DNA of 63,440 nucleotides, the filler included, from Klebsormidium nitens (lineage: Eukaryota > Plantae > Klebsormidiophyceae), in NCBI GenBank assembly GCA_000708835.1. It is 6 parts of 6 records of this genome, joined end to end, with 100 filler letters (N's around TTAATTAATTAA, not from the genome) between each part and the next. Parts side by side here need not be neighbours in the genome. Positions count along the whole stretch, not along the records: positions 1 to 9,242 come from DF237501.1; 5 more parts are not named here. One strand, 5' to 3'. Every line of letters starts with the position of its first letter. Positions within the stretch are counted from its first letter, which is position 1. The notes beneath the pieces were generated by a model. It saw only the letters and a program-made list of their open reading frames with translations, was not told where the DNA came from and did no database searches. Below, piece after piece: positions 1-63,440 of this stretch. The position numbers and the translations under genes are program-made.

Positions 1-772
1 CCGTACGAGCTTGCCCGTGCATCGCAGTCCTCGCAACGCCTCCTGCTACACCCCTCGCTCCCCCTCTACCTAACCCCAAACCCCCACGCTGTTGCTTCGG
101 CTGCGCCTCCATCACGTACTCTCCCGCTCCCAACCACCATACGTACTCACCTCCATCAGGATCGAACGACGGCGACAACCTCACAGGGTCGTCACTTGCG
201 CCCGGCTTCAAGATCAAAGTTCCAACCCAACCTTTGGGAAGGAAATGTGTAGTCAACTCTGCCTTGGAGACGATGCTGTAGCCTTCGGAGTTCACCAACG
301 AAATCAACGGCTCCTTGGTAATCGCGGCAGCATCGGGGAAAGCCACCAAAACCGCATTGGGGACCAAAACTTCATCAGGCGCCCCTAGCTCTTCGGTCAC
401 CCCCTGCTCCACTTCCTTTTCTCCCTTCTCTTTGTCCTCCCTTCCGCTGTTATCCCCTCTCATCGAAACCCCATCTCCCGTGTTACCCTTTGCAGCAACG
501 TTGGAAGTAGTTCCCCCTTCAGCTCCATTGCCAGTCCCTGGAGCCGGCTCTTTGGGATCGGCGGGCGGCACCTCCGTCTCCACGCCCTTCACATCCTTCT
601 GCTTAGCGTCTCCGAGCGTACCCACAGCACCCGTCGGTGCCGAATGCGCTCCATGATCTTTGGTCACGCGCGAGGCCCCGACAACCGCAGCTACCGTAGC
701 CACGGGAGCCGAATTCGCCGACCGATTCCTGCTTGCAGGTGGCCGGACTCCCAAAGGGGCCAATGATGCCAT
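1..772 (-). CDS. Hypothetical protein, 3'-partial (runs off the window start). Low-complexity charged N-half followed by a small globular domain.
   Basis: Manual translation gives an ORF from ATG at 772 (CAT 770-772, right after a ctgcag acceptor-like site) with no stop to position 1: MASLAPLGVRPPASRN...EDKEKGEKEVEQ...PLISLVNSEGYSIVSKAELTTHFLPKGWVGTLILKPGASDDPVRLSPSFDPDGGEYVWWLGAGEYVMEAQP. It is absent from the ORF track because it has no stop. Confidence 0.55.
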   Translation of the reverse strand, partial: MASLAPLGVRPPASRNRSANSAPVATVAAVVGASRVTKDHGAHSAPTGAVGTLGDAKQKDVKGVETEVPPADPKEPAPGTGNGAEGGTTSNVAAKGNTGDGVSMRGDNSGREDKEKGEKEVEQGVTEELGAPDEVLVPNAVLVAFPDAAAITKEPLISLVNSEGYSIVSKAELTTHFLPKGWVGTLILKPGASDDPVRLSPSFDPDGGEYVWWLGAGEYVMEAQPKQQRGGLGLGRGGARGVAGGVARTAMHGQART

Positions 773-1832
773 CTGCAGTATTGAAAAGAATTCCCTTTAC
801 GCCCCGGGTGTCACTCTTCATGGAAACGTCCTACTATACAAACAACAAAGCAACGGAGCACTCAGATGGATTAAAGACAGCGTCCTACCTTTGACGGTAA
901 TTTCTGAGCTAATCTTCTCTGCATAAATAATCTTAGACCCGACATGTTCCCCCGTGCAAGTAAACGGATTGCTACTGAGTCTAGTTCTATGTGTGCACGG
1001 AAACAACAGGAACAGATTCTAGAATGCTGGCAAAATCAATGATGAACTAGTGTACGATTGACATATATTTTAAATATGCTATGCTCCCAAGCGCCGGTAT
1101 GGAAAAGCAACGAGATACTTTTATTAGAATTCCCTAGAGCTAACTACCGAGTCTAGGTGGCCAGGGTCCAACGGCGAACAGTCACGGAACGGGTATGGTC
1201 ACAGATAAATACGCTATGCTACCGAGCCTCGGTACGGCGTGGCCCCGCAGGTTATCGAGCAGCTCCACCATCACTACAAGGTCTTCACATACCGAGCCTC
1301 GGTAGCAAAATATTTTACCGGCTCCGACAGCTAACCATTACCGATAACGGTTACCGAGCAACTAGAGGCGAGTGAAAAGGCGAGTGAGAAGAAACCATTA
1401 CCGGGACCATTACCGTAAGCTCATATTTCAAAAACAATGGGAAAAGTCTGTTTCTACCGAGCCTCGGTAGAAACCGACCACAAGGGACCGGCACAAAACA
1501 TAGCTACAATGTCAAAAAACGGGACGGGGTTGACCGTTACCGCTTACCGTTACCGCACGATATCGCCGTTTGCTTGCGCCCCTTATCCGTCCTCACAATG
1601 CCCCTTTACAATTAACTTGGATTATGACGGGACCACCCGGCGGCGTCGCTTGTGACAAAACCGCGGGGAATCTAAAAAGATTGACGGGACAAGGGTCTGA
1701 GTCTACATACGTGGTATGGACTATGATATTTGTAGAATCTTTAGGCTTCCTCCAATGTTGGCTCTCTCCCTGTGGGCGCGGCACAAATTACTGTAAATTA
1801 CAGTCCGATATGGAGCATTCTGATTGGTTGTT

Positions 1833-1885
1833 TGGATATGGGCATCCACCACGTTGGATATGGGCATCCAACCACGTTGGATATG
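1833..1885. repeat. Short 24-25 bp tandem repeat (ttggatatgggcatcca(a)ccacg), ~2.3 units
   Basis: Directly visible; each unit has an internal TGGAT...ATCCA inverted repeat. Confidence 0.7.
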
Positions 1886-2540
1886 AACCATAGGTTTGGA
1901 TTTAGTAATCATTGGACCATCCCCTAGATCCACCCATTCCCATTATCGTCAATCTGCGTGGCCAACCGATGGCCGTCCGATAGGGTCGGGTTATCCGGAT
2001 GACACGTCCTACGGCCCACAGAATCGCGATATTTATCGTTACACACGCATTTAACACTGCTCACATAACAAATACAGTCGGTCCTTCATGGATACCAGTG
2101 TAACGCTTTCCCCCGGCCGCATCGTTTCGCGCAATCAGACTGGAAAATGGGGTACGGTATAAGTAATGGTAGTGCCCGGTGGAAACGATGGCTACCGAGA
2201 TCTCGGTAGCATTTGCATTTGTAGCTTCATTTCTTTTTAGTGAGCGACGGAGCGGATTTTCTGGGGCGCCCAANNNNNNNNNNNNNNNNNNNNNNNNNNN
2301 NNNNNNNNNNNNNNNNNNNNNNNNNNNNNNNNNNNNNNNNNNNNNNNNNNNNNNNNNNNNNNNNNNNNNNNNNNNNNNNNNNNNNNNNNNNNNNNNNNNN
2401 NNNNNNNNNNNNNNNNNNNNNNNNNNNNNNNNNNNNNNNNNNNNNNNNNNNNNNNNNNNNNNNNNNNNNNNNNNNNNNNNNNNNNNNNNNNNNNNNNNNN
2501 NNNNNNNNNNNNNNNNNNNNNNNNNNNNNNNNNNNNNNNT

Positions 2541-2721
2541 CAAGGTGGTCCGTTGCTACCGAGGCTCGGCAGCTCACCCTTGTTTGAGTCACGCTGGTCC
2601 GTTGCTACCGAGGCTCGGCATCTCACCCTTGTTTGAGTCACGCTGGTCTGTTGCTTCCGAGCCTCGGCAGCTCACGCTTCTTTTAGTCACGCTGGTCCGT
2701 TGCTACCGAGCCTCGGTAGCA
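2541..2721. repeat. ~49-bp tandem repeat (about 4 units), each unit carrying one palindrome copy
   Basis: Unit cacgctggtccgttgctaccgaggctcggcagctcacccttgtttgagt is visibly repeated right after the N gap at 2274-2540, which probably hides more units. Confidence 0.85.
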
Positions 2722-3096
2722 TTGCCCCGTAGTAGCAGCAGCAGCCTGTTTCCTCAGGAAGCTACCGAGCCTCGGTAGCTTCTGCCGTTTCATGTGGACT
2801 ATCCTGGTACCTTATTCTTACGCTAGTCATTAGTAACCGAGGCTCGGTAGCAAACGATATCCCCATTTGTTACTTCTCCCGCGATCCTCCGTTGCTGCCG
2901 AGCCTTTGCAACAGCCGCAGGCAGATTCGCTGATAATGTACCGAGCCTCGTTAGCAAACGCTGTTTCCTACCTTGCCCGTACTTTGGCCAGTCGCCACCG
3001 AGCCTCGGTAGCTTTCCTCCGTTGCAGCTGCTGTTGGTGGTGTTTCGTTGAACTGAACCAAGTGATCCTTTGCTGCTCCCTGCAGACGACTCTCAG

Positions 3097-6000
3097 ATGA
3101 TCGGAAATCTTGGGAAAGCCGTCCATTCTAAAACGAGTGGGACGTGGGAGTGGGGCGAAAAGAACAGTCGTGACAGTAGGTCTGAGAGCACCGTCGAAAT
3201 GGGAGGGGCAAAGGGAGGGGCAAAGGGAGGGGCAAAGGGAGATGCAAAGGGAAAGGGTGGGCTTAAGAGGGTGGCAACCGCGGAGGCCGAGGGCAGTGGC
3301 AAGGCGGCTAAGAAGCAGAAGCCCGAGGCCGCTGGTGGGGCTGGACCAGTAGTGCCAAAATCCAAGAGGAGCGGTCCCGTGAAGAAGGGACGGGACGCCC
3401 GGTTCGACCGGTGGGGAGGAGGAGTTGACGGAAGTGCCGCCCGCGCATGTCAAGGTCACCACCCCGGGAAAGATGAAGGCGGGCGTAAGCACTCTGGGGA
3501 TTCGGGCTGCGCAGGGGGTCCTTTCGAAGCTGGAAAAGACCTACCTGCAGACCACCCTGCAGGATCAGATCAAAGATTTCGTCCCGGATGATCTGAGAAA
3601 GATCAAGCCTGATGGGATAGTGACCATCCCTATCGGGTATCTCTCGACCGAGGACGAGATGATCGGAGGGGAGCTGGTGTCCTTCAACCCGCGTCAGCTG
3701 AACGCAGAAGGAGTGGCGCGGATCCGGCAGAGGTTCCGTATCAATGGGTTCGACACGACGAGGTCCATTTTGACGGGGGTCGTGTCGGTGAGTAGGTTGG
3801 TTTTATTTGTAGAAGGAATAGTGGAATGGGAGGGTGATATTGTGATGGATATTTTGCAGGGCTTTGGTGATTATTGGCGACCATTGCTTGTAAGGAAAGA
3901 TGCACAAGTTGCAAGAGTTGTTGGATTGCTTGTGATTCGGATGACAACGCACCTTCAAATGGAATCAATCTGGCTCGTCATGGGGATCGAATATGTTCTT
4001 TGTCAACATTGCAGTACAATGGGAAGACCTTCCCGATGGACAAGAAAATGCGGGATACCTGGGACGAGGTGGAGAGAGAGAGCATCAAGGATTGGAAGGA
4101 GTATTTGGAGAAGACGAAGGAGACAAGCCCTCTGAGTGCGTGGACGCTGAAGCACATCGCAGGAGAGGGGAAGTCGTGGGGGAACAAAGTGAACGTGTCC
4201 GACGGCAAGCACAGGTGAGTATAGATTGGAGATGTTATGAGAGAGTACAATAGGAGTATGTCTGTCCAAACGGTGGCTCGTTCCTCATTTTATCTAGTTG
4301 CTACGGAGCCTTTGTAGGAATGCTGAGGAGAAGATTGGTGGGTTGTGTTGCTTCTGTGACTGGTGGTTTCAATAAAGCTGACAGGTTTTGTTGGGGATGA
4401 TGGACAGCTGTGCTTTGCTGATTGGCTGAACGGCACGCAAAGTGGCCCGTTGCTACCGAGCCTCGGTAGAATAGCACAGAGCAAGCAGAATGACGCCGTT
4501 GCTACCGAGCCTCGGTAGATTTGCGAAGAGGCGCGTTGCTACAGAGCCCTGGTAGGATAGTCCACAATGTTCTGAATACTTTATCTTGTGGTGTGGGATT
4601 CACAAATACTTTGCTNNNNNNNNNNNNNNNNNNNNNNNNNNNNNNNNNNNNNNNNNNNNNNNNNNNNNNNNNNNNNNNNNNNNNNNNNNNNNNNNNNNNN
4701 NNNNNNNNNNNNNNNNNNNNNNNNNNNNNNNNNNNNNNNNNNNNNNNNNNNNNNNNNNNNNNNNNNNNNNNNNNNNNNNNNNNNNNNNNNNNNNNNNNNN
4801 NNNNNNNNNNNNNNNNNNNNNNNNNNNNNNNNNNNNNNNNNNNNNNNNNNNNNNNNNNNNNNNNNNNNNNNNNNNNNNNNNNNNNNNNNNNNNNNNNNNN
4901 NNNNNNNNNNNNNNNNNNNNNNNNNNNNNNNNNNNNNNNNNNNNNNNNNNNNNNNNNNNNNNNNNNNNNNNNNNNNNNNNNNNNNNNNNNNNNNNNNNNN
5001 NNNNNNNNNNNNNNNNNNNNNNNNNNNNNNNNNNNNNNNNNNNNNNNNNNNNNNNNNNNNNNNNNNNNNNNNNNNNNNNNNNNNNNNNNNNNNNNNNNNN
5101 NNNNNNNNNNNNNNNNNNNNNNNNNCTTTCCCATTTTCAGGGTGGAAGCGGTGAGGGAGGAGCAAAAAGCGAACTTCCACTCCCTGAAGCTGGACCCCCA
5201 AGGCAAGAGGCACCCGATGGTGAAGGTGCAACTGCTGGACGCGTCATCGGACATGATGGGGAAGCTGCTGGCGTCCTGCAACGCAATCAACGAGCAAACC
5301 TCGCAGGGCATCCAGAAGCAGACCATCCCGCTCAAGATCATGACAGTCAGGAAGCTGTTGAGGAATCTCACGGCAGACCAAGTGGAAGAGCGGTTCCCGC
5401 CCAAGGTAAGAATATTAGGACAATACCAATGTAGAGACTCTGAAAGTGTTGCGCTGAATATGGGTCACAGGCAATATGCGTAGGTGTTGTTGCTGCCGCT
5501 GCCAGGATGCAGATTGCTGGATACATGGGGAGGCTACGAAGGAGTTGAAATTGAGCGAGGTACACATAAACTGGTCTCAAACGTTCTGCTAACATCGAAT
5601 ACGACATAATGCAGACGCTGGAGGCGATGTCGACAATGGCGGGCAACAAGCTGAGCCTGGAGTACGTTTACTACAAGCCCGTGGGGTCGGAGAAAGTGGA
5701 GAAGATCGCCAAGCTCCTGGTGGCCATGATGGTGGACCCCGTCTTCGAGTAAGTTTGCTTTTACTTTTGTGACGTTGATTCCGTGCTTGCTACCGAGGCT
5801 CGGTAGCAAGCAGGAAAGCTCTTCCAAACAGTTGACCATGGTTCATTCTACTTCTTCAATGAAGGCCACTTTAGACAAGAACTTGCTTGCTACCGAGCCT
5901 CGGTAGCGAGCAGATCTTTTAGACCATAGCAAAGCAAGTGTAGGGGCTCGTAGAAGGGATGATAGTCTTGGTTTCTCGATAGCTACCGATCCTCGGTAGC

Positions 6001-9000
6001 GGGACTCGTTATAAGGGGTATATAGTGCATCCAACCCTTCGTGACAGAGGGGATACGGATGTGGCACTCCGCTCCAGATCAGTCCGTTGTTACCGAGCCT
6101 CGGTAGGGTGCATCCAGACCAATAGTACTTTGCTACGGAGCATCGGCAGCATGCTGTATTTGAGAATCTCGTGGCGATCTGATAGAGAGATTTGGCAGTA
6201 ACTAATGTGATTTTGGTGCGCTTATAGGGACGACGTGGCGGGCTGGCAAAAGGCAGACAACCCCCCCGACTCCACGCCCTTCGCTTCGATGTGCAATGCG
6301 AAGCAGAGCGAGATGCGGAGGCTCTGCACGGCAGCCAACCACGCGGCGGGATCGGGGTACGAGAAGGCGCTAGAAGCCATCACCCAGGACACGGAGATTG
6401 CAGAGGGCTTGGGGAAGGAGGACCTGTACACGCTGGTGGGTACGGGCTTGAGTGAGGAATGGGTGGAGGAAGCGGTGTGGAGAATCTTTGTGAAGAAGCC
6501 GGCGCAAGCGGAAGAAGAGGGGTTCGGGAGGTCGTTGGAGAAGATACGGCAGATGTGCAAGGGGTTGGGGTACGCGTACGAGGTCATGGGGGAGGGGCTG
6601 CAGTGGCTGCGGAGGCTGAAGATCCTGAAGGATGAGCCGGTGTCGAAGGACGGGACCCCGGACATCTCGTGGAACTTCGCCTCAACGGATGCGAAGGCGT
6701 TGTTCCGGGTGAAGAAGTCGGTGGAGTACCCGGAATGGGTCATGAGGCTGGCGTTCAGCAAGACGAAGAAGGGGGCGCACTTGGCGCGGTACATGTTCGG
6801 GCAGGGGCAGGAGTGCAAGGAGAAGGCGAGCGCCAAGACAAAGAAGAGCAAGGACGTGGAGGAGGCGGGCAAGAGGTCGGTCTGCCAGTACCTACAGTGG
6901 CTATTCCCGCCGTCGGAGGGTTGGACGGACGCGCAGGGGCTGTACTCGGGGGTGCCGGAGGCGCTGGACCTGCGTAAGAACGTGCTAGAGGCGATCGCGA
7001 CTGGGGCTGTGTTTGGTGGAAAGTGGGAGGTTGAATCAGCACCGGCGACGGTGTACAATCTCGAGGACGAGAAGAAGCTCGGGGTGCCGTTAGAGAGGGA
7101 CTGTGGGGGGGAAGTTCCGGAGGGACTGATCGAGCTTGGGAAGGAAACGGGGCGGGAATACATCACGAGGAAGGTCGGGGCGTACAAATTGAACGTCCAG
7201 ATTGGAGTAGAGGACGTCGCGGAGGAGGGTCGGGAGGGAGAGGGGAGGCAAAGCCTGTCCATCAGCTCGACGGAGGTTTACAACGTGGTGGAGGAGTCAA
7301 ACTCCTTCGTTTTGCCGTCGGTAGCGAAGCTGGTGGAGGGATTGGAGTATCTGTGGCTGCTTGACGACGGAGACTGGGAGGAGAAGAAGAAGGGGGTGGA
7401 CCTGGTGTGGTTCAACGTGCCGCTGCCTCGGTGCGTGCTTACCGACCCGGAGGCGGCAAAGTATGACCCGCGGCAGCAGCGGCCGTGGGAGACGGACGAG
7501 GTGCTGGGGGCGCTGGAGCTAGCGAAGAAGCTCCTAACGCCTGCGGGGGTGCTGGTGGTGGTGGCACCTGTGGGGTTCCCGGAGTCGGCGTTGGAGGGGA
7601 CGAGTTACACTGGGATGGTCACCGCCGTGAGATCGACTGTTACGTTGGTGATGGATTTCAAGAAGTCGAAGGTGAGAAGGTCCTATAGTTGAATAATAGT
7701 TAGCCATTCATGTAGATCAATTGAGAGTTGGTTGTTTGTGGTTAACGCCAGAGGACAATTGAACACAACTTATTCCTAAAGTAGTGTGTCCTGCTGGTTT
7801 CCTACGGCATGGCAAAATAGGACTATTGGAAAGATAGCAATTGAACGTGCCTTCCGACTTGCTTGCAGGACACGACCAAGCACGTGTACGGCTGCCAGGG
7901 CAACACGTTCCACGTCTACTACGTGACGGTGGCGGCGTCGGACCTGACGTCCATGGTGAAGGGAAGTGCGTGGAGGGACACTCTTGAAGGGGTACCTTTC
8001 CACGGAATCTTGAAGAAGCACGGCTCGTACAAGGTACGGTCCCGTTTCTGCGTAATGCAAAGTTTGTCTTCCCTTTTGGTCTGAAAGTGTCATTGGCCTG
8101 AGAGTGTCTTGGGTTTTACGCTCATTTGTTCGAATCGTGAAGGAGTGACTGTTTTTGGAAAAGGCATGGAGGTGCGCACTCCAATTGCGGTCCTCCTACC
8201 GAGGCCCGGTAGGAAACGGAACTTGTGTAGTCCGTTTGATAGGGATCGTCATACAAGCTACCGAGGCTCGGTATAAACGGATCAGGGGAGAACAAATAGC
8301 GAGCTGGAAGGAGGCTCGATACTGAGGCATTGCTACCGAGACTCGGTAGCAATCTGCAAAGCATGTTGTTGCTCCTCTTTACTCGTCATTGCTACCGAGG
8401 CTCGGTAGTCCAGCCTCCTTGGACTGAGCTGTGAGTGATGTTGCATGTTATGCTTTAACGGGAAAGTTGATTATTTCCTCTCTGCCGTGTCATGTTCAGC
8501 CCTACTCTTTCCTTGAGTGGGAGGCCTCTGGCAAGGGGCTGTCGACCAAGATGGTGACGAGCCTGGTCGGGGGGGTGCCGCCGCGCGGTGGGACTGCCGT
8601 CGTGCTCAACGCCAAGGGGGGCAGGGAGGTGTCGGCCATCTCAAAGGCCGGCTTAAAAGTCCTCGCGACGTACTCCGAAGCCAAGGAGACGTTCCCTGGA
8701 TTGCTCGAGGATTCGAAGACCGGGAAGAAGTGGGGGGGTACCGACGGGTCAGCAGAAGAGCAGGTGGAGAAGGGGCCGACAGAAACGGCCCCGACGGAGA
8801 CGGCCGGAGCTGGACAGTTGAAGGGGAAGGAGAAGACCGCGGAGTATGCAGAGTCGGTAGCCGGAGACACCGGCAGGGATAAGTCTGCGGAGGATGAGGA
8901 TGAGGAGAGGGCCGAGATCGAGGACGAGCTTGCGGAGGCCGCGGCGGAGGGTGAGGAGGGCGAGTCGGAGCCTGCAGAGGGTGAGGAGGAGGAGGGCGGG

Positions 9001-9201
9001 GAGGAGCCTGCAGAGGGTGAGGAGGGGACAACAGAGGAGAAGGGCGAGGAGGGTGCGGGGGACAAGGAAGGGGAGAAGGCCGCGGGGACGGCACAGCTGA
9101 AGGCAGCTGGGGGCTCCGGAGAGGCAGGCGAGTCAATCGCCGGCAGCTCGGACCCCTACACTCTAGAATTGAAGCGTTTGGACGCTGAGAAGGGAGAGTA
9201 A
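3097..9201 (+). CDS. Multi-exon ParB/Srx-like domain protein fused to a degenerate beta-class (N6/N4) DNA methyltransferase-like domain, with Lys-rich N-terminus and acidic C-tail
   Basis: Exons with GT-AG borders: ~3097-3787 (one 1-nt frameshift near 3385-3390), 4015-4214, [gap 4616-5125], 5141-5405, 5506-5559, 5615-5748, 6228-7671, 7869-8033, 8500-9201. Phases match wherever no gap intervenes. ParB-like motifs: FNPRQLNAEGVARIRQRFRINGF and VNVSDGKHR. MTase-like motifs in beta order: VDLVWFNVPLP (motif IV, DPPY-like), ALELAKKLLTPAGVLVVV, and LSTKMVTSLVGGVPPRGGTAVVLNAKGGREVSAISKAGLKVLA (motifs X-I-II-like). The last exon may instead splice at GTAAGG near 9198. Confidence 0.7.
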
Positions 9202-9242
9202 GGTTGATTGTAGATAACACGGTTGTGGAGTCATTGGATAAA

Positions 9243-9342
9243 NNNNNNNNNNNNNNNNNNNNNNNNNNNNNNNNNNNNNNNNNNNNTTAATTAATTAANN
9301 NNNNNNNNNNNNNNNNNNNNNNNNNNNNNNNNNNNNNNNNNN
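9243..9342. other. Artificial contig linker (N44-TTAATTAATTAA-N44)
   Basis: Exactly 100 bp with a core giving stop codons in all six frames at 9287-9298; identical to four other linkers. Confidence 0.97.
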
Positions 9343-12300
9343 TGTAGGCCGCCGATGGCACTTGAAGGAAGCCGCCCTCTCCATAGCACTGGGGCTCGCG
9401 GACCTCCAGCTCGAACAGGAGCGAGTTGGCGACCCGCTTGAGCGCCGCCCCTCGCTGCTCCGCGTATTCCATCGCCGCCGCCTCCAGCTGCCCCATGAGC
9501 CTCAGCCTCTCGCCTTCGATTGTCCACAGATGCTCGGTAGCATCATGGAGGGCGGCCAGTGGCGATCGCGAGGACGGATCCGGCCGGTTTGCGCTCGGCT
9601 CAAAGCAGAGGAGGTTCGTGGCGTAGATGTCGCGCACGAGGGGGCGGAGCGTCGGTGGAAAGGCATACAGCCCCCCGGCAACGGGGTGGAGGCGCAAGAT
9701 GGCCGCCACCATGGGGCCGTCGTTGGAAAGGTACGCCAACCCGCGCTCGTCGAGAGGGCCCTCGAGCAACACGTGCCTCAGCAGCTTCAAGGTGACCACG
9801 TGCCCAAACACCCACGAGTAGCGAGGGATGAGCAGGGCGTGGAGCAAGGCTCCGTACGGCTGGAAGTGCGTCGGGCACCAGCCGGTCGCTCCCACGGGCC
9901 CGTCCTTGAGGAACCCTTGCATCCACGGCCGCCGCGGAACTGCCTTGCAAATCGCACATGTGGCAGGGTCGCCACAAGCTCCCGACTCGATCACGAGGTC
10001 GATCAGAGCGCCCACGTTTGCCGGAAGCCTCTCCCGCATTACGACGAACTCCTCTGGCTTCAGAGGCGCGTTGCTCCCTTGCGCTGGAGCCTTGCGAAAG
10101 TTGCACCACCTCAGCGCAAGAGCTCGCACCGCTGGTCTAAGCTCCGACAGCCCGTTCCTATACTTCCAGGGGCAATCGATTCCCTCCAAGGGCACATCCG
10201 AAGGTCGTACTCCGCCCACGCTCAGAGGAGTAAAGCCCCCAGCAACCCTCGGCGCTTTTGGGTCCGGTTCGCAGATGCTGTGCAAGGACGCTTCAGTGCC
10301 GGAGTCTCGCATCGCGCTCGAGTTGGCAAAGAAGGTCCCATCGAAGGTGATGACCTTGTCCCGCCCAAAAGCGTACGTAGCCAGCTCAGAGCTCGGCCCC
10401 TCCGTTCGCTCTGGCCTCAGGGGGTTGCCAACCATTCGGGCCTCCGCCTCAGCCGCTTCCACCTCGCCCGTGTAGAGGTGCGCGCAATCGACGCGCGAGC
10501 ACACGTGACGGATCTGAGACCGTGCCGCCAGGTCGTTGAAGGCCTGCATCGCCGAGTCAAACACCCGGTCGTCCAGCCTAGGAACGTTCGGCCCCTCGAG
10601 ACACCTCGTCGCCATGTCCCCCGCCTCAAAGTTGAGGCTATGGGCCGCCCCCAGGGCCGCCGCAAAGTGATTGCGCAAGAGGAGGCCGTGCGAGATGAGG
10701 TTGGTGCCGGAAAAGTTGAAGATACCGTCCTCCTGCAAAGAGAAAGGGCAGTAACCTCAGTTGCGCGTACAAAGTACATCGAATTCTTTGTACTATTCTG
10801 TCATGGGCTTCGAACGACAAATTCGCGCTTGCTTTGAGCGTGGTCGGTGAGAATGGCTTGCTCGGTCTTTCGGACTTGGCAGCTTCAGCATGTACCTGCA
10901 AAGATGCACAGGCGGCTATCGGAACGATGATGCATGAGTTTCCCGTTCCACGCGGCGTCGCACCCGGTCCGCTACATTTTGAGACCGTTTGGCCCCAAGA
11001 GTGTTGCACAATATGCAACAATGCTTGGACCGAACTTCGATGGCCCATGGAACCGCATAAGGGCTTGCCAATCTGCTTAAGTTGTGTAAACTTTGGAATG
11101 CACCGCGCGCTCGACTGCTTGACCACAGCAGAGGCCAGAAGAAAGTATCAAATCAAGGACATTTCTTCACTTCAATGGGCTCCTCATCCTTTGGGTTTCG
11201 TAAGGACCCGCTTCTATCGAGAGTCGGACCTGCGAGTGCTAGCTGTTCAAGAGCGAGGAGGTCCAATGGGCTTCAATAGTGCTCTGGAAGATCGACGAGC
11301 AAAAGCCATCAAGGAACGAAGAGAGAGGCTTGTCAAACATTACCATGACCTAGCAGAGCTCGGAAGATGCTTCCAGACGCAAGCCGTTCTGGCCGGTCTC
11401 AATCCAACTGAATGCATGGACCTCAGATTAAAACGCGAAAACCGTGAACAAGAGTTGGAGCGCATCTTTCGCGAGGAGGCAATCCAACAATAATCAATCC
11501 TTCGTTGCCTAGTACCGTTGGAGCCTCAACAAGGATTCTGGACCGAAGCAGACTTTTCGCCCATCGTCAAAGCCAAGTACATATTTGACTATCTCAGTAA
11601 TAATGCGTTGCTACCTTCAGAAGCAGCATACCAACAATACAAGAGGTGCGCACAGAGTCGATGGAGAAATATGTACGGCGATGAAGGAGTTTGGACGCAC
11701 CTGGCCGTCGTAGGCTACTGAGCAGCATGCCGCCTCGCGTCCGGGAGCGATGCGGCAGACACGCCGGTAGGTGGTGATAGGAAAGCGCGCCCTCGCCGTT
11801 GTCAGAGACGCCTTCCTGCTCTCCAGCTGCCATGGACGGCCGCATGGAGAGAGCAACTCGGCGGGCCGTGGAGCGCAAAAGTGCTTTGCTTTGTCCCGCC
11901 GTCGCACGCCCTCCTCGCCCCACCGTTCACAAAGGCTCGCGACACTCTCTCCGCCCCGGCTCATGACCGTGTCAATCTTCCGGTGGCTGTGGCCCATGTC
12001 GAGCGCCGCCGCCAAGAGACACTCCCAAGGCTCGAGGGTCTTTTGGTGGGTGCACGCAACTCTCGAGTCAGGTCGCCGGCACGCGGGGTCGTTGCAAACC
12101 AAGAGCCTCCTCGACTCCGCTTCACGCTCCAGAATCCTCTCTGCCCGCCTCTCAGCGAGGGTTCGCGTAGCCTCGCTCCCGCCTCCATCAATTGCGCGCT
12201 CAATCAGGGGCAAGGTTTGCTTTGAGAGCATCTCCAGAAGGTGCCGGCACCGCTCTAAACCCGTGCAGTCGACGCCGCTGCAATGCGCATTCTCTCCCCA

Positions 12301-13618
12301 GAGCACGCAAACCACGGGCTCTTCTCCAGGGTTGCTAACGACGAACACTTGGAGGTGCGGCCCGCCTTTCCACGCCTCCGCGTCTAGCCCAAAGAGAGCA
12401 GCCCCCACGCACCCCCCTTGTTCCAGGGGCAACACCCAAGGCACGCCGCTTGTGACCTCGCGAACAAACGGCCGGCTGTTGTAAAAGGCCGTGAAGATGG
12501 CCTCCCTGCCCTGCCACCAGCCGCTCATGAGACGCGTCGCCTCTNNNNNNNNNNNNNNNNNNNNNNNNNNNNNNNNNNNNNNNNNNNNNNNNNNNNNNNN
12601 NNNNNNNNNNNNNNNNNNNNNNNNNNNNNNNNNNNNNNNNNNNNNNNNNNNNNNNNNNNNNNNNNNNNNNNNNNNNNNNNNNNNNNNNNNNNNNNNNNNN
12701 NNNNNNNNNNNNNNNNNNNNNNNNNNNNNNNNNNNNNNNNNNNNNNNNNNNNNNNNNNNNNNNNNNNNNNNNNNNNNNNNNNNNNNNNNNNNNNNNNNNN
12801 NNNNNNNNNNNNNNNNNNNNNNNNNNNNNNNNNNNNNNNNNNNNNNNNNNNNNNNNNNNNNNNNNNNNNNNNNNNNNNNNNNNNNNNNNNNNNNNNNNNN
12901 NNNNNNNNNNNNNNNNNNNNNNNNNNNNNNNNNNNNNNNNNNNNNNNNNNNNNNNNNNNNNNNNNNNNNNNNNNNNNNNNNNNNNNNNNNNNNNNNNNNN
13001 NNNNNNNNNNNNNNNNNNNNNNNNNNNNNNNNNNNNNNNNNNNNNNNNNNNNNNNNNNNNNNNNNNNNNNNNNNNNNNNNNNNNNNNNNNNNNNNNNNNN
13101 NNNNNNNNNNNNNNNNNNNNNNNNNNNNNNNNNNNNNNNNNNNNNNNNNNNNNNNNNNNNNNNNNNNNNNNNNNNNNNNNNNNNNNNNNNNNNNNNNNNN
13201 NNNNNNNNNNNNNNNNNNNNNNNNNNNNNNNNNNNNNNNNNNCTGCCCCCTTTCCGCCACAGGTGCGGCCGATGCACGTCGAGCCAAATCCGCCCCGAGC
13301 AAAAGCTCCGGCAGGCCGCAAGCTGAAGGCGAGCCCGTAGTCGAACGCAAAGTCGGCGGCTCCCTGCTTGGTCGCATAGGAGAGGCGGCCTCCTCGCACG
13401 CCCCCAGCATTTGGTAGGGGCGGGACGGCAGCCGGGACGCTTCTAACGTCGCCAAAGACTGGAGCCGGGCCCTTGAAGTGGACTGCCGCGCAGCTCCTGA
13501 CGGCTTGACCGGCCTTCAGGGTGTCGTGCAGGCTCGCTGAGGCCGCTGGGGTGGTCGAAGCGATGAGAGCGATGCCGGAGGGGTCTTTCTCGTCACGGGA
13601 CGCCGTCACGAGATTCAT
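9343..13618 (-). mobile_element. KDZ (Kyakuja-Dileera-Zisupton)-type transposase gene with SWIM-like and CxC4-like cysteine clusters; 3'-truncated by contig end
   Basis: Probable ATG at 13618 (MNLVTASRDEK), gap 12545-13242, exon to 11701, phase-0 intron 11700-10733 (GTGCGT...TTTGCAG), then exon 10732-9343. The splice rebuilds ...RRVCRIAPGREAACCSVAYDGQ|EDGIFNFSGTNLISHGLLL, a CxC4-like YDG-x-GIFN-x-H-x-LL pattern. Also present: SWIM-like HCSGVDCTGLERCRH and VCSRVDC...VITFDGTFF (first catalytic Asp region of KDZ-type transposases). Confidence 0.65.
10834..11721 (+). pseudogene. XPA/Rad14-like protein (C4 zinc finger, XPA_C-like domain, coiled coil) nested antisense in the transposase intron; interrupted by one in-frame TAA
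   Basis: ORFs 10834-11493 and 11518-11721 are in the same frame, separated only by TAA at 11491-11493 (EAIQQ*SILRCLVPLEPQQGFW). The pattern CTIC...CLSC...LTTAEARRKYQIKDISSL...RFYRESDLRVLAVQERGG...ALEDRRAKAIKERRERL parallels the XPA core (ITKTEAK-Y-L-DL...LYL-V...WG...coiled coil). Confidence 0.6.
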
Positions 13619-13729
13619 CCTGGGACCGAAGAGAAAGCTTTGAGTTTGAGCAGGTTTTGATGGTCCTAAGCCTCTGCGGCACCCCTGAAATCCGCTCATC
13701 ATGTGAAACACAAAGTTGCACGTCATGTC

Positions 13730-15230
13730 GTGGCCCGATGGCCGCCTAATGCTGGTCCACACCTTGCAGATGGCTTCGTTCCCGGTTCCTCATATAACTA
13801 TTGGCAACGTGTGGTCCATCAGAACCGAAATTGCTTGCCACATGCGCCTGGACGGTCCGTACGGCCGGCTTGCCTTTGCGGGCAGCTGGACCACACCTTG
13901 TACACGGTTCTTCTCAGCAAAGATCCGAATCCTTAATAAGTATTAGCAACGTGTGGTCCATCAGGACCAGACCTGCTTGCCAATTGCTTCTGAAGAGCAG
14001 GGATGGCCGGTATACCTTACGAGCGGCTGGACCACACCTTGTATACAGCTTCGCCCAACAAAGAGCCAAATCCTTTATAACTATTGGCAGCGTGTGGTCC
14101 ATCAGGACCGAAATTGCTTGCCATGTGGTTCTGAATGGCCGGAATGGCCGGTTTGACTTACGATTGGGTGGACCACACCTTGTATGAAGCTCGGCAAACG
14201 GGGGGAGTTCATAAGAATCTTTGACAACGTGTGGTCCAACTGGATCGAAAAATGCGTGCCAGAATGGCCAGCCTACCTTACAAATTTGCTGGACCACACC
14301 TTGCGTACGGCTTGCCACCAGCAACGAGTTGATTTCCTAATAACTAGTGACAGCATATGGTCCACCAAGACCCCACTTGCTTGCCATATGCTTCTGGATG
14401 GCCGGAATGGCCGGCCTGCCTTACGGAATGTTTGGACCACACCTTGCATAGTGTTATTCTTAGCAAAGAGCCAAATTCCCAAAGAACTATTGGCAACGTG
14501 TGGTCCACCAGGACCCGCTTTGCTTGCCATATGCATCTGCCATGGTTCAATGATTTAGTGCGTTCAGTAGACAGTGGACCACACCTTGTATGAAGCTCGG
14601 CTGGGCAAAGTGGGGGGGATTTATAAGAAAGTTTGACAACATGTGGTCCATCAAGACCACACCTGCTTGCCATATGCTTCTAGATGGCACGGATGGCCGG
14701 CTTGACTTTTGATTGGGTGGACCACACCTCGTACAAAGCTTGGCCAGGCAAAAGGGGGAAGTTCATAAGAATCTTTGACAACGTGTGGTCCACTGCCAAC
14801 GGGACCAAAAACGCTTGCAATTCAATTCTGAAACGTCCCGGATGGCCGGACTGACCTGCAGGCGGTCTGACTCGTGGTTGGCTGGACCACACGTTGCAAA
14901 TGACTTTTACTGGCAAGAGAGCGGAGTTTCTATACATCAATGGCAAGGTGTGGTCCAAGTCGAGATGGTTGCAAACGCCAGTAAAAAGATGAAGGGGCTG
15001 GACCCGACCTTGTATAGGGCTTCTACTGCAAAGATTGAAAGCGTGGTTGACTGTACTACGGGCTCATGTGGACAAAGGGTCCGAGACTGCTTGCCATATG
15101 CTTCTAAATGATTGGTATGGTCGGTTTGACTTGCGATGCTGGACCACACTTTGCATGAGGTGCCGTCCATCAAAGAGCTGCCAGGTTCTGAAAAGAAACT
15201 GCTTCAATCAAGGTGTGGTCCTTCAGCTGG
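13730..15230. repeat. Tandem array of ~11 degenerate ~140-bp units, each with inverted arms GTGTGGTCCA...TGGACCACAC
   Basis: GTGTGGTCCA-like arms at about 13809, 13951, 14092, 14229, 14355, 14498, 14641, 14783, 14948, 15066 and 15213. TGGACCACAC arms at about 13753, 13887, 14028, 14169, 14290, 14433, 14575, 14718, 14883, 14999 and 15140. All frames are broken by stops. Confidence 0.92.
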
Positions 15231-16170
15231 CAACTGAGGAGCCGACCACCGTTTGCTAAGATTGAAGCCATTGAAATGAACGAGGAGTCTGTGCAGCCCA
15301 TAAGTTGGAGTCGGGCAGTTGCCCACTCTTCAAGACCCCGGAGCATGAAGTTGAAAATACCCAGTAAAACCAGCACTGAGGCTGCATCCGGTTCAAACTC
15401 ACCTTCATTTGTACACCTGGCAAAGCGAGCCCAGGGCTACTGGATCTGCAGTGGGACCAGCTCCACAGCTCCGGGCCACCGGCAACGTATCTCAAGCTGG
15501 CTCCAACTCCCAATGCGAGTGCAGTACGCTCCGCCAGGCCCTGGAGTGTCACATTGACACCGCACTGATCCACTGAAGTCTGACACTGGTCACTACAGTA
15601 GACCCAATCGGGAGCATAGCTTATGGATTCTGCGCCAAACCGGGCACTTTGTGTGGAGTTCGGCAGAATCGCCTATCGACGGCGCTCGACTGAACCCTGC
15701 TCATCGGACGGCCGAGAGAGTTGGGTGGGATTTGAGACTCGCGCCGCCCCGATCGGGCGCGCGGCCCAGAAGCGCCGGCCTGCCCGGAAGTGCGCAAGGG
15801 TTTTGAACTCAAACCCCGCCGCGCGTTATCTATGCGAACCGTTGTTCTTTTCAGCCCCCTAAGAAACGACTTGTTAGGTACCCCCTCGCACGGTCATGAA
15901 CAGACCTCGGGCTCGGCCATCGAGTCTTTTGGCAGCGCCTGTGCACTGAGCAGGAGGAAGCAGCTGGTGCACGCTGGCGCCACAAAAGTTCGACAAACCC
16001 TCTGAATTGTGAATTGTCAACAGTGTCTGGCGGGGCCGCAAAGGAAGAAAAGAGCAGAGCTCACGGGGTTCTTTGAAAGGCACGTGTAAGGAGAAAGGCT
16101 GACAAAAAGCCTGCAAGGACGCTCGTAGTCATGCTGCAGCTTTGGAGTGCTTGATATGCTAGCAAGCCAG

Positions 16171-16531
16171 AAACCAAGGTTCTTTGGTGGACCTTTCGAT
16201 TACGTAGATTGGTGCACGTGCGGTAGGTATCTCTCCTGCACTTGCCAGAGAAGAACAGAATTGTACAGCTCGATTTGTAAAGCATGCCTTGTCTTTGAAG
16301 TTGCTCCTGTCTTCATCATGATCTTTCAATATGTCAGGATGCATAAAAGGAGGAGTTCTTCGCTTGACTGTATTTTGTACATCCAATTTGAGTCTCAAGA
16401 GATTGGAAGTTGGTGCCCGTCATGTTGCACATTGGCAAGGAGGAAACAACGAGTGGTTTCCTTTCACAGAATCGCTTAGGCCTCACATTCTTGCACCACC
16501 ACTTTTCTGGTCAAAGTGGACCCCTTATTGA
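16171..16531 (+). CDS. 3' exons of an unidentified small gene
   Basis: Exons 16171-16222 (KPRFFGGPFDYVDWCTC) and 16338-16531 (GCIKGGVLRLTVFC...WFPFTESLRPHILAPPLFWSKWTPY*) join in matching phase 1. Upstream exons (~15870-15990) are uncertain and I recognise no family. Confidence 0.4.
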
Positions 16532-16778
16532 CTATATTTTTACACGCCCGCAAAAATGACATTCTGAACCACCTGCCTGACACAGCAAATCCGCATAATT
16601 TCTAGAGTCTGGTCTGCGTCGAGTGCATCACAATCGAGCAGTTTACATAGTGATTTGATCAGTGCGATTAGAGAACAAGCATGCTTCTGCTTGCTGCAGA
16701 TCTCTTTGTAACATCTTCACAGAAGTGCGGCAAGTTGCTGCCTGCACTGCCTGAGGGCGGCTGGGGTCAGGATATACG

Positions 16779-18861
16779 ATGGTGAGTACGCCACTGCCCT
16801 ATCATATGCTGCGGTGCCGGATTCGTTTCTTGCAGCCTTGAGCTGGACAGGTATGCCAGTGGTTGATGGCAGGCAGGCAGGATCTTATTTCCTCTGTTGC
16901 TGTTGCAGCTGCCCCTCTCCCTCCTGAAGACGGCGCAAGGGCATCCCATGGTGAGCGTCGCGCAAACGTCTCCGCTGCCTGCAATCTGCACAGCCTGTTG
17001 GGCCTGCACAGAAAGTGTGAAACTGAGCGGGTAGAAGACATGAAGAAGACCGCAATTTTGCAAGAGTAACCGATTTCTGCATTGTCTGCTTTGACTGTGC
17101 CTTTTGTTCGCACACGGCCCCCTGGGTGCTGACTGCGGGGCGGATGTGGTCCAGCTAGTGGAGCTGAAGAATGGCGAGACGTACAACGGGCACCTGGTCA
17201 ACTGCGACACCTGGATGAACATCCACCTGCGCGAGGTCATCTGCACCTCCAAGGTCAGGCCGCAGCCCCGTGCAACCTTCGTGTATACCCCTCATGGTGC
17301 TTGACTCGAGTCAGATTGTTGTTTATGAATTATTCTCTCTGACGGGCCAGTCACCTCCTCCTGTTCACCTCCTCCTTGTGCAAGGCTGCGCAGTGGTAGA
17401 GGGAGGTATTTCGGGTCCTTGACAATAATCATCCCGCAGACTTGCTTTACATTTGCCCCGTATGTTGTAAATGGTGTCCAGACCGCTCGTAACAACTGGC
17501 AACTGACCTAGCAAGGCAACAGTGAATCAAACATTTTTGTCTTTTTGTTCCAATGCACCTTTGTTTCCAAATACTTGATTCTAATCTTTGAGTTCGACAT
17601 GACACTCCTAAGTTCCGATACCAGCTTATTAAATGGAAGGAGTTGCGGGTATTTCGCTTCGTTCGTTTTGGCCTCAACAAGAACAGCCTCAGGTTTCAAG
17701 GACCACCAGAGCAAAGGCTCTTCCTTTCAACCTTCATCATGTCAAATTTCACATTGTGTAGGACGGGGACCGCTTCTGGCGCATGCCCGAGTGCTATGTG
17801 CGCGGCAACACGATCAAGTACTTGCGCGTGCCGGACGAGGTCATTGACAAGGTGCAGGAGGAGACCATCAAGCGGCAAGGTCAGCGCTCAACATGTTCTG
17901 CGGACTTGCCGTGTTTGTCGACGAAGTTGGATTGTGATCTGCACTCCATATCTCGTTATGGTTATTGGTCGGTCCTGTGGGATGGGCCAGGCGGCTGCGA
18001 TGAAAGTAGCCCCTCGCTGTTACGCAAACGTGTTGTTCGCAACGGGCTGCTCCCTGGCAATTGATGCGTCCTGCCGAAGCTGCACCCTCCAACCCGCGCT
18101 GCCTTGTTGTTATTGCAGAGCGGCGGCCCAACGTGGGCGGGCGAGGTCGGGGCCGGGGGGGCGGAGGAGGCCGGGGGGGACGAGGGGAAGAGGGGGCGGA
18201 GGGGGGCGGCGAGTATGGCGGGGGACGAGGGGGGAGGGGGGACGAGGAGGGCGGGGCGGGCCAGGCGGGCCAGGCGGCGCGGGGGAAGGGCGGGGCGGGC
18301 GGGGGGGAGGCAGAGGGGGCCGAGGTGAGTGGGCGGGCTTTGTTGGGTTCTGTTGAGGTTCGGCTTTGAGACCCTTGATGCGAAGTGGGCTGCTCTTGCA
18401 AGGAGTTGAAGGACAACGGGTCTGGCCGGAAGGTGTGTCAGCAAACTCAACCTTCAATCGATAAAATAACGAAGTGGCGCAGTGCGAGTCGTGCATTCGG
18501 GAACGCTATTCTATCTTCGATACAATCAGTCTCTGTTTTTTAAATTTGAGAACGGACCACCATGGATATGCTTGCGCTGATACGCCTGAGGCTCTTTCAA
18601 GTGCATTGAGTTCAACCCGAGTCGGCCTGTCCTTTTCGTGGTGAGACGCCACAATAGCACTAAAACGAGGAGCTCTTTCTTTTGCCGAAACACAGTCGTA
18701 CTGTGAGCCCGTTGATTCGCCCTGATCTGAACCCTTTGAGTGACCTGACAGCTGTCATTTGGGGCCTTCGAACTCTCCCCTCTGCACGTCTCCCTTAATC
18801 CTAGCTTCTGCTCGTGGTGTCAGGTCGAGGCGAAGGCGGGCGTGGCCGGGGACGAGAATAG
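16779..18861 (+). CDS. LSM4: Sm-like protein LSm4 with RGG-rich tail
   Basis: Exons 16779-16781 (ATG), 16909-16950 ([14 protein letters not shown]), 17155-17253 ([33 protein letters not shown]), 17762-17879 ([31 protein letters not shown]), 18119-18324 (RGG tail, apparent indel in G runs) and 18824-18861. Confidence 0.95.
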
Positions 18862-20145
18862 CCTGTGGTCCGCCACCAGCTGCTTTACCTACCTTCTATC
18901 GGGTAACAGCAGCACTGAAAAAAGGATTGATAAAGGCCGGAAGAGGCCAGAACGAGTCAGGTTCGGACACGGCGGCAAGGCCCGCGGCATGTTCGCCCGA
19001 GTGGCCTCTGTTGACAGCACCTCTTTAACCAGGCCGTACTTCTGGATTGGGCCGCTGCCAGAGCAGGATGTTGCGGTCCTTTTGAAAATGCCAATGCAAA
19101 TAGCATACTGCAAACGATAAGAGTTGTCAAGACTAGTCGGACATGTGATAGTTGAATCTGTATCGAAGATGCTTCAGGGCCCAGGCTTCGGTCAGGAGCT
19201 GTCTTGCCAATCTCCTCTGATTCAAGGTGATGTGCCACTGGTTTCAGAGATTTGCAATGGGCCAGTGCACGATTCATGCTTGTCAGTTTACCCTATTTGA
19301 CCATGCAGCGCCAAAACTTGCATGCGAGTTTGACACGAGTGCCTGCAAGTTGGTCGATCACTCAATAGCGCGCAAGGTATCGATAGCATGTGTGCAATCA
19401 GCTGGCTATATGTTCAATTAGCATCATCGCGTTGTTTGTCTACATTCTTCTGAGGGAGGCGCGGTGCATGCAGTGGAACACTAACATACATGAGGTGTTA
19501 ACAAGATGGGCAGCGTTCGTGCATGGCGCCAACACTGTGTGGTGCATGTTAATGCATGACAGCCTCCTTACAATCAAATTTTAGCCATGTGAGATGTGGT
19601 TTACATCAGTCAGCAATCCCTCAATCGAGGATCCAACCTCCTCGGATCCATGCAAACACGTTGAGACATAGGTGCACATGCGAGCAGCATGCAGGATTGA
19701 CCACAAGCCAACAGTGTAAGCCGCGTGTATTGTTGGAGCAATGGGGAAACAATGTAAAGAACGAAACCACATGACATGATTGGCGATGCACGCACTTCAA
19801 TTGACATGCCTAGCTCGAACCGCGACCACGGTCACGGTGTTGCTATCGGATGCACAGCCCAGTAATCGTGATAAAGAACAATTAAAAGAGCTCAGAAACA
19901 GCAAACGCACTAACAAGTCTCTCCGTCGCCTGGCCCAGCAGAGCTACCGCTCTGCAGTTGGATACCATTTCGCCTGGGTGCATTCTGACTGCAATCAACT
20001 TGAAGGCTTCCGGACTCATCAACCTCCTGCTCCTCTTNNNNNNNNNNNNNNNNNNNNTAGTTCCACCTTCCGACGAGTTGGTTGTTTTTCCAACACTGCG
20101 ACCGCTTCGGAACAAACCCGCTTTGTTTGTCAAGCCGATGTGGCT

Positions 20146-23100
20146 TTAACCAAAGTAAAAGCTCATGGCAAACCGTGTCGGGTTGAAGCCAGTGAGCACA
20201 GCTGCAGCACAATGAAACGAACCCGTCAAGACGGAGATTCTCAAACTTACAACGAAGTGATACCGCATAAAATAGCCCGTTCGCAGTGCATACGCCAAGA
20301 CACTTTACTCACACCCCGAGAATGTAAGACCAGAAAAGGAAGAGAAAGAGAGACGCTGGTGCTGGAAGGACATACCGATGGGGAAGGCCAGCCAGATGGC
20401 ACCGATCGGGTACAAGAAGAAGGTGGTGCGCTCCAGGAACGGCAGGACTGCGGGACAAACATATCGTTAAGAAAGAGGGCAGAAGCAATAACGAATCTTT
20501 TGATAACTGCACGTCAGTCGTCACATCACACCATCGCTATACATCTACGTGCACCTACATCCTCCATCTATGTCAAGGAGAGCGCGCAACAAACGCAACC
20601 CGTCTGCTGGCACAACTATCACTTGTAATCGCTGTCATCTGGTGGGAATGTGTTGCACATTAGGCCAGGACTTCTAGTCCGTCAAAGAACCGGCGCATCC
20701 TGAACAGGTCTCAATTTCCTGCCAACCTCTAACAGGGAGAGGCGGTGGGCGCTGACCATCATATCCCAAGAAGTTGACGTAGTGGTAGTGGCTCAGGGCT
20801 GCCGCATACAGCGCCGACGAGAGCAGCGCGGGCAAGAAGCCATGCGCGAGCAGGAGCGGGGACAGGAAGTACTGCACCACTGCACACATTGACACGGGAC
20901 GGGGGGTCAGCGAAGGCGCCAGCAGCGAGTATCTGGGGCGTCAGCATCGGGCAGTGCTCACAGCGATGCAGTGAAGAGCGGGCCTCAAGGGAATGGCCCC
21001 AATTCTTCTCATCGCGTTAACTAAGAGCATGTCGACGAAGAAATGTGTTCAAGAGCACAAACAAAATGAAAGCGCAAAGCCGGGATGCTCATGCTCCCCA
21101 CCCATACCCACCGCAAATCTGCAAAGTAACCCTACCGGTCCTCCAGGAGCTCTCGTCGGTCAGATGCCCTCGTTAACATACAAATGACAACTATTGTGCC
21201 AGGGCCCTGATGGGACCCCCCAGGACAGGCAGTGGCTCGGGGTCCCGCGGTGAAAGAACACAAGATCACTAGAATACGGAAAAACGGAAAGCAGCAGGGG
21301 AGGCGGGACAGGCGACCTACCGTACAGCTGGACGAAGAGCGGGAAGTAGGAGTTGCAGTGGACGTCAAAGGCATACAGCCTGCAGGAGAAGAGGGATCAA
21401 TACGAGCGCAATGATGTCCAACTCAGGAGAGACATGGGGGCTGCCGAGAGTAGGGTGGAACTGTGAGCCAGAAGGGGTACCAAAGAGGGCCAGCAAAAGC
21501 TTCGTCCGTGGCAGTAAGAAAGATCGGTTGACTTGATCAATCAAGACCACCAAGGCAGGCTGTGCCAGACAAGCGCCGCAATGAAGTGACCGACTAGCAT
21601 CCAGGCAAGCCTGCATCCAAAGAGCCAGGTGACCCTTCTTCAAAAGTTTCAATCGAAGCGGAGCGGAGGCGTGTGGCTCACCACTCGACGCGTTGCTCTA
21701 CCACGTGCGTGTGCGCCGCCGCCTCTTCCCGCAAGTACTGGTTGGCCAGGAACCTGCGCAGCCAGGACAGACACCGGCCATGTTGAGGCACGGCGGTGGG
21801 GACGCAGACTGAGGGACACAGAGAAACTTGAGAAAGATTGGCAACCGAGACCAGATAACTGCAAAGGAAAGGGGCAGAGGTGGCGCACATGGCGCAGGGT
21901 GTCTCACCAGCAGGCTGTGGCCACGATGATGCCAAAGAGGAGGAAGTCCACAAACACCACCGAGACAATAGTCACAGCCGCCTGCGCGGGGCTGCTGCCA
22001 TAGCTGCAAGGAAAGCGGGGGAGTCAGTGGAGCAGGATGGCATGCAGGTTGACTCAAAGGGAAACAGTACTCAGATCTCAAATCGCACCCTGCTTTGAGC
22101 TTGATGGGACAGCGATGAACATGAGTGGACAAAGATCAGAGAGTGAGAGAGTGGGCCGTCAGTTGCAGAAATGGTGGATGATTGGTCAAGCTGTTTGGAC
22201 TGAAGCCACGTACGCTGCGCAGAAGGCACCCGCAGCGACAGCGAGCAGCAGGCAGCAGATCACTACAAACGCAGGGTCGTCGCGCGCCCACTGATTCTTC
22301 GTCTCTGCAAAACAGAGGTCCATGTCAAGGTGGCGTGACCAGGACGGAGATCCAGGAAGCCTACTCAACGAATCCAGAGGGCAAAAAGTTGATGGTTCCC
22401 AGGGCAGCGGCAACAGAGAACGCATTCTGCAATGGAAATGGCACCTCGCTGCAAATATAGAAGAAGAGACGTGGCAGTGGAAGAGACGCCAGGTGGCGCG
22501 CGGAAGAACTTACGCTTGTGGTATTTTGTATGTTGGTAGCTGCACAAAATAGACGACCAATCAGCGCATTATACTTTCACTCTGTCAGATCCCCTGGAAT
22601 CTGATTGGAACCTAACCAGTACGACCACTAGAGGCAAACAGGCCAAGCAGATAGAACCGGTCTCACGGGGGCTTCAAAGGGGGATCACTTACACAATTTT
22701 TGGCGATATGCACAGGTGCAGCATTTGCCAGAAGGTATACTCAATGTCCATCTGCCGCCACTGCAGCAACGGGCACACGCGCGCTGGGTCAGCACAACTG
22801 ATGCAGAAGTGTACACAGATACAAGCACAGCACGCCAGCGTTTGCGACATGCATGTGGGGCCCCAACAAACAAACTACCTGACCGCAACAGGTGGCCACT
22901 GATCGCTTGGCTGGAGGTCTTCAATTTGAACCTTTCCACCAGCGAAGGGGCGGCTCTACAGCGCAGCGGGGCCTAGTTGCTGAGAGGGGCAGGGGGCTAC
23001 TGCACAGCGGAATGTTGAGCCACAGTCGTAACCGTACGTACACATGCTCCTATTTTCTTGTTCAGATTCGGTGTAACATCTCACAAGTAAAGGCTTACTT

Positions 23101-23197
23101 TGACAATTCTTCGCAGGTACTGAGGCAAAAACGAGTAACTCCGATAGCCGCTACTCCTGGCCCCCTTGGCGCTGCCCTTGCTGGTGGTGGGCAACAT
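20146..23197 (-). CDS. UNC50: UNC-50 family Golgi membrane protein (GMH1-like)
   Basis: Ten phase-consistent exons: 23197-23099, 22760-22693, 22539-22514, 22304-22214, 22003-21908, 21753-21682, 21379-21321, 20879-20757, 20447-20376, 20201-20146. Motifs MLPTTSKG, QMDIEYTFWQMLHLC, YHKQTKNQWARDDPAF, EWLYAFDVHCNSYFPLF, LPFLERTTFFLYPIG. Confidence 0.93.
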
Positions 23198-24255
23198 CCC
23201 GTCAGAAGGAAAACCGCCGAGGCTGGGCCCCCGCCGCTCCCGGGCTTTCAAACTGCCTAGGTCCTTTTCAATTGAAACAATGGAGTTGAGGTTGGCAATA
23301 CTGCTTGTCATGACTCCCCTTCATGCTTTGCTCTGCATCAGCGGCCAAACGTAACAATTGCAGCATGCCGTGCCCGTGGTCAGCAGAGCATGCAGCCTGT
23401 GTAACCTTCGGTACAAATCCAGCGCCTAATAGATCAAACGTGCACCTCAATAGAAACAGCTCTCAACGGGAAGCCCGCTCTCAATGCCCGTTCAAGTTCA
23501 GAATCTCAAAACCCCAGCGAGTGGAGGAGCTGCCTTGCAAGGTTGTCTACCTAATTACAATACCTGAGCTCCCTGCCCGTGAGCTCCTACACCCCTTAGT
23601 CTCATCCACTAGCGGCTAGCCCTATACCGTAGCCTCAGTAGGGGCGTGATTGCACCAGCGCGAGGTTCCGTCTGATCAGCAGTGACACACACACACGAGC
23701 CCGGTATAAATGGGTCGGCAAAGCCAACAGTCCGAAAATATACAAGTCGAGCCTCGATCTCGGTCTCTAGGATCCTCCTACCCTAGAAAGAGTATGCAAG
23801 TCTGCACTGCGTCCTGGACTACCTGAGCTCTGAGGCCTACCGACCTCTCAATCGCACGGGCCGCTCTATGGTGAACTGCCCGGGCCTGGCTACGCTGGAG
23901 GCTAACCGAAACTCGCTGATTGACCGGAGATCACAGCTTGAACTTGAGCCTGAGGTTGAAGCTCCGTCGAGTCTGCAGTTGTAGGATACAGCGTCCGTTT
24001 AGAACTGGTGTCATAGTTGACAAGCCGCTACAGAGAAGTTTAGGCTACAGCCTGAGCCGTGACTCCTGAAGGCTGAGCCTTGAGGTACCTTTCTGAGGCA
24101 AGTGCCCGAATCAGCCGTGCTAGCATTTGCGTACCGGTATTCCAAAGTTCCACCAAAGTACCGATTCTTGACTCTTCCCGCACCACAGGTGCTGTGTACA
24201 GGACCTCTCCCCAGCGGCTTCCCCTTCCTCTTTCCTGCTGGTGCCGGTGGTAGCC
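23198..24255. promoter_or_regulatory. Probable bidirectional promoter region between divergent UNC50 and RPL18a start codons
   Basis: Head-to-head ATGs at 23197 (-) and 24256 (+), about 1.06 kb apart. Inferred from geometry only; no specific motif identified. Confidence 0.4.
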
Positions 24256-26557
24256 ATGGCGTCCACTTTCAGGGTGAGCGACCCTGGTCTGGCCCGGTAA
24301 AGGAATCAATAGTGGGCAACAACAGTCGGCGGTTGGGTAGTTGCGATCCCCACGGCTGAACAAGTCGGTCGCTTGGCGGGCTCTGAAGAAGCCGCTGGTT
24401 GTTCCGGCAGGCATGTTTGAATAACCTGTGTGAGAGCAGCCTGGTTCAAATTTACCTGCGTGTCTAGGCGCACTGGCCACTCGGCTGCTTGCTTGCTGAT
24501 GCGGGGGCTGTTTCGGGTGTGTGCAGTTCCACCAGTACCAGGTCGTGGGGCGGGCCAACCCCAAGTCGGAGGAGGATGTGCCCAAGGTGTACCGCATGAA
24601 GCTGTGGTCCACCGATGAAGTGCGCGCCAAGAGCAAGTTCTGGTGAGGGCCTCCAGCGCAACCCGCACGGTCCTGTTGGTCTGCTCTAGAGTCCCAGCAC
24701 AATAAGACGGATAAGGGGGTCCGTCCCTTGGGAGAGCTGTTAGGAAAGTATGCAGAAGCCTGTTAGCCGAGTAAGGCCTGGCTTCTGTGTCGACAGTTGT
24801 GATTTTGCCACAGAATCCCTGTCTTAAATACAACAAGGTTTTTCCCAATACAGACTGTCTCATCATAAATGCAATAAGCAGGATACTGTGGGCCAGGAAG
24901 GTGTGTGAAGGGGCAAAGGTCCTTGCGTGGAAGGGCTAGGCACAGAGTTGGGCAATTAATGACGGCTCCCTTGTCTGGCATCAATGTAGCTGATAACGGT
25001 GTCTGCGGGCTCTCCGGTAATGGTATCCAGCCAGGGGCCTGTCCCTGCGCAATCATTTTTGGGTCCACAATGCGCTGCTTGTCGAGGCGGCTTGGCAGTG
25101 GGGCGTCTCCTCTTTCTGTGAGGGTGTGTGACCCTGATCCCCTGCAATTGTGTCTGGTCAGGTACTTCTTGAGGAAGTTGAAGAAGGTGAAGAAGTCCCA
25201 CGGCCAGATTCTCTCCATCAACGAGGTGAGCAGGGAGCTTATTACAGTGTCAAGCTGGGGCTCAAGCTGACACTGTAAGATTCATGTGCATGTCAACCTG
25301 CGAGATTGCAGTGATCGCAGCGATTCTGCGGGGTAGAGCCGAAGGCTGTGATGACGCAAGATGGACGTTGGGTGTGGGTTGTTGGACTGGCCAATCTTAG
25401 TGGTAGAGAGGGGTGAAGCAATGTCCGTGGACAGCTCAACGGTGGGCCCCTCCAGAAGCAGTGAGGGCAGGCTTGTCCCGGAAGCGGCCAGGGCCGCTCT
25501 TGTCCAAAGTCCATCTCTACGGCCCGCTGGCAGCTCAAGAAGCACTCTTTGCAATACCCTCAGCGCAATTTCTGCGCCCGCTTACGGGTGTGCGTCAGAG
25601 GCAACAGTTGCCACAACAGCACTGCCGCAATTGCGCACTGGGCAGTGCGCGCCCGCAGTCGAGGGGGTTGCCCGGCGAGGGTGGAGAGGCCAAGTGCTGA
25701 CGGTGTTGTTCGGGGCTGGTGCAGATCTTTGAGAAGAAGCCGACGACGATCAAGAACTTCGGGCTGTGGATCCGGCACCAGAGCCGCAGCGGGTACCACA
25801 ACATGTACAAGGAGTACCGCGACGTCACGCTCAACGGCGCCGTCGAGCAAATGTACTCCGAGATGGCCTCGCGCCACCGCGTGCGCTTCTCCTGCATCCA
25901 GGTACGGCGCACTGAATGTTTGAGAAGGAAAGGCGGGCTGGCAGTGCCGGCAGTATCGAGCTCCTTATTCGTCATTGTACGCTGGCAGACTCAGCTTGTC
26001 AGGGTGTACTGGACAGGTCCTACAGAATAGTTGCCTGGTTTGCCCCTGGACAAGCCTTGCTGGCGATGGTCCAGCTTGGTGTTTGGCACCCTGGTGACAC
26101 TGCGGCAGCTCTTCCCTACAGCGAATGAGCGGTTGCTCAAAGCTCTTCTTGCAATCAGTCGCATGCCACCTGGAGGGACAGACACTCTGCCGGAGTGGGG
26201 ATTACTAGTTGGTTTCAGGGGGAGTTCTTCCAGGAAGGCTGTCTAGCAATCATAAAAGGTGTTACCTTGGCATCATCGGCCGTGCCGCTGGCTTCATTGG
26301 TCCCTGGCGGATTAGAGCGGGACAGTTAGGGGGCAGGTCGTGTGCTTGCCCCCGCCAGTGCTTGACCAGTGGCGCGGGTGGTGCGTGTGCAGATCATCAA
26401 GACGGCGACCATCCCGGTGTCCCTGTGCAAGCGCGTGAGCACCACCCAGTTCCACGACAGCAAGATCAAGTTCCCCCTCACCTACCGCTTGATCCGCCCC
26501 TCAAGCAGGAAGCTCAAGACAACGTACAAGGCAAAGAGGCCGACCACGTTCATCTAA
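24256..26557 (+). CDS. RPL18A: 60S ribosomal protein L18a (eL20)
   Basis: Exons 24256-24273, 24527-24642 ([10 protein letters not shown]...[18 protein letters not shown]), 25162-25225 ([21 protein letters not shown]), 25725-25901 ([33 protein letters not shown]) and 26393-26557 (..KAKRPTTFI*). Confidence 0.97.
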
Positions 26558-27986
26558 GCTGGTTGGACAGACCATGTTTGGTGACTTTGAACGGTTGCTT
26601 GTCTTTCATAATCTTCAGAAGCCATCCAACCGCTGTAATGACCATGTTGAGCATGTGGATGCACGTTGATGAGCCGCCAGCTTCCAAGCGACCACCGGTG
26701 GGTCCCAATTGACCGTCGATGACAAGGGCTAATAGGTAACGAGGTAAAGGTGAAGCCCATGCATGTGCAAGCGTATACACACAACCAAGCATGTGCAGTC
26801 ACCTAGAGCCTACATTCGTGTCAATTCTTGCTTTGGTATATGATGGTGACCCCTGCATTATATGTCAGATTTCAAATCTGATTGATTCGCGTTGGTTTGG
26901 AGCTGCGATCGGTGCGGTTGACGATTGTCTCTATTTGAAAATCTCCATCATGCAAAGCTTGGGCAAGTGCTTTATGGTGCACCCCTAGCACTTTTTGCAA
27001 GATATTGATTTTTCATGGACGAGTCTAAGTCAGCAAATTTGAAAGTATATATTTGTCGGTTATTTGGGCGTGTTTAGTGGAGTGCACGTCTGCTGAATAC
27101 TGCGCATAAACTCGATCCCACGAGTGGTCGGTTTCAAAGAGCATGTTTTGCTACACAATCAGGGTGCCGCGTTCGGCGCGCATACGCACTGAGTACATTG
27201 CAGCATGCTAATCATGGACACAGCCTATTCCGCGCAGTTGCATGTGTCGGAGCACCAAGTATCAGATGCCTGGTGCAACTTACATGCCGTGTTGGTCATG
27301 AGTCATGACCTAGCTGTGAGTGCAAGAGCTAGCTGCTTATTCTGTCTATCAGGTTTACTAGTGCTTGGAAGCTTGGCTGCATGCAGAAACTGCTATATAG
27401 CACCGTCCCAGATTCTACATTTGTCCAGGCACTCACAGTAACCTGCGCAATCGAATGCACGTCCCCATGTAACAGCGCAAGACAATGTCAGATTCGTGCG
27501 TATAATTGCACTGGGCAGTGCTGCAGGTGCCAATGACCCCAAGCTTACGCCTCAGAAGAACACCACCAAGCATGGCTTGATGGCCCAGATTGTTTGGAAG
27601 GATGGAAGACTGCGTCGCTTACGCACAGCAAAATACGATTCTGTAATCGTCGTTCTGGAAGTCATCGATTGATAGACTTCTCGACTCCCCTGAAAAGGAA
27701 ACACTCTTTTCATGCTGCCGCTTGCGCCTGTCAAATTGGCGTTGCGGGCACTTCTGATGATTATTCGACTCCTCTCTTTCAACGCGGAAAGGCCGCTTGT
27801 CTCGTTCGAAACCTTTTGAGGTCTGTGCTGGCTGGCACATCGAGGGCTGCTTCTCGACGTGCAAGGTCACCAAGTGCCAACGCTTTGAACCACCGGCCGT
27901 GGGCGTCACGAGCCCATTCGTTGGAACTTCTTTCGAGTTCCGCCTCGACACGGTACCTCTTTTCGGTCGTCTGCGTCGGTTTGTGA

Positions 27987-30900
27987 TCAACCGTAGTTGG
28001 TCGACGTTCGTTGCGTGGCTATGTACTTTTGTGAGTAGGGGCTGACGTACCTGCAGAGACGGAGGCAGAAACTGATCAGGCACTTGCGGCGTTCACGGCT
28101 GGATCGTAAGGCACACAGTCACGCTCAGGCATCATAAGTAAGAGGACCATCTAGCTGATCACGAATGTGCGGGGCCCGGGCTCGCATGTGTTCTTCAAAT
28201 GCACCCCCCCTGCACGCGGGTCGCCTCACTTGAGGTGGTCGCCTTTCCTCTGCGTGGCTGCCCCGGTCTTGGCGGCGTGCGGCGCCTCCGAGACGCGCGG
28301 CCCCTTGTCGGGCGGCAGCCCGGGGGCTTTCGCGGCGCCGCCCTTGCCCAGCTTGGACCCTTTCAACTGCGACTGCTGCAACGCACAAAGGACACAACAC
28401 GTCAACGGGCGTGCCAGGCAGATTGCTCAACGCAGCCGCGGCGTCGTTCTGCTTGTTTTGGCTTCCTATTGATTCTGTGTTTCAGGCATCCCGACTGACT
28501 CTTTCTTTAATCCGCTTTCATCATACAGAGGAATCGCATCAACAGTACTCTGCGCGATGCAGAACAGCCAATTTACGCGTAGGCTCCGGTTGCGTCTTTC
28601 GCCTCACCCGCTGCTGCCCCGCGTTGTTGTAGCCGTGCCCGCCCTTGCCGCTCTTCATGGGCAGGCTGGCCAGCGTGTAGCTGTTCCGGATCGGCGGCAG
28701 CCCCTTCCCCCCTGCCGCCTCCTCGCCCTCTCGGCCCTCCTCCCGCCCGTCCCCTCCCCGGTGGCTCGCCCCGGCCGCGTACCCGTGCGCGGTGCTGTGC
28801 ATGGACGGCAGGCTGCTCGCCGCGCTCGCCTCCTCGTGCAGCCGGTGGCTGTGCCCCGCCTCGTTCTCCTTGTCGTCCTGCACGCACCCCCACACCACAC
28901 CGCTCACGCCAGGCTCTGTCGAGCGCCCCACGGTCGCTTCTCAGGGCCGCATGTCACAAGCAAAAGTGTCCCAACGTGTTGCAACAAAGAACCAGGCTGC
29001 GACCTACTGAGTAACTATGACAGCTTCCCTGTTTTGGAAGCAACAACCAGATTGAGGGGCTCGTTGGACGCACCTCCCGCGCTTTGGCGATGCTGGGCAG
29101 CTGCGTGCCCCCCGCCGCGCCCCCCTCCCCTAGTTGGCTGGCCCGGCCACTCTTGGCCGCGTCCTTGCCCTTGCGTCGCGCCTCCGGCAGAGCGTCCTCC
29201 GGGCCGGGGAACCTGCACGCCCAGCAGCGCCGCGATCGGTGCCAAGACGACAAGCGGGACGACGACTGTGCCGGTGTGGGTGTCACTCAATCGAAGACAA
29301 AGTCTTTGACGTGTTCAATTTACTGCCAAGCTGATTGGCAAGCTTCTGCCAGTACCGTTCCTCTTCTGAATCAGAAGCCGACGCAGGTAGAAGTTTTCTT
29401 CCATTCTGTACACATCGTGGAGCATGACCTGCTTCAAGACATGCTCGCCCTGACACCCCGAGAAGCGCATCTGGGATGAATTGAGTGGCCGCCCCGATGT
29501 ACTCTTCCATCCATCAACATATCCGCAGGCTCCCAAGTCACTGCGGAAGGGCGTTGCGCAGTGCTCGGCGCGTGGGCGTCACCTGGGGGAGGGCTGGCTG
29601 CTGAGCGCGGCGTCGTGGGCTGGCTTGTCGTGCTTCTCCTTCTCGCGGATCTCCCGGAAGTACGGGTGCCGCAGCGCCTGCTTCGCCGACAGCCTGCACA
29701 GAACAGCCACGCCGTCACGGCCCGCACACCGCGCCTGATGCGCGCGCACGGAACACGCCAGTGCCGGAAGGACGAGGCAACGGTAGACGAAAAAGTAGGG
29801 GAGCAAGAGGCAGCCGAGCAGCCCCAAGCACTGCCAAGAGCCCGGGGCACAGAGGAAGAGCCAGCCAGGCCGTGACTGGGAGCCATTCATCTCGGACTCT
29901 CTTGCGCCTGAAGCAGCATTTCTGAGAACCTAGATGCTGGACACGAGGAGAGCGAGGGCGCGGCGCAGCGCCGAGCCTGCTTTTCGGCCCGCGCACCTGT
30001 CATCGGGGTTGTACGCGAGCAGCTTGCAGATGAGCTCGACGCAGTCGGGCGGGGCGTGCGGGATGAGCTTCTCGATGCCGGAGCCCTCCTTGGGCGGGAA
30101 GTCCAGGTCCAGGTGGTGGCTCCTGCAGCCAGCGCCACACGTGCACGCTCAAACGAGACCTGACTAACACATCCTACGTCCCGGACACTCGCTTTGCGAC
30201 CGCGTGCTCAGTCGCATCTCTACGACATGCCCGTCAAACTCTGCCGCCTCCTGACCTTCTCAACCTTCCGCACGCTGACTCCATTGACTTCTGTAGGACG
30301 GGCTCCAGAGGGCCCCGCTTTGCAGGTGAGGCCTCACAGGCGACGGCCAGGGGAACTCGCGCGCTCACCCTAGTTTCTTCATCTTGTCGAGGAGCTCGGG
30401 CGGCGGCGTGCCGACGATGTTGTGGATCTTCTGCACCTGGTCCAGCTCGTTGGTGCCGGGGAAGAGCGGGAAGAGCGACACGATCTCGAAGAAGACGCAG
30501 CCGACGCCCCACATGTCCATCTTGTACGTGTAGTAGCCGTCCGTGAGCAGGCACTCGGGCGCGCGGTACCAGCGCGTGGAGATGTACTCGGTGTAGGGCG
30601 GCGCGCTGTAGATGCCGCGGCAGCTGCCGAAGTCGGCGAGCTTGAGGCAGTCGTCCATGATGAGGATGTTCTCGGGCTTGATGTCGCGGTGGAAGATGCC
30701 GTTGCGGTGCATGTGGTCCATCGCCTTCACCAGCTGCCACATGTAGTGCTTCACCCGCTCCTCGCCCAGGTAGTGCCGCCGCCCGCGGATCAGCTCGTAG
30801 ATGTTCATGTCCATCAGCTCGAACACCAGCGCCAGCCGCCCCGTCGGCTGGTCGCTGCACGCGCACCGCAAACGCACCGCTCACGGACCCGGTCCAGCAG

Positions 30901-31868
30901 AATCTACTCGTTTGAGAAACATCACCGCAAATGCATTGGAATATACGTGAGCATGTGACTGGATGCACGTTGCTAGGGCTACCAGGTGGAAAAGGTAGGG
31001 GGTGGGGCCTCACTAGAGCACCTCGAGCAACTTGACGATGTTGGGGTGGGGGGACAGCCGCCGCAGCGCCTGGATCTCGCGCAGGTTGTTCACCTGGGGC
31101 AACGCCGCACAGCGTCAGCCATACCCGCCAACAGGATGAGCGCCACAACAGGAAAGATGTGATGCGGCAGTGTGAACTGACAGAGCCTTGGACTTGAGAC
31201 TCTGGTGGTGCCACCAAAAAGCAGAGACCCGACCTTTCGGCCGTTGAGCAGTGAGCAGTCATCAAATATGCGTAAGGTTGACTCAGAGCAGTGACAAGCA
31301 TGCCGGCTACGAGAAGTTACCCTCAGGCTTCGGCGGAGCGCGGTGGTCTTATTACCTGCTCGAGGGAGTCGAAGTGGTTCTTCATGCACTTGATGGCGAC
31401 ATACTTGCTGTTCTTGATGCATTGCGCCTTGAGCACCTCCGAGAAGGTGCCCTCGCCCTTCTTGGCCACCAGCCGGTACTCTGCACAACCACCATACACG
31501 ATGCAAGAGTGATACAACCGCAGCTAGAGCAGAAGCCAAACCAGCTTACCAAACAACCCAGGGGCAACCTTCGGTACAGGTTCCATGATGAATGAATGGG
31601 CTGCGGGCTCTCAAAGTTCATTTTGGATCCGATGTATCATGGCGGCTCTTGCCCTTCTCGAATTCATTACCCATCAGTTTGGTCACAGGGGCAGGACAAA
31701 GAAAGCACCAGTGATGGATGACTCGTGCCACGAGGGTGACATGATACTCTGAGTCAAGCTCCACGCATGTTCCCTGCACATCGGTTGAGGTCTGGCCGCA
31801 ACCCTGGCACACTGGGATAAAAATTACAGACTCAGATGAAAATCATCAAAGATCCACTCACTGTGCAT
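27987..31868 (-). CDS. MOK: MAPK/MAK/MRK overlapping kinase (MOK / Chlamydomonas LF4-like CMGC kinase)
   Basis: Exons 31868-31862, 31480-31356, 31093-31014, 30854-30369, 30122-29997, 29693-29583, 29212-29074, 28877-28608, 28375-28230, 28050-27987. Kinase motifs KKGEGTFSEV, VAIKCMK, HRDIKPEN, LADFGSC, YTEYISTRWYRAPE (TEY activation loop), DMWGVGC. Confidence 0.9.
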
Positions 31869-34462
31869 TTTGGTGGCCTCTTATTGCCCGCTGTCCTTGC
31901 TGTGTGCCCGGTGCTGACCACACTTGCTGGCTGTTGCTGCCCCCCTCTGCTCCTCCCCTGTTCTCTTTACTGCCATGTCACCGTCAGGCGCCAGCCGACA
32001 GGTGGCCCGCATGCACAGCCTCACAGCGTCTGTTCAGCCCTGTGCCAAGCATTCCACAGCCGTCTGCAATGCAGACCTGCCACGAGTCGTCCACACGCAC
32101 TCCCGAGCTTCCTATGAGCTGCGGGCAGCTTGATTTGTTATCAAAGTCCGTTACTCCTCAATTTGGCAAGCATGCACTTAGTGCTGCAAGATTGGCAAGC
32201 TGATGTTTGTGCCGTCTTCTCCTAGCTGCTAAAAACTTGGACTGCACGCGAAAGGCCGGGTGCACCATCGAATCTACGGTTGCACAGCAGTCTGAGACCG
32301 GCCACCACCAGAAAGCGACCCACAGAGTAGGTGCTGGAAAGGGCCTAGAAGACGTGGCTGGGGCTGCAAGTGACCTTGCCCAGGATATGGAGCAAGCTCT
32401 TTTGAACTAGTGATTGTACGTTGCTAAACGTTGGACCAGTTGACTCCTTCTTGTCAGGCTTCAGAACATTCCAAAAGCTAGAAAACTGGAGACGATCCTC
32501 AATCAGCAGCAGCTAGAGTATGCTTCAGCTCCCATGAGCCCTCCTCAAACGAGCTCTAACAAGGAGTCCATATTCAATCCCCTGTGGATCAGTTACACAA
32601 TAATTTGCCCAGCAACGTATCCTAGGCATAGTCAATCAGTCAATCAGATGATTACGCTTACATCTCTGCCACGACGCGCTCAGCATGCTCCGGGTTACAG
32701 CCTGCTCATTGTATCACATATAACTTGTTACCGTATTAGGCTACTGTAGGGCAGCTGCAGCCTGCTTCTCCCTTGTTTCCAGCAGTACCGTACTTAGATA
32801 CTCATGAATCTATCTAATCATCTATTTGCACCACCTGCGTAGGTACTGTAGGTAGGTATGTGAGGTAGGTACCTATACGGCACTACTACTCAGATCCATA
32901 GGCAGGTACAAAAGGCCTTACAAGCTAGGAATTGAACAAACACTGCAAGGGCTGCTCTTGCGAACCCACCGAACGTATCATTTTAACGGTACCGTCTGCG
33001 GTACCCTACACTGCTACAGTAGTAGGTATACCGGTATTGGTACATTGGTAGGTAGTGATAGGAACGAGCAAGACCAGACCCACGGTCAACCCGTGCAACG
33101 GACGGCTTAGTGCTGGTGTGGCAAGGACAGCTTGAAGGTGCAGGATCGACGGTTACGGAAGGATCATTTGATTTTATCGAACGGCAATGCCTGAACCTCT
33201 CACGAGCCGGAGAGTACCGTCCGGACTAAGCTTCAGTAGTGACCGGGGTCCGCCGGTCCCAGTTTGATCGTACGCCGAGGCTCGATCGATGTGCCATCCA
33301 TCGAACGGTCGCGATCGGCGAGTGACATCAGAAATCGTCAGCGTACCGGGGCACGTAGGTACGATACTTTGAGAGTTAGAGGTACCGCCGCAAGTGTATG
33401 ACGTCACCGTCGGCATACTTTACCCGGTACAGTCAAATAATTGTAGATAGAGCCGTTTCAAGCCGTTCGATCATCCCCACTAAGGTTCCTTTGAACAATC
33501 TAAGGATCGTCGGATGGCAGGATGGCCTGTTCGGGGTTTGACTCATCAGGTGCCCGGTATGGCCCCAAAAGCATGCCTTAAATGCTCGGTAACGGTGGCA
33601 AAAAAGAAGAAGCAAATCCGATCGGATTGCTTGATTGCTTTGATTCGAACCGGAGACCTCGGACCTCTTGGCCAAGCTTAGGCCTCGCTTAGGCGAGCGC
33701 ACTAGCCACCTGAATTACGGCGACTCGGCGGGCCCCCGATTTGCATGGTCTGGGAATATCGGTTCTATACCCGGACGCCCACTTTATATGCATTGTAACT
33801 TGACCACGTCAGAGACCTGGCAAGTCATGCAGTGGGTCGCCGAATCTTCGAATTGGCCGTTCGGATACCGCATTGGTTCCGACTTTTCGGACTATGGACT
33901 CTGCGATCGCGGAGTTGCCATCATCGACGGTCAGAGGAATTCCAAGATCAATATCATGACGTTGGGCTGACGGCTTGCAAACAATGGCTGCCAAGCTCAA
34001 CGAGCTTCCTCTTACGATCGGACCTAGCAGCCGGCTGTCAGCTGCGGTATTCCTCAAGGTTTCCAAGATGCATACGAATGCAACTTTGGTAGCCGCTAAT
34101 GCACTTATAAAGTAAGAGCTGAAGAACCAATTTAGAGCTTAGGTTCAGATCGGATGCAGATTTGCCCCTAGTGCTTGAAGGCCGTAAAGCGTACCGTTCA
34201 ACCGTTTGAAGTTCAAACCCTTGTACCGCTCTATGTTTCACCTTGTAGCACGCATCGGGCCCGCCTTGCACAACGCAACCACGCCAAATTTTAACGTACG
34301 GTGAATTCTGCGCGGCGGGCGAATTTTGAGCCCCGCAGACTCGGAGAGGCTCAAAATGGCGATTTTTAGGGTTTTAGGAAATGGCCTAATTTAGGCAATT
34401 CTGCATGTAATTTGAATCTGAAAATTGGTATTTAGCCTTATCACGAGCAGTCTAACATCGTA

Positions 34463-34562
34463 NNNNNNNNNNNNNNNNNNNNNNNNNNNNNNNNNNNNNN
34501 NNNNNNTTAATTAATTAANNNNNNNNNNNNNNNNNNNNNNNNNNNNNNNNNNNNNNNNNNNN
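34463..34562. other. Artificial contig linker
   Basis: N44-TTAATTAATTAA-N44, core at 34507-34518. Confidence 0.97.
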
Positions 34563-37500
34563 GGTCAATTGCTGGCGGCTGGCATCCCGAATTGGGAGTA
34601 CCACTCGAAGGCGCGGGCACGTTAACATCTTGTGGTGCCAAAGGTGTCCTAACGCTGCTGCCTGAAGCGCTGAAGTTGTTCGGAGTAGCGCGCGGCGGGG
34701 TCATGCCGTCCGCCTCATCCTCCCCGTTCATAAATAGGGACGGCTCCGGGGCTCGGATGAACGGGTACTCAGTCCCCGCAGCAAACTCGTCAACCTCCGA
34801 CTGGAGTTTCTTCAGGCATGCCTCGTAGTGCAACGCCATGCCTCCATCGTTTGGCAGCCTGTCGGACGGAGCACGGTTCTCAGCCGGGTTGCCGAGAACG
34901 ATGTCGATCTGCAACAAGGGAGATAAATCAGAAGTGAGTGACATGCTTCTGCAAAAGGTTTCAGATTTGAAGGTTCATTTTTCCAGCGTTCTTTCAATGT
35001 TGCAATCAGTGGGGACCTGAAAAACAGCATTGATTTCCGGGTCGAAGAAAGATAATAAGGCAATCACAGCCACAAATCTGGGCACACAATGCATTGCATC
35101 CCTGAACCACCTTCTAGACAGTCCAGCCCAATCCGAACACGATCAAAACGTGACAAAGTTCGAGTGCATCGCTGCAGAACACTGACAAGCGGAGGCTCAG
35201 TGTGAACATCGTTCCAAGTTGTAAACGGTGAATCTGCATATTGCTTTCCAACTCCGAACCAACCGTAAGGCCATCAAACCACCAGCTCCAAATGAGAAGA
35301 AACACGCACGTGCATCAATTGCTTGAATCACGTTTGACTCTTGCTTCAATCGAGCTTTTGCAGTAGTGGATTGTACAGGGCCGTTATCAATGTACAGGCC
35401 GCACCACACAAAGCAGACCACATGCAGCCAGGCAGGGGGCAACGGGCTTGACTCCTAAGTGGCAAGTTACGTGAGGCTCTGAGAACGTACCACAGCAACC
35501 ACAATGGCCGCTTGCTGGATGAACACCTGCAGCTCGTCCACCCGTTCGTTCCAGTTTCGCAGGAAGACATGGCCGATGACCTTCTTCACGCGGATGTCAC
35601 CAAAGGGGTCCCCATGCCGGACGCGGAAGCCGTTTCCTAAGAAGGAAGCAATTCATGCGGAATCAGAAGCCAACTCTATCACTTCCCTGTCCAGAGCAAC
35701 GCCCATGTCGAATATCTGTGGCCTCTTCTCATCGCTGTCTTACAAACCACCAAGAACTGCCAGAATACCCAGATTCCTAAAGACATGACCCACTGAAAAG
35801 AAAGATCCGAGAAAGGGCCACAGCAAAATCTGATTGACTTGGAAGATTCCACTGCTCATCTCTTTCAGACCAAAGTAGAGAGTCAGAGTATGCCACTCGC
35901 GACCAGAGATCATTCAGTACCCTTGGTCGGAAGAGCAGCATTCTGGGTCCTGGACAACTCTGAAATCAACCTCTACAATCTTATATCAAAGAAGACGGAC
36001 CTGAATTTGAGGATCCGACTTGGCAACCTGACCGAAGCATGGAGATGTGGCGCACAGGACTCTGGCCACCATTTACAAGTCAACAATCTTGAGTGGCCTA
36101 GGTTGCTGATCCTTTTCGCCCCCTGTACTTTGTCACCCTTGAAGACTGTAGGTCAGGTCAATGAGAGGAAAGCAAATGTTGATGCTTACCCTGCAGTGGC
36201 GCAATGTCAGCCAGGAAGCCATTGTAGTCCACCTTCGCTTTCCGGATCTGGTACACGTCGTAGAGGTGATGTTTCACCTTCTTGACCACCTCGGACCGTT
36301 GTTGCATCTGCTTGGTGGAAGCCGCCTGCCACAGGTCGCCGTGATTGGCAACCCAAGCCAGCGACCAGTCGTAGTCGTCCTTCGGAACCTTGAGCAGGAC
36401 GCGGGTCACCTTGGCGATGGGGTCGATCGTGGTGTAGAAGCCTCCTTCAGGGGAACCGCTCTCAAACACGGCATGGACCGCTTTCCCGATGGTTTTCTGT
36501 GGGGCGGCATAAAAAAACACAATCAAGGTCCAATCTCAGAGACAGACAGACTGTAGTCTGACTTGGTCTTACAAGAGGTGCAGAACTCCAATGCATTCAG
36601 CAGAGATGTTCACGTGTGTCAGTCTCGCAGAAGGGAAAGCTGGACAGATCACAGAAAAGCACTGTGCACACATCTGTGCTTCTTTTACAAGAAAGCCCAA
36701 GCAATATTGCAGAGAGTGTGGACTCCGATAAAGTGGCCTCTAGAGGTTGTACCCAGGTGATACTGAATCTTCTTGGCAATTGTCAACACTGCAATCAAGC
36801 TGCTGCAAAAGGATATCTCAACTCATGCTAGCACCTTGGCAATTGTCAATACTGCAATCAAGCTGCTGCAATAGCATACCTCAACTCATGCTAGCACCGT
36901 ATCCTGAATTGACAATCACTGATGAAGCCAAAATGCAAAAGAACATGCGGTGTCCCTCGAAAGAACAACAACGTACTCTCCTATCCACTGCTAGGCATCA
37001 ATTGATGATCTGATCCAGTTTCATACAAGCGGGAGTGTCATCTTACGATTGTCTTTGGTGTGCTGTACTTATTAGGAGCTCCGCTGTTGCCGGTGGTTGG
37101 TGGGCGAGTGCCAGATGACGCAGCCGCGCTTGCATGTCCGCTCGAAAGGGCCCTTTGCATGGCCTGGGCGACCATGGCCTGGATGGCCGGCAGAAGAGCG
37201 GCTGCTCCTCCAGAGGGCAATTGGAAAGCTGCCAGGCTCTGAGCAGGCGCGACGCTCTGTGGGATGCCGAATGGCACCAGAGCTGTCGAGGGAGCATACT
37301 GGCTGCTTTGCATTGCCAGCAGCTCCTTCTGCAGCCTGATCTTCTCTTGCATCTGGAGGATCTGGCTGCTGGACGTCACCGCCCCCGCAGCACCGCGGCC
37401 GGATGCCTTCCCCTTGGAGACTTTCTTCTTGTTCCCCTTCTTCTTGGAGGTGCCTGCGTAGAGGAGTGCATGTTTGAGAGTGCTTGCTTATACAGCACTT

Positions 37501-38418
37501 TTACATTGCTTAAAAAGCAGCAGTTCTTGAAAGACAACTGGGAGACTAACACATGCAAATGCATGAGCAGACGCACCGACAAGAAAACAAGCAATTCTAC
37601 GCTCTGGTACATTGTGGAGTGCATGTTTGAGAGTGCTTGCCTATCCAGTACTTTCACAATGCTTGAAAAGCAGCAGTCCTTAAAGGACAGATGTGAGACT
37701 GCACATCTGAATGCATGAGCAGACGCATCGCCAAGAAAACAAGCAATTCTAAGCTCTGCATTCTGGGTGACCAACAGCTTGCTACTTCGACAGAAGCAAT
37801 AATCTTGGCTCAGCAAAGGCAAATTCTAATGCTAAAAGAGCTGAAAGTGAGGAACATTCTGACTGTAAGTTCGTTCTTGAAGCAAAGGAAAGTTGGGCTT
37901 TCTTTCATGCCAGCAACTCGTAATTTGATCACCAAAGACGAAACTGCTTCTGACAAGTTGACAGTTGACTTGCCTGACTTTCCCTTCCGCCCCTTCTTGC
38001 CCGCACCGCTATCACCACTGCCACCTGCCAGCACGCTCGCATCTTCACGACGTTGTCCCTTCGCCCTTGCTTCTGCCATCATCTCGTCCAGCGACAGCGG
38101 CCTGTCCGCCGAGCTCTTTCCCCTCACACCCGAGTGCTCGCCCTCTTCCTCCTCTCCATCATCGTCCTCCTCTTCCTCGTCGTCCTCTTCATCATCCTCC
38201 TCCTCCTCCTCCTCATCATCGTCATCGTCCTCATCGTCATCCTCGTCTCTGCTTCTGGGGGCAGGTCTTTTGCGAACTGGGCTTCCTTCTTGATCATCAT
38301 CACTGAGATCAAGCTGAACTTTGCGCTTTTTCTTGTTTCCGCCTCGTGCGAGCTGTTCACCAGTATCATACCCTTCATCCTCCAAATGCTTTGGAGGCCT
38401 GCGTTCCCTGCCAACCAT
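34563..38418 (-). CDS. Multi-exon hypothetical protein with long Asp/Glu tract and basic NLS-like patches; probable accessory gene of the adjacent Plavaka element; 3'-partial
   Basis: ATG at 38418 (MVGRERRPPK...KKKRK...DDDEDDDDDEEEEEEDDEEDDEEEE). Further splice-bounded exons near 37453-37048 (GTSKKKGNKKK...), 36498-36230 (KTIGKAVHAVFE...WSLAWVANHGDLWQAAS), 35640-35490 (FRVRHGDPFGDIRVKKVIGHVFL) and 34909-34563 (IDIVLGNPAENR...). Exon borders are approximate. Confidence 0.6.
36773..36898. repeat. 63-bp tandem duplication (intronic)
   Basis: Two units, ttggcaattgtcaa...gctagcacc, starting at 36773 and 36836. Confidence 0.85.
37463..37758. repeat. ~153-bp tandem duplication (intronic)
   Basis: Two diverged units starting ggagtgcatgtttgagagtgcttgc at 37463 and 37616. 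Confidence 0.85.
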
Positions 38419-39275
38419 TCTGGTCACCGCGGAGACGTCGACAAGGTTGAACGGGGGCTGAACACTTAACAGGCAGAGAAGGCAAAAAGCGCCTGCGGTT
38501 CTGCCAGTGGTTGATGCCAACGGAACGCAGAGATTGTAGAGAGCGCTTTGGATTTCGAATGTTGCTGGATCTGGAAAACTTTCTGGGCCTGCACTTCCTT
38601 TCTACCTACGGTGTTGCACCAGTTTGAACTTTGAATCCAGTCTACCCGCCCTGCCAAAGGCCCGCGCAAAAGAGAAGGAGTTAGAAAGCGGGTGCTGGTT
38701 GCGGGACCTCGGCCAGTTCGAGGACAGTGCATTCTCCATGTAGGCAGTTTGACAGTGAATCGACGGCGGAGTCACGGCCCAGGCTCCATTTGAATCTGGA
38801 GTCTGGCCAGCAAACGTTTAGCACCGTCGATCGCAAAACCCTCCTCCAATCTACGGTGTCGGTGCAAAATTTTTTAATGCCAAGATCCGATCTGCTAGCT
38901 TCTGACGGCCCGCCGCGCGGCCGGCTCACACGCCGCGGCGCGGTGATGGCTCGCGCTAGCGCTAGCTGCATGGCAGACTGCTGATCAGACTGCCTTCCCA
39001 CTTCAACTTTTTGAAGACCCGAGTCTTGGCGCTGGCAGCAGCCACTGGGAAGGAGCAAGCTGTCTGGTCCTTTCTGTCCCTGTTTTTGACAAGGGGACCC
39101 CTTGGCAAAGTCCACTTTAGAATCTGTTGCCATCCAATTGGTTTCTTGGTTATCGTGTGGGTGAAGCAAGTGGCTTTGACGACCACAGCCAAGGACACGC
39201 ACTGCGGCGGATCTGGGGGGGCTGCTCATCAAAGCTAATAGGCTTTGCTGATGTAGATAGACACAAGCAGTTACC

Positions 39276-42200
39276 ATGTTTAGTTGCACTTGTGGCTCGG
39301 CGTTCCCCACGGTGCAGCAGCTCAGCAATCACCGCCGTAGTAGCACACGCTGTGGGACGCAGATTGCGGCCAAGCGGCGAAGACTGGATGCTGGGGCTGC
39401 TCAAAATGTTGCTGGGCAGCATTTGAGAACAGGTTTTGCTGCCGGCCAGTGGGGGCCCCCCCCGTTTGCTGTAGGCAGCACAGGCAGGCAGGACAGGGAA
39501 GCATCCGAGCGCTTTGCTGATGCGCCGAGCATAATTTCAATTGAGCATGCTTCTCGCTTCGACGACGCGCTTGATGGCTACGAAGACCCGCTGCCAATGT
39601 CAGCAGGAGATGGTGCCGTGCCTCTCCAGGACCAGAGTTGTTCATCAGCTCCTGCGCCGACAGCCTTTGATTCAAGCAAAGCTCTCCTTGATTTCCTAAC
39701 CAATGCCTGCCAAGGCAGAGGTCTTTCCAACTCTGACATCAACTGGTTGTTGGGGATCATTTTCCATCCAGAGTTTGACAGGGCGGAACTGAAATTTGAA
39801 AATGCAAAACAGTTCCGTAAATTTCAAGACGGCCTCCAGGCAATCCAGAATGCAATGGCAGCGTTGGAGCTGGATGGCTTGGTACCAGATGAGAAGGTAA
39901 GATGCACAATTCCACAAGTCTGCATTGCGCAAGTTCAATGTCTTAGAAGCACGCTGCTTGAAGTGTACTGTTTCAATTGAACGGCCAGAGCACAAAGGCT
40001 CAGTGGACAGGTTTGCATACATTTTTGTCATGATGAAACTTGTCTTTCTAGCTTTGCCCCAATACGTGCATCCTGCTCTTGGGCAGGGGTGGTATTCGCG
40101 GAACATGCGACGGGAGGGGGATCATCAGGACCTGATATTTCGATGGAGAAATCCTGTCGAGGTGGTCCGTAAGCTTTATGGCGACCATCGCTTCCGGGGG
40201 GCTTTCAAAGTATATGCGAGGCCTGTTTACAACAAGGAAGGAGAGAGATGTATCACGGATGCTGCTTCCGCAGATTGGTGGCTCCGCTTGCAGGTACGAG
40301 TGTCTAGATGACCTGCCCAGCTGGTTCCATGATGCAAGTGCCTGCAGCCGCTTGCGCTGAACTCTTTCCCAGTCAATGAACTCATAAAATTATCCATACT
40401 TCAGCAATCTTGTTGAAAGTCCATTGAGATTCTTGCAAAAACTCTGTGTTTCTTTTGAGCATCTTAGATTTTGGGGTTTGCTGCAAGTTCTCCACTCTTA
40501 ATGTGCAGGAACGGATTGATGGCGTCGTCGCTGCGGTTGCCATGTACAGTGACCCAACTGCAGTTTCGGGTGACATGAGCGTCACAGGACATCCAATCAC
40601 TCTCACAGTCAGGAACATTGGTCCGTCAGTGCAGCACCGTGGGGAGCATGCCGTCCTGGTGGGAGTGGTGTCCCAGCTGCAAGAGCATCCAGAACATGGT
40701 ACGTGTTCAATCTGATGAGATGGCAAATAAAAGAGCTTTGAAATGGCTCTTCTGCTTGATCTTTGCTTGCAGGTCTTCAAGTCCATGTCAAGTTTCAAAT
40801 CAGACGATGGAAGGGATTGTGCGGTGTGCTCGCTTTGAATGCCTGATACCTTCCTTGCTCCCAGGCTTCATTTCCTCCTCGCGTGCTTTCAAGGAGCGGC
40901 GCTTAACCCTCCTGTGGCAGTGCGAAACGCAACTCCAGGCCCTCTTGAAAGCAGCCAGCTCAAGGTTAGCAAACCGATTTACTTCGACCAAGTATTTCTT
41001 CCTGGAAGCCATTTCTCAATGATGTGGAAGATGCGAGGAATGTGAGCCTGGCATGGCAAGCTTCTGTGGTGACTGATTCACGTTTAAATTTCGCATTGAG
41101 GGTGCGAGCAATTTGAAACTTCTCATATTTGCATAAGTGGTTTATACATGCAGATTCACTCATCAGATTCTTCTTTTGCAGAGGCGTCTTCATGCGAGAT
41201 CCCTGGGGCGTTCTGCGCAAGGTGTATCCAGGGCTTCATTCTTACAGCTGCGATCTCCAGGAAGCTTACAAGTTGGGAGTCGTCAAATCTGGTCGGTGCC
41301 TTGACTGTTTGGTCCCGCCAAGCGAGATGAATGACCTGGAGGGCCGTTGGCCTGAGAGAACGGAGGCCTTCATGGGCAATGTGGTGGCAGCATGTACCGC
41401 TGCTCTGGATGAACAAGAGCCCAGGGTTGTTGGCAGGGTCGCTGAAGTGTGCGACGAGGCAGGGATGTCACTGCCCATCGAGGTGCGTTCTCTTTTGCAG
41501 GTCTTCCATCTTCACTGTTCGCTTTTGCTGCTCTTCTCATATCACTTTCTGAAGTATTTCAGTCTCCAATTGGTTTTCTCTTCTCTCTAGGTGAAAGCGT
41601 CTTGCAGGAGTTCTCTTGATTCAAAACCATGTTCCAAAACGTCTCTTTCTGTTTGAGTTTAAGAATCGTGTGGACCTCTGCTGCCTGCTCAAACAATCCT
41701 GGCCTGGAAACCCGGAACTTGAAAGGATCATCTCACGCACCTTGTCATGGAAGTTCCTTTCGATCCGCTGCAAAATTGTACAGGCTAATTGGGGTCTACC
41801 TGTAATCGAGCTTGCACCCACGGCTTCTACTGGTGAAAAGATAAGTGGCAAGGAAGGCCAAATCTTAAGCATCATAAATGTCTCTCTTGCAGGGCTGCCT
41901 CTGGAACTGGTACGAAGGTTTGGATCTGCCTGAAGATGTGCGAGACTCCTATCGCGCCCTCGTGCCTGACACCCTGCACGGTATCTATCTCGGCATCTGG
42001 CTGTACCTGGTCGACGGCATCCGGGACTGGGCCAAGCGGCGCTACTCGGTGCGTTTGGCGGCCAAAAAGGTGCGGACAATCGATGCACGTTTGCGCGAGA
42101 TGCCTCGCGAATCCGGGTTTCGGCTGCCAAGGCGCAAGGGTGTTTACATGGAGAAGAAGAAGACTTTCAAGGCCTACGAGCAACGGAATATGATGCAGGT

Positions 42201-45200
42201 ACGCCAGATCCTAGCGGCGCCAATTCAGTCTGGTGTTCGCATCCCCTATGTCTGTTCTAAAAGATCAATCTTTTACTTATGTGCCGTAGGATTCTCATTC
42301 ATCCATGTAGTAGTTGAAATATGCGGATGGACAAAGGCGGATGGTGGAAGACTCTCTCGTAAGCTTGTTATCCTCGTCTCCAGCCAGCCTAGGAACTGAG
42401 CTCGTGTCTTCTGTAAAGCCGGGGCCAAAGTCCCCTGATGACTTTAGTTCCAAGCGAGGTCTCACGAGTTTCTTGACAGGTCTTTGTCTTCGCAATCGTC
42501 GGCCTGTTCAAGGAGTCGACTGGCCGCGAGCCCTTCGTCGAGCTCATCGTCCTGTTCTTGGACTGGTACATGTCGCTGACGCGACGCAACCGTCCCAAGT
42601 ACCACACCAAAGCCACCCTTCAAGAGACGGACGAATTGGGTGTGAAGTAAGCTCCGATGCGGTTCAGCTCAATATGCTTCTGGTTGCAATTAACCCTTCT
42701 GTTTCCTGAACAACTTAGATACCGCGCTTCCGGCCGCCTTGATCCTCTGCTGACAATATTCATAGCCCAAGCGCTTGCATTCTAGCTTATGTCAGATTAG
42801 ATTGGTAACAGATTTGTGATGTCTTGTCTTGCGTGTTTGGGGTGAACAAAGTTCCTTGTCGCCCGCAGACTTCGTGTTGAAGTGGAGAATCTTTCTTCAA
42901 AGCCGATACCTAACTGTCTCTACCTCTTGAAGATGCAGCTTCTGATGGGTCCGATTGCATTCGAGTTCTCGGATTTCTTGCAGTTCTTATGCATGTCCAT
43001 CTAGTAACGGGATATAATCATCTGCAGGTTCGGACGCTCCGCCGTTCGGCTTCTGTCGGGCGTCCAGAAGTCGGACTTCAAGACTGCAAAATTCCACCAT
43101 ATCCCCCTCTACACCAAGGTCATCCAGGCCCGGGGCCTCACCTCGGAAACGAGCTGCGAAGAAGGCGAAGGGAGCCACGGCCGCACCTCCAAGAAGGCAT
43201 ATCTTGCCTCCAACAAGAAGGATACGGGAGATCAGGTACGCGCAATCGCCTTGCATAAGCTCGCGCACTCCATGTTACTGCCTCTATCGTCTCTTATGAA
43301 TCTGTTCCCGCTCAAACTCTCTTTACCAGTTTGGCAGTCCCTTGGCAGAACGTGCGACTAAAGCACGATACGATCCCACGGATACGGTGGCGGGTTTACT
43401 GAAACAGATTTGCGCGCCAGCTTGCGGCGACTTGTGTTGCCTGCTCGCATGTTATCAGGCCTTTTCTGAGCGCTCAACGTGTCAACTACAGGTGGACTCG
43501 AGCACAGTGGACAGATCTTTTGCTTCCTATTGTGGCTGAAAGCTCTTTCTGTTTGCTTTGGTCGTCACGTGGAGCCCAGTTTCGTAAGCGTCGTTTTGTG
43601 GACCCCTTTCAGGTGATGCGCTTCAATCAGCGCCGACAGAACGTGGCCGACTACGTGGGAGGCTGCAACACTGGACGCCGCGGCTTCCGCATTCAGCAAC
43701 GGGTCAGGGTCGCTGCAGTGGCGACGTCCGAAAAGGTACGACTTAATCCTTGAGAGCAATCTGTCGCGTCGCTATCCTTGGGTGTTGGTCGCACACGATG
43801 CGAAACGTGTCTCAGGAAGTCTGTCGCTGCTTTGGGACCCCCAGCCTCCGGAACCCCTTGAAATGATGTAGGATGTCAACTCTTATCTAAACGATTGTAT
43901 GTGTCATCACGACGCCATGGGTGCGATGTCCCAGCCCTGCCAAGCCTTTGGGTATTTTCGCCTTTCACACTCTTGCGACTGGGCGATTCAGAGGCCTCCG
44001 GACACTTCGAATCGTGGTGCTTTCTTTCGTCGCAGGCGGCGCGACAGAAGAAGCACGTCCTGGCAGCCAGCCGAGTGACGCTCCGTTGGGAGTGGCTCCG
44101 ACCAGCGGGTCAAGCCACGTACCCTCACTTCCCAGCCCCGGGGTCGCGTACGGGTAAGGCAATCATTGAACGGATCGCTCACCAGTACAACGACCTGCAA
44201 CATCTCGAGCGATGCACGCGCGTCTTCCTTGGCGGCGGCCTTCAGGGGGTGCGGGGTGACGCGGCGTTGTTGGAGAATCTCCCAGACTGCCTCAACTCGG
44301 AGGTCAGTCTGGACAACTTTCGCTCTGCGTCAAATTGGTTGTTTTACTCCGATTGCCTGCCTGGTCTTACAAGAGGGTGCGCACTCCTTAACTGCAGCTC
44401 AGTTAAGTGGTAATCCAGATTTTGTATCGTCACAGCATCCGTACTATTGCTTCTGTGATTGCTCAAGGTGAGCAATGGACTAAGAGTCCATTCAGCGAAA
44501 GTGTGTTGGTGTCATAGCGTCGCTCCTTTTGCAAGAAGCTCATCAGTCTCGGCCCGTGCATATCTCAGTGTTGGTGACAGTGCTTAGACCTTTATGGTCG
44601 ATCTGGGCCGACTGTCAGCGGGAAGCGTGGTTAATCCAACCTGCACGCCTACCGAAGTCGGAACCAATGTTCTTTCATGTTTTTCATATCCACGAAAGGG
44701 CTGACCTACTGTACGCGTTCGTACGTGCCTAGATTTCTGCCTTGTGCGGGCTCTCTCTGGACAACGGCCACTGGTGTGTGTGCCTGATTAACATGCATGT
44801 TGCTTGAAAGCCATTTTACGGTTTACAGCCTGGAGGCTGTAACCATACAAGTCTTGGTTCGATCTCGTAAGCCGAACCGGCCTCCTGATGACTGCGCGGC
44901 AGTCAGCCTGATCCGCTTCTCATAAAGTTGAGGTAGTTGCTTTGCTTGTGACTACAAGTCGGTGACGTTTCAAAACGCTTTGTCTGCAGATCCGCGTGGC
45001 AAAGCACGCTGCCATTGCGCCTGGAAGAGGGCGCCGTTATCAGGAGCACGTCTCTGTCGCGCGCGCCGACCCCAGGTTCCACGGGAAACCGTACTACAGC
45101 AACGTTGCCATCCTTGCGGCTGACCAACGGGAGTGGTACGCCAGTGTGAGATTGTTTTTCTCACTGGTAGATCAGGGAGGCCGCACGCGCAATCTTGCGT

Positions 45201-45433
45201 TGGTCAGGTACCTTGAGGAGTACCGAGTGCCGGACGCCACCACATGCAAGCGACTGAGTTGGGCGAAATACGTTCACAGAGGCCGGCAGGTTGACGAGTG
45301 GTATGACGTTGTCGAGTTGAAGAGCATCTTGAGAACGGTCTACCTGGTGAAAGATTGGAACCGGAAGGGAGGCTTCTATTTAAATAGGTTCAAGTGGACG
45401 GCAGAAAAGCGTTACAAAGGGAATAAAGTATAA
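39276..45433 (+). mobile_element. Plavaka-type (CMC/EnSpm-related) transposase, apparently intact, 11 exons, 977 aa
   Basis: Exons 39276-39896, 40087-40293, 40509-40698, 40865-40964, 41182-41482, 41893-42198, 42480-42646, 43028-43235, 43613-43735, 44036-44302, 44990-45433 sum to 2934 nt with matching phases. Motifs: N-terminal C2H2-like CTCGSAFPTVQQLSNHR; ADWWLRLQ; MYSDPT...HPITLTVRNI; YSCDLQEA...RCLDC; PDTLHGIYLGIW; KFHHIPLYTKVI...EEGEGSH; C-terminal beta-rich domain WYASVRLFF...WYDVVELKSILRTVYLVKDW...FYLNRF. Confidence 0.8.
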
Positions 45434-45946
45434 CGGGTCAATGAACGAACACGTAGTGGTTGTTTGTATATATCTGTAAATACACGGATCAATCGTTTAT
45501 TGACCGGATTACTGTTCCGAGAGCGCAAAATTGGCAATCACCGCAATCAACTACTGTATCTGATCAGATTGTGTGCGTTGTTTGAAGTCACTCAATCGCA
45601 TGCGGCCATGGATGATAGACCCGAAGTTGCATGAGGTTCGTTGCACACAAATCCGCACGCGTTTCACACTCGGCATACATTGTAGCCAAAAGAACGGGAG
45701 ATTATATATGCAGGCATGCTGTAGTTGCGATCATCACGAGCATGCAGTGTTCCCAGAACTTGAACCGTTATTTCTTCGCTGAATGGATCGGATTGCCCTT
45801 AAGCCATCAACTCGTCTTTGCAAGAGATTCGGCGTATGACATGGCGCTCGTGTACAATATACATGAAGGTTCCAAATACTTTTATACGTGTACCATCGAG
45901 TTCCTATATAAAACCTAGACGGTCCCAAATCTGTATAGATCTCTAC

Positions 45947-46046
45947 NNNNNNNNNNNNNNNNNNNNNNNNNNNNNNNNNNNNNNNNNNNNTTAATTAATT
46001 AANNNNNNNNNNNNNNNNNNNNNNNNNNNNNNNNNNNNNNNNNNNN
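45947..46046. other. Artificial contig linker
   Basis: N44-TTAATTAATTAA-N44, core at 45991-46002. Confidence 0.97.
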
Positions 46047-47256
46047 GGCTCCGTGGGCGGAAGTGCGGACGACGGCTCTGCGGACGGCTCCGCTGTAGCG
46101 GGCCGGCTTGTGTCCGCTGCCCGGGGCTGGTTTGGCGGGTCGGCTGCAAGCGCCTGGTCGACGGGCGGCTGCTCCTGGTGGGTGGGGGAAGGGGAAGGGG
46201 CGGCTGCTGGGGGCTGACTGGGAACCACCTCGGGCTGTGCGTTTTCAAGGGGGGGCGGGGCTATGATCGAGGGCTCCTCGGGCTGGTCAGCGAGGGGGGG
46301 AGAGGGTGGGTGCCCGGCGGGGGAGGGGGTTGGAGGCGATGGGGGCTGTCCATCTTCCCCGGCCGGTGAAGAGGGGGCTCCTGTGGGGGTCTGCTCCGCG
46401 CTCAGGGCGGAGTCTTCCTCCCGAGAAGGGAGGACGACAGAGGGCAGAGGGGAGGAAGGGCTCGGGTCCTGCTCCATGGTGCTGGCCAAGGCATCCCCCG
46501 TCCCACGTGGAGCACCCAGGGGCCGCGCGCGCCCGTAGNNNNNNNNNNNNNNNNNNNNNNNNNNNNNNNNNNNNNNNNNNNNNNNNNNNNNNNNNNNNNN
46601 NNNNNNNNNNNNNNNNNNNNNNNNNNNNNNNNNNNNNNNNNNNNNNNNNNNNNNNNNNNNNNNNNNNNNNNNNNNNNNNNNNNNNNNNNNNNNNNNNNNN
46701 NNNNNNNNNNNNNNNNNNNNNNNNNNNNNNNNNNNNNNNNNNNNNNNNNNNNNNNNNNNNNNNNNNNNNNNNNNNNNNNNNNNNNNNNNNNNNNNNNNNN
46801 NNNNNNNNNNNNNNNNNNNNNNNNNNNNNNNNNNNNNNNNNNNNNNNNNNNNNNNNNNNNNNNNNNNNNNNNNNNNNNNNNNNNNNNNNNNNNNNNNNNN
46901 NNNNNNNNNNNNNNNNNNNNNNNNNNNNNNNNNNNNNNNNNNNNNNNNNNNNNNNNNNNNNNNNNNNNNNNNNNNNNNNNNNNNNNNNNNNNNNNNNNNN
47001 NNNNNNNNNNNNNNNNNNNNNNNNNNNNNNNNNNNNNNNNNNNNNNNNNNNNNNNNNNNNNNNNNNNNNNNNNNNNNNNNNNNNNNNNNNNNNNNNNNNN
47101 NNNNNNNNNNNNNNNNNNNNNNNNNNNNNNNNNNNNNNNNNNNNNNNNNNNNNNNNNNNNNNNNNNNNNNNNNNNNNNNNNNNNNNNNNNNNNNNNNNNN
47201 NNNNNNNNNNNNNNNNNNNNNNNNNNNNNNNNNNNNNNNNNNNNNNNNNNNNNNNN

Positions 47257-48142
47257 ATTTTGGATGGGAGCGTCGGTCACCAGCCCCTGCGCCAGAAAGA
47301 TGGAGAAGAGGAGTTCGCATTCACTTTCAAGAGCAAGCCGGCCAGATATGCAGAGTCAGGCATGGAGATTTGGAAGGCTTGCAAGTCTTCAACGCCCCTA
47401 TCACAGCAAACTGCATGTTTGACAGCACTTGAAGCTTCGGGCTCAGAAGAAAGGGCGCCTAGATGCCGGCCAAGGCCAAGTGGAACAACTATGCGCACAA
47501 GCTGATCAACCGACGTGAGACAACGGCCAACACATATGCCCGAAAATCTCTACTGGGCCGCTTCAATGAAAAGGTATGCTCCACGGCAACTTACGACGGC
47601 GGGTGCATCAGGCGGGCCTCCGAAATCCCCCAGCTCCGTTTGATGAACGGCTTGCCCCTCGCGCTGCGTTCTCGAGGGCCTCAGTGCCCCCACAGCTTGG
47701 AGATGAGCTGCCGCAGCCGCTCGACCGGCCTCCCGAGCCGCCTCGTCCATTGGGACAGAGTTTGATTCCGCCCGTTTGCTGTGGAAGCAATAGAAGAATT
47801 CGGGTCAGCACGGGGGTTTCTGCAGCAGTCGACAAGAACGGTCGGACTGCTGCTGTGTTCAAAACCATCACAAAATCCGGAGCTGTCTCAGTGATGAATC
47901 CCGCCTCAATCTAAAAGAGTGCCCTTGCTGTGTGCAATAGTCAGGAAGCACCACCTATTTGCAGAAGAATCACTTTTGTGCGAAAAAGAGTGGAGACAAG
48001 CGATACTGGGCCGACGAGCTCACCGTCGCTTTTTCTGAGCCGGCCGACCAGTCTTTGGCGCCGCAGACGTCGACGCCCTTGCTTCGCCGCCCTCGTTCTG
48101 TACCTGAAGGCGAACGGATTGGCAAACGGGTCAGATTGGTAA
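47257..48142 (+). CDS. Fragmentary exons of a hypothetical gene, possibly a transposon accessory protein
   Basis: Segments QKDGEEEFAFTFKSKPARY and tag|MPAKAKWNNYAHKLINRRETTANTYARKSLLGRFNEK|gtatgc, plus FAALVLYLKANGLANGSDW. The frames do not join cleanly. Confidence 0.3.
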
Positions 48143-50256
48143 ACGGAGAGCATCCGCAATCGTTGCAGTCAGACCGCTGCTGGTCTGTGTGATAGGCTGG
48201 AATTCAGGAAAGTGAAAGCAGGTTGTAGCCCACTTGGGCTGGCCGCCGTGATTTAAAACCGCGATGCCAAGAGCCAGCCCATGAAGCAATGGACATGAGG
48301 GCATGCGAGTGGTACATTTCTGGCGAGCTTGGCAACATGTGCGCACAGTGGTTTTCCGACAGATTCAGGTAAACTCACCATTAACCCAATGTCTCCAGCA
48401 GATGGCGCCGCCGTCGACTCCATAGCAGCCCTCGTCCGGGGCACGTCATGCAGCGGGAGATCCGCTTGCGCCCGGGGTTCTCCTCCAGGAGGCACCTGGT
48501 CACAAGCAGCAAGCAAATGATAAAATCTGTCAGGATCCCGCGAGACAGTCAAGCACGTCAAGGTCAGCTTGTAAGCAATGTCAAGCCAAAGCACAATAGT
48601 ACCCTTTCATCTGTGACGCAACTCACTCCTCGAGGGCTCATCCGCTTCAAATAAGCTTCACCAGAACTCTGTACGTTCCAGACCTGCAGTTATTTCAGGT
48701 GACGTAAGGCAAGGTTTGAGATGGGCGGAGGCATCCCTACCCCTTCGAGGGAAGCATTGGGATGTGCGGCTCCGGGACTGGACTCACGTTCTTGGGCCTC
48801 GACATCGTCGCTGCAGTGGCAAGAAGCTGTCGGTTGAGCCTTGGTCTCACAATTTTGTGAAAGCGTGTGCAAAGACAAATGACACGGTTCAAGACCCCAA
48901 CGTAAAAGCATGCGCGTCCGAGTCAGAAACGCAAAAGAAAATTGATTTCTTGCTCTACCAAAACCTTTCTCGAATTGCAGCTACTTCAAAAGATGCAGTG
49001 CACTGTTAGGCAATGATAGAGAGGGCCTCACGTTTCCGAGGCCTCCAAATCTGGCAGATTCATAGCAGAATCGTGTTGCGTCGTTGGAGAGGGCGGGCCA
49101 CACATCTCCTCTTCCTCTCGGGCAGCCCATGCAGCTCTCCGCTGTTCGCAGTCTGCAAAGAACGCGGCGACCACTCGCTCCTTCCTGGCCTTGCGCCCGT
49201 TGCGCCGGCTGCCCGCACCTCGCTCGGACGTTTCACCGAGGTCTTCCTCCAGCTCTCCTGCTTCCCTGGATATCGGAGACAAGGAGAATAGGAATGGAGT
49301 TGGCTTATGCTCTACTGGATTCTTGAGTCGTTCTAATGCGCAACGCAAGCACTGAATAGCCCTGCTATGGACATCAACACGCACAGCTTCTATCAAAGCA
49401 ATTTACGAGGAATGATGCGCGAGCTCGTGTGCAAAGCGTGTGGCACAGAGGGAGAAGCTTACCGTGCGCGAGCATCAGGAGCTGGTTCGTCCACGTTCTC
49501 TGCAGCATGGTCCACTTGGGCTCTGCTGACAAGTTCTGAGACCTTGAAGAGTCTCCTCATCCTCCCCCCCGACGGTCCTGCTTGTGGGAGCACCTGCACC
49601 ATGCCCCTAATCAGGAAAGTGGATGATCATTTTAGGCCCAGCTGACCAGCCTACCTGAAGCAACGACCAAAACTTGTAAGATGACAAAAACAGGTGACGC
49701 CTCGAGACTGAACTGGTTATTGCGGATGAGGTATTGCAGGACGCTGGCCATCTTCGCTGCTTGCGGCCGTTGTCTCGGCTTGGAACAAGCAAAAGGAAGA
49801 AGGCCCGGGTCAACCTGAGCGCTCCTTCTGGTCATGAAGCGCAGCGTGAGAAACTATCCAACTCGTGAAGGTTCAAGTGCTGAAGAAGAAGGGGGGAGGG
49901 GAGGGGGCTCTTACCTGCTCCAGCGGCCTCTTTGTGCCCACACAGGATGCACGCAAATCCATCCGCACCTCCGCATGTGCGGTTAGGGCTTCAGGGGCGT
50001 CGTTGGCGTCACAAGCAATGGTCGCGGCCTGCAAGCAGAGATAGGAAGTCACCTTCTGGAGCTTTCATGATCCGGCGGCCCCTGCCTTGCAAGCATTTGT
50101 TCAATGATCTGAAGCGGCCTGATAACATACGTACGCTTTGAAGAGAGCGATCATGCAGGGGGTGGGTCAAGTGAGGTACGATGGCGTGCGCGGGGCCAGT
50201 CAATCTGCTCGCATCAAAACTTCAAGGTCGTAGGAGGGAGAGCGAGATGCGTGGGC

Positions 50257-53200
50257 TGTCAATCTGCACCTCAGGTTCTATACAGTCGATTCTTGACGGC
50301 AGTGCAAATTGACTCGACCCCTTTCCTCTTGACTTCTCAGTGCCCAGAAAGCCCTTGGACAGAGGCTGTCAATTTGCACCTCGGGTTCTATACAGTCGAT
50401 TCTTCACCCTAGTGCAAATTGACTCAACCCAATAAACCTGTCAATCTGCACCTCTTGTTCTATACAGTCAAGATTGTGAGAAGGTGCGGATTGTCGGGTA
50501 AGATTTTCAAGCCAAAGCAAAGTGATCACTCTGCGCGCTAATCTGAATCAGCACACAGCATCGTTGGCAATCAGTCCACGTGGCTGGGGGCAGTCAATCA
50601 GCATTGACTTTGATACCATTGACATTTCGGATTGGTGCAATTGCAACCTCGATATCCAAAGCCTCCAAATCTGTCCGGAGCCCACTTCTAACATGCTATG
50701 TGTGTCCTTGATTTCCGTGACAATTGCCCGCTGGGCCTGGTCAACTGGTTCCGACACAGCAACGGTCCGACGCAGTTGACTGAAACACGTCAAAGGTTGC
50801 TCACATCATGAGGATGCGGTGCTCCAGCGACGCCGCCGTCAGATGCTGGTGTGTTTCCTCCTGATGCTGAAAGACGCTCTCCTTCCGGGCTGGCTTCGAT
50901 TGACGATGGTCCCGGGTTGCTCTCGATTCCACCCATGATCAAGAGCTTTGCTGCAAAGGGTCAGCCGGACGGCATAAGCTGTTGACGTAGATAGGCAGAC
51001 CTTCATTCACGACCGTGACAATCAACCGAGACTCAGAGGAGCAAGAGCAGGCGCCTATATAAGGGCGGACTTTTGAAGGGTCAAGGCTCAAGCTGCCGTC
51101 TTGAGCTTCAAACGCCATCTTGCGCACAAGTTGAGGCCTTTTCTGAACCGCGGCCCAACGTCAAGTTTCAGCAGATGCTTAGCACAACACTTATGGTTCG
51201 GGGGCCAGATGTGAGCCGAGTCTCATCGCCCAATTTGATGATCCGGAGCGACTTACCTATCAGGTGTCTGCTTTTGGGTGTTGCATCCCCCCAGTATCCG
51301 CTTTCATGCCATCCGTCACAATCTGTGGAGGGAAAGGAAAGTGATTATCTTCTGCATGCTAGTAAAAAGGTCGCATCGAACTGGAGGTGTGAGCAAATAG
51401 CTCGAAAGCATTCAAGCTTGACGGGTGTTCGATTTCGACAAGGTTGAAACAGCTGCGTCAATAGAGGTCAGGTGCGACTTGAGGATAGCCTTGGCAAAGT
51501 GGAGTATCTTGTGCTGTCCGTTGAAATCAAAAGTCAAGGGCACGTTCTTCTGTACCAAACAAACCCTCACCCCAATTGCCCCTCAGCCGCGACTCTTCGT
51601 CAAGCGCTCGCGCCAGCTCTGCCTTCAACTTGTACTCTTCATAGTTACGTGCCCACTCTGAAAAAGGCAAGAAGCACAGGTCTTTGCGACGAGCGCTCAC
51701 ATGCAGGACACACAGACCTGCGGACGCCCGCCACCATGCCTACAAACTCTGTGCATACTTGCATGCTTGGGCCTGGTGCAGCTCTTGGCCGAGTAATCAA
51801 ATGTCTTCTGAGCGCCATCACACGCTAGCACACCGGCAGTTGCACAGGGCTCACCTTCCCGGGTTCCCTCGATCTTGAAGCAGCCCGTGACCTCACGATG
51901 CACTCCGCAGAAGTACTTGAGGTTGCTCCCCTTGCCCCCGCGCACCGCACAGGTCGCGGGGTTGCTGCATTCTCCGCAGAGGAGGCTGTGTGGAACTGAA
52001 AAAGAAAGCACGAAGAGTTGGGAACAAAATCGAAACACGGGTGAAGCCCTCCAGTTGACTCATGTGGGCGTAGAGGCTTGCCATCTCGTATGCCTAGCCA
52101 TACACACGAGAGCTCTGAGGTCCTGTACAGTTGCAGTCTCAAGGACCCTTAAGCAAAAGTGCTCCCCAAAGCCTTGAATCTGACTCCCGCAAAGGGCCGA
52201 TCAGGTGCTTCGATCAGACTGGCCCGATCAAGGTGCCGCTCTCACCCTTGTCCCCAAAGAGGTAGCTGGCCAGTGGCTCCGGGCTCGCTTTCCTCGCCTT
52301 CCTGGATGCGCCGCCCGCTGGGGGCCGGGCCTTCTTTGTGGCTGCCGGGCTTGCAGCAGTCTTGCGAGCTTTACGGGAGGCGCTCGCTGGTCGCCGCAGC
52401 CCCTCCAGGTGGGCCTGCTTGCTCGACGTCAAGACCTTCTCGAAGCCCTGGTGCAGGGCCGCGTCTGCAGTGCCTGCGAACTCTTTGAGGCCCGACATCG
52501 CGGCATGCAGGCTCCCATCCCAGGCGGCCTTTGACCAGAGAAGGCCTGCACCACCGAGCTCCTCTCGAGCACGCCGGCACACGGCCCCCGCCACCTTTCG
52601 AAAGATGCGGTGGCCTCTCTTCGAGTTGGTGAGGAAGCCTCGCGACGCGCTCGCCATGAGCGCTCTGATGGCTGACGGCGGGAGAGCATCATTGCAGAAT
52701 GTGCCACAAGTCTCCTGCAAGAAGAGGGAGATGCGTGGGCCCTCCTGACAAATTGCACCTCGGGTTCTGTACAGTCAACTTTTTCAGCCNNNNNNNNNNN
52801 NNNNNNNNNNNNNNNNNNNNNNNNNNNNNNNNNNNNNNNNNNNNNNNNNNNNNNNNNNNNNNNNNNNNNNNNNNNNNNNNNNNNNNNNNNNNNNNNNNNN
52901 NNNNNNNNNNNNNNNNNNNNNNNNNNNNNNNNNNNNNNNNNNNNNNNNNNNNNNNNNNNNNNNNNNNNNNNNNNNNNNNNNNNNNNNNNNNNNNNNNNNN
53001 NNNNNNNNNNNNNNNNNNNNNNNNNNNNNNNNNNNNNNNNNNNNNNNNNNNNNNNNNNNNNNNNNNNNNNNNNNNNNNNNNNNNNNNNNNNNNNNNNNNN
53101 NNNNNNNNNNNNNNNNNNNNNNNNNNNNNNNNNNNNNNNNNNNNNNNNNNNNNNNNNNNNNNNNNNNNNNNNNNNNNNNNNNNNNNNNNNNNNNNNNNNN

Positions 53201-54298
53201 NNNNNNNNNNNNNNNNNNNNAAGTGCAGATTGTCTTGACCCCATTAAGGTGTCTTGAAGCCGGTGCAGCTTTTGACCAATTGGCTCAACGTTCACTCGCT
53301 TCTGACGATGACTACGAACTTTACTAAGTTGTTCACAATGGGACTGAGCCCACCAGAAAGGTCATAAGTAATCTGCAAAACTGGTTACAAAGGCGACGGC
53401 CTTCTGGACGCAAGGAGTCTAGTAGATATATGAAAGTACCGCACAGCACTAGCCGACATGCACGTGATGCACGGTGAAAACAAAGACGAACGATTTAGTG
53501 AAGAGTGAGGTAAAGATAAAGTCGGAGGAAGTTCTGGAATTCTGCAAGCCCTTTTCGAGTACCATTTGACTGTCGAACAAGAAAGGTAACATACCGGATT
53601 TTCTTCCGGCCAGTGTTAAGTTTGGCTCACTACATCGCCCAGAAAGCTCCCGGTTGAAGCCTGACAATTTGCACCTGTGGTTCTATACATTGAACGTTCA
53701 ACACAGGGCAAATTGTCAGGACCCCTTTCCATCAACCACAGAAGGGACTGAAGAGCTCCCGGCTGGGGGCCGTCAATCTGCACCTCTAGTTCTATACATT
53801 AAACGTTCAAGACAGTGCAGATTGTCAGCCCCTCTCCATCAACCACAACAGGTGCCACAAAAGCTCCCGGCTGGGGGCCCTAACAGGCCTGACTTTATGC
53901 ACCTCAAGCTCTATACAGTGAACTTTTCAAGCCAGTGCAGATTGTCACGACCCCCTTCCATCAACCACAACAGGTCCCAAAAAAGCTCCCGGCTGGAAGG
54001 CCTGACAGGCCTCACAATTTGCACCTCTGGTTCTATACATTAAACGTTCAGGACCGTGCAGATTGTCAGGTCCCCTCTCCATCAACCGCAACAGGTCCCT
54101 AAAAAGCTCCCGGCTGGAAGGCCTAACAGGCCTGACAATTTGCACCTCAGGTTCTGTACAGTGAACCTTTTTAAGACAGTGCAAATTGTCAAGACCCATT
54201 CCATCATCCACAACAGCTCTACGAAGCTCCTCACGCGGCCTGACAAGTTGCACCTTAGCTTCTATACAGTCAAGCTTGTAAGACAGTGCAGATTGTTA
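50257..54298. repeat. Family of ~60-bp hairpin repeats (TGACAA(T/A)TTGCACCTC...TTCTATACA...GTGCA(G/A)ATTGTCA) in clustered tandem arrays
   Basis: Copies at about 50257, 50367, 50439, 52744 (into gap), 53221 (out of gap), 53660, 53772, 53888, 54010, 54131 and 54239. Period is ~110-120 bp in the 53660-54298 array. Confidence 0.9.
50907..50950 (-). other. 2A/StopGo-like ribosome-skipping peptide motif (AKLLIMGGIESNPG^P)
   Basis: Minus-strand codons 50950-50907 read (G)CA AAG CTC TTG ATC ATG GGT GGA ATC GAG AGC AAC CCG GGA CCA, immediately after a ctgac...tttgcag acceptor. Confidence 0.6.
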
Positions 54299-56799
54299 GA
54301 ACACAGTCCAAGCGCCATGCTAAATCCCGAAACTTGACTATGCGCTGAGCACTCCCACTTGGCAGAAGCTGAGCCATCAGATTTGGTGAGCTCACCACAG
54401 CAGTAAGGCACATTTCAGCAACAGGGGCCCCTTCCTTCCCATTAAACAGCAAGGCTGCTGGCTCCTGCTGCGGCGGTGTGGCCGTCTCGGCCATCCACTG
54501 CAAAACATGACCAGAAAACACTCAGCAGATACCTCGAGAGTAGAAAATGACGAGCAATTGATGTTGGGTAAGAACAGGATGTAGTCCATCAGCTGAGATG
54601 AGACGGGCTCACTTTGAAAGCACAACCTTGTCACCGTGCAAGTCCGCAAGTCGGCCAGCCGCACAAGCGTAGGAACCTGAAGCACAAGACGTTTACCTCG
54701 GATTCTGGCGCGCTGCGCCACTGTCCACACAGTCCGTTGTAGGTGGGCAATCAGCCTGCATGCAGACATACTACGCGGATCAGAAATCAACTTGCCAACG
54801 GTAGCCTGTTCTAGATCAGGTGCTCTCATCCCTGCCTTTGACAACGACCAGTATGCTTTTGTGCGGCGACAGACCCAAATGATGCTCGAACCGTATGAGA
54901 GCTCATGGCACTTGCGCATATGCCTTTCCATGCCCATTTTTGAACTGCAGCAATCTCGCACGGCACGCATGTTCAGTGGTGTTGTTCATGAGAGTCAGGC
55001 TGACCCAGGTCATATTGAGAAGGCCTGCTTTGACAGCAAGCCCTTCTCGCAGACGAGAAGCATCCGCCCACCACAGTCAGTGCAGGCCATCAAGTGAATC
55101 AGATGCTGTCTGGCATTTTCTCAAGCGCGCGGCCTTGTACAGGTGGGGGCCTGTATTGTCATTTGAAAGAGCTACAAAAGCAAAACAACCTTACCCGAGG
55201 ATGTCCAGCCGCCTGCGTGCACGACGCGCCAATCAGAGACTGCCGGCTTTGGAGCTTCCCACGAAGCTCCCTCCAGAAATGGACCCTTTGTTTGTTTGAG
55301 AATTGAAAGAGGAAATTATTGCACCCCATCAAAACGAGCTCAGAAAGCTGCCGAGGGCCGCCAGGGACCGCCATCGGGTGCCGCCGCCAACTGTGCAAAG
55401 TCACCGATTGCTGACCTAATGCTGACTCACAGAAGCATCTTCTTGCTTCTAGAAGGACCCCCTGGCAGCAGAACAATGAAGTTCAAGCTCCGCCGCAGGG
55501 CGCCAAAAGACGCCAGACCTCGCCAGCGCCACCTGTACCTGGTGACCAGAATTCCGAGTCACCTCGTGACCTGGAATCCCAGTCACCCCTGGAATTCTTT
55601 AGAACCGAGCTGGATGGCAGCAATGCAAAGCTGCCTCCAACAGCGTCAACGTGAGTGACCTACCAATCTGGGGCATCTGCTTGCTGCCAGGGAGTGCTCT
55701 GGTCGGAACTGGGTGGGAACGGTCGCGATAATGGTGAATTCCGGGCCCTTAGGGCCTTTATGGCAACTCCCTAGTTCCACTCACGGCTTCCACGGTATTC
55801 TTATTGTTATCGTCGAGGCTTTCGAGATTTCAATCTGTATGTAGGCCAACACATACACAAATCATGCCATATTTTTGGACAGACAAACCCGTAGAGGGAT
55901 GCTAGCTTTGTTGAGACAGTTGAAGACTCAAAATTGCATTTAAACTTTCGACTTATGAGCCCCCGATGGCTTTGAGAAGAATAAGTGGAATTGATTGATG
56001 GATTGAATCAGCAGCATGTTACTTTCTAATCTTTTCGACGGACTTTCATGTGCTTCCTGATGGAAACCCTGCAAAAGAGCAGCTATGCTTTATGACATGA
56101 AACATGCACTTTGAGTCACTGCGCTAGCGCAGTGAAAGCGAAAAAGAAAGCAGAAAGCGCTAGCGCTTTCTCTGTTGAGACATTCTGGAAAGTATACATA
56201 TGTGTTCCATGCCGGGAGACAAATATCAGATGTGATTTTGTATTCAAAAGCTCGATTGGGTGGTGTACCACGTGAGGACTTATATATGATATTTGTCCCA
56301 AGCGAGAAACGTGGGTAAGCGAGCGGCGTCCAGTCGCAATTCGCAATTCTTGTCACAGCACCAAGGCCACCGTCTCATTCTTTGCTCATCATGCAATATC
56401 GCATAGGTGTCACATTGCCTTTCTTGGGTTCACACTTGAGATGCAAATATGGTACAAGTACAGCATTTTGAAGGCTGCAAACTTCCATGATTTCAAGCCC
56501 GAAGTACAGAGAATTTTGAAAGCGGCTCCCGTATATGTATGCACACGAAGCAATAGCATGGCAGATTCCAGAATGGTCAAGCAGGCGCCTCGCGTGGGTC
56601 TAAGTGTACACACCTCGCCTTCAGCACCAGACTAAGAATCTTCTAACCAGCCAACGGTCCTCTCCAATCCATCCATACCTTCTTTGCTTTATCACTTGCA
56701 GCACACACTGTTGCCGCCAAACCCCTTGCGTGATTACACATTGCATTGCGCTATCAAACGCCCTTAAGACAGTCCAGGTGACGCCGCTCATCAGCCGTC

Positions 56800-56899
56800 N
56801 NNNNNNNNNNNNNNNNNNNNNNNNNNNNNNNNNNNNNNNNNNNTTAATTAATTAANNNNNNNNNNNNNNNNNNNNNNNNNNNNNNNNNNNNNNNNNNNN
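56800..56899. other. Artificial contig linker
   Basis: N44-TTAATTAATTAA-N44, core at 56844-56855. Confidence 0.97.
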
Positions 56900-59800
56900 C
56901 AAAGCCCCTCACAAGCGGCTTCCTTCTCTACAAACTTCTCTTCGAACTTCTCTTCGAATGATGTATCACAATAGTGATTCGCTCCATTATTGTTTCAACG
57001 GGGCTCTCCCGTTCCACCGAGAGAGCCAAGTCTTCCTACGCTCGAGCCCATCTCTCTAGGCTAGGCTCACTAGCCCACTAGGCTCACTAGCCTAAGTCAC
57101 ACACTACTAGGCTCACTAGCCTAGCTCACAGTCACACTCAATCTTAGCCTTCGATATCCTCATCTACGGCTTACATCGACGGCCGCTCTCACTGACCGCC
57201 TAACCTCCAATCCGCCTAACGGTTCAAACTTCCAACCGCCGTTCACACACGCCGGCGCTCACTAGTTCAAACCCTGATCCGGGCCGAACCCTAACACACA
57301 GTAATTCGGCTGACTATATAATCACCGAATTCTAACACTTCCACTCAGACGAATTACTCTAAGCCTCTAACTCGTCGTGCTTCTCTTGCAGGCTGTCTTC
57401 TTCGCCCTCGGCGTCACCCACACGCCTCCACTATCCCCACCCTAACTGTCTTGGTAGCGCACTGCGTCCCTTTTCTCCAGTTCGACGTCTTCTCCACACC
57501 GTGCTCCGGCTCTTCGGCTCCCACAGCTTTCGTTGCTGCTTCCACATTTGCCCGATACCACAAAAGTTCCCCACTCTCGTTCGACGCCCCCATTCTCGTC
57601 GTCCGACTCGTCTAGTTCAATCTCCACGACCTTGATCATCTTTTTCACCACGCTTTCCGCTCTTACCCGCCTCTTTGCCGTGGCGCACACCCGGTTCCCC
57701 TTGACGGGACCCCTCGCAAGGAACGCTTTCTGCTTCCCCACGGTCCTCCACGCTTCACTGCCTCCATGCAGACCACATTGTCCATTTCGACCTGCGCGGT
57801 TCTCCCTCGAGCACCACTCGTGCTCCCGTTTTGTTCGCTCTCGTCAGAGCGAACAAACTCGCTTGTGACCTCAGAGCGTGCCGGACCTCCCTCAAGATTA
57901 CCGTACTCACACCACTCGGGGTCTTCTTAAGCACTCTCCAATGCCCACTGCAATCAGAATCTCGCCACAGTTTCCCACGATTTTCTCGCGATGCACGAGC
58001 TCTTTGTAGCTCGTGAAATGGCTCCAATCGCCCGTTTCATGCTGAGTGCTGCCCGAGTCGACAATCCAAATCCCATTGCGCACTTCCTCGTCATCGCCTT
58101 TTACCGCGTCTTTTCTTTCTTACATGCTCATTCATGCACGTCATTCTCGTGTAGATATTTCGACAAGCTTCGAGCAGAATCACGTTACAAGAAGCATACG
58201 GCAGCCGCATGTACTTTTTATTTGTTTCCTCGTTTGTTTGCTTGCATGTAGGTTATTTAAAAGGCGACTCACACCCCGTGCATTCGCTCTCGCTCTCATG
58301 TGTGCAAGAAACATAAGCCAAGAACAATTATGCATCCACGCAAGTGCCGCGGAGATTCGTAGCTCCTAGCTAGACGAGTTAGAAAAGGCAATATAGACCA
58401 AAATACATTGAGAATAGACTTGAACGTGACTTTTGGTATAAGAAGGAACAAGACACGTCGACTTAGGCCTTCGTCAAAATCGGATATTCAATTGCAATTG
58501 CCCTCAGTGCAATCGAGCATCCATTCCGTAATCACCTTTTTGCCCTCAAGCGTTCCTCACCGGTCACATGTTCCAGCGCCGTTCTTAAGGAGGTTCTTGG
58601 TCGCTACGGAGCCGTGCCATACGTGCCCTGGCGAGGTTACCGTTCTATTTTGCCTCCATTTGAGACCTATTATCTCTCTCATCTTCTCCTATGCCTATCT
58701 ATTCTACGTTGCCTACTCCTCCGTTGCTTTGCATCTGATTAATTGTCGTGACTGGGTTACATGCGCATCGCCTGTTGAAATCATTCACTCATGCTTGTCA
58801 CAAGCTAGGGTCTAACCACCCTCACACATAAGCGCCTTTCAATACAAAGAAGCGCCTTCCTCCTCTCTTCAAGCATCTTTGAGAATGAAAATCATCACAT
58901 GACATTAGTCCAAAGTCGCTCCAATCCCGTAGCTAGATGTACTCTAGCCTAGGTCGGATCTACTTCTACCACCCACTTGTCGGTTCAACTATATGGACTC
59001 CTTTCCATCAAATCGGTCACTCTATTACTCACAATACGGCATATATTCCACTCGGACTTGTGACCGGGGCACTATACTACTAGTGGATGGTAGCACCGTA
59101 CTACTAGTGGTCGGGGTACTATAATACTCGAGGTGTCACATCTAATGATCCACATTCCGAGTCAACACGCAATCGGATGCTCAACACTCAACGACACAAA
59201 CTTCTAATTTTGCGGTCGATATTACACGACACAACCACAATCCTACGGTTGAGACTACACGACAAAAACTCACGATCTCACGGCTCAAATCTATCGAGCT
59301 TTACTCAACAATTTGGCCGTCAATCAACTTCGTTTCTCAGTAGTAGTCTTTTTGTGGGTGTTTGCTCTTCGGTTCCGTTGCCGAGATTGCCGGCTGTTTA
59401 CATACCTTTTGAGGTAGAGTAGAGTCTTCATACATGCTTTACATGTGCGGGTGAGAGCTTGTAATATATAAGCTACGTGGTTTCAGCTCAAATCTAGCTC
59501 AAAAGGGGTACTTTGAGGTCACTCTTTTCTCTCGGCCAGTTTGTAAAGGAAGTAGTACAATAGGTTGTGGGAATTTTCACAACTGTGAAGGGGCTTTGGC
59601 CATTCTCGTCGCCATGGACTCTGGAACTCCTTGCAGCTCACTTCCGTTTCCGCCCTAGCACGCTACCTACGCTTTGTTTCCCTTAGGCAGAGTTTAAGCC
59701 GACTTCCGTGGGCTTAATCACTTGTGCTTCAAGATCCTTCATGCCGGTGGACTTGTGGACTTTTGAACGTGAAGAACGAGGTGTTCGGATGTTTTTGACC

Positions 59801-60446
59801 TAATAAAAAACCCTCTGGCTGTGGCGGATGCGAAATTCGTGCTCCAAATTGATCCGAAAGGAGTTCGTATGTCTATCCCGTCCACCGCTCAACCTCTATG
59901 CCAAAAGCTTGAATCTCTCCAAGAAATTTGAGTCCACTGATTTGGTTTTGGTGAGTGGGTTGTCCGCTTGGTGGTTCTTGAGAAAGTTTTTGAATCCTTG
60001 GTGTGTATTCTTTGAGCGATAGCTCAAAGCATGGGACTTCCGGATGAGCCGCAATACCCACCAACTCCAACGTTCAATGACACCATCCTCAAATGACGAT
60101 ACTTTTCTTGAGAAGCTGGAGAATCTAATGGCTCAAGCTCAAAATAACGTCCAGGGAAACTTGATCATATGTGAGCTTTCAGAAGAATCCCAAGCGGTGA
60201 GTCGTGTGCTTGACTACGGCATGCGAAGTGTGCCGCCTGCTGAGATTGTTTCGCCTTTTGTGCATACTATTAGGAGGGCAAAAGCCCATTCCCTTAGTGT
60301 TGCTGACCGCCATGCACATCTCTCTGATATGCAAGCTGTTCCAAACTTGTATATTCGACCGTTAGTTGAAATCATACACTCATGCTTGGAACCTACGAGG
60401 GATTAACCACCCTTACACACAAGCGCCTTCACAAAAAGAGCGCCCC
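56900..60446. repeat. Probable degenerate repetitive-element remnant with no intact ORF
   Basis: No splice-consistent gene found. Short tandem motifs (ctaggctca repeats at 57058-57130; cttctcttcgaa twice at ~56935-56958) and an imperfect ~80-bp direct repeat (58774-58856 vs 60365-60444). No RT, integrase or gag motif recognised. Confidence 0.3.
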
Positions 60447-60546
60447 NNNNNNNNNNNNNNNNNNNNNNNNNNNNNNNNNNNNNNNNNNNNTTAATTAATT
60501 AANNNNNNNNNNNNNNNNNNNNNNNNNNNNNNNNNNNNNNNNNNNN
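60447..60546. other. Artificial contig linker
   Basis: N44-TTAATTAATTAA-N44, core at 60491-60502. Confidence 0.97.
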
Positions 60547-60852
60547 GCATCACAGATAGACAAGACCAGGTCGAGTCATCTGGATAGAACGCCGTATATC
60601 AACGGTCTCACAGCGCGCCGTTAAGACGTAACCGCTGTCGTTTCGCTAACAAGCAGCTTACGAAATCCTGACGAGAACGAGGTTAGGCTTAACCAGACGT
60701 AATCGTCACACAAGGATTGCAAGTAAGGACATCCTTAGAAAGATGGAAATGTGCAAGTGCTGATGGCAGAGAAGGTCAGGGGTGTCCAACAAAGACTTCG
60801 ATAAGATCTACTTACCAAGAACGATTCCTCATCTTGAAAGAGGAACTAGACG

Positions 60853-62020
60853 CTAGGGGGTCTGTGAAGGCCCGCCGTTCTCCACTGGTGTAACTGCGCG
60901 CGAGCTTGTCGGTTCTACTTTGTCCGGAGACTGACGGTCCTTCTTCATCTCCTACAAGAGGCAAGTTGCTAATGAGTTAGCAGCAGGTCACTTGGATCAA
61001 GATCCGCTAGCTTGCCAGGATCAGCTTTATTCATTCACCTCGGTGAGATGACAATCTGATCAGAGTTGCCGACCAAGCCTGCAATTTGCAGTTGCTACCA
61101 TCCAAACAAAGTGCTACTACAACTTGAAACCTGACTTCAAGGTGCTCAAAATTGCCGCAGGATGCTGTAACAACATCAAGAAAAACTGACATGAGAAAGC
61201 ATGAAGCATGAAACTTCACGGCGTGCACTAGGAGGCAAAATCTGCAAGCAATATCCTTCAGATGACCTGCTCACTCATGATATACCTCCACAGCACGACA
61301 TCCACAAGCCAAGTGGTTGACAAACTTACCTCTGTGAGCAGCTCTTGCATCCGCTCCAGCATTAGCTCCCTTACTAGAGTGTCCACATGCTTCATCATCT
61401 CGGCTGGCAACGGCTTCAGGGGCCTCTGCATGCACAACTTGCTCAGATGAAATTGAACAGCCTCATGCTTCAGCCTCCTCTTCATAGGAGTTTGTGCATC
61501 CGCTGATTGCGCACATGTGCCGGGCTTGTTACTCTGCACGCACAACTTGCTCAAAGCAGACTTGACAGCCTCAAGCTTCTTCTGCAGATAGGGTTTTTTG
61601 TAATCTGCTCGTTGTAAGAGTGTGCCAAGGCTGTGACCAACAAATCCAGAGTTTCAACTATGTGACCATTGTCTGTCACAAGCAGTCCTACTACAGGTGA
61701 AGAGATGCCATGCTGACAGCTTACGTGGATATATGGCTTCTGCGATGAACAGACGAGAGACCGCCTGGCCCGGTCCTGCACAGTCAAGAACTAGGTCAGC
61801 TTCCAATACTGACACTGACAAGCTCAAGAAATCCAACGATGAAGAAGTCCACATGCAAAGTTGTATGCCCTTCGTTACACCATGTCAAACCCTCACTGTG
61901 TCCATAGCCTTCAACAGAGGACAAGCCAGTTCGTTTTGGCCACTAATCTACCTGCTGAGCTGCCTTGGAGGCATCTCAGTTCCTGCTCGGACAGAGACCA
62001 ACTGTCATAGGATCTGAAGG
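60853..62020 (-). CDS. Multi-exon hypothetical gene or pseudogene, helical protein of unknown family
   Basis: Terminal exon 60951-60853 (EMKKDRQSPDKVEP...SQTP*). An exon around 61590-61330 reads KPYLQKKLEAVKSALSKLC...MMKHVDTLVRELMLERMQELLTE|gtaagt, with an apparent frameshift in an A run at ~61595-61600. Confidence 0.35.
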
Positions 62021-62995
62021 TGCTTGAAAGCAGGTAGCTCAATATGCAAGTGATATGCTGTACATATAAGCAAGGCCTATCCAACATTGCCAGAGATATT
62101 TTTGCAAAACTTCAAACATGCAGGAGGAGGCATAGGTAGGAACGTCTTGCCTTGTACACCACCCCCCGGTTGGTGAGACTCAGAGCGCCTCCACTTAAGG
62201 CGCTTCGACTGAAAGACAGAGCCGTTGTTCTCTCCTGCAGAACAAGCACCTTCAGACTTCACAGACTGGGGTCAGAACTGACGTTTTGAACAAGCGGTGC
62301 CAAACCTTCACCAAGCCTGTATCATGTGTAACAGTGTATTACTCAGAGTCAGGGTTGCAAAGAGAATGGCCACCTGAGTGCGTTTGATCGGCGTTCTGTA
62401 GACCGTAGGATGCTTTCGACCAAGGGAACTGTGGAACTGTATTGATTTGACCACGTCGGATGGGCGAGCCATGTACAGTTGCGTGGGACGTGGGACGGCG
62501 GTGGGACGGCGCAATTCGGAGCGTCGGGAGCTCCGGACGGCCACGATCAAAAGTTAGAACGTTAGAACGCGTTCTTTCTGATCATCGCAACGGTTTGTAC
62601 AGGACTGTGCTTTTCTCAGAATGTTCTACGGATCAACCAGATTGCTGCGATGATCGTTCTAACAAGGGCCCTGAAACCGTTAATTTAAAGTTTCATCTGA
62701 CGGCAGAGTTCAAACAGGCCGTACCCGTTTGCCCTCAGCAAGGCGCTCCAGCCTTGGAAGTCGGGGCAACCTCAGGCCTACAGGCTGGAGCAAGGGAGCA
62801 AGCCGGCGCTAGCCTTAGGGATACCAGTGGTGGCTCCTGTTACAATGGTGCACTACTGTGGCAGCAGCAGAGGAGGCAGCAGCATTCATGTCTTGCCCTC
62901 TTGCCGTCAGGCAACCGGATTGAGGGTGGTCATATGAAAGCTTCTATCTGCATCAGCGTTTGTGCATCTCGTCAATTCGGTGTTGATAGAAGACT

Positions 62996-63140
62996 AAATC
63001 AACAGAAAATAATTCAACAATGGGATTAATTGCTGATCAATGTTGATTTCAAATCAACAGAAAATAATAAGGATAAATCAACACGGAGTATCATAGCTTG
63101 TTGATTCGACTCAAAATCAGAAAGCATAATCAACATAAAA
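62996..63140. repeat. Cluster of AATCAACA / TGTTGATT motifs including a 19-bp palindrome
   Basis: TGTTGATTT-C-AAATCAACA at 63041-63059; aaatcaacagaaaataat twice (62996, 63051); further copies at about 63076, 63100 and 63128. Confidence 0.7.
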
Positions 63141-63440
63141 AGCTGGCATATCATCATGCAATCAAGCTAGATTCGACATGCAATATCTGCTTTCTGCTCA
63201 CTGAATCTGGCTCGAAAGAACGTATTGATATAATCCCATAATCAATTGGTGCTTAGAAGCACCGTGTTCAGGGAGCCTACATGATGAACCTACTCCATTC
63301 GCACGCATTCGATCCGTCAGAACTTGAATGGAATTTGCTTGAAGACTTCAGAACCTCAATAAAAAATGGTTGAAGACGTGAACGAAGGTCAACGAAAACT
63401 CAGCGGTATTGATCAATCTGATGAGCAGGAACGTACCTTG

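Follow-up and report, generated by a model that had tools for sequence, protein, structure and literature searches.

An element-specific palindrome in the non-coding DNA of a putative two-gene mobile element of Klebsormidium nitens

What is one short palindrome doing in some 25 copies in and around a single spliced gene of Klebsormidium nitens? The locus lies in the first part (DF237501.1, positions 1 to 9,242) of the window, a stretch of 63,440 nucleotides joined from six records of the genome assembly. The window holds ~25 copies of GCTACCGAG-N-CTCGGTAGC, for which the chance expectation is 0; a search with GCTACCGAGNCTCGGTAGC returned 19 matches at up to two mismatches versus 0.00 expected over 200 shuffles, and a repeat search of the window grouped 25 copies together. 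The original prediction saw here a eukaryotic counterpart of the bacterial ParB/parS system. Our data demonstrate that the palindromes are associated with a two-gene unit, exclusive to it, constrained within it and symmetrically co-varying among its relatives; from the sequences, we infer which protein binds them and what that binding does.

All palindromes in the window are non-coding, lying upstream (1143-3014) or in introns 2 (4300-4558), 4 (5789-6152) and 6 (8195-8411) of a seven-exon gene. None falls in introns 1, 3 or 5 or in any exon of this gene, and the clustering thus stands as first described. The upstream set begins with four distal copies (1143-1473, by repeat and motif search), after which comes a cluster of TTACCG half-sites (1330-1560); a copy with a 2-nt centre (AT) at 2192-2211 is additional to the 25 grouped copies. 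The proximal array (2546-3014) opens with a 49-bp tandem repeat, 3.6 units at 2546-2720 with a palindrome in each unit, and continues with five to six more palindromes up to 3012. An assembly gap within this intergenic array (2274-2539) is non-coding: no reading frame crosses it, and the interval between the anchors around it is similar in L022 (1418 versus 1453 nt). Intron 2 contains two intact (4452, 4501) and two decayed (4300, 4538) palindromes, and its palindrome positions are decayed in the copy L012 as well. The five palindromes of intron 4, spaced ~100 nt apart, keep their positions in L012 while the intervening sequence has diverged, and intron 6 carries four more. The second assembly gap, in intron 2 (4616-5125), is spurious and hides no exon, because contigs of three runs (X1, X5, X6) connect 4615 with 5126/5129 across 0-3 letters, so that its true length is ~0-3 nt.

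The information profile revealed strongly conserved arms and flanks without conservation, as had been claimed. The centre, described as variable, is not free: 20 of the 22 sites in the window have C or G there, that is, one C:G pair readable in either orientation. Many copies extend to 23-31 nt (TTGC...GCAA, TCCGTT...AACGGA).

The gene that carries these arrays, hereafter the accessory gene, was predicted to be spliced, and comparison with its relatives bears this out: the same seven-exon structure is common to L011, L012, L015, L016, L020 and L021, and exon dN/dS between the window and L012 is 0.20 at a dS of 0.46, arguing that the gene is real. All exons lie on the plus strand. Exon 1 (3097-3787) starts at an ATG at 3097 in frame 1, and its conserved part (3425-3787) is in frame 2, because of one extra G near 3390-3393 relative to L012 and P0030; the X1 contig agrees with the window across exon 1, and the conserved part shares its frame with an internal ATG at 3473. 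Exon 1 contains DGIVxIPIGYL ... FNPRQLNAEGV.RIRQRF.INGFD ... ILTGV, resembling the first half of a ParB/DndB-like domain. Exon 2 (4015-4214) ends in a conserved DG[KRL][HQ]R motif, the R codon of which is split by intron 2; in six homologues, the exon 2/3 junction retains DGKHR, DGRHR or DGLQR. Exon 3 (5141-5405) and exon 4 (5615-5748) are followed by exon 5 (6228-7671, 481 codons), exon 6 (7869-8033) and exon 7 (8500-9201), which has no database match and whose last part, before the stop codon, is a long, acidic tail of low complexity.

The proposed ParB/Srx fold is weakly supported, with a DndB-like flavour, by the DG[KRL][HQ]R motif and by language-model look-alikes that are all DndB-clan clusters (0.88-0.89, under the 0.9 trust level). 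It did not find support in profiles or models: Pfam, NCBIfam, PADLOC, PHROG and PDB profiles gave no match for any exon of any homologue, and the AlphaFold model of exon 1 is unusable (pLDDT 47.8). Sensitivity for ParB/Srx profiles is low, because exons were searched singly and the domain spans exons 1-3. A helix-turn-helix after the ParB domain, proposed as a check, was not recognisable by profile search, which recognised no DNA-binding domain in either the accessory protein or the partner protein described below. The AlphaFold model of exon 5 (pLDDT 73.8) predicts a confident all-helical region at residues 1-330, after which a methyltransferase-like beta-alpha-beta domain appears to begin, with a degenerate motif IV, VDLVWFNVPLP. 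Residues 376-481 align with methyltransferase halves at Z 3.3-5.5 (in VIA-align, 5.5 to aTrm11 and 3.7 to M.MboIIA), the part encoded by exons 6-7 not being in the model, and with an N6_N4_Mtase cluster of the Atlas at TM 0.47. The family consensus of motif IV is G[VA][ED]LVW[LF]-[NQT]-[VLM]-P-[LF]-P; in the homologue alignment, the catalytic (D/N/S)PP(Y/F/W) of PF01555 is absent, its first proline and aromatic residue being lost. Exon 7 contains a possible remnant of the AdoMet loop, VVLNAKGG, before the acidic tail. These similarities weakly suggest that the C-terminus is a degenerate permuted methyltransferase-like domain.

Ten further loci carry homologues of the accessory gene at 28-85% protein identity, and all of them have related palindrome arrays in the same kinds of placement. 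The arms differ between loci (TACCGAG, TACCGAC, TACCGCA, TGCCGAC, TGCCGAT), and every change between types is mirrored in the opposite arm. Type A occurs in the window, L012, L017, L022 and L023, type B in L011 and L015, type C in L016, L013, L014 and L020, type C/E in L021 and type D in L018 and L019; these types follow the gene tree. Across 84 kb of element DNA we counted 118 strict sites, and the host DNA that flanks it on those contigs, 48 kb including a multi-intron CCT gene, has 0; a metagenome-wide scan yielded only 10 isolated single matches. The claim that the palindrome is private to this gene family is therefore confirmed, with a co-varying version at each homologous locus and none in the flanks, and for the same reason the alternative raised with it, an unrelated mini-hairpin element that colonised non-coding DNA, is rejected. 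The sites are constrained: against L012, an 84%-identical copy, identity is 91% in palindrome columns and 59% in the rest of introns 4 and 6 (p = 2.6e-13).

A second gene, transcribed divergently and here called the partner gene, always accompanies the accessory gene. In the window, the first exon of the partner starts with an ATG at 772-770 on the minus strand (2-772), and its reading frame, open without a stop, exits the left end; its protein is an orphan. Tblastx relates it to the genes that lie upstream on the minus strand in L015, L016 and L021, and it is also homologous to the 691-aa first exon of the partner gene of L023, which has palindromes within one of its own introns. The family has no Pfam match (16 members plus long exons) and no PDB match. 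Read by eye, its relatives contain a WxCxxC...HNH zinc finger and then a D..D..CxxH block, with an invariant D (VYxDGCH), a second D (MMD) 76 residues on and CxxH 30 further, a spacing that agrees with the one reported for Muta1 (PMC5225508). Because the relatives continue into this finger and block, the partner is probably a Mutator/hAT-like DDE transposase with a WRKY-like zinc finger.

With its transposase-like partner gene, the unit looks like the mobile element that had been suspected, and the best explanation of the window is that it contains most of one copy of a multi-copy, two-gene element of ~10-12 kb. At least seven loci across two sister metagenomes have differing neighbours, and run X1 alone holds at least two diverged copies. 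Copies adjoin CCT, histone H2A and NB-ARC genes, which are chromosomal contexts, and the homology between L013 and L016 stops sharply. No terminal inverted repeats were found between the right boundary of L016 and its left 1 kb, and the left end may be off the contig. Some copies are defective, with in-frame stops in L015 and L020 and a truncation in L019. The pseudogene copies L015 and L020 retain many sites, so site maintenance is independent of an intact linked gene; such retention would follow if other copies supplied the protein in trans.

Taken together, we propose that the T[A/G]CCG-NN-N-NN-CGG[T/C]A sites, 15-23 bp long, act in cis and are read as two-fold symmetric duplex DNA by a protein that the element itself encodes and that binds as a dimer. 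The most likely candidate is the accessory protein, in whose gene the sites are so dense. We give this self-targeting model about an even chance of being correct. The accessory protein would have a ParB/Srx-type (DndB-like, DGxHR) N-terminus, then a large domain of helices, and at its C-terminus a degenerate, permuted methyltransferase-like fold. By labelling the element's own non-coding DNA, namely the shared promoter region and the introns, the palindromes would restrict the protein to its own copies, where it would likely act in autoregulation or in protection from host silencing, as VANC does on VANDAL elements. Arrays would expand and contract through tandem duplication, and site and protein specificity would drift together, leaving each element lineage with its own palindrome. 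Co-variation does not itself tell which protein reads the site, because linkage and descent alone yield the same pattern.

The reader of the sites may instead be the partner transposase, whose WRKY-like finger would bind them for activation of cognate copies or assembly of a transposition complex. The two genes are always linked and have the palindrome-filled promoter region in common, the partner's relatives show the zinc-finger-like block noted above, Mutator transposases bind repeated subterminal motifs, and the AtMu1 transposase is a sequence-specific activator of cognate copies (PMC5225508; bioRxiv 10.64898/2026.08.24.746577). However, the sites are internal rather than at the element ends, the last palindrome of L016 lying ~1.6 kb from the sharp right boundary; their density is highest in the introns of the accessory gene; and 16 sites remain in L020, where the 3 kb upstream showed no partner gene. 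Moreover, fingers of the WRKY type generally bind as monomers to short asymmetric sites, and the sites here are palindromes; we consider this reading unlikely. Even less probable in our judgement is that the palindromes work as hairpins in pre-mRNA or single-stranded DNA, as small-RNA precursors, modulators of splicing or back-splicing, or signals for replication or recombination. Extended copies do fold very stably (-9 to -15 kcal/mol, z -5.7 to -8.2), arrays of self-complementary copies lie on both sides of the large exon 5 at every locus, and all arm changes are compensatory. Yet the arm position nearest the centre, which the predicted hairpin leaves unpaired and which cannot pair across a 1-nt centre, stays symmetric through four states (G/C, C/G, A/T, T/A), so that two-fold recognition of duplex DNA fits better than hairpin stability. 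Further against hairpins, site variants sorted by G:U compatibility (22 sense, 36 antisense, 47 other) show no sense-strand excess, half of the sites are found between the divergent genes, in DNA that is untranscribed or belongs to promoters, type B stems are weak (-4.5 kcal/mol), and no Rfam match was found.

A true partition or DNA-clamping system of the ParB/parS type, with CTP-dependent loading and spreading for extrachromosomal segregation or looping, now seems very improbable. What recalls it are clustered palindromes of ~16-23 bp beside and inside a gene with a ParB-superfamily-like N-terminus, and lineage-specific site variants reminiscent of incompatibility groups. But the segregation or extrachromosomal role originally suggested finds no ParA-like gene, the transposase-like gene being the only conserved neighbour, and copies are integrated among ordinary nuclear genes. 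Nor does the protein fit, given the missing ParB profile match and recognisable helix-turn-helix, look-alikes that are DndB rather than chromosomal ParB, spliceosomal introns and a methyltransferase-like C-terminus. We assign a similarly slight probability to functionless palindromes, either tandem-repeat debris or a miniature hairpin transposon located in the gene by chance. The arrays do evolve by gain and loss of units, as seen in the 49-bp and 59-60-bp repeats, in an indel carrying two sites in intron 3 of L012 and in unit-sized array polymorphisms in X1 and X6. However, the palindrome persists in homologues down to ~30% identity while intron sequence is already saturated at dS 0.46, sites never occur in neighbouring genes, and the conservation of arms but not flanks and the scarcity of matches metagenome-wide also speak against this reading, which is already largely refuted.

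Among known systems, the closest analogue of the proposed self-targeting protein appears to be VANC21 of VANDAL21 (Hiun), one of the Mutator-like elements of Arabidopsis, for which anti-silencing, motif layout and tandem-repeat dynamics have been described (Hosaka et al. 2017, PMC5735166). Like VANDAL21, the present element, which by motif only is probably Mutator-type, carries a transposase-like gene and an accessory gene encoding an orphan protein. In both, the introns, intergenic stretches and upstream DNA of the element are packed with a short motif specific to it; this motif sits in tandem repeats that gain and lose units, and it differs between related elements. The VANC motif YAGTATTAY, however, is a 9-nt asymmetric word, whereas ours is a perfect palindrome of 15-23 bp. 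VANC proteins contain DUF1985/DUF287; the accessory protein has no Pfam match to these or any other domain and looks ParB/DndB-like and methyltransferase-like instead. Binding and hypomethylation have been shown for VANC; for the accessory protein, binding is a prediction.

DndB is a DNA-binding autoregulator of the ParB/Srx superfamily (DGQHR subgroup). Like ParB-parS, Noc-NBS and DndB, the element has clustered palindromes of similar size near a gene encoding a ParB-superfamily-like N-terminal motif (DGxHR), and variant sites accompany variant proteins. Unlike them, it shows no profile match, detected helix-turn-helix or ParA, and its gene is nuclear and spliced, lies in an integrated element and encodes an extra helical domain of ~330 residues and the methyltransferase-like C-terminus. 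In bacterial REP/RAYT (REPIN) systems, each gene family has its own short palindrome class flanking the gene, a pairing also seen here; however, REPs are dispersed genome-wide by the hundreds while these palindromes stay inside the element, and RAYT is a Y1 HUH transposase, a domain absent from this element. Fusions of ParB-like domains with N6/N4 methyltransferases (PF01555) are known from phages and bacteria, and eukaryotic acquisitions of such enzymes, derived from ParB-associated loci of phages, are on record (Iyer et al. 2016, PMC4738411). The accessory protein resembles these fusions in placing a putative ParB-like domain ahead of a methyltransferase-like fold that would be permuted, with motif IV preceding motif I, but has [NQT]-[VLM]-P-[LF] instead of D/N/S-P-P-Y/F/W, no PF01555 sequence match and Z scores of only 3.7-5.5. 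The eukaryotic clades of PMC4738411 carry a ParB-type HTH or FHA domain and thus differ from it in architecture.

A bolder version of the self-targeting model, which we regard as doubtful, is that the transposon acquired a protein of the ParB/DndB superfamily joined to a DNA-methyltransferase fold, possibly an inactive one, and that the dimer of this protein reads the palindromes and spreads along or marks chromatin. If true, the element would harbour a nuclear, self-directed counterpart of bacterial ParB-parS loading, in which fast-diversifying protein-site specificities prevent cross-talk between element lineages.

The palindrome GCTACCGAGNCTCGGTAGC has 19 matches at up to two mismatches in the window and none in 200 dinucleotide-preserving shuffles. 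A repeat search grouped 25 copies; the 26th, at 2192-2211, has a 2-nt centre. These sites occupy the region upstream of the accessory gene (1143-3014, including a 49-bp tandem repeat of 3.6 units) and its introns 2 (4300-4558), 4 (5789-6152) and 6 (8195-8411), and every copy is non-coding, confirming the original prediction of about 25 copies of a private palindrome upstream and in three introns but absent from exons. In the information profile the arms are conserved and the centre less so, and the flanks show no conservation. The conserved arms and differing flanks agree with what had been described, but the centre does not vary freely: 20 of the 22 sites in the window have either C or G there, equivalent to a single C:G pair that can face both ways. 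Many copies reach 23-31 nt. At least seven isolated half-sites, (A/G/C)TTACCG, lie at 1330-1560, between the distal palindromes and the remaining intergenic region. Additionally, the intergenic stretch 1832-1885 holds a 22-nt tandem repeat of 2.4 units, TTGGATATGGGCATCCAACCACG, containing another small inverted repeat, TGGAT..ATCCA, which is possibly a second kind of site.

Scans for the palindrome gave 10 isolated single matches in a metagenome collection, which we regard as chance, and no matches in viral contigs. An Rfam search of the window found no match, and the palindrome strings are not mentioned in the searchable literature. The gap at 2274-2539 lies inside the intergenic array and is crossed by no frame; its anchors are about equally far apart in the related contig L022 (1418 versus 1453 nt). 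The 510-N gap lies inside intron 2 and is spurious, because contigs from three sequencing runs connect 4615 to 5126/5129 with 0-3 letters between; no exon is hidden there.

The accessory gene, on the plus strand, comprises seven exons with GT-AG borders: E1 (3097/3425-3787), E2 (4015-4214), E3 (5141-5405), E4 (5615-5748), E5 (6228-7671), E6 (7869-8033) and E7 (8500-9201). tblastn recovered the identical exon set in the homologous loci L011, L012, L015, L016, L020 and L021. Comparison with the exons of L012, an 84%-identical copy, gave a dS of 0.46 and a dN/dS of 0.20 over 2565 nt, and therefore the accessory protein has been under purifying selection. Splicing of the gene is predicted from the conserved exon structure, the GT-AG borders and the dN/dS. 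Relative to L012 and the 97%-identical P0030, the window carries one extra G near 3390-3393, so that the upstream ATG (3097) and the conserved part of E1 are in different reading frames. A contig of run X1, possibly the source data of the window itself, matches the window letters at 3390-3393. Either translation of the window copy begins at ATG 3473, which is in frame, or this copy has been disrupted recently. Tandem repeats, with differing numbers of units in the window and L012, encode both ends of the protein: a 12-nt unit at 3201-3252 gives an N-terminal (GAKG)n, and 15-36-nt units at 8919-9025 give an acidic E/G-rich tail.

Homologous loci were obtained by exact protein look-up from Logan runs, ENA assemblies, GCA_965192845.1 and JGI samples 3300060284/5. 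Every one of them carries related palindrome arrays in three places: upstream of the gene, within introns 2, 3 or 4 and within introns 5 or 6. Type A, TTGCTACCGAG-n-CTCGGTAGCAA, occurs in the window, L012, L017, L022 and L023; type B, TACCGAC-n-GTCGGTA with centre A/T, in L011 and L015; type C, T(T)TGCCGAC-n-GTCGGCA(A)A, in L016, L013/L014 and L020; and type D, TACCGCA-n-TGCGGTA, in L018 and L019, while L021 combines types C and E as GCTTGCCGA[C/T]-n-[G/A]TCGGCAAGC. CCG-N5-CGG is invariant across the types, and each between-type difference is mirrored in both arms. Moreover, the types track the E5 tree, with the TACCG types forming one clade and the TGCCG types the other. Within L021, the subtype ...CCGAC-n-GTCGG... 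is found upstream and after exon 5 (4775-4865, 10926) and the subtype ...CCGAT-n-ATCGG... in intron 4 (7603-8821), which may represent an ongoing specificity shift.

Under a strict definition, 84 kb of element DNA contains 118 sites, whereas 48 kb of DNA flanking it on these contigs contains none; among the genes in these site-free flanks are a CCT gene with multiple introns and genes for a histone H2A and an NB-ARC protein. The introns of the window and L012 are saturated (49-63% identity), and the palindromes of introns 4 and 6 form aligned islands between them (91% versus 59% identity, Fisher p = 2.6e-13). The sites also turn over. Those of intron 2 have decayed in L012 but remain intact in the window, and intron 3 of L012 has a 200-nt insertion bearing two sites. 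Unit-sized polymorphisms are present in runs X1 and X6. At 5808-5880, an allele or copy in both runs has 16 other letters in place of 71 nt between two intron 4 palindromes, and about 40 nt are missing between intron 2 sites in X6. The pseudogene copies with in-frame stops, L015 (9527-10957) and L020 (6114-6350), retain 27 and 16 palindromes, respectively.

The partner gene is divergent from the accessory gene. Its stop-free minus-strand ORF at 2-772 has homologues in the equivalent divergent position in L015, L016, L021, L022 and L023, and the L023 protein exceeds 1,250 residues. The partner protein has no Pfam or PDB match and only 24 relatives among 5.8 billion sequences; searches of viral and prokaryotic collections with the partner-gene alignment found none. 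Read by eye, it contains a WxCxxC...HNH block, an invariant D (VYxDGCH), a second D (MMD) 76 residues later and a CxxH a further 30 residues on. These motifs share their order and spacing with the Muta1 MULE transposase, which has D214, D283 and H307 and an N-terminal zinc finger (PMC5225508). Our lead, based on motifs recognized by eye, is that the partner protein may be a MULE-type transposase.

The two-gene unit is dispersed. L013 and L016 share about 82% identity up to a sharp boundary at L016 12328, beyond which they are unrelated. Defective copies exist, with in-frame stops in L015 and L020 and a truncation in L019. Terminal inverted repeats were sought in L016 and none were found. In L023 the palindromes are also present in an intron of the partner gene, and about 15 fill the shared promoter region of L022, where nine belong to a 59-60-bp tandem array. 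The truncated copy in L019 has as neighbours an ORF encoding a Replitron_HUH domain (PF21859) and a gene of the TIR-NB-ARC-TPR type (L019 8342-9088 and 12850-14372). Near-identical parts of the locus occur in 20 runs from 13 studies under 11 organism labels and one 'plant metagenome' label, which suggests that it belongs either to a microbe or cobiont with a wide distribution or to several closely related species.

Protein searches and folds were run on single exons, which limits their sensitivity. Exon-by-exon profile searches with the window and its homologues (Pfam, NCBIfam, PADLOC, PHROGs and PDB sequences) gave no usable match, and a HMMER scan of 1.84 billion representatives with E5 returned only 26 proteins, all exon-sized ORF fragments of unannotated assemblies. 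The accessory protein family is thus a narrow orphan. The ParB fold originally proposed for it is weakly supported: the DG[KRL][HQ]R motif is conserved at the exon 2/3 junction, and the language-model look-alikes of E1 are DndB-clan clusters throughout, albeit at 0.88-0.89, under the trust level of the tool. A profile match is absent, and the AlphaFold model of E1 alone, from a 9-row alignment, was too poor to use (pLDDT 47.8). The E5 model reached a pLDDT of 73.8. Its residues 1-330 are helical without a structural match, and Foldseek against the PDB returned nothing below E 0.1. Residues 376-481 are weakly similar to the motif-IV half of class I methyltransferases (VIA-align; Z 5.5 for aTrm11, 3.7 for M.MboIIA) and to an Atlas N6_N4_Mtase cluster (TM 0.47). 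The family consensus G[VA][ED]LVW[LF]-[NQT]-[VLM]-P-[LF]-P occupies the place of DPPY, with the first proline and the aromatic residue gone. An Atlas feature search of E7 gave no usable match. These data point weakly to an architecture of a ParB/DndB-like domain, a helical domain, a degenerate permuted methyltransferase-like domain and an acidic tail.

The palindromes are constrained, element-private, two-fold symmetric and internal rather than terminal. The possibility that they act as hairpins is weakened: the innermost arm position, although unpaired in the predicted hairpin, stays symmetric through four states, the sense strand has no wobble bias, half of the sites lie in promoter DNA, and the type B stems are weak. 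Therefore, we favor the hypothesis that the palindromes would be recognized as duplex DNA by a dimeric protein encoded by the element, with the accessory protein as the most likely candidate reader. Its binding would likely serve self-directed regulation or protection from silencing. The main rival is that the putative transposase reads the palindromes (compare AtMu1). A ParB/parS-like segregation system, as initially suggested for this locus, is not supported, since ParA is absent, the element copies lie in chromosomal DNA, and the look-alikes belong to DndB and not to ParB.

A comparable arrangement has been reported for VANDAL21. VANC21 binds motifs concentrated in the non-coding DNA (introns, intergenic and terminal regions) of the Mutator-like element to which it belongs; these form dynamic tandem repeats in the VANC and VANB introns and upstream of VANA, and related elements have differing motifs (PMC5735166). 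The layout is the same here, whereas binding was demonstrated for VANC21 and is predicted in our case. Eukaryotic ParB-linked methyltransferases on record differ in architecture from the accessory protein (PMC4738411). The principle is already known from VANDAL/VANC; what is new is the protein family, the class of palindromic site and the host lineage.

To our knowledge, the principle of a self-labelling transposon has so far rested essentially on VANDAL/VANC of Arabidopsis. Should the element's own protein prove to read the palindromes, this would be a second, independently evolved case of a transposon marking its non-coding DNA with private binding sites, with a different chemistry: long two-fold symmetric sites and a putative ParB/DndB-like plus methyltransferase-like reader. 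The five site variants found in nature, together with their diverged proteins, provide a ready-made specificity series, which could be used to study the co-evolution of protein-DNA recognition and is a possible source of orthogonal DNA-targeting modules for eukaryotic cells. If true, this would also be a rare instance of a ParB-superfamily DNA-binding protein active in the eukaryotic nucleus.
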